Source: Phyllobates terribilis (taxonomy: Eukaryota). From it: a DNA stretch of 64,000 nt. Location of the stretch: the NCBI RefSeq assembly GCF_046119375.1, contig NW_027362768.1:185628001-185692000 (forward strand). The letters run 5' to 3'. Made by a program: the position numbers and the translations under genes. A model generated the notes under the pieces. That model saw nothing but the letters and a program-made list of their open reading frames with translations, was not told where the DNA came from and ran no database searches. Each line of letters starts with the position of its first letter. Position 1 is the stretch's first letter. Positions 1 through 64,000 of the stretch are shown piece after piece.

Positions 1-3000
1 CCTTTAAGGGGTTTATTCTCCAACCCATATTGATACAGTGTACTAGCCTGTTTTATCCATATACAATGTTACAGGTAAGGAGCCTATAAATCCTGCATAT
101 CCTGATATAGACATAGCCAAAACAACTAAAAATAAAAAAATATCATTAAAATGGGGGGGAAAAAAAGAAACATTTCCACAAATTGTATAATAAAAGTGAA
201 AGCGATAATCTGGAGACCTGTCCTCCTCGTACTCGGGTGTCCGCTGCGTTCTGCGGAGAGCTGCTTTATGTGAGCCATCTACATGTGTATATCCTCAGCT
301 GCCCCCCATTATATAACGTATTATATATACGACGCTGCGCGAGCGGCACAAAGCTGATGACTCAGAGCGAACACCCAGAAAAACATCACAGACATACAAT
401 GCATACTATAATATAGAGGAGAAATGATCAGAGCGGAGGCTGGAAGATCCGGCACCGCCTCTCTGCTGCACACCTCACCAGTAACCCACGATTGCAACTT
501 GATTGGTCACACATTCGTTGCACCAAAATTGGAAACTCCTACATCACGGCAGACTGCATCATTAATGGTCCAGAATTAGAAAAAAAACATGGCTACTTTA
601 GTCTGAAAACAGCACCCCCACCTGTCTTCAGGTTGTGTGCGGTACTGCAGGTCATATCCATTCATTTCATGGGAACTGAGCTAACAAAACCAGACACATT
701 AATGGGCTGAGTGCTGCTGTTTTTGGAAGAAAGTGGGCATGTTTTTCTTATCCATTGCAAACCCTTTAATGGGGTTATCTAATTTAATTTAAAAAAAAAA
801 AAAAATGTGATTCTGGACAAAACAGGTTAAAAATCAGAGCGACTACAAGCAGCTTCTCTTACTGGAAGACCCGGTATGTTCGCTCATTACACAGGCAGCC
901 CATTGATTTCTATAACCACCTTGCAATTCCTTATTTTCCCTGCGGAGGCGCTGTGGGGGAATTGCACCCCTGCTGCTGGGGTTCCCTGCTGATTACAACT
1001 GATAACTGAGGGGCACAGTTACTCCGTGATCTGCCTGTTCTACATAAAGTGGAGAACTCCTTTAAGACGCCCCTTTAGTAGAATTAAAAGGGGCGCTGAT
1101 GTAACTTAGAGCAGGACGGTCCCGTTCTTCTGTGACGGCCGGGAGTCTGCAGCTTTGTAACTGATAAGCTACAAATAAAGCAAAGAAGATAAGCAGCGAT
1201 CATGAAGTTGCGATGCCGCTTATCTCTTTTGGTAACAGGAGTCGATCTAATCATCAGCGATATATATCAAACTAAGACAAAGCCAGAAGTGATGTGATAT
1301 AATGTGTACGGTCGCCTGTGCGGTCTGTGCATCGGTCATGGATACACAGGTAACAGATCCTCGGAATATCAGTGCGCGGAACAAAGGGAGGTGTCACCCG
1401 ACACATGTAACTAAAACATATCGATCCTCGGCCTCCACACCGATAAAGAGAAATGACCACACAAGAAGAAAAGTATCCGCAGCAATTATCCTCACGCTCT
1501 ATGGCTCTGGCAGTGGGGAATGGTCTCTCCCAGGTTTTATAAGCAGCACAGAAGCTCTTTTTTATCATCTGGAGATGCAAAATTCTTTGCAAATAGATTA
1601 TTCAATATATCTTTATAACTGTCACAGCTCCATATCCTCTGCATGGGCAAAAAATGTATCTCATTCTGCCTACCTGCAGCCACCACTAGAGGGAGCTCAG
1701 GAGCACACTGCATACAGAGGTATTATTGAGCTCAGTGTATGATCAGTATACATAGCGGCCACTGCAGACTGTCAGCATGATGTGCTCAGGTTGGATGGCG
1801 GAGCACGGAGCTGACGACCATCGTATTGAAGGGGGCAGATTCAGCTGACATTAGGCCGTACCCCCCCTGACCTCCGGGGTACACCACAACACTGCCAGGG
1901 GAACAGCGGTGTCACCCCCCCCCCCACATAACTATTTCCCACTGTTAACGCGATCCCGGCACGGCCACATCCAGTGAGGAGTACCGCACCTCGTCCATTA
2001 CCACCAGTGTGACCCTGAATGACCATCGGCCAGGACAGAAGCAGAGTTATATTAGGAGGTGTATTGTTGAACTATGGTTTCGAGGTTTGGGCTGTAAAAT
2101 ATTAAACGGACCCTGAAAAAGACGGAGAATTCTCAAAATTTTCACAAAAAAATGAATATGGAAATGAATTGGTCTCCGTCTGAATAAAGCAAATGACATA
2201 ATCGGAATATCCTGCAGCGTGACCCGGACCTGCTCTCCATCTGATACACGTGCAAACTTTCATTTATTCATTAGCGGCGGCACAAGACCGCGTTACACCG
2301 CCGATCAGTGTCCACAAGATACTTGAGAGTGACCGCCGCGAGTCCGAATCCGAGACTAGAATAACCCTCCCAAAAAGAAATGGGAGACGCCAAGGACGCC
2401 CTGTGCGCCGCGACGCTCCAGAATACAACACTCCTGGAATCCGAGACTTCTACCAATGCCGCGAAAATCAGGGACCTTTACTAACCTGTGCTGGACGCTG
2501 TTATGAGACACCCCGCTCCTAATCTGCTTTGCTGCTATGTTCACACGTTGCATATTTGGCGCCGATAATACGGTACCAGCAAAGTGAATGCGTTTTAGCG
2601 AAATCTCATCCGCGTTCTGCATCTTTTTTTTCAAATGGAAAAGTTGTTTTGTTGCTTATTTGTTTTAAATCCACAGACTGTCAATTCTTTGTGCAGAATC
2701 ACTGTGGATTCTGCATCAAATCTGCAACGAAAACTGCAGCAAAATCCATCTATAATAAGTGTGGATTCTACTGTAGAATCTGCACAGGATGTTTTTTAAT
2801 CCGATGGCGGAACCATCGGCGTTTTCTATCAAAGTCGCTTCAGGAAAAAGTTGACATCTTTTTTCCTGAAGTGGTTTTTTTCGGGGTGGTTTTCATGGCG
2901 GCCGAGACGCCTATGGTTTTTTTTTTTCAGTAACCTCTATAGAGAGCGGGCAGATTCCAAAAAAAGCTGCCCGACGAATGAGCATGTCACTTCTAGGTTT

Positions 3001-4450
3001 CCAAAACTTTGGAAAAACGTTCAGGAAATGACCAAGAGAAAAAACAAAAAACTCCATAGTTTCCCAAATTCTTCTGCTTGAAAAACTCGTTTAAAAGACT
3101 CTGTGTGCACACAACCGTCGAGAAGAACCTCAAAGTTTTTGAGGAGGATTTGGAGACTTTCTGTGTGCACATACACTTAGAAAAAAATGGAAATTGTGCC
3201 CAGTCTGCAGGAAAGGGTAGATATCACGGAGCGCCATGGTGTCGTGCTTTATGCTGTTGAGTAGCACGCAATCTGGAAATCTGGTGTGGATTTATCCACA
3301 CTGAGTTTACTTCTTTTCTGCAGCAAAATCTGCACACCAGGCTGATTTTGCAGTGGATTTGGTGCAGATTTCCAAGCAGAAAATATCTGCAATGTGCAGA
3401 TGAGATCTTTTCAAATCTCACTACTCAGTGGGTGGTGTAATACAACTGAGGCCAAATATGCAACTTGCCATCTTATCCTAAAATGAAGACATGAAAAAAA
3501 CGACACCTATTTCACTTTGTAAATTTGACCTAAACTTCGTCTCTTCTGCCAACGCATGAACTAAAGACGCAAATTTTATTGCTAAGATATCACAAGTCAT
3601 CAATTACATCAGAACCCCGGAGCACATTCATCCATATTGTATAGAAAAAAACTAAAAGAAATATCTGTAAAGTGCATACAGACAGAAAAATATAATAAAA
3701 TCTTCATTGCTAAAGCAAAAAATAATTGAAGGGATAGAATTGTAATAGGATTTCAGACCCCAGGAGTTTGCTGGATCCGGTCCGAGCTGCAGCTGCTCCC
3801 ATTTATTTCAATGGATCCATGCTGCAGTTCCCGACACACGATGCCTGGGGGCGCCGCTGTGCATTAAAAACGGGAAGTCATCGCTGCAGCCCCTTATTCT
3901 TAAGGACTGTGAGACCCCCACAAATCATATCTTAGTAATATAACAATAGTGAGAATAATTCTTTTGCACCTTACAATAAATCCTGTGCTGAAACTCACTG
4001 GGGTTTTTTTGAGTAATTTTTGAAGCAGAACAGAAACTTAGCAGAAAATCTCCAAATAAATCTCACATACTTGGAGGTTCAGCTCCAAAAACTCAGCAAA
4101 AAGACTCAGTGTGCACATAGCCTAGATGTCCAGGGGAGTAGTACTAATGAGAAGCAGCAGGGAGTATATGTAGGGCAAATGCTTAAATAGCAATTACCTA
4201 CTATAGTATCGCTATTTAATTAAATCCATTGCCATTGACGCCCATGTAAGTGGTCTGCGGTAACCTGTGGCTCTCCAGCTGCTGGGAGTTGTAGTTTTTA
4301 AAATCCGCAGGTTGGAGCTCAGTCGTCTATAGGTTCATTTATCGCACTCCGATCCCATCTATATTATCAGGATTACCGGATCTCTCCCATTTCACTATCA
4401 GGGAATTGTTATTTAAGCAATTTCCTAATACACTCTGCAAAGTAGTGTAA

Positions 4451-4547
4451 GGCTATGTTCACAGTAGGCGTTTTTTTTGTGAGAGGGTTTTCTGCAGCAA
4501 AACCTGATCTCTTGGCAGGAAAGAAGTTGCATAGTGTGAACATACCC
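4451..4547. mobile_element. Short PIF/Harbinger-like MITE
   Basis: GGCTATGTTCACA...TGTGAACATACCC inverted termini flanked by TAA on both sides. Confidence 0.55.
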
Positions 4548-5109
4548 TAAGGTTAGCTAACATAGCCTTAAAGTGAACGTACGTCTTTAAATAACCTGAT
4601 TCATCGGTGAATTTTTTTTTTTCTTCGCACCTTTCCGCTTTAAACCCCCCAAAAATGGGACTAGCAAAAAAACCTAAAGCAAAAACGTAAGATTTCTAAC
4701 CAAAAATGTACATGTAACAGTAACAGATTTACACGGCACAAACAGGGACCAAAGCGGCCAAAGGGCCATTGTTTAAAGGGACAGACGCAGTTAAAGGCGC
4801 AGTGCATAGGATCCAATTAGTGCTGTCGCTTTAACCGCAGTCCCGGAGATCAGCATGAACTTTGCAGACACAGGTTACTTTCATCATATTACAAATAGTT
4901 ACAGACTTTCTTATTAACCGCAGCATGTACTAGTCTCCAGTAGGGCATGCTGGATATTGCAGTTCTTCTGAGCTGCGCACGAGATTATTAGTGACCTTGG
5001 AATAATTGCAGTGAAATAGTTAAATTGCGTGCACTGATGATAGCGGTTTGCAGGAGGAGAAGCCCCATTTTGGGCACAGATATGGGGTAAGTTTGGGGTC
5101 CTCACTTAC

Positions 5110-5129
5110 CCGGGATAGGGGTGACTCAT
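5110..5129 (-). CDS. erich3: Probable first coding exon of ERICH3 (MSHPYP-G, phase-2 donor); exon 2 not found in window
   Basis: ATG AGT CAC CCC TAT CCC GG followed by a consensus donor GTAAGT; resembles my recollection of the human ERICH3 start MSHSHPAG; position and strand match ERICH3-CRYZ-TYW3 synteny. Only 20 coding nt. Confidence 0.55.
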
Positions 5130-5200
5130 GGTGCAGAACGGTGCAGCAGAGCGGTGCAGCCCCGTCCAGCTCCTTCCCTCGCTCTGGACGGATGGCACCC

Positions 5201-5212
5201 TGGTTGCTAGGC
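5201..5212 (-). promoter_or_regulatory. RFX (X-box half-site) motif upstream of the putative erich3 ATG
   Basis: TGGTTGCTAGGC = GCCTAGCAACCA on minus, about 75 bp 5' of the ATG, in CpG-rich sequence. Confidence 0.45.
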
Positions 5213-5650
5213 TGAGACACATCATGATGCTTTTGCACAAGGTGGGCAGGAGATTGCACAACCAATCCTGGTGTAACCCGTCCTCTCCCTCCATTCATTG
5301 TGGCTGCATCCAATGAGCAGCCATGATGGCAGCCTCTGGGCTGAGCCGCCGTGTCATTATCTGTTCCCTAGGAGCCGTGTAGTCACACAACAATGGGCTA
5401 TTTACAACCTGCAACAAGATCTCGCCCGGATATCAGCAGCCGACGCGTTACGCACCGAGGACGGAGCCGCACGCAGCGAAAACCAGGAGCAAATCCCAAA
5501 AAAGGGAGAAACGACCCACTTCCCTTCATACGTTTCCTTCTTTTTGGATCTACTTCTCACATTCATTAACAAAACTGCACCAAAATCTGCTCCTGTGCCT
5601 CCAGCGCTCACAGCTCTGCCGCGGTACCGCGCTCACATCTCACCCCCGTC

Positions 5651-5832
5651 AGCCCACGTTCACACCTTCAGTATTCGGTCAGTATTTGGAAGCCAAAATC
5701 AGGAGTGGGTGATAAATGCAGACGTGGTGACGAGTTTCTATTATACTTTTCCTCTGATTGTTTCACTCCTGATTTTGTCTTATAAATACTGATGTAAAAT
5801 ACTGACCAAATACTGAACGTGTGAACGTGGCT
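5651..5832. mobile_element. Palindromic MITE
   Basis: CCACGTTCACAC...GTGTGAACGTGG termini, internal inverted arms (CAGTATTCGGTCAGTATT / AATACTGACCAAATACTG). Confidence 0.55.
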
Positions 5833-6030
5833 TTACTCCGGGTCTATAGGAGCTTGCAATTCAATTGTGGCTATATGGTGATGATATGGTGGTCATCTGC
5901 GCATTATTAGAGAAATAATTAAAAAGTTGTTTTGTTAAATGTTCATCTTATTTTCACAAAAAAACATAGAAAGTTTTCCATTCTTGTTAATTATCTTTAT
6001 TTAATTCAACAAGGATTAGAAAATACAGTA

Positions 6031-7598
6031 CAGTATATGGAGAAAAGTCCTGACCCGCACGTCCTAATTACTGAATCGGATTTCTCAGTTTATATCTTCC
6101 GGTCCCATTACCACCGAGGTAAAACATCCAGCCCCTCCATCACCCCTGGTGAATAACATCCGCCCCTCCATCACCCCTGGTGAATAACATCCGCCCCTCC
6201 ATCACCCCTGGTGAATAACATCAGGCCCCTCCATCACCCCTGGTGAATAAAATCCGTCCCTCCATCACCCCTGGAGAATAACATCCGGCCCCTCCATCAC
6301 CCCTGGTGAATAACATCAGGCCCCTCCATCACCCCTGGTGAACAACATCCGCCCCTCCATCACCCCTGGTGAATAACATCCGCCCCTCCATCACCCCTGG
6401 TGAACAACATCAGGCCCCTCCATCACCCCTGGTGAATAAAAATCCGTCCCTCCATCACCCCTGGAGAATAACATCCGGCCCCTCCATCACCCCTGGTGAA
6501 TAACATCATGCCCCTCCATTGCCCCCAGTGTATAACATCCGGCCCCCCACCCCTGGAGTACAATATCTAGACCCCCCATCCCAGTGTATAACCTCCAGCC
6601 CTCGCCGTGCCGTCTGCCTTTACTGCTATGTGACAGAGCGGCCGGTGGTGCAGAGCTCCCTGATACCAGCGCTGTCCTGTAATAGGAGCCACCAGGGTAA
6701 CAAGTCCGTCCATAATGTTTCTTCCTCCCGGACCTTCCCCATCACCTGTGAGTGATATAGAGAAGTGGAAGGAACTGCAGCCACGAAGTGGAGACCCCGT
6801 AATGTTACAGAGCGGGGGGGTGAGTGCTGAGGAGCAGAGAGCAGAAAAGTCACCACCGCTCTGCTGACCCCATAACTGCAGAGTCCAGACCTCCTCTGGT
6901 ATCAGCACAAACACTGCGCCCCCGCCGGCTTCATGACTGAGCAGCTGCATGCAGCCGTACATCACCAAGCACAATGCCGAGCGTCGGATGGAGTGGTGTA
7001 AAGCCGCCACCACTGGACTCTGGAGGAGACGTGTCCTGTGCAGTGATGGATCACACTTCTCTATCTGCGTCTGATGGAGGAGTCGGGGTTTGGTGATTCC
7101 AGGAGGACGTTACCCCCTGACTGCATTGTGCTGCTGTACAGATGGTGGAGGAGGATAATGCTGTGGGCCGTTATCAGGGGGCGGCCGCGGACCCTCAGCT
7201 CCAGTGATGGGAAAACTTCATCTTCAGCACAATACATTGTGGATAATTGTAGCTTCAGATTTGTGGGAACAGTTTGGGGAAGACCCTTATCTGTCCCCCA
7301 TGACTGAGCCCAGTGCACAAGGTCCATACAGACATGGGGGGACCATGAGGCCGCACAGAGCCCGGACCCCAGCCCCATTCTATAATGGAGATTGTGAGCC
7401 CGGACCTCCGCCCCATCCAGCACCACGGGGATGAATTAGCACACAGACGGCCCCAACATCCTCCAAAATCCTTCCCAGAAGAGCCGTTATATCTGCAGAC
7501 GGGCAAATCCTTATTAATGTCTATGGATGTAGGATGGGAGGTCAGGAAAGATCTTGGAGGGGGATGGGGAGGGGGCACATACTTTTCTCCATATAGTG
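6031..7598 (+). mobile_element. Decayed Tc1-type element with TIRs
   Basis: TA|CAGTATATGGAGAAAAGT ... ACTTTTCTCCATATAGTG|TA; degenerate transposase remnants (HWTLEE..VLCSDGSHFSI-like) near 7010-7400. Confidence 0.7.
6122..6545. repeat. 31-32 bp minisatellite inside the Tc1 relic
   Basis: Unit CCCTCCATCACCCCTGGTGAATAACATCCGC, about 13 copies. Confidence 0.9.
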
Positions 7599-7697
7599 TA
7601 TACAGTATGCAGTGACTGATCCCCCCATACGCTCAGTCTGTTTTCAGGAATCATTAGTGATCAGGTTTTCAGATCAGAGATGAATAATCTCAGTCAA

Positions 7698-7859
7698 TCA
7701 GAGCACAAAGACCATCTTGCCGGTGGCTCCGCTGCTCTGGATGATGTCCTCGTGGGCCTGAACCGCTTTTTCCAGCAGATACTCAGGACCAATCAACGGC
7801 CTCAGCCATCCGCTCTCCATTCCCCCAAGGAGCGCAGCTCCGGCCTCCTTCCATTCATC
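7698..7859 (-). pseudogene. cryz: cryz-B last exon [53 protein letters not shown]
   Basis: TTTTAG acceptor, 162 nt, ends TGA. Confidence 0.9.
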
Positions 7860-8906
7860 CTAAAAACAAATACGATTTTTATTGTTAATACACTGAGGGT
7901 CCAATTCATCATGACCGACCTGATGATGAGGGGGCCACGCTGGAGTCAGACGCTACTGAATCATGAAGTGGTGCGCGCCTCTGAAGGGGTCAGGGACTGG
8001 AGTGAGATTTCTGGTGTAAGGAACATCACAGCTGTGGTCTCCCACCCCTGGCGTGCCCCCGTCCCACCCCCAGCTCTGTTCATTTTAGTGGAGCTTGGGA
8101 AAATGTCATGAAGACGCCAAGACAGAGTCACAACATTTTGAAGCAACTACAAGTTGCACCTAAATTTTGTGACTTTTAAAAGTTTTCACTCCAGATTTCT
8201 TGCGTGAAAGCTTTGATGACTCCGGCCCTGAATGGTTTCCAACGTAACAGGAATCAATCTTCAAAAAATGAACTACTCTTTAAATCAGGGTTTGTGATAA
8301 ATGTATTTTTTTTTAAGTTTGACAAAGTTTTTTTTTTTTTTTATTTCCATGTCACAATCTATATAAAAAATGAAAAAAGAAATCTCACAATTTTCACACT
8401 GGTCAATAGGGCTTAGGAGGAAGTGCGAATCTAAAAAAGCCCAAGTGGACAGTGTGAAACTGAGATTTTTTTAAATAAAGATCATAATATGAAGAAGAAA
8501 AACAAATAAACAGTTCCAAATATATATATATATATACAGTACAGACCAAAAGTTTGGACACCTTCTCATTTAAAGATTTTTCTGTATTTTCCTATGAAAA
8601 TTGTACATTCACACTGAAGGCATCAAAACTATGAATTACCACATGTGGAATTATATACTTAACAAAAAAGTGTGAAACAACTGAAAATATGTCTTATATT
8701 CTAGGTTCTTCACAGTAGCCACCTTTTGCTTTGATGACTGCTTTGCACACTCTTGGCATTCTCTTGATGAGCTTCAAGAGGTAGTCACCGGAAATGGTTT
8801 TCACTTCACAGGTGTGCCCTGTCAGGTTTAATAAGTGGGATTTCTTGCCTTATAAATGGGGTTGGGACCATCAGTTGTGTTGTGCAGAAGTCTGGTGGAT
8901 ATCATA

Positions 8907-10136
8907 TGACTCACCCCCAGGGCCGTGGGGTACTCGGCAGCCGGGCCTTTGGTTGCGGGGGGTTATCACGGTGGCTGGCCCGGTCCGTAGCCCAGGGCGG
9001 TCACTCAAAAGAGGGATTATTTGTAGAGATTCGTCGTGACGCCACCTGTGGTGTCTGGTGAGGATCACCAGCGCTGCAACAGTCCTCTGAGGCTGGTGTT
9101 AGGGCAGCTTGAGATGGAACGGCTCCCCACAGGTGGAGCGGGCCTCAGGGCAGTGTAGATGAATGGAGGTGCGCTGGGCATTGTAGTACAGGGAGGAAAA
9201 TGGCACCGGCGAAAGAAAGGGACGGAGGCAGTGCAGTGCAGTCATCCAAGATTTACTCACAGTTCTTAGACAGTCCACAGGTGCACAGTACTGGTGCAAG
9301 CCTCCCGCGTCGCACTGCATTCACCGGGCAGGGGTTCAGTCCTTCCTCAGGCAGCTCGGGTGCACCTGGCAGAACCCCACTTTCTTATGTGCCTTTCTAG
9401 ACCGACGTCACGCTGGGTCTTACTCCCTCCTGCCCTGCGCTTCCCACTGTGAATCCTGTTCGGGTGCTGCGAGGTCCCCCCTGTCCGTCGGAGTTACACA
9501 GACTTGCTTGACCTTACTTGGATTGAAGTGGGAGTTTGGCTCCTGGCTATAGAAGTCAGAAGCCTCCGGTTTTTCCAGCCGAGGCTTGAAGCTGCGCGAC
9601 TGGGCCAAGGGCCGGTCCCCTTCTTGTGGCCTAGATCCTCCTGACACTTGGCAGGATCGGGGTGTACGGGTGCCACCTGCACTCGCCGTACTCCCCTAGG
9701 ATCCCTTCTGTAGAACGGAGCCTACTCCCTGCTCCCCTCCTGGGCCTCAGTCCTGGGCCCTTGTAGTGGAGCAGAGCTCCTACAGAGACTCTGCTCCCAG
9801 ACTGTTTCTCTGAACAACACTTCTACTCACTCCCCAACTGTTAAGATGTCGACCTTTTATATCTTTACTGTATGAGTGCTCCCCTAAACTACTTCCTCCA
9901 CCCACACCCACTACTGGTTCCCCCTGCCTTTGGATTCCCCCCACCCCAGCCAGGGACAGGGCTCACCAGAAAACTACATTGCGTCTTGACCCTCCTGCTG
10001 GCCTGGGGTAGTGTAGTGTTGGATGTAGGTGTTGGGGTTCCGTGCAGCACTCCCTCCTTACCTGAGAGAAGGGGATACCACACCTCTGGGAGAGGTTCAG
10101 TACCTCTGTGGCGACCGAACCCTCAGGGGCGCCACA
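8907..10136 (-). mobile_element. Solo LTR (Ty3/Gypsy-like), minus orientation
   Basis: TG...CA termini; ends match the LTR at 10557-11777; absent from the sister Tc1 copy at about 62785; GATA on the right, GATA plus 5 extra nt on the left. Confidence 0.75.
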
Positions 10137-10183
10137 GATACACAGTTGATAGTACTACTGAATAGACTGTTAGAATTTGTATT

Positions 10184-10556
10184 ATGGCAAGAAAAAAGCA
10201 GCTAAGTAAAGAAAAACGAGTGGCCATCATTACTTTAAGAAATGAAGGTCAGTCAGTCCAAAAAATTTGGAAAACTTTGAAAGTGTCCCCAAGTGCAGTT
10301 GCAAAAAACATCAAGCACTACAAAGAAACTGGCTCACATGAGGACCGCCCCAGGAAAGGAAGACCAAGAGTCACCTCTGCTTCTGAGGATAAGTTTATCC
10401 GAGTCACAAGCCTCAGAAATCGCAGGTTAACAGCAGCTCAGATTAGAGTCCAGGTCAATGCCACACAGAGTTCTAGCAGCAGACACATCTCTACAACAAC
10501 TGTTAAGAGGAGACTTTGTGCAGCAGGCCTTCGTGGTAAAATAGCTGCTAGGAAAC
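10184..10556 (+). pseudogene. DD38E transposase N-terminal half (paired-like HTH, GRPR)
   Basis: MARKKQLSKEKR...KGRPRVTS...KIAARK, cut by an LTR insertion. Confidence 0.9.
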
Positions 10557-11777
10557 TGTGGCGCCCCTGAGGGTTCAGTCGGCACAGAGGTACTGCATCT
10601 CACCCAGAGGTGTGGTATCTCACTCTCAGGTAAGGAAGGAGTACAGCTCGGGATCCTAACACCTGCATCCAACACATACCCGCAGTGGGGGTAGGGCGAG
10701 ATTGCTCCTAAGGGAGAGCACAGTCCCGGGTCTCTAGCTGTTGGGAGGAGCTATGTAGTGGGTGTGGGTGGAGAAAGTAGCTTAGGGGAGCACATGAGAG
10801 GAAGGTATATATAGAGAAGCCATCTTGTTGAGTGAGTCCAGATCAGAACAAGTGAGCAGTGAGTGAAAACAATCTACAGTGAGAGGAGTGGAGCAGGGCT
10901 CTGCAGGAGCTCTGCTCAGGCAGAGGGCCTGAGGAGAGGCCCAGGACTGAAGGAGAAGGAGAGAGGAGCAGGAAGGGCTCCAGGAACGAAGGAAGGGACC
11001 CCAGGGGTACGGGCAGTGCTGGAGGCCACCCATACGCCCAAATCTACCGGGAGGTGAAGGGGTCAGGCCACACAAAGGGGACCGTTCCCTCAACTAGAAG
11101 AGAACTTTATGTCTCAACTAGAAACCAGAGGCTGCAGTATTTCAAGTCCTGCAGCCAACAGTCCATATCAGTCTCACCAAGAAGGTAGCTATAGAGGACC
11201 CAGCAGACGGAACAGACGTCGCCCGACAAGGCCCGCAGGTACCGGATTAGGACACTTAGTATGAGGTGCAGGGAGACGGCCAGAGAAAGGACACAGAAGG
11301 GGGTCCTGCTAAGCATTCCGGAGATATCTGAGGGTTGCCCGAACCCCTCCCGGAGTAAGCGCAGCACGATGAGGAAAGTTACGCTGGTACCTGTAACTTG
11401 GACTGCAACAACCGTGAATAAAAACCCTGAGGAATGCACCCCACTGTCTCTGTGATTATTGCTGCGCCATCAAACCCTGCACTACAACGCCCAGCGCAAC
11501 CTATCCCATCTACACTGTCGTGGAGCTAAGCTCTACCTGTGGACAGACACACCATCCCTGCTGCAGTAACATCAGCTCCAGAGGACTGCTCCGCAGCGGA
11601 GGCTCCACTTAGACGCATACCACAGGTGGCGTCATGAACTTTGTACATAAATCCCCTGTAAATATTCCCCTGTTGAATGACCGCCCCGGGTCACGGACTG
11701 GGTCACCGCCACTGTGACATATCCCCTATTAACGACCGGCCCCGCCCCGGGTACCCCATGGCCGAGGGGGCGCGTCA
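10557..11777 (+). mobile_element. Solo LTR (Ty3/Gypsy-like), 1221 bp
   Basis: TGTGGCGCC...GCGCGTCA with perfect 4-bp TSD AAAC (10553-10556 / 11778-11781); TATA-like near 10805, AATAAA near 11417. Confidence 0.85.
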
Positions 11778-11781
11778 AAAC

Positions 11782-12461
11782 CACTGCTAAGGACAGGCAA
11801 CAATCAGAAGAGACTTGTTTGGGCTAAAGAACACAAGGAATGGACATTAAACCAGTGGAAATCTGTGCTTTGGTCTGATGAGTCCAAATTTGAGATCTTT
11901 GGTTCCAACCACCGTGTCTTTGTGCGATGCAGAAAAGGTGAACGGATGGACTCTACATGCCTGGTTCCCACCGTGAAGCATGGAGGAGGAGGTGTGATGG
12001 TGTGGGGGGGCTTTGCTCGTGACACTGTTGGGGATTTATTCAAAATTGAAGGCATACTGAACCAGCATGGCTACCACAGCATCTTGCAGCGGCATGCTAT
12101 TCCATCCGGTTTGCGTTTAGTTGGACCATCATTTATTTTTCAACAGGACAATGACCCCAAACACACCTCCAGGCTGTGTAAGGGCTATTTGACCAAGTGG
12201 GAGAGTGATGGGGTGCTACGCCAGATGACCTGGCCTCCACAGTCACCAGACCTGAACCCAATCGAGATGGTTTGGGGTGAGCTGGACCGCAGAGTGAAGG
12301 CAAAAGGGCCAACAAGGGCTAAGCATCTCTGGGAACTCCTTCAAGATTGTTGGAAGACCATTTCCGGTGACTACCTCTTGAAGCTCATCAAGAGAATGCC
12401 AAGAGTGTGCAAAGCAGTCATCAAAGCAAAAGGTGGCTACTGTGAAGAACCTAGAATATAA
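11782..12461 (+). pseudogene. DD38E transposase catalytic half
   Basis: WSDE, QQDNDPKH and SPDLNPIE motifs; in frame with the N-terminal half after LTR removal. Confidence 0.9.
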
Positions 12462-12684
12462 GACATATTTTCAGTTGTTTCACACTTTTTTGTTAAGTAT
12501 ATAATTCCACATGTGGTAATTCATAGTTTTGATGCCTTCAGTGTGAATGTACAATTTTCATAGTCATGAAAATACAGAAAAATCTTTAAATGAGAAGGTG
12601 TGTCCAAACTTCTGGCCTGTACTGTATATATATATATGTCACCCGACATTTCATACAACATTCTGTATCGCTCCAGGTTGTCAC

Positions 12685-12780
12685 CTTAGAGGAGATGTAA
12701 AGTCCAACCCCGGTGATACTGGACGCCTTCATCATTGTGTCTCTGGGGTTTATCTCGATGGGACCTCGGGACCCAACTAT
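12685..12780 (-). pseudogene. cryz: cryz-B exon [32 protein letters not shown]
   Basis: 96 nt, AG/GT boundaries, homologous to 39573-39668. Confidence 0.9.
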
Positions 12781-12899
12781 CTAGAATAAGAGAACACAGC
12801 CGGTGTGAGAACTGTGCCCTGGAGAAGATAAATGTTGCAGTCAGTGACCCCTCCATAGAGCGCCCTGTTTATGTACTTGGTTTAGCTATTGGAGTGAGC

Positions 12900-15800
12900 A
12901 GCCAGCCTCCATCACACACAGCACCGGTGACCTGCCAGCCCTCACCACACACAGCACAGGGAACCTGTCAGCCCTCATCACACACAGCACCGGGAACCTG
13001 TCAGCCCCCATCACACACAGCACCGGGAACCTGTCAGCCCTCATCACACACAGCACCGGGAACCTGTCAGCCCTCATCACACACAGCTCGGGAACCTGTC
13101 AGCCCTCATCACACACAGCACCGGGAACCTGTCAGCCCTCATCACACACAGCACCGGGAACCTGTCAGCCCCAATCACACACAGCACTGGTGACCTGCCA
13201 GCCCCAATCACACACTGCACCGGGGACCTGTCAGCCCCCATCACACACAGCACAGGGGACCTGTCAGCCCCCATCACACACTGTACCGGGGACCTGTCAG
13301 CCTCCATCACACACAGCACAGATGACCTGTCAGCCTCCATCACACACAGCACCGGTGACCTGCCAGCCCCCATCACACACCACACAGATGACCTGTCAGC
13401 CTCCATCACACACCACACAGATGACCTGTCAGCCTCCATCACACACCACACAGATGACCTGTCAGCCTCCATCACACACCACACAGATGACCTGTCAGCC
13501 TCCATCACACACCACACAGATGACCTGTCAGCCTCCATCACACACAGCACCGGTGACCTGCCAGCCCCCATCACACGCCACACAGATGACCTGTCAGCCC
13601 CCATCACACACCACACAGATGACCTGTCAGCCTCCATCACACACCACACAGATGACCTGTCAGCCTCCATCACACACTGCACCGGGGACCTGTCAGCCCC
13701 CATCACACACAGCTCTGGGGACCTGTCAGACCCCATCACACACTGCACCGGGAACCTGTCAGCCCCCATCACACACACAGCACTGGGGACCTGTCAGCCC
13801 CCATCACACACACAGCACTGGGGACCTGTCAGCCCCCATCACACACACAGCACTGGGGACCTGTCAGCCCCATCACACACACAGCACTGATGACCTCTCA
13901 GCCCCCATCACACACAGCACTGGTGTGGTGACCTGCCAGCCACCATCACACACAGAACTGGGGACCTGCCAGCCCCCATCACACACAGCACCGGGGACCT
14001 GCCAGTCTTCATCACACACAGCACTGGGGATCTGTCAAATCCCATCACACACAGCATCGGGAACCTGTCAGCCCCCATCACACACAGCACCGGGGACCTG
14101 CCAGTCCCCGTCACACACAGCACCGGGGACCTGCCAGTCCTCATCACACACAGAACAGGGGACCAGTCAGCCCCCATCACACACAGAACAGGGGACCTGT
14201 CAGCCCCCATCACACACAGCAACGGGGACCTGTCAGCCCCCATCACACACAGCACAGGGGATCTGTCAGCCCCCATCACACACTGCACTGGTGACCTGTC
14301 TGCCTCCATCACACACAACACTGGTGACCTGTCAGCCCCCATCACACACAGCACCAGTGTCCTGTCAGCCCCCATCACACACAGCACAGGGGACCTGTCA
14401 GCCCCCATCACACACACTGCACTGATGACCTGTCAGCCCCCATCACACACAGCACTGGTGACCTATCAGCCCCCATCACACACAGCACCGGGGACCTATC
14501 AGCCCCCATCACACACAGCACTGGGGACCTGTCAGCCCTCATCACACACAGCACAGGGGACCTGTCAGCCCCCATCACACACAGCACTGGTGACCTGTCA
14601 GCCTCTATCACACACACCACTGGGGACCTGTCAGCCTCCATCACACACACCACTGGGGACCTGTCAGCCCCCATCACACACACAGCACTGGTGACCTGTC
14701 AGCCCCCATCACACACAGCACTGGAGAACTGTCAGCCTCCATCACACACAGCACTGGTGACCTGTCAGCCCCCATCACACACTGCACAGGGGACCTGTCA
14801 GCCCCTATCACACACAGCACTGGGGACCTGTCAGCCTCCATCACACACAGCACTGGGGACCTGTCAGCCCCCATCACACACAGCACAGATGACCTGTCAG
14901 CCTCCATCACACACAGCACTGGTGACCTGCCAGCCCCAATCACACACTGCACCGGGGACCTGTCAGCCCCCATCACACACAGCACTGGGGACCTGTCAGC
15001 CTCCATCACCCACCACACAGATGACCTGTCAGCCTCCATCACACACAGCACCGGTGACCTGCCAGCCCCAGTCACACACTACACCGGGGACCTGTCAGCC
15101 CCCATCACACACTGCACCGGGGACCTGTCAGCCCCCATCACACACACAGCACTGGGGACCTGTCAGCCCCCATCACACACACAGCACTGGGGACCTGTCA
15201 GCCCCCATCACACACACAGCACTGGGGACCTGTCAGCCCCATCACACACACAGCACTGATGACCTCTCAGCCCCCATCACACACAGCACTGGTGTGGTGA
15301 CCTGCCAGCCACCATCACACACAGCACTGGTTACCTGCCAGCCCCCATCACACACAGCACCGGGGACCTGCCAGTCCTCATCACACACAGCACTGGGGAT
15401 CTGTCAAATCCCATCACACACAGCATCGGGAACCTGTCAGCCCCCATCACACACAGCACCGGGGACCTGCCAGTCCCCGTCACACACAGCACCGGGGACC
15501 TGCCAGTCCTCATCACACACAGAACAGGGGACCAGTCAGCCCCCATCACACACAGAACAGGGGACCTGTCAGCCCCCATCACACACAGCAACGGGGACCT
15601 GTCAGCCCCCATCACACACAGCACAGGGGATCTGTCAGCCCCCATCACACACAGCAACGGGGACCTGTCAGCCCCCATCACACACAGCACAGGGGATCTG
15701 TCAGCCTCCATCACACACAACACTAGTGACCTGTCAGCCCCCATCACACACAGCACCAGTGTCCTGTCAGCCCCCATCACACACAGCACAGGGGACCTGT

Positions 15801-18800
15801 CAGCCCCTATCACACACAGCACTGGTGACCTATCAGCCCCCATCACACACAGCACCGGGGACCTATCAGCCCCCATCACACACAGCACTGGGGACCTGTC
15901 AGCCCTCATCACACACAGCACAGGGGACCTGTCAGCCCCCATCACACACAGCACTGGTGACCTGTCAGCCTCCATCACACACACCACTGGGGACCTGTCA
16001 GCCTCCATCACACACACCACTGGGGACCTGTCAGCCCCCATCACACACACAGCACTGGTGACCTGTCAGCCCCCATCACACACAGCACTGGAGAACTGTC
16101 AGCCTCCATCACACACAGCACTGGTGACCTGTCAGCCCCCATCACACACTGCACAGGGGACCTGTCAGCCCCTATCACACACAGCACTGGGGACCTGTCA
16201 GCCCCCATCACACACAGCACTGGGGACCTGTCAGCCCCCATCACACACAGCACAGATGACCTGTCAGCCTCCATCACACACAGCACTGGTGACCTGCCAG
16301 CCCCAATTACACACTGCACCAGGGACCTGTCAGCCCCCATCACACACAGCACTGGGGATCTGTCAGCCCCCATCACACACAGCACTGGTGACCTGCCAGC
16401 CCCAATCACACACTGCACCGGGGACCTGTCAGCCCCCATCACACACAGCACTGGGGATCTGTCAGCCCCCATCACACACAGCACTGGGGACCTGTCAGCC
16501 CCCATCACACACAGCACTGGGGACCTGTCAGCCCCCATCACACACTGCACAGGGGACCTGTCAGCCCCTATCACACACAGCACTGGGGACCTGTCAGCCC
16601 CTATCACACACAGCACTGGGGACCTGTCAGCCCCCATCACACACTGCACAGGGGACCTGTCAGCCCCTATCACACACTGCACCGGGGACCTGTCAGCCCC
16701 CATCACACTCAGCACTGGGGACCTGTCAGCCCCCATCACACACTGCACAGGGGACCTGTCAGCCCCTATCACACACAGCACTGGGGACCTGTCAGCCCCC
16801 ATCACACACAGCACTGGGGACCTGTCAGCCCCCATCACACACTGCACAGGGGACCTGTCAGCCCCTATCACACACTGCACCGGGGACCTGTCAGCCCCCA
16901 TCACACACAGCACTGGGGACCTGTCAGCCCCCATCACACACTGCACAGGGGACCTGTCAGCCCCTATCACACACAGCACTGGGGACCTGTCAGCCCCCAT
17001 CACACACAGCACTGGGGACCTGTCAGCCCCCATCACACACTGCACCGGGGACCTGTCAGCCCCCATCACACACAGCACTGGGGACCTGTCAGCCCCCATC
17101 ACACACTGCATAGGGGACCTGTCAGCCCCTATCACACACAGCACTGGGGACCTGTCAGCCCCCATCACACACAGCACTGGGGACCTATCAGCCCCCATCA
17201 CACACAGCACTGGTGACCTGTCAGCCTCCATCACACACAGCATCAGGGACCTGTCAGCCTCCATCACACACAGCACTGGGGACCTGTCAGCCCCCATCAC
17301 ACACACCACTGGGCAACTGTCAGCCTCCATAACACACAGCACTGAGGACCTGTCAGCCCCCGTCACACACAGCACTGGGGACCTGTCAGCCTCCATCGCA
17401 CACAGCACTGGGGACCTGTCAGCCCCCATCACACACTGTACCGGGGACCTGTCAGCCTCCATCACACACAGCACAGCTCTGGGGACCTGTCAGCCCCCAT
17501 CACACACAGCACTGGTGACCTGAAAGCCCCTATCACACACAGCACCAGGGACCTGCCAGCTCCCATCACACACAGCACTGGTGACCTGCCAGCCCCCATC
17601 ACACACAGCACCAGGGACCTGCCAGCTCCCATCACACACTGCACTGGTGACCTGTCAGCCCCCATCACACACAGCATCGGGGACCTGTCAGCCCCCATCA
17701 CACACAGCACTGGGGACCTGTCAGCCCTCATCACACACAGCACAGGGGACCTGTCAGCCCCCATCACACACAGCACTGGTGACCTGTCAGCCTCCATCAC
17801 ACACACCACTGGGGACCTGTCAGCCTCCATCACACACACCACTGGGGACCTGTCAGCCCCCATCACACACACAGCACTGGTGACCTGTCAGCCCCCATCA
17901 CACACAGCACTGGAGAACTGTCAGCCCCCATCACACACAGCACTGGGGACCTGTCAGCCCCCATCACACACAGCACAGATGACCTGTCAGCCTCCATCAC
18001 ACACAGCACTGGTGACCTGCCAGCCCCAATCACACACTGCACCGGGGACCTGTCAGCCCCCATCACACACAGCACTGGGGATCTGTCAGCCCCCATCACA
18101 CACAGCACTGGGGACCTGTCAGCCCCCATCACACACTGCACAGGGGACCTGTCAGCCCCTATCACACACTGCACCGGGGACCTGTCAGCCCCCATCACAC
18201 ACAGCACAGGGGACCTGTCAGCCCCTATCACACACAGCACTGGGGACCTGTCAGCCCCCATCACACACAGCACTGGGGACCTGTCAGCCCCCATCACACA
18301 CTGCACAGGGGACCTGTCAGCCCCTATCACACACTGCACCGGGGACCTGTCAGCCCCCATCACACACTGCACAGGGGACCTGTCAGCCCCTATCACACAC
18401 AGCACTGGGGACCTGTCAGCCCCCATCACACACAGCACTGGGGACCTGTCAGCCCCTATCACACACTGCACCGGGGACCTGTCAGCCCCCATCACACACA
18501 GCACTGGGGACCTGTCAGCCCCCATCACACACTGCACAGGGGACCTGTCAGCCCCTATCACACACAGCACTGGGGACCTGTCAGCCCCCATCACACACAG
18601 CACTGGGGACCTGTCAGCCCCCATCACACACTGCACCGGGGACCTGTCAGCCCCCATCACACACAGCACTGGGGACCTGTCAGCCCCCATCACACACTGC
18701 ACAGGGGACCTGTCAGCCCCTATCACACACAGCACTGGGGACCTGTCAGCCCCCATCACACACAGCACTGGGGACCTATCAGCCCCCATCACACACAGCA

Positions 18801-21800
18801 CTGGTGACCTGTCAGCCTCCATCACACACAGCATCAGGGACCTGTCAGCCTCCATCACACACAGCACTGGGGACCTGTCAGCCCCCATCACACACACCAC
18901 TGGGCAACTGTCAGCCTCCATCACACACAGCACTGGGGACCTGTCAGCCCCCATCACACACAGCACTGGGGACCTGTCAGCCTCCATCGCACACAGCACT
19001 GGGGACCTGTCAGCCCCCATCACACACTGTACCGGGGACCTGTCAGCCTCCATCACACACAGCACAGCTCTGGGGACCTGTCAGCCCCCATCACACACAG
19101 CACTGGTGACCTGAAAGCCCCTATCACACACAGCACCAGGGACCTGCCAGCTCCCATCACACACAGCACTGGTGACCTGCCAGCCCCCATCACACACAGC
19201 ACCAGGGACCTGCCAGCTCCCATCACACACTGCACTGGTGACCTGTCAGCCCCCATCACACACAGCATCGGGGACCTGTCAGCCTCCATCACACACAGCA
19301 CTGGGGACCTGTCAGCCCCCATCACACACAGCACAGGGGACCTGCCAGCCACCATCACACACAGCACAGGGGACCTGCCAGCCACCATCACACACAGCAC
19401 TGGGGACCTGTCAGCCCCCATCACACACAGCACTGGGGACCTGTCAGCCCCCATCACACACAGCACAGGGGACCTGTCAGCCCCAATCACACACAGCACA
19501 GGGGACCTGCCAGCCCCCATTACACACAGCACAGGGGACTTGCCAGCCCCCATCACACACAGCACTGGGGACCTGTCAGCCCTCATCACACACAGCACGG
19601 GTGACCTGTCAGCCTCCATCACACACAGCACCGGGGACCTGTCAGCCCCCATCACATACAGCACTGGGGACCTGTCAGCCCTCATCACACACAGCACCGG
19701 GGACCTGTCAGCCCCCATCACACACAGCACTGGTGACCTGTCAGCCTCCATCACACACAGCACTGGAGACCTGTCAGCCTCCATCACACACAGCACTGGT
19801 GACCTGCCAGCCCCCATGACACACAGCACTGGGGATCTGTCAAATCCCATCACACACAGCATCGGGAACCTGTCAGCCCCCATCACACACAGCACCGGGG
19901 ACCTGCCAGTCCCCGTCACACACAGCACCGGGGACCTGCCAGTCCTCATCACACACAGAACAGGGGACCAGTCAGCCCCCATCACACACAGCACAGGGGA
20001 CCTGTCAGCCCCCATCACACACAGCACAGGGACCTGCCAGCCCCCATCACACACAGCACTGGTGACCTGTCAGCCCCCATCACACACAGCACAGGGGACC
20101 TGTCAGCCCCCATCACACACACCACTGGGGACCTGTCAGCCCCCATCACACACAGCATTGGGGACCTGTCAGCCCCCATCACACACAGCACTGGGGACCT
20201 GTCAGCCCCCATCACACACAGCATTGGGGACCTGTCAGCCCCCATCACACACAGCACCGGGGACCAGTCAGCCCCCATCACACACAGCACAGGGGACCTG
20301 TCAGCCCCCATCACACACAGCACAGGGACCTGCCAGCCCCCATCACACACAGCACTGGTGACCTGTCAGCCCTCATCACACACAGCACAGGGGACCTGTC
20401 AGCCCCCATCACACACAGCATTGGGGACCTGTCAGCCCCCATCACACACAGCACTGGGGACCTGTCAGCCCCCATCACACACAGCACTGGTGACCTGTCA
20501 GCCCCCATCACACACAGCACAGGGGACCTGTCAGCCCCCATCACACACAGCACAGGGGAGCTGCCAGTCCTCATCACACACAGAACAGGGGACCAGTCAG
20601 CCCCCATCACACACAGCACAGGGGACCTGTCAGCCCCCATCACACACAGCACAGGGGACCTGTCAGCCCCCATCACACACAGCATTGGGGACCTGTCAGC
20701 CCCCATCACACACAGCATTGGGGACCTGTCAGCCCCCATCACACACAGCACTGGGGACCTGTCAGCCCCCATCACACACAGCATTGGGGACCTGTCAGCG
20801 CCCATCACACACAGCATCGGGGACCTGTCAGCCCCCATCACACACAGCACCGGGGACCTGTCAGCCTCCATCACACACAGCACTGGGGACCTGTCAGCCC
20901 CCATCACACACTGCACCGGGGACCTGTCAGCCCCCATCACACACAGCACAGGGGACCTGTCAGCCCCTATCACACACAGCACTGGGGACCTGTCAGCCCC
21001 CATCACACACAGCACTGGGGACCTGTCAGCCCCCATCACACACAGCACTGGGGACCTGTCAGCCCCCATCACACACTGCACAGGGGACCTGTCAGCCCCT
21101 ATCACACACTGCACCGGGGACCTGTCAGCCCCCATCACACACTGCACAGGGGACCTGTCAGCCCCTATCACACACAGCACTGGGGACCTGTCAGCCCCCA
21201 TCACACACAGCACTGGGGACCTGTCAGCCCCTATCACACACTGCACCGGGGACCTGTCAGCCCCCATCACACACTGCACAGGGGACCTGTCAGCCCCCAT
21301 CACACACTGCACAGGGGACCTGTCAGCCCCCATCACACACAGCACTGGGGACCTGTCAGCCCCCATCACACACTGCACCGGGGACCTGTCAGCCCCCATC
21401 ACACACAGCACTGGGGACCTGTCAGCCCCCATCACACACTGCACAGGGGACCTGTCAGCCCCTATCACACACAGCACTGGGGACCTGTCAGCCCCCATCA
21501 CACACAGCACTGGGGACCTATCAGCCCCCATCACACACAGCACTGGTGACCTGTCAGCCTCCATCACACACAGCATCAGGGACCTGTCAGCCTCCATCAC
21601 ACACAGCACTGGGGACCTGTCAGCCCCCATCACACACACCACTGGGCAACTGTCAGCCTCCATCACACACAGCACTGGGGACCTGTCAGCCCCCATCACA
21701 CACAGCACTGGGGACCTGTCAGCCTCCATCGCACACAGCACTGGGGACCTGTCAGCCCCCATCACACACTGTACCGGGGACCTGTCAGCCTCCATCACAC

Positions 21801-24800
21801 ACAGCACAGCTCTGGGGACCTGTCAGCCCCCATCACACACAGCACTGGTGACCTGAAAGCCCCTATCACACACAGCACCAGGGACCTGCCAGCTCCCATC
21901 ACACACAGCACTGGTGACCTGCCAGCCCCCATCACACACAGCACCAGGGACCTGCCAGCTCCCATCACACACTGCACTGGTGACCTGTCAGCCCCCATCA
22001 CACACAGCATCGGGGACCTGTCAGCCTCCATCACACACAGCACTGGGGACCTGTCAGCCCCCATCACACACAGCACAGGGGACCTGCCAGCCACCATCAC
22101 ACACAGCACAGGGGACCTGCCAGCCACCATCACACACAGCACTGGGGACCTGTCAGCCCCCATCACACACAGCACTGGGGACCTGTCAGCCCCCATCACA
22201 CACAGCACAGGGGACCTGTCAGCCCCAATCACACACAGCACAGGGGACCTGCCAGCCCCCATTACACACAGCACAGGGGACTTGCCAGCCCCCATCACAC
22301 ACAGCACTGGGGACCTGTCAGCCCTCATCACACACAGCACGGGTGACCTGTCAGCCTCCATCACACACAGCACCGGGGACCTGTCAGCCCCCATCACATA
22401 CAGCACTGGGGACCTGTCTGCCCTCATCACACACAGCACCGGGGACCTGTCAGCCCCCATCACACACAGCACTGGTGACCTGTCAGCCTCCATCACACAC
22501 AGCACTGGAGACCTGTCAGCCTCCATCACACACAGCACTGGTGACCTGCCAGCCCCCATGACACACAGCACTGGGGATCTGTCAAATCCCATCACACACA
22601 GCATCGGGAACCTGTCAGCCCCCATCACACACAGCACCGGGGACCTGCCAGTCCCCGTCACACACAGCACCGGGGACCTGCCAGTCCTCATCACACACAG
22701 AACAGGGGACCAGTCAGCCCCCATCACACACAGCACAGGGGACCTGTCAGCCCCCATCACACACAGCACAGGGACCTGCCAGCCCCCATCACACACAGCA
22801 CTGGTGACCTGTCAGCCCCCATCACACACAGCACAGGGGACCTGTCAGCCCCCATCACACACACCACTGGGGACCTGTCAGCCCCCATCACACACAGCAT
22901 TGGGGACCTGTCAGCCCCCATCACACACAGCACTGGGGACCTGTCAGCCCCCATCACACACAGCATTGGGGACCTGTCAGCCCCCATCACACACAGCACC
23001 GGGGACCAGTCAGCCCCCATCACACACAGCACAGGGGACCTGTCAGCCCCCATCACACACAGCACAGGGACCTGCCAGCCCCCATCACACACAGCACTGG
23101 TGACCTGTCAGCCCTCATCACACACAGCACAGGGGACCTGTCAGCCCCCATCACACACAGCATTGGGGACCTGTCAGCCCCCATCACACACAGCACTGGG
23201 GACCTGTCAGCCCCCATCACACACAGCACTGGTGACCTGTCAGCCCCCATCACACACAGCACAGGGGACCTGTCAGCCCCCATCACACACAGCACAGGGG
23301 AGCTGCCAGTCCTCATCACACACAGAACAGGGGACCAGTCAGCCCCCATCACACACAGCACAGGGGACCTGTCAGCCCCCATCACACACAGCACAGGGGA
23401 CCTGTCAGCCCCCATCACACACAGCATTGGGGACCTGTCAGCCCCCATCACACACAGCATTGGGGACCTGTCAGCCCCCATCACACACAGCACTGGGGAC
23501 CTGTCAGCCCCCATCACACACAGCATTGGGGACCTGTCAGCGCCCATCACACACAGCATCGGGGACCTGTCAGCCCCCATCACACACAGCACCGGGGACC
23601 TGTCAGCCTCCATCACACACAGCACTGGGCACCTGTCAGCCTCCATCGCACACAGCACTGGGGACCTGTCAGCCCCCATCACACACTGTACCGGGGACCT
23701 GTCAGCCCCCATCACACACAGCACAGGGGACCTGTCAGCCCCCATCACACACAGCATTGGGGACCTGTCAGCCTCCATCACACACAGCACAGGGGACCTG
23801 TCAGCCCCCATCACACACAGCATTGGGGACCTGTCAGCCTCCATCACACACAGCACAGGGGACCTGTCAGCCCCCATCACACATAGCACTGGGGACCTGT
23901 CAGCCCCCATCACACACAGCATTGGGGACCTGTCAGCCCCCATCACACACAGCACCGGGGACCTGTCAGCCCCCATCACACACAGCACCGGGGACCTGTC
24001 AGCCCCCATCACACACAGCACAGGGGACCTGTCAGCCCCAATCACACACAGCACTGGGGACCTGTCAGCCCCCATCACACACAGCACAGGGGACCTGTCA
24101 GCCCCAATCACACACAGCACTGGGGACCTGTCAGCCCCCATCACACACAGCACCGGGGACCTGTCAGCCCCCATCACACACAGCACCGGGGACCTGTCAG
24201 CCCCCATCACACACAGCACAGGGGACCTGTCAGCCCCAATCACACACAGCATTGGGGACCTGTCAGCCCCCATCACACACAGCACAGGGGACCTGTCAGC
24301 CCCAATCACACACAGCACAGGGGACCTGTCAGCCCCCATCACACACAGCATTGGGGACCTGTCAGCCCCCATCACACACAGCACAGGGGACCTGTCAGCC
24401 CCCATCACACACAGCACCGGGGACCTGTCAGCCCCCATCACACACAGCACCGGGGACCTGTCAGCCCCCATCACACACAGCACAGGGGACCTGTCAGCCC
24501 CCATCACACACTGTACCGGGGACCTGTCAGCCCCCATCACACACAGCACCGGGGACCTGTCAGCCCCCATCACACACAGCATTGGGGACCTGTCAGCCCC
24601 CATCACACACAGCACAGGGGACCTGTCAGCCCCCATCACACACAGCACAGGGGACCTGTCAGCCCCCATCACACACAGCATTGGGGACCTGTCAGCCTCC
24701 ATCACACACAGCACAGGGGACCTGTCAGCCCCCATCACACACAGCATTGGGAACCTGTCAGCCTCCATCACACACAGCACAGGGGACCTGTCAGCCCCCA

Positions 24801-25640
24801 TCACACACAGCATTGGGGACCTGTCAGCCCCCATCACACACAGCACCGGGGACCTGTCAGCCCCCATCACACACAGCACCGGGGACCTGTCAGCCCCCAT
24901 CACACACAGCACAGGGGACCTGTCAGCCCCAATCACACACAGCACTGGGGACCTGTCAGCCCCCATCACACACAGCACCGGGGACCTGTCAGCCCCCATC
25001 ACACACAGCACCGGGGACCTGTCAGCCCCCATCACACACAGCACAGGGGACCTGTCAGCCCCAATCACACACAGCATTGGGGACCTGTCAGCCCCCATCA
25101 CACACAGCACAGGGGACCTGTCAGCCCCAATCACACACAGCACAGGGGACCTGTCAGCCCCCATCACACACAGCATTGGGGACCTGTCAGCCCCCATCAC
25201 ACACAGCACAGGGGACCTGTCAGCCCCCATCACACACAGCACCGGGGACCTGTCAGCCCCCATCACACACAGCACCGGGGACCTGTCAGCCCCCATCACA
25301 CACAGCACAGGGGACCTGTCAGCCCCCATCACACACTGTACCGGGGACCTGTCAGCCCCCATCACACACAGCACCGGGGACCTGTCAGCCCCCATCACAC
25401 ACAGCATTGGGGACCTGTCAGCCCCCATCACACACAGCACAGGGGACCTGTCAGCCCCCATCACACACAGCACCGGGGACCTGTCAGCCCCCATCACACA
25501 CAGCACAGGGGACCTGTCAGCCCCCATCACACACAGCACTGGTGACCTGTCAGCCCCCATCACACACAGCACTGGTGACCTGTCAGCCCCCATCACACAC
25601 AGCACCGGGGACCTGTCAGCCCCCATCACACACAGCACTG
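12900..25640. repeat. 33-bp minisatellite array, about 385 units, with higher-order duplications
   Basis: Unit ACCTGTCAGCCCCCATCACACACAGCACTGGGG; lies wholly in cryz-B intron 12781-26200. Confidence 0.97.
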
Positions 25641-26200
25641 AAAGTGTCACAAACTGGAAGTGAAGCTGCGAAACCTAGGAACCAGCTAGAGCTCCCAGCG
25701 CCCAGGAATAGGCTAGCATTTTGTGCCCCTTGGCCGGTGTTCACTCTTTATTTCTCAAGCACATGTCCGAAGGATAATATTGCTGTATTTCACCTTTGAC
25801 CCTGTAGTTCTTTTCTTTTTGCCAGTATAACACTACAAAAATAAAAAGTGATACATTGTGGCACCTCCTGAACAGCTCTGTACACCATCTAGTGGCCGTT
25901 CTCGGCACTGCAGCTCAGCTCCTATAGAAGTAAATGTGATCTGAGCTGCAGTACTGAGAACGGCCACTACACCGTGCACAGAGCCGCGCTGGTACAGCTC
26001 CGTATACTGTATACAGCGGGCAGACAGGACCTGGAAGCCGCTGATCAGTGGGGGGTGCTGGACCCTCACTAATCTGGTATAGACGGAGTATCCTAAACAT
26101 ATGCCATCGATAACCTAGAAAATCCTAAAAATGTGAAAATGCCGTATGAGAGAGAAATGGCAGTAGGGGGCGCTGCACAGACAGGATGGGGGGCACTTAC

Positions 26201-26302
26201 CATCACTCGGCCGCGGTATGATAGGAGTTTCAGGTCGTTGCTCAGGTTCACATTGGACAACATCTCCAGGATAATATTAACCCCGTCCTCCCCGGCAGCC
26301 TC
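26201..26302 (-). pseudogene. cryz: cryz-B exon [34 protein letters not shown]
   Basis: 102 nt, AG/GT boundaries. Confidence 0.9.
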
Positions 26303-26437
26303 CTAAATATTAGAAAGCACAATCCATCTCTCCATAATAAATAATAATAAATCCTGTTCCCGGACGTCACTGATACCGGGGGAAAGCGGACATTATATCG
26401 TACATCAGACAAAAGTGTATATGGGGGTCACACTGAC

Positions 26438-26587
26438 CCGGATCTTCTCGATGTAATCCTCCTCCCTGTGGTTGAACACCTTGTGGGCTCCGTTTTGTAA
26501 AACCAGATTTAACCCTTCGGGGCTGCCGGCGGTGCCGAATACTTTGAATCCATGGGCCCTGGCGATCTGACAAGCCGCTATCCCCAC
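26438..26587 (-). pseudogene. cryz: cryz-B exon [50 protein letters not shown]
   Basis: 150 nt; protein identical to the intact copy. Confidence 0.9.
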
Positions 26588-27357
26588 CTATAGGGAAGAA
26601 AAGGAGAGGTCAGCGGAGCAGCGCAGACCACGCCAACCTCAAGGGTGCACCGCTCGCTGATGGAACCGTGCAGACACATGTTTCTTACCATTTCCCTCTC
26701 TGCCGTAGAGGCACGGTGGTCTTTGTGGTTGCAGTTGCTTTATGTAGTGCACGAGCTTAAAGGCTCATACTCATCTGCGAGAAAAGCGGACGAGTGCAAT
26801 CCGATAAAAAAATCACATCGCACTCTGACCAATGTTAATCTATGAGTCTCTGCTCGTCTAAAAAAAATTTTCTCGGTTCAGATCGGACTGACAAAAAAAT
26901 CGCAGCGTGCTGCTAGTGGCCGCGTATATCGGATGAGACTCGCCAGTGCAAGTCAATGGGTGCAAGAACAAAAATTGCATGCCACTTGGATCATGCATGG
27001 GTCGTCTGATTTTTACACCCCAATCTCTTTGAAAAGCCGACATTTCATCAGCCGAGTACAGTAAGATCACAGCATGACCCGTCAGGATAGGAAAGATAGA
27101 ATATGTGAGTGCGATATATAATTAGTACAGTGCATATTAATACATTTCTGAAAAAAATGCTGTAGGATACCCTGAAATTGTATTAACCAGCAGAGGGAAA
27201 GCCGACAGCTGGGGCTGATGTTTATAGCCTGGGAAAGGAGTAATACCCATGTCGCTTCCCAGGGTATTAGTATCATCCCACAGCTGTATACTTAGCCTTT
27301 ACTGGTTATTAAAATGGGGGACCCCGAAAAAAAAATTATGTTGAGTCCCCCCTATAA

Positions 27358-29640
27358 TCTATATATATAATCGTCTTATCCCGTCTGTCTGTGTGTCTGT
27401 CTGTCCAGGAAATCCCGCGTCGCTCATTGGTCCGCCAGCGGCCAATCAGCACCGCGGGATTTCTGAAAAAAGATGGCGGCCGTTAGTGGCTCATTTGCGG
27501 GATGGAGCTCAGCGGCGATGCTGCCGGGAGATGTCCGGCGCGAGGCGCTCATCTCCCGGCCAGCAACAGCAGAAGGAACCCGACCGCCGGACCCATCTGC
27601 GGGACGGAGATGCAGCCGGGAGATGAGCAGCACGAGGCGCTCATCTCCCGGCCGGTAGCAGCCGAAGGACCGCCGGCTCCGCTGACCTCCATGCGGAAGA
27701 GAGGACCGGGGAGCGGCGCTGCGGGTCGGGATACTTCTGCTGCGAGCGCCCGCTATGTCCCGGGTTCTCGCAGCGTAAGTAGCCGCACAGGCAGCGCCGC
27801 TCCCCGGTCCTCACCAAGACGATTCGCTGATTGGTCGCGGTCTTCGGACCCGACCAATCACTGATCTTAGCGCAAAACTTAAACACCGCTGTGCTGATTG
27901 GTTGGCGACGCCGCCCCTCGACCAATCACCGATTTGGGCGCCACATTTAAATATCGGCCGCGACCAATCAGCACAGCAGTGTTTAAATGTGGAGCCGAGA
28001 TCGGTGATTGGTCGCGACCGATATTTAAATTTGGCGCCCAAATCGGTGATTGGTCGTGGTCAGCGTCCTCGACCAATCAGCACAGTAGTGTTTCACTTTG
28101 GCCGCAAGATCAGTGATTGGTCGCGGGCCAAGTCCGCGACCAATCAACGATTTGTGCAGCACATTTAAATACCGGCCGCGACCAATTGGATGTCAGCGCC
28201 GCTCCCCGGTCCTCCCTTCACGCCCTAGCCGCATGGATGTCAGTGGCGCTGCCTGTGCGGATACTTCTGCTGCGAGAACCCGGGACATGAGCGGGCGCTC
28301 GGAGCAGAAGTATCCCGACCCGCAGCGCCGCTCCCCGGTCCTCCCTTCACACCCTAGCCGCTGATGTCCCCACAGTATCCGCATGGTGTTACAAAGGTCC
28401 GGACATTTGTGTTAAAAATCGCTGATTGGTCGCTGGCGCTGCCCGCTACCAATCACCGATTTGGGCGCCAAATTTAAATATCGGCCGCAACCAATCAGAA
28501 CAGCGGTGTTTAAATGTGGACCCAAGATCGGTGATTGGTCGCGGCCGATATTTAAATTTGGCGCCCAAATCGGTGATTGGTAGCGGGCAGCGCCAGCGAC
28601 CAATCAGCGATTTTTAACACAAATGTCCGGACCTTTGTAATACCATGCGGATACTGTGGGGACATCAGCGGCTAGGGTGTGAAGGGAGGACCGGGGAGCG
28701 GCGCTGCGGGTCGGGATACTTCGGCTTCCAGCGCCCGCTCATGTCCCGGGTTCTCGCAGCGGAAGTACCCGCACAGGCAGCGCCGCTCCCCGGTCCTCAC
28801 TAATACGATTCCGCTCCCCGCTCCTCACCAATACGATTCACTGATTGGTCGCGTGCGGAGAGCGCGACCAATCAGTGATCTTGGCGCTAAAGTTAAACAC
28901 CGCTCTGCTGATTGGTCGCGGCCGCTGCCCGCGACCAATCAACGATTTGGGCGCCACATTTAAATAGCATCCGCGACCAATCACCGATCTTGCCGCCACA
29001 TTTAAACACTGCTGTGCTAATTGGTCGCGGACGCAAGCCGCAACCAATCAGCGAGCTTGGCGCCAAATTTAAACAACGCTCTGCTGATTGGACGCGTCCG
29101 GCATCCGCGACCAATCAGCGAGATTGGCGCCAAATTTAAACAACGCTCTGCTGATTGGTCGCGGACTCCAGCTGCGACCAATCAAAGAGATTGGCGCCAA
29201 ATTTAAACACCGCTCTGCTGATTGGTCGCGGCCGCCATCCGCGAGCAATCAGCGATTTTGGCGCCAAATTTAAACACCGCTCTGCATCGCTCTGCTGATT
29301 GGTCGCGCCCGCCGGCCGCGACCAATCAGCAGTATTGGCGCCAAATTTAAACACCGCTCTGCTGATTGGTCGCGACTAATCAGCGATTTTGTTGCCAAAT
29401 TTAAACACGCTCTCCAGTCCTCACTAACACGGCTCGCTGATTGGTCGCAGACGCCGCCCGCGACCAATCACCGATATTGCCGCCAAATGTAAACACCGCT
29501 TTGCTAATTGGTCACGGTTGCCGACCTCGACCAATCAGCAATTTTGGCGCAAAATTTAAACACAGCTCTGCTGATTGCACCCGGTCGGCCGCATACCTAT
29601 TCTAGAATACCCGATGCATTAGAATCTGGCCACCATCTAG
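27358..29640 (+). mobile_element. Non-autonomous Helitron, unit 1 (2.28 kb)
   Basis: A|TCTATATATATAATCG 5' end; 3' hairpin CCCGAT..ATCTGG then CCACCATCTAG; no TSD. Confidence 0.85.
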
Positions 29641-30290
29641 TCTATATATATAATCGTCTTATCCCGTCTGTCTGTCTTTCTGTCTCTCTGTCTGTCTGTC
29701 CAGGAAATCCCGCGTCGCTGATTGGTCCGGCCGCGGCCAATCAGCGACGCGGGATTTCAGAAAAAGATGGCGGCCGCTAGCGGCTCATCTGCCGGACGGA
29801 GGTCAGCGGCGATGCAGCAGGGAGATGACCGGCGCTAGCCGCTCATCTCCCCGCTGCTGGCAGCACAAGTACCCCAACAGGCGGCGCCGCTGACCTTCAT
29901 GCAGCTAACGTCGGGAGATCAGCGGCTTGGCCCGCTGATCTCTCGACAGCAAGTGTGAACGGAGGACCGGGGAGCGGCGCCGCCGGTCGGAATACTTCTG
30001 CTGCGAGCAGCCGCTCATCTCCCGGCTTCTCGCAGCGGAAGTAGCCGCACAAGCAGCGCCGCTCCCTGGTCCTCACTAATACGACGCTGATTGGTCGCGG
30101 CCTCCTGCCGCGAGCAATCAGTGATCTTGGCGCCAAATTTAAACAACGCTCTGCTGATTGGTCGCGGTCGCCGGCTGCAACCAATCAGCATTATTGGCGC
30201 CAAATTTAAACAACGCTCTGCTGATTGGTCGCGGTTGGCCGCATATATATTCTAGAATACCCGATGCGTTAGAATCGGGCCACCATCTAG
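29641..30290 (+). mobile_element. Non-autonomous Helitron, unit 2 (650 bp), head-to-tail with unit 1
   Basis: Same 5' TC end; perfect hairpin CCCGAT-GCGTTAGA-ATCGGG, then CTAG|T. Confidence 0.88.
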
Positions 30291-30804
30291 TTAATAACTA
30301 TAAATATACTGAAAAAAAAAAAAACGAATTGAAATTTTATTCGTGCTTTTTACAGACTCCCGGGCGGATGGAGTTTATCACATCTACTTTGCTTGAACCT
30401 ATAAATGTAGCAAATTTTCCGTACAATAATTAAAGATGCTGAGTGTTTGCTACATGGGAACACGTCCTAAGGGTTTTCTATGTGTAATCAGTCCGGCATT
30501 ATGGATTCTTCTTGTGGATTTGTTTCAGATTTGTCCCCATTGAGTTCAATGCCGGAGGTTGAAAATCCGCAGCAAACGTTTACACTGGGGGAAAAAAAAG
30601 TATTTTTTTCACAGTTTTTTTCAGTGTCTTTCTTCTTTCCTAGTTGTCTGCTGATCTCTATATGCACTCGGCCTCTTGCAGTGACAGCTCGTTCCATGTG
30701 ACCGCTGCAGCCAATCACTGACTGCCTCTACCTGGATCCCTAAAATAAGCTATTATCACAGCAAGACGTCCTCTTATTGCAGGCTACAGGGTCACAGTAC
30801 TCAC

Positions 30805-30856
30805 TCCGCCACTGGCGCCGTGTACGAGGACCACCTCCCCGGGTTTACCATGTGTC
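30805..30856 (-). pseudogene. cryz: cryz-B exon [17 protein letters not shown] (Rossmann motif)
   Basis: 52 nt, AG/GT boundaries. Confidence 0.9.
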
Positions 30857-30916
30857 CTGCATAACAAAAGAGAAAGATGTCTTAGATGCTTAATCAATAA
30901 AGACCGCGGCATCTAA

Positions 30917-31390
30917 GGCTATGTTCAGACACCTTGGTTTTTTCAGCGTTTTTTTATGCAAATTTTCAGCTGCGTTTTACAGTACGAGCAAAGGCTATGA
31001 GATTCCAGAAATCTCCTGCACACATCATGTTTTTTTTTTATTAGGATTTTGTGCTTTGAATGTTTTTTTGCAAAATAGAGCAAGTCACTTTTTTCAGCGT
31101 TTTTTTCACCCATTGGAAATAATGAGTGGTGAAAAAAAACACAGGTGTGAGGTTTTTCAGAGTTTTTTCAGCATTTTTTGTGCCAAAACCAGAATGAGAT
31201 TTTTTTTTTTTCACTTAACTTTATGTACATGCATAACAGAGACAAAAGAACAGTGAAAAAAAACGCTGAAAAAACGCACCAAAAAGACAAGCATAAAAGC
31301 AAGAAAAATCATGAACAACCTCCTGGCAAGAGATCAGGTTTTGCTGCAGAAAAAAAAACGCAGAAAAAAACAAGATGTGTGAACATAGCC
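30917..31390. mobile_element. PIF/Harbinger-like MITE
   Basis: TAA|GGCTATGTTCAGAC ... GTGTGAACATAGCC|TAA. Confidence 0.75.
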
Positions 31391-32354
31391 TAAGGGGCTT
31401 AGGGCTGGGTCGGCCACAATAGGAATCCTGTGGATTTTATATTGCCAGAATTAACGCAGTGCAATGCAGAAATAGTGCGGTGCATTATGCAAGCGATCAA
31501 AGGTCCGAGTCCAAGTCCACTGGTGGGATTAATAAATGTTGAAAATAAAATTTTAATCAAGTCTTATGACAAAAAAAGTCCAAAGTGGAAAAAAAAGTGT
31601 TACAAAACACCATAAAAAGAGAACAAAAAAACAAAAACCGATGAAACGGTATCACCACATTTGTAACATTGTAACAATCAAAATTTGTAATGATTGCATT
31701 AATTATCCCACACAGTGGACACCGGAAAATAAAAACTAAAAGAACCATTGTCGCATTTACCGTTATTGATTGTTCAACCGTATCCCACAGAAGTTTAGAA
31801 ATGAACTATTCGTCCCGCAAAAAAATCAACTTTGCGTCTGTGGCACTTCAAAGTTACAGTTTTTGAGGCGATGCAAACACAACAATTTTTTTTTATTGTG
31901 CAAAAGTAGCAAAACATAAAAAAAATTATAAATTTGCCATCGCTGCCTTTCTATCGACCCTTAGAATAAATGTATCATGTCATTTACTCCAAACAATGAA
32001 AACCCAAAACATACAATGACACATCTGCTCTTTTTATTTCATACCCCTCCTTCAAAAAAAATAAATTACTCTGTTAGATAAAATTGCAAAAATAAATAAA
32101 TACCCCCCCCCCTCCCCCCCCCAAAAAAAAAGACTTTAGAAATGTGACAATTAAAAAAAAAAATGCTTGGTCATTTGGGCTCTAAATAGACTGGTCATTA
32201 AGAGGTTAAATAAAACGTTAATATTCCGGGAGATGTTTATGTTATATGTGTCTGTATGTGGCCGCCCAGTGGTTGTTATGTGCATTGCAGCCTGTCCAGA
32301 GTGTCCTATCTACGCTGAGTGTGGCCGAGCCGTGCAGACACCTATGGCGCTTAC

Positions 32355-32518
32355 TTTTGGAATAGCGCCCTGTAGGCAGTGAAGTATGGAATAGCAATGG
32401 CCGCTCCTTGCTTGAAGTTCAACTGCTCGGGAAGTGGGTACACCGTATCTTCGAAGGCGATAGTGTACTCCGCATATCCTCCTGTGACTGTTCCGGTGGT
32501 GAACACGCGATTTCCTTT
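32355..32518 (-). pseudogene. cryz: cryz-B exon [18 protein letters not shown]...[13 protein letters not shown]
   Basis: 164 nt, AG/GT boundaries. Confidence 0.9.
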
Positions 32519-33331
32519 CTGTACAATGTTTAAAATAAAAAAATATACTAATAAGTTAAATTAAAAGAACATCCTGCACAAAACTGATACATTGTACATT
32601 ATGTGACCTGCTGTGCCTGGTTCTGAAGCTCAGTCCTATTCAAGCAAATGGCACAAAGCTGCAGAACCAGGCACAGCCAGAACAGTATGCCAAATGTAGC
32701 TGAAATAATTAAAGGGAAGCAATGCTCGTAGAAAGTGCTGATTGCCGGTGTTCTGGAGGTTATATTCATGGCTGGCATCCATTACTATTTCTTAAGTGGT
32801 ATCTTGAGGGACACTCTGGGAATAACCACCGGCAAAGGGACACAGCAGGGGTATTATTACTGGCTAGGAGGCAAAAAGAGGCACTATTATTTTCGAGAGC
32901 ACAAGCAGGGTGTATTATCACTTTCTAGTAGGTACTAAGGGGCACAATGGTGTTCACTCTTACCGCTCTTTGACACCTTTACTGCGTTGTGCACTATTAC
33001 TGTGCACTATTGAGGATTAGTATGTGGCACAGTTTATCACCATTACTTTTGAGGCATTATCGTTTTCAGGATTTTATCTGTTTGGCATTATATGTTGGGA
33101 AGTAATTACAGTAATGACATCACTATTTCTGAAGTATAATTTTTAGGGGCATATGGGTGCGAGAAACTGCAGACGAGTCGGTGCTGGGAGAAGTTGTCAT
33201 GGAGGTCTGGGTCAGAAGGAGAAGAAAGGAAACGCTAAATATTGCAATCTGCAGGACAGGACTCCAAATGGCCAAATGAATATAAAAAAATGGCAAAAAA
33301 AAAAAAAGAAATAAAAAAACACTTCAATTAC

Positions 33332-33484
33332 CTTAAATGCAGTCACCTTCCTGCCAACATCCACCACCAGCCCTGAAGTGTCAGACCCGGGCGTGTAGGG
33401 TAAGCTCGGCTTCCATTCAAAGCTGCCAGATCGGATATAGGTCTCCACTGGGTTAATTCCGCATGCATGCACTCGAATTAGAAC
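33332..33484 (-). pseudogene. cryz: cryz-B exon [51 protein letters not shown]
   Basis: 153 nt, AG/GT boundaries. Confidence 0.9.
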
Positions 33485-33862
33485 CTTCAATAAAAGAGAA
33501 AAAAAAAAAGATACAAAGCGAAAAGTTCGATCGATTGTTGCATTTTTGCCTTTTTCCTCTCCAGTTTTTGTTGTTTTTATGCCACGTTCTTCTTTTTTAA
33601 GGCTTTTCGGTGTGTTTTCCTGCTTTTTGCAGAACATTTTAATGGCCAAAAGAGCATTTTTTTGATTCTGCACAAAGTTCTTTAACTTGTGCCATTTTGA
33701 AGAGTTTGGCGCTAATTATGTCAATGAATGTGAAAAAAAAAAAAAAAGGCCTTAAAAAAAGAAAAAAAAGTCCTATATTTTTATCTCATGAGTGGACTGT
33801 TATTTTAAGCAATTCTCTACCATGCTCTAAACTGCAGCTTTGCTCTATGCAAACATGTGTAC

Positions 33863-33970
33863 CTGGTTTTCACCTGGTGAAGGCACTGGGACATCGGTAT
33901 GGAACTTCATAACCTCCGGTTTCCCAAACTCTGAGACCCGAATTGCTCACATGAACCTTGTGGAAGCCAT
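33863..33970 (-). pseudogene. cryz: cryz-B first coding exon [35 protein letters not shown]
   Basis: Acceptor 6 nt upstream of the ATG as in the intact copy; in-frame TGA at codon 8. Confidence 0.9.
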
Positions 33971-34504
33971 ACTGGTCTGAAAGACATAAATATATGTACT
34001 CACCTATAATGCAGGCGTCATCCACATCACGAGCACAGGGTATACAGCAGACCCCGACTATAAGCTGTGATGCCCCCTGGACTTTCTCATTATTGACAAA
34101 ATGTGCAAATGTCCCATAAACTGCACTCCAGACTCGAGAAGCTGTTAATGGCGCAAGATCTGATCCAAATCATGTGACGGGAAGATTCCAGAATGACAAT
34201 GTGTCACTGTATAATAACGTATCCTTAAAAAATGGAAGCGATCATCAGGGTATGTGACCTATTGTTTAAAATCAGGATTTGGTATTTAATATATTTTTAA
34301 ATATGTTTGGCAATATTATTTTTTTTTCAATATCACAATCCGTATTAAAAATAGAAAAATGAAATCTTGCAGTTTTCACATCGGCCACTAGGTCTTTTTT
34401 TTTCATTTCTAATGTCCGGTTGTTTCAGCAAATCCACATGTTCATTAACAGCAATGAAATGCTGACCCTATTGAAGCATCTGAGTGTGTGCAAAAGTCAT
34501 TGTG

Positions 34505-35910
34505 AAGGGAGGAGGAGGAGGTGAGCTGTGACATCACCTATTGTGAATGGTGGATCCTGTGTTATCTACTGTATATAGAGGTGTTATCAGTCATTTTACA
34601 GGAGGGGGAGGAGGTGAGCTGTGACATCACCTATTGTGAATGGTGGATCCTGTGTTATCTACTGTATATAGAGGTGTTATCAGTCATTGTACAGGAGGAG
34701 GAGGTGAGCTGTCACATCACCTATTGTGAATGAGGGATCCTGTTATCTACTGTGTATAGAGGCGTTATCAGTCATTGTACAGGAGGGGGAGGTGAGCTGT
34801 GACATCACCTATTGGGAATGGTGGATCCTGTGTTATCTACTGTATATAAAGGTGTTATCAGTGATTGTACAGGAGGAGGAGGAGGTGAGCTGTGACATCA
34901 CTTATTGTGAATGGTGGATCCTGTGTTATCTACTGTATATAGAGGTATTATCAGTCATTGTACAGGAGGAGGAGGAGGTGAGCTGTCACATCACCTATTG
35001 TGAATGAGGGATCCTGTTATCTACTGTGTATAGAGGCGTTATCAGTCATTGTACAGGAGGGGGAGGTGAGCTGTGACATCACCTATTGGGAATGGTGGAT
35101 CCTGTGTTATCTACTGTATATAAAGGTGTTATCAGTGATTGTACAGGAGGAGGAGGAGGTGAGCTGTGACATCACTTATTGTGAATGGTGGATCCTGTGT
35201 TATCTACTGTATATAGAGGTATTATCAGTCATTGTACAGGAGGAGGAGGAGGTGAGCTGTCACATCACCTATTGTGAATGAGGGATCCTGTTATCTACTG
35301 TATATAGAGGCGTTATCAGTCATTGTACAGGAGGAGGAGGAGGTGAGCTGTGACATCACTTATTGTGAATGGTGGATCCTGTGTTATCTACTGTATATAG
35401 AGGTATTATCAGTCATTGTACAGGAGGAGGAGGAGGTGAGCTGTCACATCACCTATTGTGAATGAGGGATCCTGTTATCTACTGTATATAGAGGTGTTAT
35501 CAGGCATTGTACAGGAAGAGGAGGTGAGCTGTGATATCACCTATTGTGAATGGTGAATCTTGTGTTATCTACTGTATATAGAGGTGTTATCAGTCATTGT
35601 ACAGGAGGGGGAGGAGGTGAGCTGTGACATCACCTATTATGAATGGTGGATCCTGTGTTATCTACTGTATATAGAGGTGTTATCAGTCATTGTACAAGAG
35701 GAGGAGGTGAGCTGTGACATCACCAATTGTGAATGGTGGATCCTGTGTTTTCTACTGTATATAGAGGTGTTATCAGTCATTGTACAGGAGGAGGAGGTGA
35801 GCTGTGACATCACCTATTGTGAATGGTGGCTCCTGTGTTATCTACTGTTTATAGAGGTGTTATCAGTCTTTGTACAGGAGGAGGAGGAGGTGAGCTGTGA
35901 CATCACCTAT
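34505..35910. repeat. About 90-93 bp tandem repeat, about 15 copies, with a 274-bp three-unit period
   Basis: GAGGAGGAGGTGAGCTGTGACATCACCTATTGTGAATGG...CATTGTACAG; near-identical ORFs at 34726, 35000 and 35274. Confidence 0.92.
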
Positions 35911-37404
35911 TATAATTAGTGGATCATGTTATCAGCCTTGTATAGAAGTGTTACCTGTCATTGTAATACTGACTAGAATGATAAGGAAACCGCTGAAAGG
36001 TCTACATGAAAGGACAGGAAGTAGGAGTCTACAAAAGTGTGAAAATTGCAAGTTTAATAATTTTTTTATATTAAAAAAAAAAAATTGGCAATTAAAAAAA
36101 ACATGTAACACAAAAATATGATCTAGGCAATTTTTTGGAGGATAGCTTACATTTGACTTTATTTTTTTTTAACTGCTCGATAGAAGACAAGCAGGGAAAC
36201 AATTAACATCAATAAAGCAAAATACAAATATAAATAAATAAATCCACATACATATAATGCAATCGGGAGTCCTCAGACCCTGGATAAGACGTGTCCTCAG
36301 CACGTCGGGGTTGCTGCACTTAGGCTCCGGCGCCTCTCAGTCCTGTATACCTGGCTCTTTGCCACCCTGCAAACAATGGCAAGTCCTGGGTAGGAGATGG
36401 CAGAGTGTTATGGACATCAGTCCTGCCTGTATACGATGGAGATCATTGTCCTACTCCGTGCAAACTTATATCTCACTACTAAGTCATGTGCGCTCTTCCC
36501 CAGTTCACAATTTGCCTTCTATATTCTCTGTGCTGCACGGTCCATTGCTGGCCGCAGAATGAGTTAACTGAGAATCCATCAGTGAGCTCATTCTAAAGTT
36601 CTAAAGAACAGTTTGTAACTTGCTTTTTTCTGAGCTCCTCTCAGAATTATGACCAGAGACCACATCACAGTTAAATAAGCAAAGAAACTAAGACAAATGG
36701 TGCAGAATTTCTAATGAAACCCAATTGCAAAAATGATGCGTAGCCCCAAATACAATCATTGACGTAGAAAAAAAATGTCTCCAAAGGTTGAGAACCCCTT
36801 TAAGTTTAGAGGTATGTACCTGGGATTAGGTGTTTCTCCACTGTATTTCTTTTCAGATGTCTTAAGAGGAAAAGAAAGTCCGGGCGCAGCTGTGTCTTAC
36901 CAACCTCCTCTCAAGACGACCATGGAGGAGACTTCTGTACTCACCGCTCTTCTCCACACGTTGCCCCTTCCCTCCAGTCTGAAGTGCGCTCCTTCTTACA
37001 CTGCGTCAATGGGGAACTTTCCAGGAGGCGAATTGTTCTACAAGGAAAAGGAAGGATCTCTGCAAATTCTTCTCTCCTGCCCCAGCTCATCCGACGGCCC
37101 AGAAGAAGTGTCCTCAGGTGACTTTGGTGATTTATTTCTCCTGTCACTGTCATTTTCTGTACTCACAATGAGTAGGTACTGATGTCAGTACAGCAAACAG
37201 ACTGGGAAGAGCCGGGCGGACGCTGCTTATGTGAATATATCCTTTACAGGAAAATGAAGACAAATTCCCTATTAAAGTGAACTGCAAAGTTTCATAACTT
37301 TCCGTGCCAGACAAATAAGTCTAGTGACTTATTCCTAATTTATCTTCTGCCTTTAGTAGGGAGTCAAGTGATTTAACCCATCGCATGCTCTGTATAGTAT
37401 AGCT

Positions 37405-37875
37405 GTTATGCTCTGTGTGTCCTGACACCTTTCTATCATAGCTGCGATGCTCGGTGTGTCCTGACACCTTTCTATCATAGCTGCGATGCTCTGCGTGTCC
37501 TGATACCTATCATAGCTGCGATGCTCTGCGTGTCCTGACACCTTTCTATCATAGCCGTGATGCTCTGCGTGTCCTGACACCTTTCTATCATAGCTGCCAT
37601 GCTCTGCGTGTCCTGACACCTTTCTATCATAGCCGTGATGCTCTGTGTGTCCTGACACCTTTCTACCATAGCTGGGATGCTCAGTGTGTCCTGACCCCTT
37701 TCTATCATAGCTGCGATGCTCTGCGTGTTCTGACACCTTTCTATCATAGCCGTGATGCTCTGCGTGTCCTGTCACCTTTCTATCATAGCTGCTCTGCGCC
37801 GACACCTTTCTATCACAGCTGCGATGCTCTGCGGATCCTGATTCCTTTCTATCATAGCTGCGATGCTCTGCATGT
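37405..37875. repeat. 39-bp minisatellite, about 12 copies
   Basis: CCTGACACCTTTCTATCATAGCTGCGATGCTCTGCGTGT. Confidence 0.9.
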
Positions 37876-39134
37876 TGTGATATTTTTTCCCATTAAATGT
37901 GTTATTAGACAAAAATCGTAAAAACATTTAATCTATGGTGCAGATTAATAATCCTTAGCGTTGAGTTCCCTTTTAAAGGAATAATGACAAATTCGTTTGC
38001 AGCAGCTTTCAGTTGAAAAGTTGCAATTTTTCGCCTTTTTTTCCAGAACTTTAGTTTTCACTCCTCTTATAAAACCTCCAGGTAAACTTTGGTGAAGATC
38101 TAGGTCAGCCTTAGATGTAGCCATCAGTTGACCGGCCTCAAGTGTCCACGGGAAACCGGATGGGCTCCATGCACAGGAACACCACCGTCCCCAGACGGCC
38201 ACTTGTCTGAGCAGTGGATACTGCACACACCTTTCCAGTGCTGCCTGCTACAGTGTAATCAACTCCCAGATTACTGACCGAAACATCTGGAATTTCTTTG
38301 AATAATAAAATATTTCAATCTATGTGAAGAAGAGATTGCCAAAACTTTCTTGTACTGTCCCCAGACTGACTCCGAGCACAGGATGACTGCTGTCCCAGCT
38401 CCAGCCTGGCCACCGCTGCGCGGCCCGGCTCCATGCTCAGCCTGGCCACCGCTGCGCAGCCCGGCTCCACGCCCAGCCTGGCCACCGCTGTCAGCACTCT
38501 TTGTGTGGTGTTTCTTTGGATGCTCAACATATCAGCAGCCATAATGGACATTTTTTTGGGGGGGCTGGATGAGTTGTACTTTGTGCAGCGAGTGGAAATT
38601 AGTTTTTTTTTTTCCTGAATGGTTTACAAATAATAATGAAATGCAAACAGGGAAATGGCTGAGCCAGTGCTTTTATTATTCCATTAATTCACATTTTATT
38701 CTGTGATAATCACTTTTTTTTATTCAGCAACACCAGGTACAACCAAGAGAAACTGTAGCAGCTAAAATATGAGGGGGACATAAAGTTCTTCTGCCCCTTC
38801 CATCAGCTGAATGATCTATTACAGACCGCGCTCTGCCCCAGTCTCAGAAAACTCCCCCTTAGCTGCCATAAAGGGGACCACCATAAGGATATCCCAAAGT
38901 GATGAGCTGCTCCAGATCATCAGGGCTGCAAAACAGACCTCCAGTGTAACCTAAAATTACACTAAGGCATCCCCAAAAGAGGAAAGTTTGCACAATTTTA
39001 AAACTGACTTTTTTAAGGTTTTTCTGTAACATGTACGATCCAGTGATGACGTGCCGAGTGCTTGTGAATCAGGCTTTATCTTCAAGAATCATAAGTGATC
39101 AGTGATCTATAATCACAGCCAATCAGAGAAGGGC

Positions 39135-39296
39135 TCAGAGCACAAAGACCATCTTGCCGGTGGCTCCGCTGCTCTGGATGATGTCCTCGTGGGCCTGAGC
39201 CGCTTTTTCTAACGGATACTCAGGACCAATCAGCGGCCTCAGCCATCCGCTCTCCATGCCCCCGAAGAGCGCAGCTCCAGCCTCCTTCCAATCCGC
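39135..39296 (-). CDS. cryz: cryz-A last exon [31 protein letters not shown]...KMVFVL*
   Basis: Poly-T acceptor, 162 nt, TGA at 39135-39137. Confidence 0.93.
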
Positions 39297-39336
<40 letters not shown>

Positions 39337-42317
39337 TTACAACCTACATTATTCATAGAGAGGAGCAGGTGGAACTATCTGTGCTTATATCATTTACAAG
39401 GCAGCAGTACTATCTGTATCTACATTATTCACAGGGAGAGACAGGGAGGCAGTACTATCTGTGCTCACATCATTTACAGGCTGATCTTTGCTTATCTCTC
39501 CGTTTCCTAGGTGGATAGGAGACGCTATGTACAGATCTGAGTGTTCGGACACCAATGACTTTCTGCTCTTACCTTGGTGGAGCTGAAAAGTGCAACTCCG
39601 GCAATACTGGACTCCTTCATCATCGTGTCTCTGGGGTTTATCTCGATAGGACCGCGGCAGCCAATTACCTAGAAGAGCGCAGCCGATATTACACAGAACC
39701 ATGTTGCGGGGTAAATAAATGTTGCAGTCGGTGAAAACCTGATTTTCTGGGTTGGTTAGGGCTGGTTATCAGCCGGAGCCCCAATAATGACCCCTACAGA
39801 AGGGGTCCGGCCGCGTCAGAGCGGGATAGTCCAGTACTACGCCGCCACCGCACCAGAGTGAAACCAGTCCAGTACTGAGAAGTACCAATGTCATGGACCC
39901 AATGGTGTAGGACTACAACCTCCAACAGGAGCACCAACAAGTTTTCTGAGTCTCCTTACACATCCGCTCTACTTAAGAAGACCAAATCCCTCGCCCCAAA
40001 ATCAGCCGATTGGGCAAATAGGATCAATAGAGCTGCGCGACTCAGAATGGAGGGGGCGGACATGTCAGGATGGGGGGCACTTACCATCACTCGGCCGCCG
40101 TATGAAAGGAGTTTCAGGTCGTTGCTCAGGTTTACATTGGACAACATCTCCAGGATAATATTAATCCCGTCCTCTCCAGCAGCCTCCTAAATATTAGAGA
40201 GCACAATCCATCTCTCCATAATAAATGGGGATATCTGTCCCCAGACGTCACCGATACCGGGGGAGCAGATATACTGTACGTCTGACATAAGTGTATATGG
40301 GTGGGGTGGGCTGTCACACTGACCCGGATCTTCTCGATGTAATCCTCTTCCCTGTGGTTGAAAACCTTATGGGCTCCATTTTGTAAAACCAGATTTAACC
40401 CTTCGGGGCTGCCGGCGGTGCCAAATACTTTGAATCCATGGGCCCTGGCGATCTGACAAGCCGCTATCCCCACCTATAGGGAAGAAAGGGAGAGGTCAGC
40501 GGAGCAGCGCGGACCACGCCGCCGTCTAGAAAAAACATCTCCTGACCAAGAAGCACTAACTTCTTCTACTAAAGTCTGTGCATCTTACAACCCACATCCC
40601 CATTACCTGCCGACTACCCTGCACCAGCATGGACGCTGGCACCAACTTCTGCACTACTCTAGACCGGTCCTAAACCACCAAAGCTGGTATTAACCCATCA
40701 TGGACACAGACCACCAGGAAAGGAGGAGTACTTCAGGGGCGAGGCCGTTCAAACCCTTCCCCGGGCCAAGGTATAACAGATAATACAATATTAAGCTGCT
40801 CCATAGAAGAAAACAACTCCCAACATCCACAGGTCACATTACTCACTCCGCCACTGGCGCCGTGTACGAGGACCACCTCCCCGGGTTTGCCGTGTGCCCT
40901 ATGTAACAAGACAAAGATGTGAAGTGCCGCAGACCGACTGCACAATGGGCTATTAGAAAAGTATTAGAAAGTTTCAGAACTTTTCCTCTTCACACTTGCA
41001 CCTATGGAGCTCACCTTGTGATCAGCGCCCTGTAGGCAGTGAAATACGGAACAGATATGGCGGCTCCTTGCTTGAAGCTCAGTTGCTCGGGAAGTGGGTA
41101 CACGGCCTCCTCGAAGGCGACTGCGTACTCCGCGTATCCCCCTGTGATTGTACCGGTGGTGAACACGCGATCTCCTTTCTGAACAACATGAAAAATAAAA
41201 TATTAATAATATCGGACCAAGAGGTTAGAGGACAACATGAGGAATCTGGATGCTGCAGATCAGTCCTCAGTGAATGGTGCGGAGGTGCAGTACCAGGCAC
41301 AGCCATAACTGTATGTGTGGCGCTAAGGGAGATGCTGTCCTTGAAGGAGATATTGATCAAAGGGGACCCCGGGTTTTCACCCCCTAATTAAAAATCACGT
41401 AATATCACTTTAAAAAGGGTCGACAAGCACCACACACGTACACTTTGGAAGTGATCAGCTCATCATCAAGGGAGACCGAGAAAGCAGATAGGGATTTTCT
41501 AAAGCAGAGCGCCCCTTTAAGAAGATCAGTCAGTTACCTTAAATGTGGTCACGTTTCTGCCGACATCCTCCACCACCCCCGATACGTCAGAGCCGGGGGT
41601 ATAGGGTAAGTTTGGTTTCCGGGCGTAGGTGCCAGCTCTCATATACGTCTCCACGGGGTTAATTCCGCAAGCGTGCACTCGGATTAAGACCTTTTATGCA
41701 AATGACAAAAAAAAATATCTAATGGATAAGGGCAGGTTTGGAGGGTCTTCATCAGGGGCCACGTTCCTCTGTCTTGGCATTTCAAGCACAATGTGACTGA
41801 CACCTCTGGGGTCCGACTTCTTAAAAGGGGCCGTCCAGGCTTTAGATAGGGAGGACCAGTTCTTAGTAGAGGTTATAAATATCAGATCTCTGGGGGTCCG
41901 ATGCCCACCACACATCAGCTGTCTGCTGCTACAATGGGGGCTGGATATAGACAGTGAGTGGAGCAGAAACATTACAGCGCCATTCAGTGGCCACTTCAGG
42001 TACTGCAGCTCAGCTCTTATAGAAGTGAATGGGACGGAGCTGTAAAACCAGATACAGTCTCTACCAAAGCACTTTAATCTGCTGTTCAGTGGAGGTGCAA
42101 GGAGTGGGACCCCCACCCACCTCATATCAAAGTCTTGGAAATAGCCCTTAAGAAAGACTCCACTGTGCGCTAAGCTTCAGCATTGCTCTAGGAAAGACGT
42201 CTTTACCTGCTTCTCTCCTGGTAAAGGCACCGGGACATCAGTCAGGAGCTTCAGAACCTCCGGTTTCCCAAACTCCGAGACCCGAATCGCCCGCATGAAT
42301 CTTCCTACAGAAGCCAT
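39135..42317 (-). CDS. cryz: Zeta-crystallin / NADPH:quinone oxidoreductase (MDR family), 329 aa, intact (cryz-A)
   Basis: join(42207-42317, 41538-41690, 41015-41178, 40847-40898, 40324-40473, 40085-40186, 39573-39668, 39135-39296) = 990 nt, all GT-AG; motifs [36 protein letters not shown]. Confidence 0.95.
39573..39668 (-). CDS. cryz: cryz-A exon [32 protein letters not shown]
   Basis: 96 nt, AG/GT. Confidence 0.93.
40085..40186 (-). CDS. cryz: cryz-A exon [34 protein letters not shown]
   Basis: 102 nt, AG/GT. Confidence 0.93.
40324..40473 (-). CDS. cryz: cryz-A exon [13 protein letters not shown]...EDYIEKIR
   Basis: 150 nt, AG/GT. Confidence 0.93.
40847..40898 (-). CDS. cryz: cryz-A exon [17 protein letters not shown]
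   Basis: 52 nt, AG/GT. Confidence 0.93.
41015..41178 (-). CDS. cryz: cryz-A exon [18 protein letters not shown]...[13 protein letters not shown]
   Basis: 164 nt, AG/GT. Confidence 0.93.
41538..41690 (-). CDS. cryz: cryz-A exon [51 protein letters not shown]
   Basis: 153 nt, AG/GT. Confidence 0.93.
41825..42147. mobile_element. T2/Kolobok-like MITE
   Basis: TTAA-flanked, AAGGGGCCGTCCAGG / TTGGAAATAGCCC termini; related internal sequence recurs near 25900-25960. Confidence 0.5.
42207..42317 (-). CDS. cryz: cryz-A first coding exon [37 protein letters not shown]
   Basis: 111 nt; acceptor at 42324-42325, donor GTAAAG. Confidence 0.93.
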
Positions 42318-43045
42318 ACTGGTCTGAAAGACAAATCTATAATGTTCACCTATATACTGCACTGACAGACGTGAGGAATGTAATCACACTGCCCCCTGCA
42401 GTATATTTAGGATACAAAATGCACCCTCATCATACCCACACCCGGATGCACCTTCTATCTAAAATCCAAAGATGTAATGAGAAGTTTTGCAACTTTGATA
42501 ATTTTCTTGATGTTGATTTTTCTGGCTTAAAAATACTCTAAGCTTCGAAAACCAGTAACTTTTCATGAGGTTTCAGAGGAAAGGGTTTTTTTGTTTGTTT
42601 TTTTTATTTTTATTTAATATATAGATTTTGGACAAGTTTCTGCTGCAAAAAAAATAAAAAAAAACACACCGAAGAATTAACATGACACTTTTTTTTCCCC
42701 AACGCCACTTTTGAGTTCCAGGCAAGTTTCTCTCCATTTACATAAAGAAAATGTTTGTTACAAGCAGATCTGAAGGTTTTATGAGGATTTTGGCGCAGAA
42801 TCCACAACAAATGACGCATCAGAGGCGGGAACACCCCCGGAGCCTACACTCACCTCTGTCATACACGTCACTGTTTTTTTTTTTTGTTTGTTTTTTTTGT
42901 AACCCCGCCAGCACCAGACGCAGAGACTCATCAGTCTGTACTAGGAAACTGACTGGGGTCACCGGTCCGGATGAAGTTGCAGCGCGGCTGGGGGTCCAAG
43001 GGTTCATCCATTTTTAACTGATCCATCGCAAAAGAAGGCAAAGGC

Positions 43046-43442
43046 AGCGCGCGGCACTCAGCCCAGCTGCGTCCCAGCGCGCGGCACTCAGCCCAGCTGC
43101 GTCCCAGCGCGCGGCACTCAGCCCAGCTGCGTCCCAGCGCGCGGCACTCAGCCCAGCTGCGTCCCAGCGCGCGGCACTCAGCCCAGCTGCGTCCCAGCGC
43201 GCGGCACTCAGCCCAGCTGCGTCCCAGCGCGCGGCACTCAGCCCAGCTGCGTCCCAGCGCGCGGCACTCAGCCCAGCTGCGTCCCAGCGCGCGGCACTCT
43301 ATGGCGCTCAGCTCTGCTACGTCCCAGTGCGCGCGCGGCACTCAGCTCTGCTACGTCCCAGTGCGCGCGCGGCACTCAGCCCAGCTACGTCCCAGTGCGC
43401 GCACACAGCGCTGTCTATGGCGCTCAGCTTTGCTACGTCCCA

Positions 43443-43492
<50 letters not shown>

Positions 43493-45464
43493 GTCTATGG
43501 CGCTCAGCTCTACTACGTCCCAGTGCGCACACTGTGTGTGTGTGCGCTGTCTATGGCGCTCAGCTCTGCTACTTCCCAGTGCACACACACACAGCACTGT
43601 CTATGGCGCTCAGCTCTGCTACGTCCCAGTGCGCACACACACAGCGCTGTCTATGGCGCTCAGCTCTGCTACGTCCCAGTGCGCACACACACACACACAC
43701 AGCGCTGTCTATGGCGCTCAGCTCTGCTACGTCCCAGTGCGCACACACACACAGCGCTGTCTATGGCGCTCAGCTCTGCTACGTCCCAGTGCGCACACAC
43801 ACAGCGCTGTCTATGGCGCTCAGCTCTGCTACGTCCCAGTGCGCACACACACAGCGCTGTCTATGGCGCTCAGCTCTGCTACGTCCCAGTGCGCACACAC
43901 ACAGCGCTGTCTATGGCGCTCAGCTCTGCTACGTCCCAGTGCACACACACACAGCGCTGTCTATGGCGCTCAGCTCTGCTACGTCCCAGTGCACACACAC
44001 ACAGCGCTGTCTATGGCGCTCAGCTCTGCTACGTCCCAGTGCACACACACACAGCGCTGTCTATGGCGCTCAGCTCTGCTACGTCCCAGTGCACACACAC
44101 ACAGCGCTGTCTATGGCGCTCAGCTTTGCTACGTCCCAGTGCGCACACACACAGCGCTGTCTATGGCGCTCAGCTTTGCTACGTCCCAGTGCGCACACAC
44201 ACAGCGCTGTCTATGGCGCTCAGCTCTGCTACGTCCCAGTGCGCACACACACAGCGCTGTCTATGGTGCTCAGCTCTGCTACGTCCCAGTGCGCACACAC
44301 ACAGCACTGTCTATGGCGCTCAGCTCTGCTACGTCCCAGTGCGCACACACACACAGCGCTGTCTATGGCGCTCAGCTCTGCTACGTCCCAGTGCGCACAC
44401 ACACACAGCGCTGTCTATGGCGCTCAGCTCTGCTACGTCCCAGTGCGCACACACACGGCGCTGTCTATGGCGCTCAGCTTTGCTACGTCCCAGTGCACAC
44501 ACACACGGCGCTGTCTATGGCGCTCAGCTCTGCTACGTCCCAGTGCGCGCGCACACAGCGCTGTCTATGGCGCTCAGCTCTGCTACGTCCCAGTGCGCAC
44601 ACACACAGCGCTGTCTATGGCGCTCAGCTTTGCTACGTCCCAGTGCGCACACACACAGCGCTGTCTATGGCGCTCAGCTTTGCTACGTCCCAGTGCACAC
44701 ACACACAGCGCTGTCTATGGCGCTCAGCTTTGCTACGTCCCAGTGCACACACACACAGCGCTGTCTATGGCGCTCAGCTCTGCTACGTCCCAGTGCGCAC
44801 ACACACAGCGCTGTCTATGGCGCTCAGCTCTACTACGTCCCAGTGCGCACACACACACAGCGCTGTCTATGGCGCTCAGCTCTGCTACGTCCCAGTGCGC
44901 ACACACACAGCGCTGTCTATGGCGCTCAGCTCTGCTACGTCCCAGTGCGCACACACACAGCGCTGTCTATGGCGCTCAGCTCTGCTACGTCCCAGTGCGC
45001 ACACACACAGCGCTGTCTATGGCGCTCAGCTCTGCTACGTCCCAGTGCGCACACACACAGCGCTGTCTATGGCGCTCAGCTCTGCTACGTCCCAGTGCGC
45101 ACACACACACAGCGCTGTCTATGGCGCTCAGCTCTGCTACGTCCCAGTGCGCACACACACAGCGCTGTCTATGGCGCTCAGCTTTGCTACGTCCCAGTGC
45201 GCACACACACACAGCGCTGTCTATGGCGCTCAGCTCTGCTACATCCCAGTGCGCACACACACAGCGCTGTCTATGGCGCTCAGCTTTGCTACGTCCCAGT
45301 GCACACACACACACGGCGCTGTCTATGGCGCTCAGCTCTGCTACGTCCCAGTGCGCACACACACACACACACACGGCGCTGTCTATGGCACTCAGCTCTG
45401 CTACATCCCAGTGCACACACACACACAGCGCTGTCTATGGCGCTCAGCTCTGCTACGTCCCAGT

Positions 45465-45498
<34 letters not shown>

Positions 45499-45533
45499 CG
45501 CTGTCTATGGCGCTCAGCTCTGCTACGTCCCAG

Positions 45534-45598
<65 letters not shown>

Positions 45599-45640
45599 CG
45601 CTGTCTATGGCGCTCAGCTCTGCTACATCCCAGTGCACAC
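43046..45640. repeat. CpG-rich compound VNTR: 8 x 30-bp units then about 44 x ~50-bp units containing (CA)n
   Basis: AGCGCGCGGCACTCAGCCCAGCTGCGTCCC then AGCGCTGTCTATGGCGCTCAGCTCTGCTACGTCCCAGTGCGCACACACAC. Confidence 0.95.
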
Positions 45641-45779
45641 ACAGCGCCGTCCATCAATCAGTTACTCGCTCGCACACACGACCTTTACTCCGGACGCCCC
45701 GTCTGTCCGCCATTCCTTTCTACACCGGGGAAGAAGAATCCCAGTAGTGCCCTCCGTGTCTGCAGCTCAGACATAGGGT

Positions 45780-46200
45780 CCTATATGTGCAGTCTGCAAC
45801 TAAATCACTGCGGAGACTTGTAGTTCTATACACACACATGCACGCTACGTCCCATCACTATAAGGCTCCATACGTGCACGTGTAGCACTACAAGTCGCAG
45901 CAGCACAGCCTTCCTCCCAGTCTCCGACCTGTCTGCTCACCTCCAGCTGTCACCTGCATGTCCCGGTTCGCTGTCAGTGTCCTGTCACTTATACTCTGCC
46001 CGGGGGGCGTGTCCTTTGGTGTCAGGTGACCGTACGTACGGACGCGTCGCCATGTTTCTTGAGGGAAAGGTAGTCTCATCGTGCGGCTGTCACGTGGTAC
46101 CGTCATTGACTGAATGATGCGCGGAATCGAGAAATTTTGACCCATCTGCAGTTTCCGTAGCTAAGATGGCGGCCTCCACAGTGTGTCACGTGGTTGTTAA
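45780..46200. promoter_or_regulatory. Probable bidirectional cryz/tyw3 promoter
   Basis: CpG-rich; divergent ACTACAAGTC motifs (45813-45826, 45887-45900); GGGGCGTG GC-box near 46002; GTCACGTGG E-boxes near 46090 and 46186; AAGATGGCGGC YY1 motif 46163-46173; candidate cryz non-coding exon 1 donor GAG|GTGAGC at 45941/45940 on minus. Confidence 0.65.
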
Positions 46201-46605
46201 TGTTGCAGTTCTAAAGAAGAGAGAAGCCTGAAATGTGAGCGCTAAAATAAGCCTGGGACTTGTGATCTGCTGCCTCAGGACTGAGCGGGGGATAAGCGTG
46301 TCTGACCCCCTCTATATAGGAGAAGCCCCTGCTGTGTGGACCCTTCTCTGGATGAAGACCTGTTACAGAGGTGTGAGGGATCCGGAGACGTCCCAGTCGT
46401 CTCATGTCACCCGACTGCTCAGTTCTTACAGGGACCACAGTAGACACGTGTCAGACCCCACTGTAGAGGGACGTGTCTGACCCGAGGACCCTCACTCAGG
46501 ACTTATAGGCAATAATCCGGACCGGTGCCGGCCGCGGGGTCCTCCCCAGCCCCCCAATAATCAGTGTCGTGGAGATCTCCGCCTGATCTGAACGGATCCC
46601 ACAGT

Positions 46606-46818
46606 ATGGAGGAGGTAACGGATCACTTCATGCCCTGTCACCAGCCGCCATCCTGGGGACTGTTCACACACTGGAAGCTGCAGGCCTCACGTAAGGCGGA
46701 TCTCAGCAAGAAGGGCAGTGTGGACGTGGACATAGAGGAGATCGTGCGGGACCTGAACCTGCAGAACTGCTACTTCACCACCAGCTCCTGCTCTGGGAGG
46801 ATCATCCTTATAGACGAG
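46606..46818 (+). CDS. tyw3: tyw3 exon MEEVTDH...[11 protein letters not shown]...[15 protein letters not shown]
   Basis: CCCACAG acceptor 1 nt before the ATG; donor GTGAAG. Confidence 0.88.
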
Positions 46819-49800
46819 GTGAAGGCACCGGCATCCGAGGAGGAGGATGTCCTAGATCCAGGACTGCAAAGCTCCATAGGACGGATTCACATTGTGTCTG
46901 TGGCATGTGCGCAGGAAAGCTCCCAGCAGATACAGTGGTGTGAAAAAGTTTGTCCCTTTCCTGATTTCTTATTCTTTTGCAGGTTGGTCACTTAAAATGT
47001 TTCAGATCACAAAACAAATTTAAATATTAGACAAAGATAACACAAGTAACCACAAAATGCAGTTTTTAAATGAAGGTCTTTATTATTAAGGGAAAAAGAA
47101 ATCCTAACCTATAGGGCCCTGTGTGAAAAAGTGATTCCCCCCCCCCCCACTTATCTTAAATTTTAACTGTGGTTAATCACATCTTTGGGAAGCTGAGTTC
47201 ACTTTCCCTCGCCACACACAGACCTGATTACTGCCACACCTGTTCTCAATCAAGAAATCACTTAAAAGCTCCTCAGAAGCTAGACATCATTGTGCGATAC
47301 AAAGAAATTCAGGAACAAATGAGAAACAAAGTAATTGAGATCTATCAGTCTGGAAAAGGTTATAAAGCCATTTCTAAAGCTTTGGGACTCCAGCAAACCA
47401 CACCATTATCCACAAATAGCGAAAACATGGAACAGTGGTGAACCTTCCCAGGAGTGGCCGTATGACCAAAATTACCCCAAGAGCGCAGCGACAATTCATC
47501 CAAGACTTCACAAAAGACCCCACAACAACATCCAAAGAACTGCAGGCCTCACTTGTCTCAGTTAAGGTCAGTGTTAATGACTCAACCATAAGAAAGAGAC
47601 TGGGCAAAAATGGCAGCATGGCAGAAGTCCAAGACGAAAACCACTGCTATGCAAAAAGAACATAAAGGTTCGCCTCAGTTTTGCATGAAAACATCCTGAT
47701 GATCGCCAAGACTTTTGGAAGAATACTCTGCTAACTGACAAGACAAAATTTGAACTTTTTGGAAGGTGTATGTCCCATTACATCTGGTGTAGTAGTAACA
47801 CAGCATTTCAGAAAAGTAACATCATACCAACAGTAAAGTGTGGTGGTAGTGTGATGGTCTTAGGCTGTTTTGCTGCTTCAGGGCCTGGAAGACTTGCTGT
47901 GGTAAATGGAACCATGAATTCTGCTGTCTACCAAAAAATCCTGAAGGAGAATGTCCGGCCATCTGTTCGTGACCTCAAGCTGAAGCGCACTTGGGTTATT
48001 CAGCAGGACAATGGTCCAAAACACACCAGCAAGTCCACCTCTGAATGGCTTAAGAAAAACAAAATTAAGACTTTGGAGTGGCCTAGTCAAAGTCCTGCCC
48101 TTAATCCGATTGAGATGCTGTGGCCGGAACTTAAAAAGGTGGTTCATGCTCGGAAACCCTCCAATGTGGCTGGAGTACAACAATTCTGCAAAGATGAGTG
48201 GCCAAAATTCCTCCAGAGCATAAAAGACTCATTACCAGTCATCACGACAGCTTGATTGCAGTTGTTGTTGCTAAAGGCGGCCCAACTGGTTATTAGGTTT
48301 AGGGGGAAATCACTTTTTCACACAGGGCCCTGTAGGTTTGGAATTCTTTTTCCATTAATAATAAAGACCTTCATTCAAAAACTGCATTTTGTGTTATCTT
48401 TATCTAATATTTAAATTTGTTTTGTGATCTGAAACATTTAAGTGTAAGAAACATGAAAAAGAATAAGAAGTCAGGAAGGGTGCAAACAGTTTTTCACACC
48501 ACTGTACATGAAGCACGCGAGAGTCCTTTAGGGAGTCAGATTATTTTTTTGCCAGTTGTATGGAGTACAGTGTCCTTACAGATGTGTCCTGCAATAAATA
48601 CACAGTGCATACGTCAGAGGTGTAACTGTGCTGCCGCCCTGTAATGAAGGAGCGATGGCATTTACGTGTCTGCTGCCTACACTTTGTCACTTGCGTCCTT
48701 CATCTTCCTTTTCTTGGTGCTGACACAGTCTCTGTCCGCCCCGGCCGGCACATGCTGCGTCCACAAGGGGCTGTGACCTGTTGTCGCTGAAGTGGGCGAG
48801 CTGCCCTGAGTTAGGTCAGTACCACGGACTCCGCTTTATTCCACAGTACTGACAGACCTCACTCCTACACTCCACTGCACCCATTGGCAATCGATAGGTT
48901 GCTGACCCATGGAATAGACTGTTCTAGATAAGTCGTGCACCCAATGAGCCATTTTTCTAAATGTAAACTCTTCTTATGACTCTGATCTCTGGGTGTGTCC
49001 TAGAGTGCCGCAGTCTCTGTCTAGTGGTCGTTCTCGTAGTTGTTTGCTTTGCTCTCTTGCTGTTCTGCAGATCGTTTTCATCAGCCAATAATCTTAATTC
49101 CTGAAGGAATGAATGTAGCAACTAGAATCTGACAGCTGCTGCATGATAGGACCGGCTGTCGCGTGACGGCTGCTTTTGTGGGACTGGCTGTCGCGGGACG
49201 GCTGATCTTGTGGCACCGGCTGTCGCGGGACGGCTGCTCTTGTGGCACCGGCTGTCGCGTGACGGCTGCTCTTGTGGCACCGGCTGTCGCGTGACGGCTG
49301 CTTTTGTGGGACTGGCTGTCGCGGGACGGCTGATCTTGTGGCACCGGCTGTCACGTGACGGCTGCTCTTGTGGCACCGGCTGTCGCGTGACGGCTGCTCT
49401 TGTGGCACCGGCTGTCGCGTGACGGCTGCTCTTGTGGCACCGGCTGTCGCGTGACGGCTGCTCTTGTGGCACCGGCTGTCGCGTGACGGCTGCTCTTGTG
49501 GCACCGGCTGTCGCGTGACGGCTGCTCTTGTGGGACCGGCTGTCGTGTGATGTGCATATTTTATGAGTTGATATATTGAGCTCCTGTTTATGATTTTCTA
49601 TTTTTTTTTTTTCATTTTGCTGATTCTACATTTTTTTGTATTAATTTCCCACAGAATCCTGACATGTCCTCAGTTCAGAAGCAGAACTGCTCGTGGCTCT
49701 TTGTTACTCATGATTTCTGCATGACAGAAGATGTGGTGAGTGTGCACGGTGTGGTGCGGGGCGAGGAGGGTGCACACCGTGGTACGGGGAAGGGAGTGTG

Positions 49801-52800
49801 CACGGTGTGGGGCGGGGAGGATGCACGGTGTTGTATGGGGCGGGTAGGGTGCACGGTGTGGTACGGGGAGGGAAGTGTGCATGGTGTGGTACGGGACGGG
49901 GAGGGTGCACCGTGTGGTACAGGTCAGGGAGGGTGCACTGTGTGTTATGGGGCGGGGAGGGTGCACCGTGTGATGCGGGGAGGGTGCACGGTTGTGGTAC
50001 TGGGCGGGGAGGGTGCACGGAGTGATACGGGGCGGGGAGGGTGCACGGTGTGGTACTGGACGGGGAGGGTGCACGGTGTGGTACTGGACGGGGAGGGTGC
50101 ACGGTGTGGTACTGGACGGGGAGGGTGCACGGTGTGGTACTGGACGGGGAGGGTGCACGGTGTGGTACTGGACGGGGAGGGTGCACGGTGTGGTACTGGG
50201 CGGGGAGGGTGCACGGTGTGATACTGGGCGGGGAGGGTGCAGTGCACAGTAAGTGTATGATATGTTGATGGGACCATCCTAGCAATATGTGATCATGGAT
50301 TGATGGGAGTCCACCGTCGATAGCCTTCACCATCCTAAGGTAAGTGCTACAGTACATTCACGGTATTCCCTGCAGGGCAGCGCTCTCGTATACCCGCTCT
50401 GCAGGGCACTGCAGCTCTGCTCCCTTCACATTGATGAGACTGTGTTGCAGTTCTCTTGAGTGTCCGTGTTATATTGACCCCTGGTACTCACACTGATTGT
50501 TAGAAGACTGGGGCTGAGCCGGGGTGTATCGCACCGCTGCTTTCTGCTGATCGCAGGTGTCCTAGAATCGGCCGCAGTGATGGGATTTACATGAATAAAC
50601 CTAATCCCCATTTGTGCTCAGATTTCAGGTCTTCAGAAAGCAACAGGAGACGCGGTGCTGAAGTTTGAGCCCTTCGTCCTCCATGTACAGTGTCGTGAAC
50701 TGCAGGATGCACAGATGCTGGTAATTACAGGTGCACATGGACAGGTGTAGCAGAGCCAAGTTTGTACTTTAACACTGTTATGATGCAATAGAACTTCTAT
50801 TGCATTATTATTGAATTTACAAGATTGTCGCCTTCCTTGCAGATCGCCAGAGCTGTCTTCAGGTTATACGTGTTATTGCAGGACAGGGCTACTCATTGTA
50901 TTGGAGCTCCATGGCCCGGGGTGCAGCCGTCACTTTCTAAAAGCAAACCGTATATTGGATGCACTTCTTTCCTCTTCCGTATATTGGTTGCTAGTTGGGT
51001 TATGAGATCTTTGGTCGGGCTAGACCGGAAAATATATCCACTACGCAGTCATGTCAACTGGCCCTTTAGCTTAATAAAAAGTCAGTGTTTCTATGACAAA
51101 CACAGCTCTGCTACATCCGTAACTTACCTTATATAAACCTGTGGGCTTGTGTTAGAGGTAGAGAAGCTCCGCTACAGGCCGCAACCAACGCAGATTATGG
51201 CATGAATCATGTCTGACGTTAACGCTGTATCTCACCCTCCCTACAGCACGGGGTCGCCATTAATTCGGGGTTCAGGAATTCTGGAATAACGGTCGGCAAG
51301 AAAGGGAAAATTATAATGGTGAGTATCTATCTCTGCAGTGGTGTATTGGACATTAACTGGGGGATAAAAATATCGTCTTTAGGCTGGGGCTGCAATTTGT
51401 TAACCCCAAAGATCACGCTCTGCCACCGCTTCATCACAGCATAACGTAGGTGAGCGTCGTCCCGTTGTGACCAGCAAGTCACATAAAACCCAGTGAGGTT
51501 TCCATGTTTTGCTATTTGTATGACGTGGTTGCAACAGCTTTACAGTAATATCAGTTTTTGCTCAGAGCTTTTCCTTTCAAAGGGTTGTCGACTAGCAAAA
51601 TAACTTGTAAAGATGGGCCCATGGCGGTGCTAAAATAAAACAAACCCACCCAGCCCACGCCTCTTCTCCTTACTGCTGCTGGTGTGTTCCTCCTCCGGCC
51701 GTGGAGGTGTCGGGTGCTGACGTTACGTTCCGGCTGACCAGAATAAACAGTATTTTGGCCTGGTCAGAATCTGCCCTGGATGTTTGGATGCAGCGATCAC
51801 CTGATCCCCCCCTCCCACCGTAAGTCAAAAGGCCAGAGCGGACCCTGACAGCAGTATGGAGGAACCATGTCTACAGTGGGCGAGTAACCACAGAGCAGCT
51901 GAATCTCCCTGAATCTCGTCACTCCGAGCTGCGTCCACATGTGATGGGGAAAATCTGCTCCAGGTTTCGCCCCGCGCGTTGCTAGTGTGTAGAGAGGATT
52001 GTTGATGCCGCTGCTGTAATTGGCTGTGGATTTTTAGCCTTTAAATCTAATCTGGCTGAGATCTCTTCTTGTCTCGCAGGCTGTACGGAGCACACATTGT
52101 CTTGAGGTGCCCTTAAGTCACAAGGCGAAGTGTCTGGTGAGCGAGGAATACATCGACTTCTTAGTGCAAAGCGCAAATCAGAAGATGAAAGAGAACAAGA
52201 AGAGGATTGCCAGGTAGGGCTCAGTGCGGACATGGGATAGATCGAATATCAGGGCAGAGTGACGGACAACGGGATGGAGGGCGAGTCGCCCCGGTGGTCG
52301 GCGGGATGGAGGGCGAGTCGCCCCGGTGGTCGGCGGGATGGAGGGCGAGTCGCCCCGGTGGTCGGCGGGATGGAGGGCGAGTCGCCCCGGTGGTCGGCGG
52401 GATGGAGGGTGAGTCGCCCCGGTGGTCGGCGGGATGGAGGGCGAGTCGCCCCGGTGGTCGGCGGGATGGAGGGCGAGTCGCCCCGGTGGTCGGCGGGATG
52501 GAGGGCGAGTCGCCCCGGTGGTCGGCGGGATGGAGGGCGAGTCGCCCCGGTGGTCGGCGGGATGGAGGGCGAGTGCTGTATCTCACAAATATCCCTGATC
52601 TGTTCTCTATTTCTGCAGATTTTACAGCTGCCTTCAAAAGGCTTTACACCAGAGGAACCATGTAAGGGACATGGACGGCGACCAGACGTCTGAGCGGGCG
52701 GTGTATAGTCGCCGGAGGAGGAGACAGGACGTAAGCCAAGCCAGCAGCCAGTGTGAGGACTCCGCGGACGATGAGGGGAGCAGTGTCTCGCTATTTCATG

Positions 52801-52823
52801 ATATGCCGCTATGGGATCTGTGA
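46606..52823 (+). CDS. tyw3: tRNA wybutosine-synthesizing protein 3 (SAM-dependent methyltransferase), 267 aa
   Basis: join(46606-46818, 49655-49735, 50622-50720, 51247-51318, 52080-52213, 52619-52823) = 804 nt, all GT-AG; motifs [31 protein letters not shown]. Confidence 0.93.
46933..48504 (+). mobile_element. Degenerate DD34E Tc1 of the IR/DR (Sleeping Beauty-like) type in tyw3 intron
   Basis: TA|CAGTGGTGTGAAAAA...TTTTTCACACCACTG|TA; about 200-bp TIRs with TGTGAAAAAGT direct repeats; QQDNGPKH-34-E; frameshifts. Confidence 0.88.
49155..49546. repeat. 32-bp minisatellite, about 12 copies
   Basis: GGCTGTCGCGTGACGGCTGCTCTTGTGGCACC. Confidence 0.92.
49655..49735 (+). CDS. tyw3: tyw3 exon [27 protein letters not shown]
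   Basis: 81 nt, AG/GT. Confidence 0.92.
49740..50240. repeat. 28-bp G-rich minisatellite
   Basis: GGGAGGGTGCACGGTGTGGTACTGGACG, starting immediately after the exon donor. Confidence 0.9.
50622..50720 (+). CDS. tyw3: tyw3 exon [33 protein letters not shown]
   Basis: 99 nt, AG/GT. Confidence 0.92.
51247..51318 (+). CDS. tyw3: tyw3 exon [24 protein letters not shown]
   Basis: 72 nt, AG/GT. Confidence 0.92.
52080..52213 (+). CDS. tyw3: tyw3 exon [15 protein letters not shown]...ENKKRIAR
   Basis: 134 nt, AG/GT. Confidence 0.92.
52270..52573. repeat. 32-bp GC-rich minisatellite, about 9.5 copies
   Basis: GGGATGGAGGGCGAGTCGCCCCGGTGGTCGGC; fills most of the last tyw3 intron. Confidence 0.93.
52619..52823 (+). 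CDS. tyw3: tyw3 last exon FYSCLQKAL...PLWDL*
   Basis: TTCTGCAG acceptor, phase consistent, TGA at 52821-52823. Confidence 0.9.
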
Positions 52824-53834
52824 TAATATGGGAACAAGTCATAAACTGGGCAAAGAACGGAGCGTTACAGGAGCCGTGGTGCAGGGCTGCGATATCAATA
52901 GTGCACGTTGTCTGGCAATACATCCTATCCCCAGCAGGTGGCGCTGTGCACAGGACGGTACAAGGCCAGTGACATTATTTAACGCGTGCTGCTGTATGGA
53001 CTTGGAAAGGTCTATGTCCAGATCTAACCACAGATTTTACTGATATGTGCTTTCTGTGGCCACTAGATGGTGCTGCTCCATTTATTTTTCATGAGATTCG
53101 AGCCCCGGTTCGTCATTTGCAATCTTTCAAGTCATTCTTGCCTTTTGTACGGTCAGGTTTTGCACTAATTTCATTATAATGGTGCACGATGCTTGAGCAA
53201 CTTGGCCAAGGTCAAAGATGACATCCTTTTTTTTTTTTTATTTTAGTAAAATATACAAAAACGTTGCCTTTTTCTAAATGTCACAAATGACGAATTAACA
53301 AAAAATATTGAGATAATGAATGAAAATCACCCCCCACATTGTGGAGCAAAGCCGCAAAATGATGACTGTGAAAACGGCACAAAATCTATAATGAATTTGG
53401 TGCCAAATTAAAAAAAAATCCTTAAACAAATTTTTACACTTTTACTCCAAAAAAAAGGGAGAAAAAAGAATGTGGAAATGTAGCAGAGCATTGTCTTAGG
53501 CCTTGTTCACACTGGCGTTTAACACCGCCGAGAGCTATGTGATGTTTTATCAGATAGCACTCGGACCCAACGTTATACTTTGGGACGGAGCAGATCTGAG
53601 ATTATCTTCTCGTGCCAATTCGCCAGCATGCTGCGGGTGCATCCATAATCGGATCACGTGCACCCATACGAGTCTATGGGAGCGTGTGAAACATCAGACT
53701 GCACTCGGATGTGATCAGAGTGCAGTCCGATTACTGCGGACACAGACATTGGAGAGGATGGAGAAATTACATTCATGTTGCAGGCAGAACCGTGCTGCCT
53801 GCTTAGAACTGATGATTTTCATCACTGAAATTTG

Positions 53835-54599
53835 CTTACCACCCCCTGGTGTATAACCTCCACCCGCCATGCTGTCTGCCTTTATAAACATGTGACAGAA
53901 CGGCCGGTGGTGCAGAACTCACTGATACCAGCTCTCTCAACATCACCAAGCACAATGTCGAGCGTCGGATGGAGTGGTGTAAAGCCGCCACCACTGGACT
54001 CTGGAGGAGACGTGTCCTGTGCAGTGATGGATCACACTTCTCTATCTGCGTCTGATGGAGGAGTCGGGGTTTGGTGATTCCAGGAGGACGTTACCCCCTG
54101 ACTGCATTGTGCCGCTGTACAGATGGTGGAGGAGGATAATGCTATGGGCTGTTATCAGGGGGCGGCCGCGGACCCTCACCTCCAGTGATGGGAAATCTTC
54201 ATCTTCACCACAAGACATTGTGGATAATTGTAGTTTCAGCTTTGTGGGAACAGTTTGGGGTTCGTCCTTATCTGTCCCCCATCACTGCGTCCAGTGCACA
54301 AGCTCCATACAGACATGGAGGGAACATGTGCGGCCGCACAGAGCCCGGACCCTAGCCCCATCCTATAATGGAGATTGTGAGCCCGGACCCCCCTAACATC
54401 AGGGTCTGACCCCACAAATGATCTTCTGGATGAAGGGGCAAAAATTCCCACAGACGTCTCCAACATCTTATAGAAATCCCAGAAGAGCAAGAGCCGTTAT
54501 ATCTGCAGAGGACGACTCCATATTAATGTCTGCGGATTGAGGGTCAGAAAAGCTCCTTGGGGGCATGTAGAGGGTGCACATACTTTTGCACATGTAATG
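53835..54599 (+). mobile_element. 5'-truncated decayed Tc1 relic, same family as 6031-7598
   Basis: Long colinear similarity with 6580-7600; ends CATACTTTTGCACATGTAATG|TA. Confidence 0.7.
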
Positions 54600-55045
54600 T
54601 ATATAGATCCTGTATACTGCAAAAATATAAAGAGCTAATGATGAAACATTAAATGCCATACTGTCTGATAATCCAGAATGTCCTACACTGCAGCTTTTCT
54701 TGGATCTGTGTGTGTATATGTATATGTATGTATATATATATATATATATATATACACACTGCTCAAAAAAATAAAGGGAACAACACAATGTAACTCCAAG
54801 TAAATCAAACTTCTGTGAAATCGAACTGTCCACTTAGGAAGCAACACTGATTGACAATCAATTTCACATGCTGTTGTGCAAATGGAATAGACAATAGGTG
54901 GAAATTATTGGCAATTATCAAGACACCCTCAATAAAGGAGTGGTTCTGCAGGTGGGGACCACAGACCACATCTCAGTACCAATGCTTTCTGGCTGATGTT
55001 TTGGTCACTTTTGAATGTTGGTTGTGCTTTCACACTCGTGGTAGC

Positions 55046-55849
55046 ATGAGATGGACTCTACAACCCACAGAAGTTGCTCAGGTAGTGCAGCTCATCCAGG
55101 ACGGCAGATCAATGCGAGCTGTGGCAAGAAGGTTTGCTGTGTCTGTCAGCGTAGTGTCCAGAGGCTGGAGGCGCTACCAGGAGACAGGCCAGTACACCAG
55201 GAGACGTGGAGGGGGCCGTAGGAGGGCAAGAACCCAGCAGCAGGACCGCTACCTCCGCCTTTGTGCAAGGAGGAACAGGAGGAGCACTGCCAGAGCCCTG
55301 CAAAATGACCTCCAGCAGGCCACAAATGTGCATGTGTCTGCACAAACGGTTAGAAACCAACTCCATGAGGGTGGTATGAGGGCCCGACGTCCACAGATGG
55401 GGGTTGTGCTCACAGCCCAACACCGTGCAGGATGCTTGGCATTTGCCACAGAACACCAGGATTGGCAAAGTCACCACTGGCGCCCTGTGCTCTTCACAGA
55501 TGAAAGCAGGTTCACACTGAGCACATGTGACAGACGTGACAGAGTCTGGAGACGCCGTGGAGAGCGATCTGCTGCCTGCAACATCCTTCACCATGACCGG
55601 TTTGGCAGTGGGTCAGTAATGGTGTGGGGTGACATTTCTTTGGAGGGCCGCACAGCCCTCCATGTGCTCGCCAGAGGTAGCCTGACTGCCATTAGGCATC
55701 GAGATGAGATCCTCAGACCCCTTGTGAGACCATATGCTGGTGTGGTTGGCCCTGGGTTCCTCCTAATGCAGGACAATGCCAGACCTCATGTGGCTGGAGT
55801 GTGTCAGCAGTTCCTGCAAGATGAAGGCATTGAAGCTATAGACTGGCCC
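55046..55849 (+). pseudogene. Tc1 transposase, interrupted; catalytic E replaced by Q after the insertion (LNPIQHIW)
   Basis: FTDESRF and LMQDNARPH motifs; continues at 57190 as AHSPDLNPIQ. Confidence 0.88.
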
Positions 55850-57181
55850 CAGGGGTGGATTAAGAGTAGCAAGGGCCCCGGGCAGTTTAGAAGGTGCGGG
55901 CCCCCACACACACACACACCCACCTGATGTATCACGTGACATGTCACACGATCCCCTGTGATAGATCATGTGATATTTCACGTGAAATTAATTTGGCACA
56001 ATATTAATTATAATAATTTTTTTTAGGCTGTGTGCCCACTATGCGTTTAAGCGTTTCCACAGCGGCAATTCCGCTGCAGAAACGCTTAAAAAACGCTTGG
56101 TAGAAGGTGTGCAATGTTCCCCAATGATAATCCGCATGTGCTGTGCACATGCTGCGGAAATTTCCGCTGCGGATTATCATTGCGGAAAAATCCACAGCAC
56201 TACCAATTATTTTGCGGAAGCGCTGCGTTTTCGCTGCCATTGACTTGCATTAGATCGCATGATATCCGCTTCACTGCATCTGTACATGCGGAATACATGC
56301 GTTTCAATGTGCGGATGGTACCCGGGTGTGGAGGACAGGAGACTCTCCTCCGGACCCGGGTACCATAGAACCTGTAAAAAAAGAATAAAATAAAAGATAG
56401 CGGGAGGCCGCACGGCGCCATCTATACACAGCGGGAGGCCGCACGGCGCCACCTATACACAGCGGGAGGCCACACGGCGCCATCTATACACAGCAGGGGG
56501 CCGCACGGTGCCATCTATACACAGCGGGAGGCCGCACGATGCCATCTATACACAGCAGGAGGCCGCACGATGCCATCTATACACAGCGGGAGGCCGCACG
56601 GCGCCATCTATACACCGCAGGGGGCCGCATGGCGCCATCTATACACAGCAGGAGGCCGCACGGCGCCATCTATACAGAGCGGGAGGCCGCACGGCGCCCC
56701 CCCCAGAGATAGCAGGAGGCCGCACGGCGCCATCTATACTCAGCAGGAGGCCGCACGCAGTCATGCACACACACAAACATATACAGACATATACATACAC
56801 GCATAAACACATTTGAAACACAAAAATACATATAAACAGACATCACACAATGATATCTGCCTGCACACACACACACTCACCATCCCCCGGCTTGGCTCCA
56901 GTCCTCCTTCTCTTTTCCGGTGCAGCACTGCAGGCCGGGCGCCCACTGCGTGACGTCACAGCTAGGAGACACGGCCTCGCACAGGGCCGTGTCTCCTAGC
57001 AGTGACGCGGCCGGGCCAGCACAGGGGAAATTAAGTGCTGCAGTGCTGGCCTGGCCGAAGAAGAAGCCCCCCCCGCCACTGTCTGCCGGTATGTGCCGCG
57101 GCGCCGCACATATAACGAGGACCATCTGGCCATAGACACCCCGGCGGTAGCCCAGATTGCCCTCATTATAATCCGCCTATG
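55850..57181. mobile_element. Non-autonomous hAT-type element, 1332 bp
   Basis: 8-bp TSD ACTGGCCC (55842-55849 / 57182-57189); 13-bp imperfect TIRs CAGGGGTGGATTA / CATAGGCGGATTA. Confidence 0.85.
56400..56760. repeat. 31-bp minisatellite inside the hAT element
   Basis: CGGGAGGCCGCACGGCGCCATCTATACACAG. Confidence 0.9.
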
Positions 57182-57325
57182 ACTGGCCCGCCCATTCCCC
57201 AGACCTGAATCCGATTCAGCACATCTGGGACATCATGTCTCGCTCCATCCACCACAGACTGTCCAGGAGTTGGCGGATGCTTTAGTCCAGGTCTGGGAGG
57301 AGATCCCACAGGAGACCATCTGCAA

Positions 57326-60300
57326 CCTCATCAGGAGCATGCCCAGGCGTTGTTGGGAGGTCATACAGTCACGTGGAGGCCACACACAATACTCAGCCTC
57401 ATCAGGAGCATGCCCAGGCGTTGTAGAGAGGTCATACAGGCACGTGGAGGCCACACACAATACTCAGCCTCATCAGGAGCATGCCCAGGCGTTGTAGGGA
57501 GGTCATACAGGCACGTGGAGGCCACACACAATACTCAGCCTCATCAGGAGCATGCCCAGGCGTTGTAGGGAGGTCATACCGGCACGTGGAGGCCGCACAC
57601 AATACTCAGCCTCATCAGGAGCATGCCCAGGCGTTGTAGGGAGGTCATACAGGCACGTGGAGGCCACACACAATACTCAGCCTCATCAGGAGCATGCCCA
57701 GGCGTTGTAGGGAGGTCATACAGGCACGTGGAGGCCACACACAATACTCAGCCTCATCAAGAGCATGCCCAGGCGTTGTAGGGAGGTCATACCGGCACGT
57801 GGAGGCCGCACACAATACTCAGCCTCATCAGGAGCATGCCCAGGCGTTGTAGGGAGGTCATACCGGCACGTGGAGGCCACTCACAATACTCAGCCTCATC
57901 AGGAGCATGCCCAGGCGTTGTAGGGAGGTCATACCGGCACGTGGAGGCCGCACACAATACTCAGCCTCATCAGGAGCATGCCCAGGCGTTGTAGGGAGGT
58001 CATACCGGCACGTGGAGGCCACACACAATACTCAGCCTCATCAGGAGCATGCCCAGGTGTTGTAGGGAGGTCATACAGGCACGTGGAGGCCACACACAAT
58101 ACTCAGCCTCATCAGGAGCATGCCCAGGCATTGTAGGGAGGTCATACCGGCACGTGGAGGCCACACACAATACTCAGCCTCATCAGGAGCATGCCCAGGC
58201 GTTGTAGGGAGGTCATACAGGCACGTGGAGGCCACACACAATACTCAGCCTCATCAGGAGCATGCCCAGGTGTTGTAGGGAGGTCATACAGGCACGTGGA
58301 GGCCACACACAATACTCCGCCTCATCAGGAGCATGCCCAGGCGTTGTAGGGAGGTCATACAGGCACGTGGAGGCCACACACAATACTCAGCCTCATCAGG
58401 AGCATGCCCAGGCGTTGTAGGGAGGTGATACCGGCACGTGGAGGCCGCACACAATACTCAGCCTCATCAGGAGCATGCCCAGGCGTTGTAGGGAGGTCAT
58501 ACCGGCACGTGGAGGCCGCACACAATACTCAGCCTCATCAGGAGCATGCCCAGGCGTTGTAGGGAGGTCATACTGTCACGTGGAGGCCGCACACAATACT
58601 CAGCCTCATCAGGAGCATGCCCAGGCGTTGTAGGGAGGTCATACAGTCACGTGGAGGCCACACACAATACTCAGTCTCATCAGGAGCATGCCCAGGCGTT
58701 GTAGGGAGGTCATACAGGCACGTGGAGGCCACACACAATACTCAGCCTCATCAGGAGCATGCCCAGGTGTTGTAGGGAGGTCATACAGGCACGTGGAGGC
58801 CACACACAATACTCCGCCTCATCAGGAGCATGCCCAGGCGTTGTAGGGAGGTCATACAGGCACGTGGAGGCCACACACAATACTCAGCCTCATCAGGAGC
58901 ATGCCCAGGCGTTGTAGGGAGGTGATACCGGCACGTGGAGGCCGCACACAATACTCAGCCTCATCAGGAGCATGCCCAGGCGTTGTAGGGAGGTCATACC
59001 GGCACGTGGAGGCCGCACACAATACTCAGCCTCATCAGGAGCATGCCCAGGCGTCGTAGGGAGGTCATACTGTCACGTGGAGGCCGCACACAATACTCAG
59101 CCTCATCAGGAGCATGCCCAGGCGTTGTAGGGAGGTCATACAGTCACGTGGAGGCCACACACAATACTCAGTCTCATCAGGAGCATGCCCAGGCGTTGTA
59201 GGGAGGTCATACAGGCACGTGGAGGCCACACACAAGACTCAGCCTCATCAAGAGCATGCCCAGGCGTTGTAGGGAGGTCATACAGACACATGGAGGCCAC
59301 ACACAATACTGAGCCTCATCAGGAGCATGCCCAGGCGTTGTAGGGAGGTCATACCGGCACGTGGAGGCCGCACACAATACTCAGCCTCATCAGGAGCATG
59401 CCCAGGCGTTGTAGGGAGGTCATACAGTCACGTGGAGGCCACACACAATACTCAGCCTCATCAGGAGCATGCCCAGGCGTTGTAGGGAGGTCATACAGGC
59501 ATGTGGAGGCCACACACAATACTCAGCCTCATCAGGAGCATGCCCAGGTGTTGTAGGGAGGTCATACAGGCACGTGGAGGCCACACACAATACTCAGCCT
59601 CATCAGGAGCATGCCCAGGCGTTGTAGGGAGGTCATACAGACACGTGGAGGCCACACACAATACTCAGCCTCATCAGGAGCATGCCCAGGCGTTGTAGGG
59701 AGGTCATACCGGCACGTGGAGGCCGCACACAATACTCAGCCTCATCAGGAGCATGCCCAGGCATTGTAGGGAGGTCATACCGGCACGTGGAGGCCGCACA
59801 CAATACTCAGCCTCATCAGGAGCATGCCCAGGCGTTGTAGGGAGGTCATACCGGCACGTGGAGGCCGCACACAGTGCTCAGCCTCATCAGGAGCATGCCC
59901 AGGCGTTGTAGGGAGGTCATACAGTCACGTGGAGGCCACACACAATACTCAGCCTCATCAGGAGCATGCCCAGGCGTTGTAGGGAGGTCATACAGGCATG
60001 TGGAGGCCACTCACAATACTCAGCCTCATCAGGAGCATGCCCAGGTGTTGTAGGGAGGTCATACAGGCACGTGGAGGCCACACACAATACTCCGCCTCAT
60101 CAGGAGCATGCCCAGGCGTTGTAGGGAGGTCATACAGGCACGTGGAGGCCACACACAATACTCAGCCTCATCAGGAGCATGCCCAGGCGTTGTAGGGAGG
60201 TCATACAGGCACGTGGAGGCCACACACAATACTCAGCCTCATCAGGAGCATGCCCAGGCGTTGTAGGGAGGTCATACAGGCACGTGGAGGCCACACACAA

Positions 60301-62086
60301 TACTCAGCCTCATCAGGAGCATGCCCAGGCGCTGTAGGGAGGTCATACAGGCACGTGGAGGCCACACACAATACTCAGCCTCATCAGGAGCATGCCCAGG
60401 TGTTGTAGGGAGGTCATACAGGCACGTGGAGGCCACACACAATACTCAGCCTCATCAGGAGCATGCCCAGGCGTTGTAGGGAGGTCATACAGGCACGTGG
60501 AGGCCACACACAATACTCAGCCTCATCAGGAGCATGCCCAGGCGTTGTAGGGAGGTCATACAGGCACGTGGAGGCCACACACAATACTCAGCCTCATCAG
60601 GAGCATGCCCAGGCGTTGTAGGGAGGTCATACAGGCACATGGAGGCCACACACAATACTGAGCCTCATCAGGAGCATGCCCAGGCGTTGTAGGGAGGTCA
60701 TACAGGCACGTGGAGGCCACACACAATACTCAGCCTCATCAGGAGCATGCCCAGGCGTTGTAGGGAGGTCATACAGTCACGTGGAGGCCACACACAATAC
60801 TCAGTCTCATCAGGAGCATGCCCAGGCGTTGTAGGGAGGTCATACAGGCACGTGGAGGCCACACACAAGACTCAGCCTCATCAAGAGCATGCCCAGGCGT
60901 TGTAGGGAGGTCATACAGACACGTGGAGGCCACACACAATACTCAGCCTCATCAGGAGCATGCCCAGGCGTTGTAGGGAGGTCATACCGGCACGTGGAGG
61001 CCGCACACAATACTCAGCCTCATCAGGAGCATGCCCAGGCGTTGTAGGGAGGTCATACCGGCACGTGGAGGCCGCACACAATACTCAGCCTCATCAGGAG
61101 CATGCCCAGGCATTGTAGGGAGGTCATACCGGCACGTGGAGGCCGCACACAATACTCAGCCTCATCAGGAGCATGCCCAGGCGTTGTAGGGAGGTCATAC
61201 CGGCACGTGGAGGCCGCACACAATACTCAGCCTCATCAGGAGCATGCCCAGGCGTTGTAGGGAGGTCATACAGTCACGTGGAGGCCACACACAATACTCA
61301 GCCTCATCAGGAGCATGCCCAGGCGTTGTAGGGAGGTCATACAGGCATGTGGAGGCCACACACAATACTCAGCCTCATCAGGAGCATGCCCAGGTGTTGT
61401 AGGGAGGTCATACAGGCACGTGGAGGCCACACACAATACTCAGCCTCATCAGGAGCATGCCCAGGCGTTGTAGGGAGGTCATACAGACACGTGGAGGCCA
61501 CACACAATACTCAGCCTCATCAGGAGCATGCCCAGGCGTTGTAGGGAGGTCATACCGGCACGTGGAGGCCGCACACAATACTCAGCCTCATCAGGAGCAT
61601 GCCCAGGCGTTGTAGGGAGGTCATACCGGCACGTGGAGGCCGCACACAATACTCAGCCTCATCAGGAGCATGCCCAGGCATTGTAGGGAGGTCATACCGG
61701 CACGTGGAGGCCGCACACAATACTCAGCCTCATCAGGAGCATGCCCAGGCGTTGTAGGGAGGTCATACCGGCACGTGGAGGCCGCACACAATACTCAGCC
61801 TCATCAGGAGCATGCCCAGGCGTTGTAGGGAGGTCATACAGTCACGTGGAGGCCACACACAATACTCAGCCTCATCAGGAGCATGCCCAGGCGTTGTAGG
61901 GAGGTCATACAGGCATGTGGAGGCCACTCACAATACTCAGCCTCATCAGGAGCATGCCCAGGTGTTGTAGGGAGGTCATACAGGCATGTGGAGGCCACTC
62001 ACAATACTCAGCCTCATCAGGAGCATGCCCAGGCGTTGTAGGGAGGTCATACAGGCACGTGGAGGCCACACACAATACTCAGCCTC
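57326..62086 (+). repeat. 71-bp satellite, 67 units, derived from the transposase 3' end
   Basis: CCTCATCAGGAGCATGCCCAGGCGTTGTAGGGAGGTCATACAGGCACGTGGAGGCCACACACAATACTCAG encodes LIRSMPRRCREVIQARGGHTQY; span = 67x71+4. Confidence 0.96.
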
Positions 62087-62372
62087 GTTTTGACTTGTTT
62101 TAAGGACATTACATCAAAGTTGGATCAGCCTGTAGTGTGTTTTTCCACTTTAATTTTGGGGGTGACTCCAAATCCAGGCCTCCATTGGTTAATAAATGTG
62201 ATTTCCATTGATGATTTTTGTGTGATTTTGTTGTCAGCACATTCAACTTTGTACAGAACAAAGTATTCAATGAGAATATTTCATTCCTTCAGATCTAGGA
62301 TGTGGTATCTGAGTGTTCCCTTTATTTTTTTGAGCCGTGTATATATATATGTACACTGCAGCATATCTTGGG

Positions 62373-62416
<44 letters not shown>

Positions 62417-62419
<3 letters not shown>

Positions 62420-63516
62420 TACAGACCAAAAGTTTGGACACATCTTCTCATTTAAAGATTTTTCTGTATTTTCATGACTATGTAAATTGTACATTCACAC
62501 TGAAGGCATCAAAACTATGAATTAACACATGTGGAATTATATACTTAACTAAAAAGTGTGAAACAACTGAAAATATGTCTTATATTCTAGGTTCTTCAAA
62601 GTAGCCACCTTTTGCTTTGATGACTGCTTTGCACACTCTTGGCATTCTCTTGATGAGCTTCAAGAGGTAGTCACCGGAAATGGTCTTCACTTCACAGGTG
62701 TGCTCTGTCAGGTTTAATAAGTGGGATTTCTTGCCTTATAAATGGGGTTGGGACCATCAGTTGTGTTGTGCAGAAGTCTGGTGGATACACAGCTGATAGT
62801 CCTACTGAATAGACTGTTAGAATTTGTATTATGGCAAGAAAAAAGCAGCTAAGTAAAGAAAAACGAGTGGCCATCATTACTTTAAGAAATGAAGGTCAGT
62901 CAGTCTGAAAAATTGGGAAAACTTTGAAAGTGTCCCCAAGTGCAGTTGCAAAAACCATCAAGCGCTGCAAAGAAACTAGCTCACATGAGGACCGCCCCAG
63001 GAAAGGAAGACCAAGAGTCACCTCTGCTTCTGAGGATAAATTTATCCGAGTCACCAGCCTCAGAAATCGCAGGTTAACATCAGCTCAGATTAGAGACCAG
63101 GTCAATGCCACACAGAGTTCTAGCAGCAGACACATCTCTTCAACAACTGTTAAGAGGAGACTTTGTGCAGCAGGCCTTCATGGTAAAATAGCTGCTAGGA
63201 AACCACTGCTAAGGACAGGCAACAAGCAGAAGAGACTTGTTTGGGCTAAAGAACACAATGAATGGACATTAGACCAGTGGAAATCTGTGCTTTGGTCTGA
63301 TGAGTCCAGATTTGAGATCTTTGGTTCCAACCACCGTGTCTTTGTGCGACACAGAAAAGGTGAACGGATGGACTCTACATGCCTGGTTCCCACCGTGAAG
63401 CATGGAGGAGGAGGTGTGATGGTGTGGGGGGGCTTTGCTGGTGACACTGTTGGGGATTTATTCAAAATTGAAGGCATACTGAACCAGCATGGCTACCACA
63501 GCATCTTGCAGCGGCA
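62417..63516 (+). mobile_element. Second DD38E Intruder-type Tc1 copy, interrupted; nonsense codon at codon 26
   Basis: Near-identical to 8537-12624 without the LTRs; ATG 62831; GTC TGA AAA; homology stops after CAGCGGCATG. Confidence 0.88.
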
Positions 63517-64000
63517 TGACCGTGTACGGCCAACCCGGGTTCCACCGTTTAACCTGTTCCTCCCATTTTCCAGCACTCACCTTTTCCCACAAATAAAAAC
63601 ACTGCACCTGTAATTTCTTTGGATAAATTTGGCCACAGCTGCCATTTTATTAACAAACAACATTAACACATTAACAGTGTTATAAATAAATAAGAAGGGA
63701 GGGTTCTTGGAGTTAAAAATTAGATCTGGCATAAATTAAACCGAACTGGAACCACCATATTACCCTCAGCCGTCCATCACCAGCTCAAGAGCACCAAAAG
63801 CTCCCAGGGTAAAACCCCGTCCAGAGCCCAAAAACCAAATGTCAGATCACCCCGCTCAATTAACCAATTGGCTGTAATTTTAACCAAATTATTCCCACCG
63901 ACACTTCTGTGCCAACTCCAAGAACCCCACCCCCCACCAAGCCACTGCGACAAACACCCTACCTCATTTTTCTTTATTTTTTATTCACTTTTTTATTTTT
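63517..64000 (-). mobile_element. Unidentified insertion, possibly the 3' end of an LTR on minus
   Basis: Abrupt junction starting TG on plus (CA end on minus), AATAAA about 130 bp inside on minus; other end outside the window. Confidence 0.35.

What the first reader, a model, noticed from the sequence alone, without database searches (positions are those of the whole stretch)
57326..62086. Birth of a satellite from the last 71 coding bases of a Tc1 transposase, still inside both TIRs
Seen: exactly 67 indel-free 71-bp units encoding the C-terminal LIRSMPRRCREVIQARGGHTQY, bounded by the microhomology CCTCA(T) that occurs at both ends of this segment. Variants repeat at a 7-unit (497 bp) spacing (ACTCCGC at about 58314 and 58811; ORFs 59501/59998) and an 8-unit spacing (61347/61915). 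The 3' UTR and right TIR resume normally. Inference: microhomology-seeded duplication then rapid amplification. Because both TIRs survive, the 4.8-kb satellite could be mobilised in trans, and it could yield transposase-matching small RNAs that silence the family.
Basis: partly seen in the sequence, partly recalled or inferred. Interest (0 to 1): 0.7.

Follow-up and report, generated by a model that had tools for sequence, protein, structure and literature searches.

The report
Tc1 transposon tail grown into minisatellite
A dead Tc1 "jumping gene" in this (probably frog) genome carries 67 head-to-tail copies of the last 71 bases of its own transposase gene; the same repeat is abundant elsewhere in this genome and in a second species, so this is an ordinary, probably functionless case of transposon-derived repeat DNA, not a birth caught at this site.

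Summary
At 57326-62086 there are 67 indel-free 71-bp units. They lie inside a 7.6-kb Tc1 element whose terminal inverted repeats are both present. The units show local 7-, 8- and 26-unit higher-order blocks.

A single-copy reference of the same family (L001) has CCTCAT at two sites exactly 71 bp apart. Those two sites are the array boundaries. Each unit holds 1 base, 22 codons, the stop codon (here mutated to TCA) and 1 more base.

"Birth at this locus" is not supported.
- In contigs of public runs, the unit has about 5 times the summed word depth of the adjacent Tc1 3'UTR in organism A and in a second organism C. A third organism, B, shows no excess.
- Contigs bridge the unit-to-unit junction in both A and C.
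- The c41/g56 variant makes up a third of this array but falls below the 5% listing threshold in the organism A DNA run laid (X2).
- The scan had already noted 71-bp Tc1-tail arrays on three other pieces of this genome (s1-215430, s1-241609, s1-241587).

My best reading has three steps. A microhomology-seeded duplication arose in a Tc1 subfamily. Copies with few units spread. This copy then expanded in place by unequal exchange.

The mobilisation and small-RNA ideas remain untested. This is a new member of a known kind, closest to miDNA4 of Xenopus. Interest is low to moderate.

The parts
54757..54782 (+). Left terminal inverted repeat of the Tc1 element (26 nt kept). Just inside it, 8 nt are missing relative to reference L001. 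CA stands where the TA target duplication would be, at the edge of a TA microsatellite.
55046..55849 (+). Open N-terminal 268 codons of the Tc1 transposase (HTH_Tnp_Tc3_2 plus the start of DDE_3). It is about 91% identical to 341-aa fish and frog Tc1 transposases.
55850..57180 (.). Nested 1.33-kb insertion of another element that splits the transposase gene. It is flanked by a GACTGGCCC duplication (55841-55849 and 57181-57189) and carries its own array of 11.5 copies of a 31-bp unit at 56399-56757.
57181..57325 (+). C-terminal transposase remnant upstream of the array. A 16-bp frameshifting deletion lies at 57249/57250, flanked by CACCA in the reference.
57326..62086 (+). The array: 67 units of 71 bp plus CCTC. 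Each unit holds the last 22 codons, the stop triplet (TCA in 65 units, TGA in units 28 and 47) and 1 base of 3'UTR. There are local 7-, 8- and 26-unit repeat blocks and no open frame longer than 80 aa.
62079..62081 (+). Stop triplet of the last unit, here TCA. The family majority is TGA in organisms B and C. In organism A the position is mixed.
62087..62311 (+). 3'UTR of the Tc1 element, colinear with L001. It has five private differences from the family majority, at 62087, 62198, 62287, 62305 and 62309.
62312..62339 (+). Right terminal inverted repeat (28 nt). It has one mismatch to the left repeat and to L001, and is followed by TA and a TA microsatellite.

Best explanation
This is one copy of a dispersed subfamily of a fish/frog Tc1 transposon whose transposase tail has become a 71-bp minisatellite.

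Step 1 (inferred). In some ancestral copy, slippage or microhomology-mediated repair between two CCTCAT hexamers 71 bp apart duplicated the last 22 codons and the stop.

Step 2 (inferred). Copies carrying a few units spread to many loci, most simply by ordinary cut-and-paste mobilisation by the family's transposase. The added length was then small.

Step 3 (shown by the sequence). At this locus the array grew in place to 67 units by unequal exchange or replication slippage of multi-unit blocks. This produced private variants and 7-, 8- and 26-unit higher-order blocks.

The host copy is dead. It has a nested 1.33-kb insertion, a 16-bp frameshift deletion and a lost stop. The array cannot encode protein. 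It most likely has no function.
For: Origin and boundaries:
- Alignment to the single-copy reference L001 places the unit exactly between two CCTCAT sites 71 bp apart.
- The element is a Tc1 by its domains and by about 91% identical transposases.

Dispersal (contigs of public runs):
- Summed word depth in the unit against the 3'UTR is 5.2-5.8 million against about 1.05 million in organism A (run X2), and about 256,000 against 30,000-57,000 in organism C (run X7). In organism B (run X5) it is 94,000-112,000 against 150,000-260,000, so there is no excess.
- At 61999, 13 nt upstream of a unit junction, depth is 0.98 million in A and 40,000 in C, but only 718 in B.
- X2 record 1 and X7 record 25 bridge the junction with 32 or more letters on each side.
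- A loose end at 62086 continues as ATCAGGAGCA, which is the start of the next unit.
- Junction variants absent from this window occur in X2 (table 5c).

Local growth:
- c41/g56 units make up 22 of the 67 units here but fall below the 5% listing threshold in X2.
- Exact blocks of 379-475 bp occur at multi-unit offsets, beyond what shuffles of unit order give.

Common descent:
- In A, about 81% of depth just before a junction (62009) reads TCA. Contigs that continue into the UTR fit mostly TGA. Arrays in C read TGA.
- L001 has 73 other direct-repeat pairs of 6 bp or more at 20-150 bp spacing, so repeated use of this one pair by chance is unlikely.

Earlier scan notes list three more 71-bp Tc1-tail arrays, one of them titled as lying inside a TIR-intact element.
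Against: - All runs were Logan contigs. The tool warns that summed contig depth is not a copy number, and no single-copy baseline was available. The flank bins had depth 0-421.
- I could not read any other array-bearing locus. Shared markers, distinct flanks and two-unit intermediates were therefore not checked.
- Arrays in organism C carry TGA and those in A mostly TCA. That also fits independent births in the two lineages.
- Nothing at this locus shows whether the element arrived with units already present.
- Copy number here was not checked with spanning reads.
Confidence: 0.6

Rival explanations
1. Recurrent independent births. The CCTCAT pair is a slippage hot spot, so many resident Tc1 copies have each made their own 71-bp array in an array-prone genome, with no transposition of array-bearing copies.
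For: - The genome is very rich in minisatellites. About 25 kb of this 64-kb window is tandem arrays.
- Earlier notes report several different Tc1-derived arrays, with 33-bp and 32-bp units.
- Arrays in organism C are TGA-type and those in A are mostly TCA-type.
Against: - The reference element has 73 comparable direct-repeat pairs, and nothing marks this one as special.
- Most array-type word depth in A carries the derived TCA, while contigs that continue into the UTR fit mostly TGA. That points to a shared founder.
Confidence: 0.2
2. One reading: a de novo birth at this locus, unique or nearly unique, caught inside an otherwise ordinary Tc1 copy.
For: The structure is clean. The array sits exactly where the single unit should be, and the flanks are colinear with the reference.
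Against: - Junction words are abundant in organisms A and C.
- Junction-bridging contigs occur in a second organism.
- This array's main private variant is below 5% in the organism A DNA run laid, X2.
- The scan noted three more 71-bp arrays in the same genome.
Confidence: 0.05
3. The dispersal comes from one or a few very large 71-bp satellite blocks elsewhere, or from segmental duplication, and not from mobile elements. This locus would then be a small outlier or the source.
For: The unit-to-UTR depth ratio of about 5 could come from a few huge arrays.
Against: The earlier notes describe several separate small arrays, 19-34 units by my reckoning from their lengths, and one title places its array inside a TIR-intact Tc1 element. 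I did not verify this.
Confidence: 0.1
4. The array works as a source of transposase-matching small RNAs that silence the family. This adds to the structural explanations and does not compete with them.
For: A run of organism A guessed to be RNA (X6) holds unit words in excess over UTR words.
Against: - The RNA label is only a guess and DNA may be present in that run.
- Contigs give neither strand nor level.
- The array is a direct repeat with no inverted arrangement that would give double-stranded RNA.
- No small-RNA data were examined.
Confidence: 0.05

Closest known systems
miDNA4 of Xenopus tropicalis, a Tc1/mariner MITE with an internal tandem-repeat motif (Scalvenzi and Pollet, as described in PMC12628747, PMC9659126 and PMC12054243)
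   Same: - A frog Tc1/mariner-superfamily element bounded by inverted repeats.
- It carries an internal monomer present once or as arrays of variable copy number.
- The monomer is flanked by short direct repeats, proposed to drive array growth by replication or repair errors.
- The element is proposed to disperse the repeat.
   Different: - Here the monomer can be traced to the coding tail and stop codon of the transposase of a near full-length element, not to a pre-existing repeat captured by a short MITE.
- Variable copy number among loci rests on unverified scan notes.
Satellites derived from transposase or ORF segments of transposons, for example CficCl-61-40 from the Tnp2 transposase region of the CACTA-like Jozin element in Chenopodium, and HinfI/CR1 and PROsat/L1 ORF2 (table in PMC9659126)
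   Same: A piece of a transposon coding region is turned into the monomer of a tandem array.
   Different: - The superfamily and host differ.
- Here the parent element still surrounds the array, and the boundary microhomology is readable.
Xstir arrays derived from the Xmix MITE in Xenopus (Hikosaka and Kawahara, as described in PMC12628747)
   Same: A frog lineage-specific tandem repeat derived from an internal part of a DNA-transposon derivative. MITE, array and composite forms coexist.
   Different: A different element and a different proposed mechanism (stem-loop excision). The monomer has no coding origin.
Bari1 cluster in Drosophila melanogaster heterochromatin (cited in PMC9659126)
   Same: A Tc1-superfamily element found as a tandem array.
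   Different: In Bari1 whole elements are repeated about 80 times. Here a 71-bp internal segment is repeated.

Membership tests
Tc1-like DNA transposon (Tc1/mariner superfamily) | Transposase with paired-like HTH DNA-binding domains and a DDE catalytic domain | tested here: met
   Pfam HTH_Tnp_Tc3_2 at E 2e-20 (above the cutoff). DDE_3 at E 2e-5 (24.7 bits, just below the 28.6 cutoff because the domain is cut by the nested insertion). The open part is about 91% identical over 268 aa to 341-aa Tc1 transposases that carry both domains.
Tc1-like DNA transposon (Tc1/mariner superfamily) | Terminal inverted repeats at both ends | tested here: met
   The outer 26-28 nt match between the two ends with one mismatch, and match both ends of reference L001.
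Tc1-like DNA transposon (Tc1/mariner superfamily) | TA target-site duplication | tested here: inconclusive
   TA on the right and CA on the left, both at the edge of TA microsatellites, so the dinucleotide carries no information.
Transposon-internal tandem repeat / TE-derived minisatellite (miDNA4-like) | Head-to-tail units homologous to a segment that is single-copy in the parent element | tested here: met
   67 units against one copy in L001 at positions 1244-1314.
Transposon-internal tandem repeat / TE-derived minisatellite (miDNA4-like) | Short direct repeats flank the monomer in the parent | tested here: met
   CCTCAT at L001 positions 1244 and 1315. Position 62087 reads A in almost all family contigs.
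Transposon-internal tandem repeat / TE-derived minisatellite (miDNA4-like) | The same repeat occurs in many element copies at different loci, with variable unit number | tested here: inconclusive
   Junction words are abundant and junction-bridging contigs occur in two organisms. Other loci are known only from unverified scan notes, at 20 units and, by my reckoning from the noted lengths, about 19 and 34 units. No other locus could be read.
Satellite DNA in the strict sense (long homogeneous arrays, often heterochromatic) | Megabase-scale or chromosome-landmark arrays | not testable with these tools
   Only contig word depths were available. There was no genome-wide map or cytology.
piRNA or small-RNA source locus | Small RNAs map to the array, with antisense or dual-strand transcription | not testable with these tools
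   No small-RNA run was offered. X6 is only guessed to be RNA and is kept as contigs.

The most novel reading that the evidence does not exclude
A stop-loss (TCA) subfamily of this Tc1 acts as a mobile seed of minisatellites. Copies with a duplicated 71-bp tail transpose, and each then swells in place. In at least two frog species the tail repeat would then outnumber the transposon's own 3' ends several-fold. A measurable share of what is annotated as Tc1 in these giant genomes would really be array DNA.
Probability: 0.35. Interest if true: 0.45.

Novelty: new member of a known kind. Interest (0 to 1): 0.3.

Why it matters
This is a very legible example of how a piece of transposon coding sequence becomes tandem-repeat DNA. 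The parent element, the boundary microhomology and the later block duplications can all be read directly from the sequence.

If the dispersed-subfamily reading holds, it links transposon activity to minisatellite load in giant amphibian genomes. It would also matter for repeat annotation, because kilobases scored as Tc1 would be array. And it would matter for assembly quality at such loci.

It does not open a new kind of biology. The process is described in reviews and for Xenopus miDNA4.

Tried and rejected
I used a metagenome contig (L001) as the reference instead.

2. An exact scan of metagenome contigs for the unit-to-unit junction, allowing TGA or TCA, found nothing. The collection is not expected to hold frog DNA, so this says little.

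3. A protein word search with the 52-aa periodic array ORF found nothing. Short ORFs are probably not in that collection.

4. The search of earlier findings by sequence was blank.

5. A search of the window for other copies of the tail found only the 67 units.

6. I considered using depth for an absolute copy number and rejected it. All runs are contigs, and the unique flank has depth 0-421, so there is no single-copy baseline.

7. I did not lay reads on the whole array, because the tool turns away long repeats. Only 1.8 units plus the 3' end were laid.

8. I did not identify the host species myself. "Probably poison frog" comes from earlier scan notes only.
Full report
**Observation**

Tandem Repeats Finder reports one array at 57326-62086 with period 71, 67.1 copies, 96% matches and no indels. 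Cutting the stretch into 71-bp units gives 67 full units plus CCTC. There are 103 differences from the array consensus in 4757 positions, or 2.2%, and mean pairwise difference is 3.6%. A 19-mer from the unit occurs 67 times in the window, only inside the array, against 0.03 expected by chance.

- c69 in units 14 and 21.
- The ATG-creating t46 in units 31 and 38, 7 units apart.
- t46 in units 57 and 65, 8 units apart.

The higher-order structure is local, not global. Units 14-20 repeat as 21-27. Units 29-34 equal 55-60 exactly. Units 52-56 equal 60-64. The longest exact identities are 475 bp at an 8-unit offset, 451 bp at 26 units and 379 bp at 7 units. Among 500 shuffles of unit order, none gave a run of 6 identical units.

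**What surrounds the array**

The array lies in a 7,583-bp Tc1 element at 54757-62339.
- The open N-terminal 268 codons (55046-55849) hit HTH_Tnp_Tc3_2 and DDE_3. They are about 91% identical to 341-aa Tc1 transposases of salmonids and other fishes, with frog relatives at 84-87%.
- A metagenome contig, L001 (1577 nt), is a near-complete single-copy element of the same family. It is 91-95% identical over the aligned parts.
- Against L001, the window copy keeps both terminal inverted repeats: 26 nt on the left and 28 nt on the right, with one mismatch.

The copy is dead for three reasons:
- A 1.33-kb foreign insertion with a GACTGGCCC duplication splits the gene at 55850-57180.
- A 16-bp deletion at 57249/57250 shifts the frame.
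- The stop triplet reads TCA.

**Boundaries of the unit**

In L001 the hexamer CCTCAT occurs at positions 1244 and 1315, exactly 71 bp apart. The bases on either side of the two sites differ. These are the two array boundaries.

In the window the right-hand site now reads CCTCGT. Almost all contigs of the family read A at 62087, so the G is private to this copy.

The unit is therefore 1 base of the preceding codon, 22 codons (LIRSMPRRCREVIQARGGHTQY), the stop triplet and 1 base of 3'UTR. By simple probability (my own reasoning), a 6-bp match at the two ends of a random duplication has a chance of about 1 in 1000. A microhomology-seeded first duplication is therefore a sound inference.

Because 71 is not a multiple of 3 and one frame carries TAG, no frame stays open for more than 80 aa.

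**Is this locus the birthplace?**

The scan's notes gave the lead. Three other pieces of the same genome were noted with 71-bp arrays from a Tc1 transposase tail (s1-215430, s1-241609, s1-241587). Further notes describe 33-bp and 32-bp Tc1-derived arrays. These notes are unverified.

I tested the lead with public runs. All 24 runs on offer are Logan contigs. Organism A holds 0.69-0.72 of the sampled words. The other organisms hold 0.09-0.47; organisms B to G, at 0.31-0.47, are in the range I expect from unit-internal words alone.

I laid four runs on 61960-62376, which covers 1.8 units, the 3'UTR, the inverted repeat and the flank.

| Run (organism) | Summed word depth in the unit | Depth in the 3'UTR | Depth at 61999 |
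|---|---|---|---|
| X2 (A, DNA) | 5.2-5.8 million | about 1.05 million | 0.98 million |
| X7 (C) | about 256,000 | 30,000-57,000 | 40,000 |
| X5 (B) | 94,000-112,000 | 150,000-260,000 | 718 |

Position 61999 lies 13 nt upstream of a unit junction, in a unit that carries private variants. Contigs laid there are array-type. Further points from the same call:
- X2 record 1 (61980-62065) and X7 record 25 (61964-62061) bridge the junction with at least 32 letters on each side.
- A loose end at 62086 continues as the start of another unit.
- Table 5c shows junction variants in X2 that do not occur in this window.
- The c41/g56 unit type makes up 22 of the 67 units here, but it is not listed among differences at 5% or more in X2.

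The tool warns that summed contig depth is not a copy number, and there is no single-copy baseline. I therefore use only ratios and presence. Even so, the 71-bp repeat is clearly not confined to this locus. It occurs in a second lineage, C, whose Tc1 3'UTR differs at near-fixed positions (62192, 62278). It is rare or absent in B.

**Single origin or many?**

In organism A about 81% of depth just before a junction (62009) reads TCA. At 62080 the split between TGA (55%) and TCA fits contigs that continue into the UTR being mostly TGA and array-internal contigs being mostly TCA. Organisms B and C read TGA almost throughout. That makes TCA a marker of the array lineage in A, which favours descent of most A units from one founder.

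L001 also has 73 other direct-repeat pairs of 6 bp or more at 20-150 bp spacing. Repeated independent use of this one pair is therefore not expected without a hot spot.

Against a single origin, arrays in C are TGA-type. Either the origin predates the TCA change, or C made its own arrays. I could not read any other array-bearing locus, so the mode of spread stays inferred.

The most economical model is the one proposed for miDNA4 in Xenopus (PMC12628747, PMC9659126, PMC12054243). A seeded element spreads while it is still short, and arrays then grow locally. The private c41/g56 variant and the exact blocks of hundreds of bases at multi-unit offsets show local growth at this locus.

**Function**

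Nothing supports a function.
- The array is a direct repeat and cannot code for protein.
- The run guessed to be RNA (X6) holds unit words in excess. The label is a guess and contigs give neither strand nor level.
- Mobilisation of this particular 7.6-kb copy is possible in principle, since the repeats at both ends are present. From general knowledge of Tc1/mariner elements, transposition efficiency falls with length.

**Context and novelty**

About 25 kb of the 64-kb window is tandem arrays of 28-93-bp units, including a 12.7-kb array of a 33-bp unit. This genome makes such arrays readily.

Reviews list satellites born from internal and coding parts of transposons, microhomology-driven growth and dispersal by the transposon (PMC12628747, PMC9659126). 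In the strawberry poison frog a salmon-like Tc1 (Tc1-3_SSa-like) reaches tens of thousands of copies (PMC6278860). Whether that is this family was not tested, and I did not identify the host species myself.

Verdict: a real, well-preserved and ordinary transposon-derived minisatellite, dispersed and not newborn. It is a new member of a known kind.

**Limits**

- Copy number at this locus was not checked with spanning reads.

Noticed in passing
window 55850-57180: A nested 1.33-kb non-autonomous element sits inside the Tc1 gene. It is flanked by a 9-bp GACTGGCCC duplication and has weak terminal inverted similarity (CAGGGGTGGATTA... against ...TAATCCGCCTAT). It carries its own array of 11.5 copies of a 31-bp unit at 56399-56757. 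The duplication length suggests a hAT-like element, which I did not test.
   Followed up: partly
window 54685-54708 and 62353-62376: A 24-nt motif (ACACTGCAGC.T.TCTTGG.TCTG, 21 of 24 identical) occurs only twice in the window, once in each flank of the element. Each copy is followed by a TG/TA microsatellite and then a Tc1 end: this element on the left and a different Tc1 on the right. The cause is unexplained. It may be a duplicated target region.
   Followed up: partly
window 62338-62351 (loose ends at 62350): In organisms A and B many copies of this Tc1 family continue past the right inverted repeat into TA runs. The family either prefers TA microsatellites as targets or grows them from its TA duplication.
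   Followed up: no
window 62417-63530: A second Tc1-like element of another family begins here (end reads CAGTACAGACCAAAAGTTTGGACAC). Its transposase reading frame carries an in-frame stop and appears to break off at about 63530.
   Followed up: no
window 12903-25640 and other rows: There is a 12.7-kb array of a 33-bp unit (385 copies) and at least ten more minisatellites of 28-93-bp period. About 39% of the window is tandem arrays.
   Followed up: no
window 59311 and 60660 (units 28 and 47): Two of the 67 units read TGA, the ancestral stop, where the others read TCA. They also share a47. Unit 28 looks like a recombinant of the unit-47 and unit-51 types, which suggests gene conversion or crossover within the array.
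   Followed up: partly
window 57249/57250 against L001 columns 1164-1179 of alignment A2: The 16-bp deletion in the transposase remnant is flanked by CACCA in the reference. It is a second microhomology-bounded rearrangement in the same element.
   Followed up: yes
L001 (contig OIWO01016899.1, 1577 nt): A contig filed as metagenome is a near-complete vertebrate Tc1 element with both inverted repeats. It is presumably host or prey DNA in the sample.
   Followed up: no
window 54000-54640: A degenerate remnant that looks like a third Tc1-like transposase family lies just upstream of the element. I judged this by eye and ran no search.
   Followed up: no
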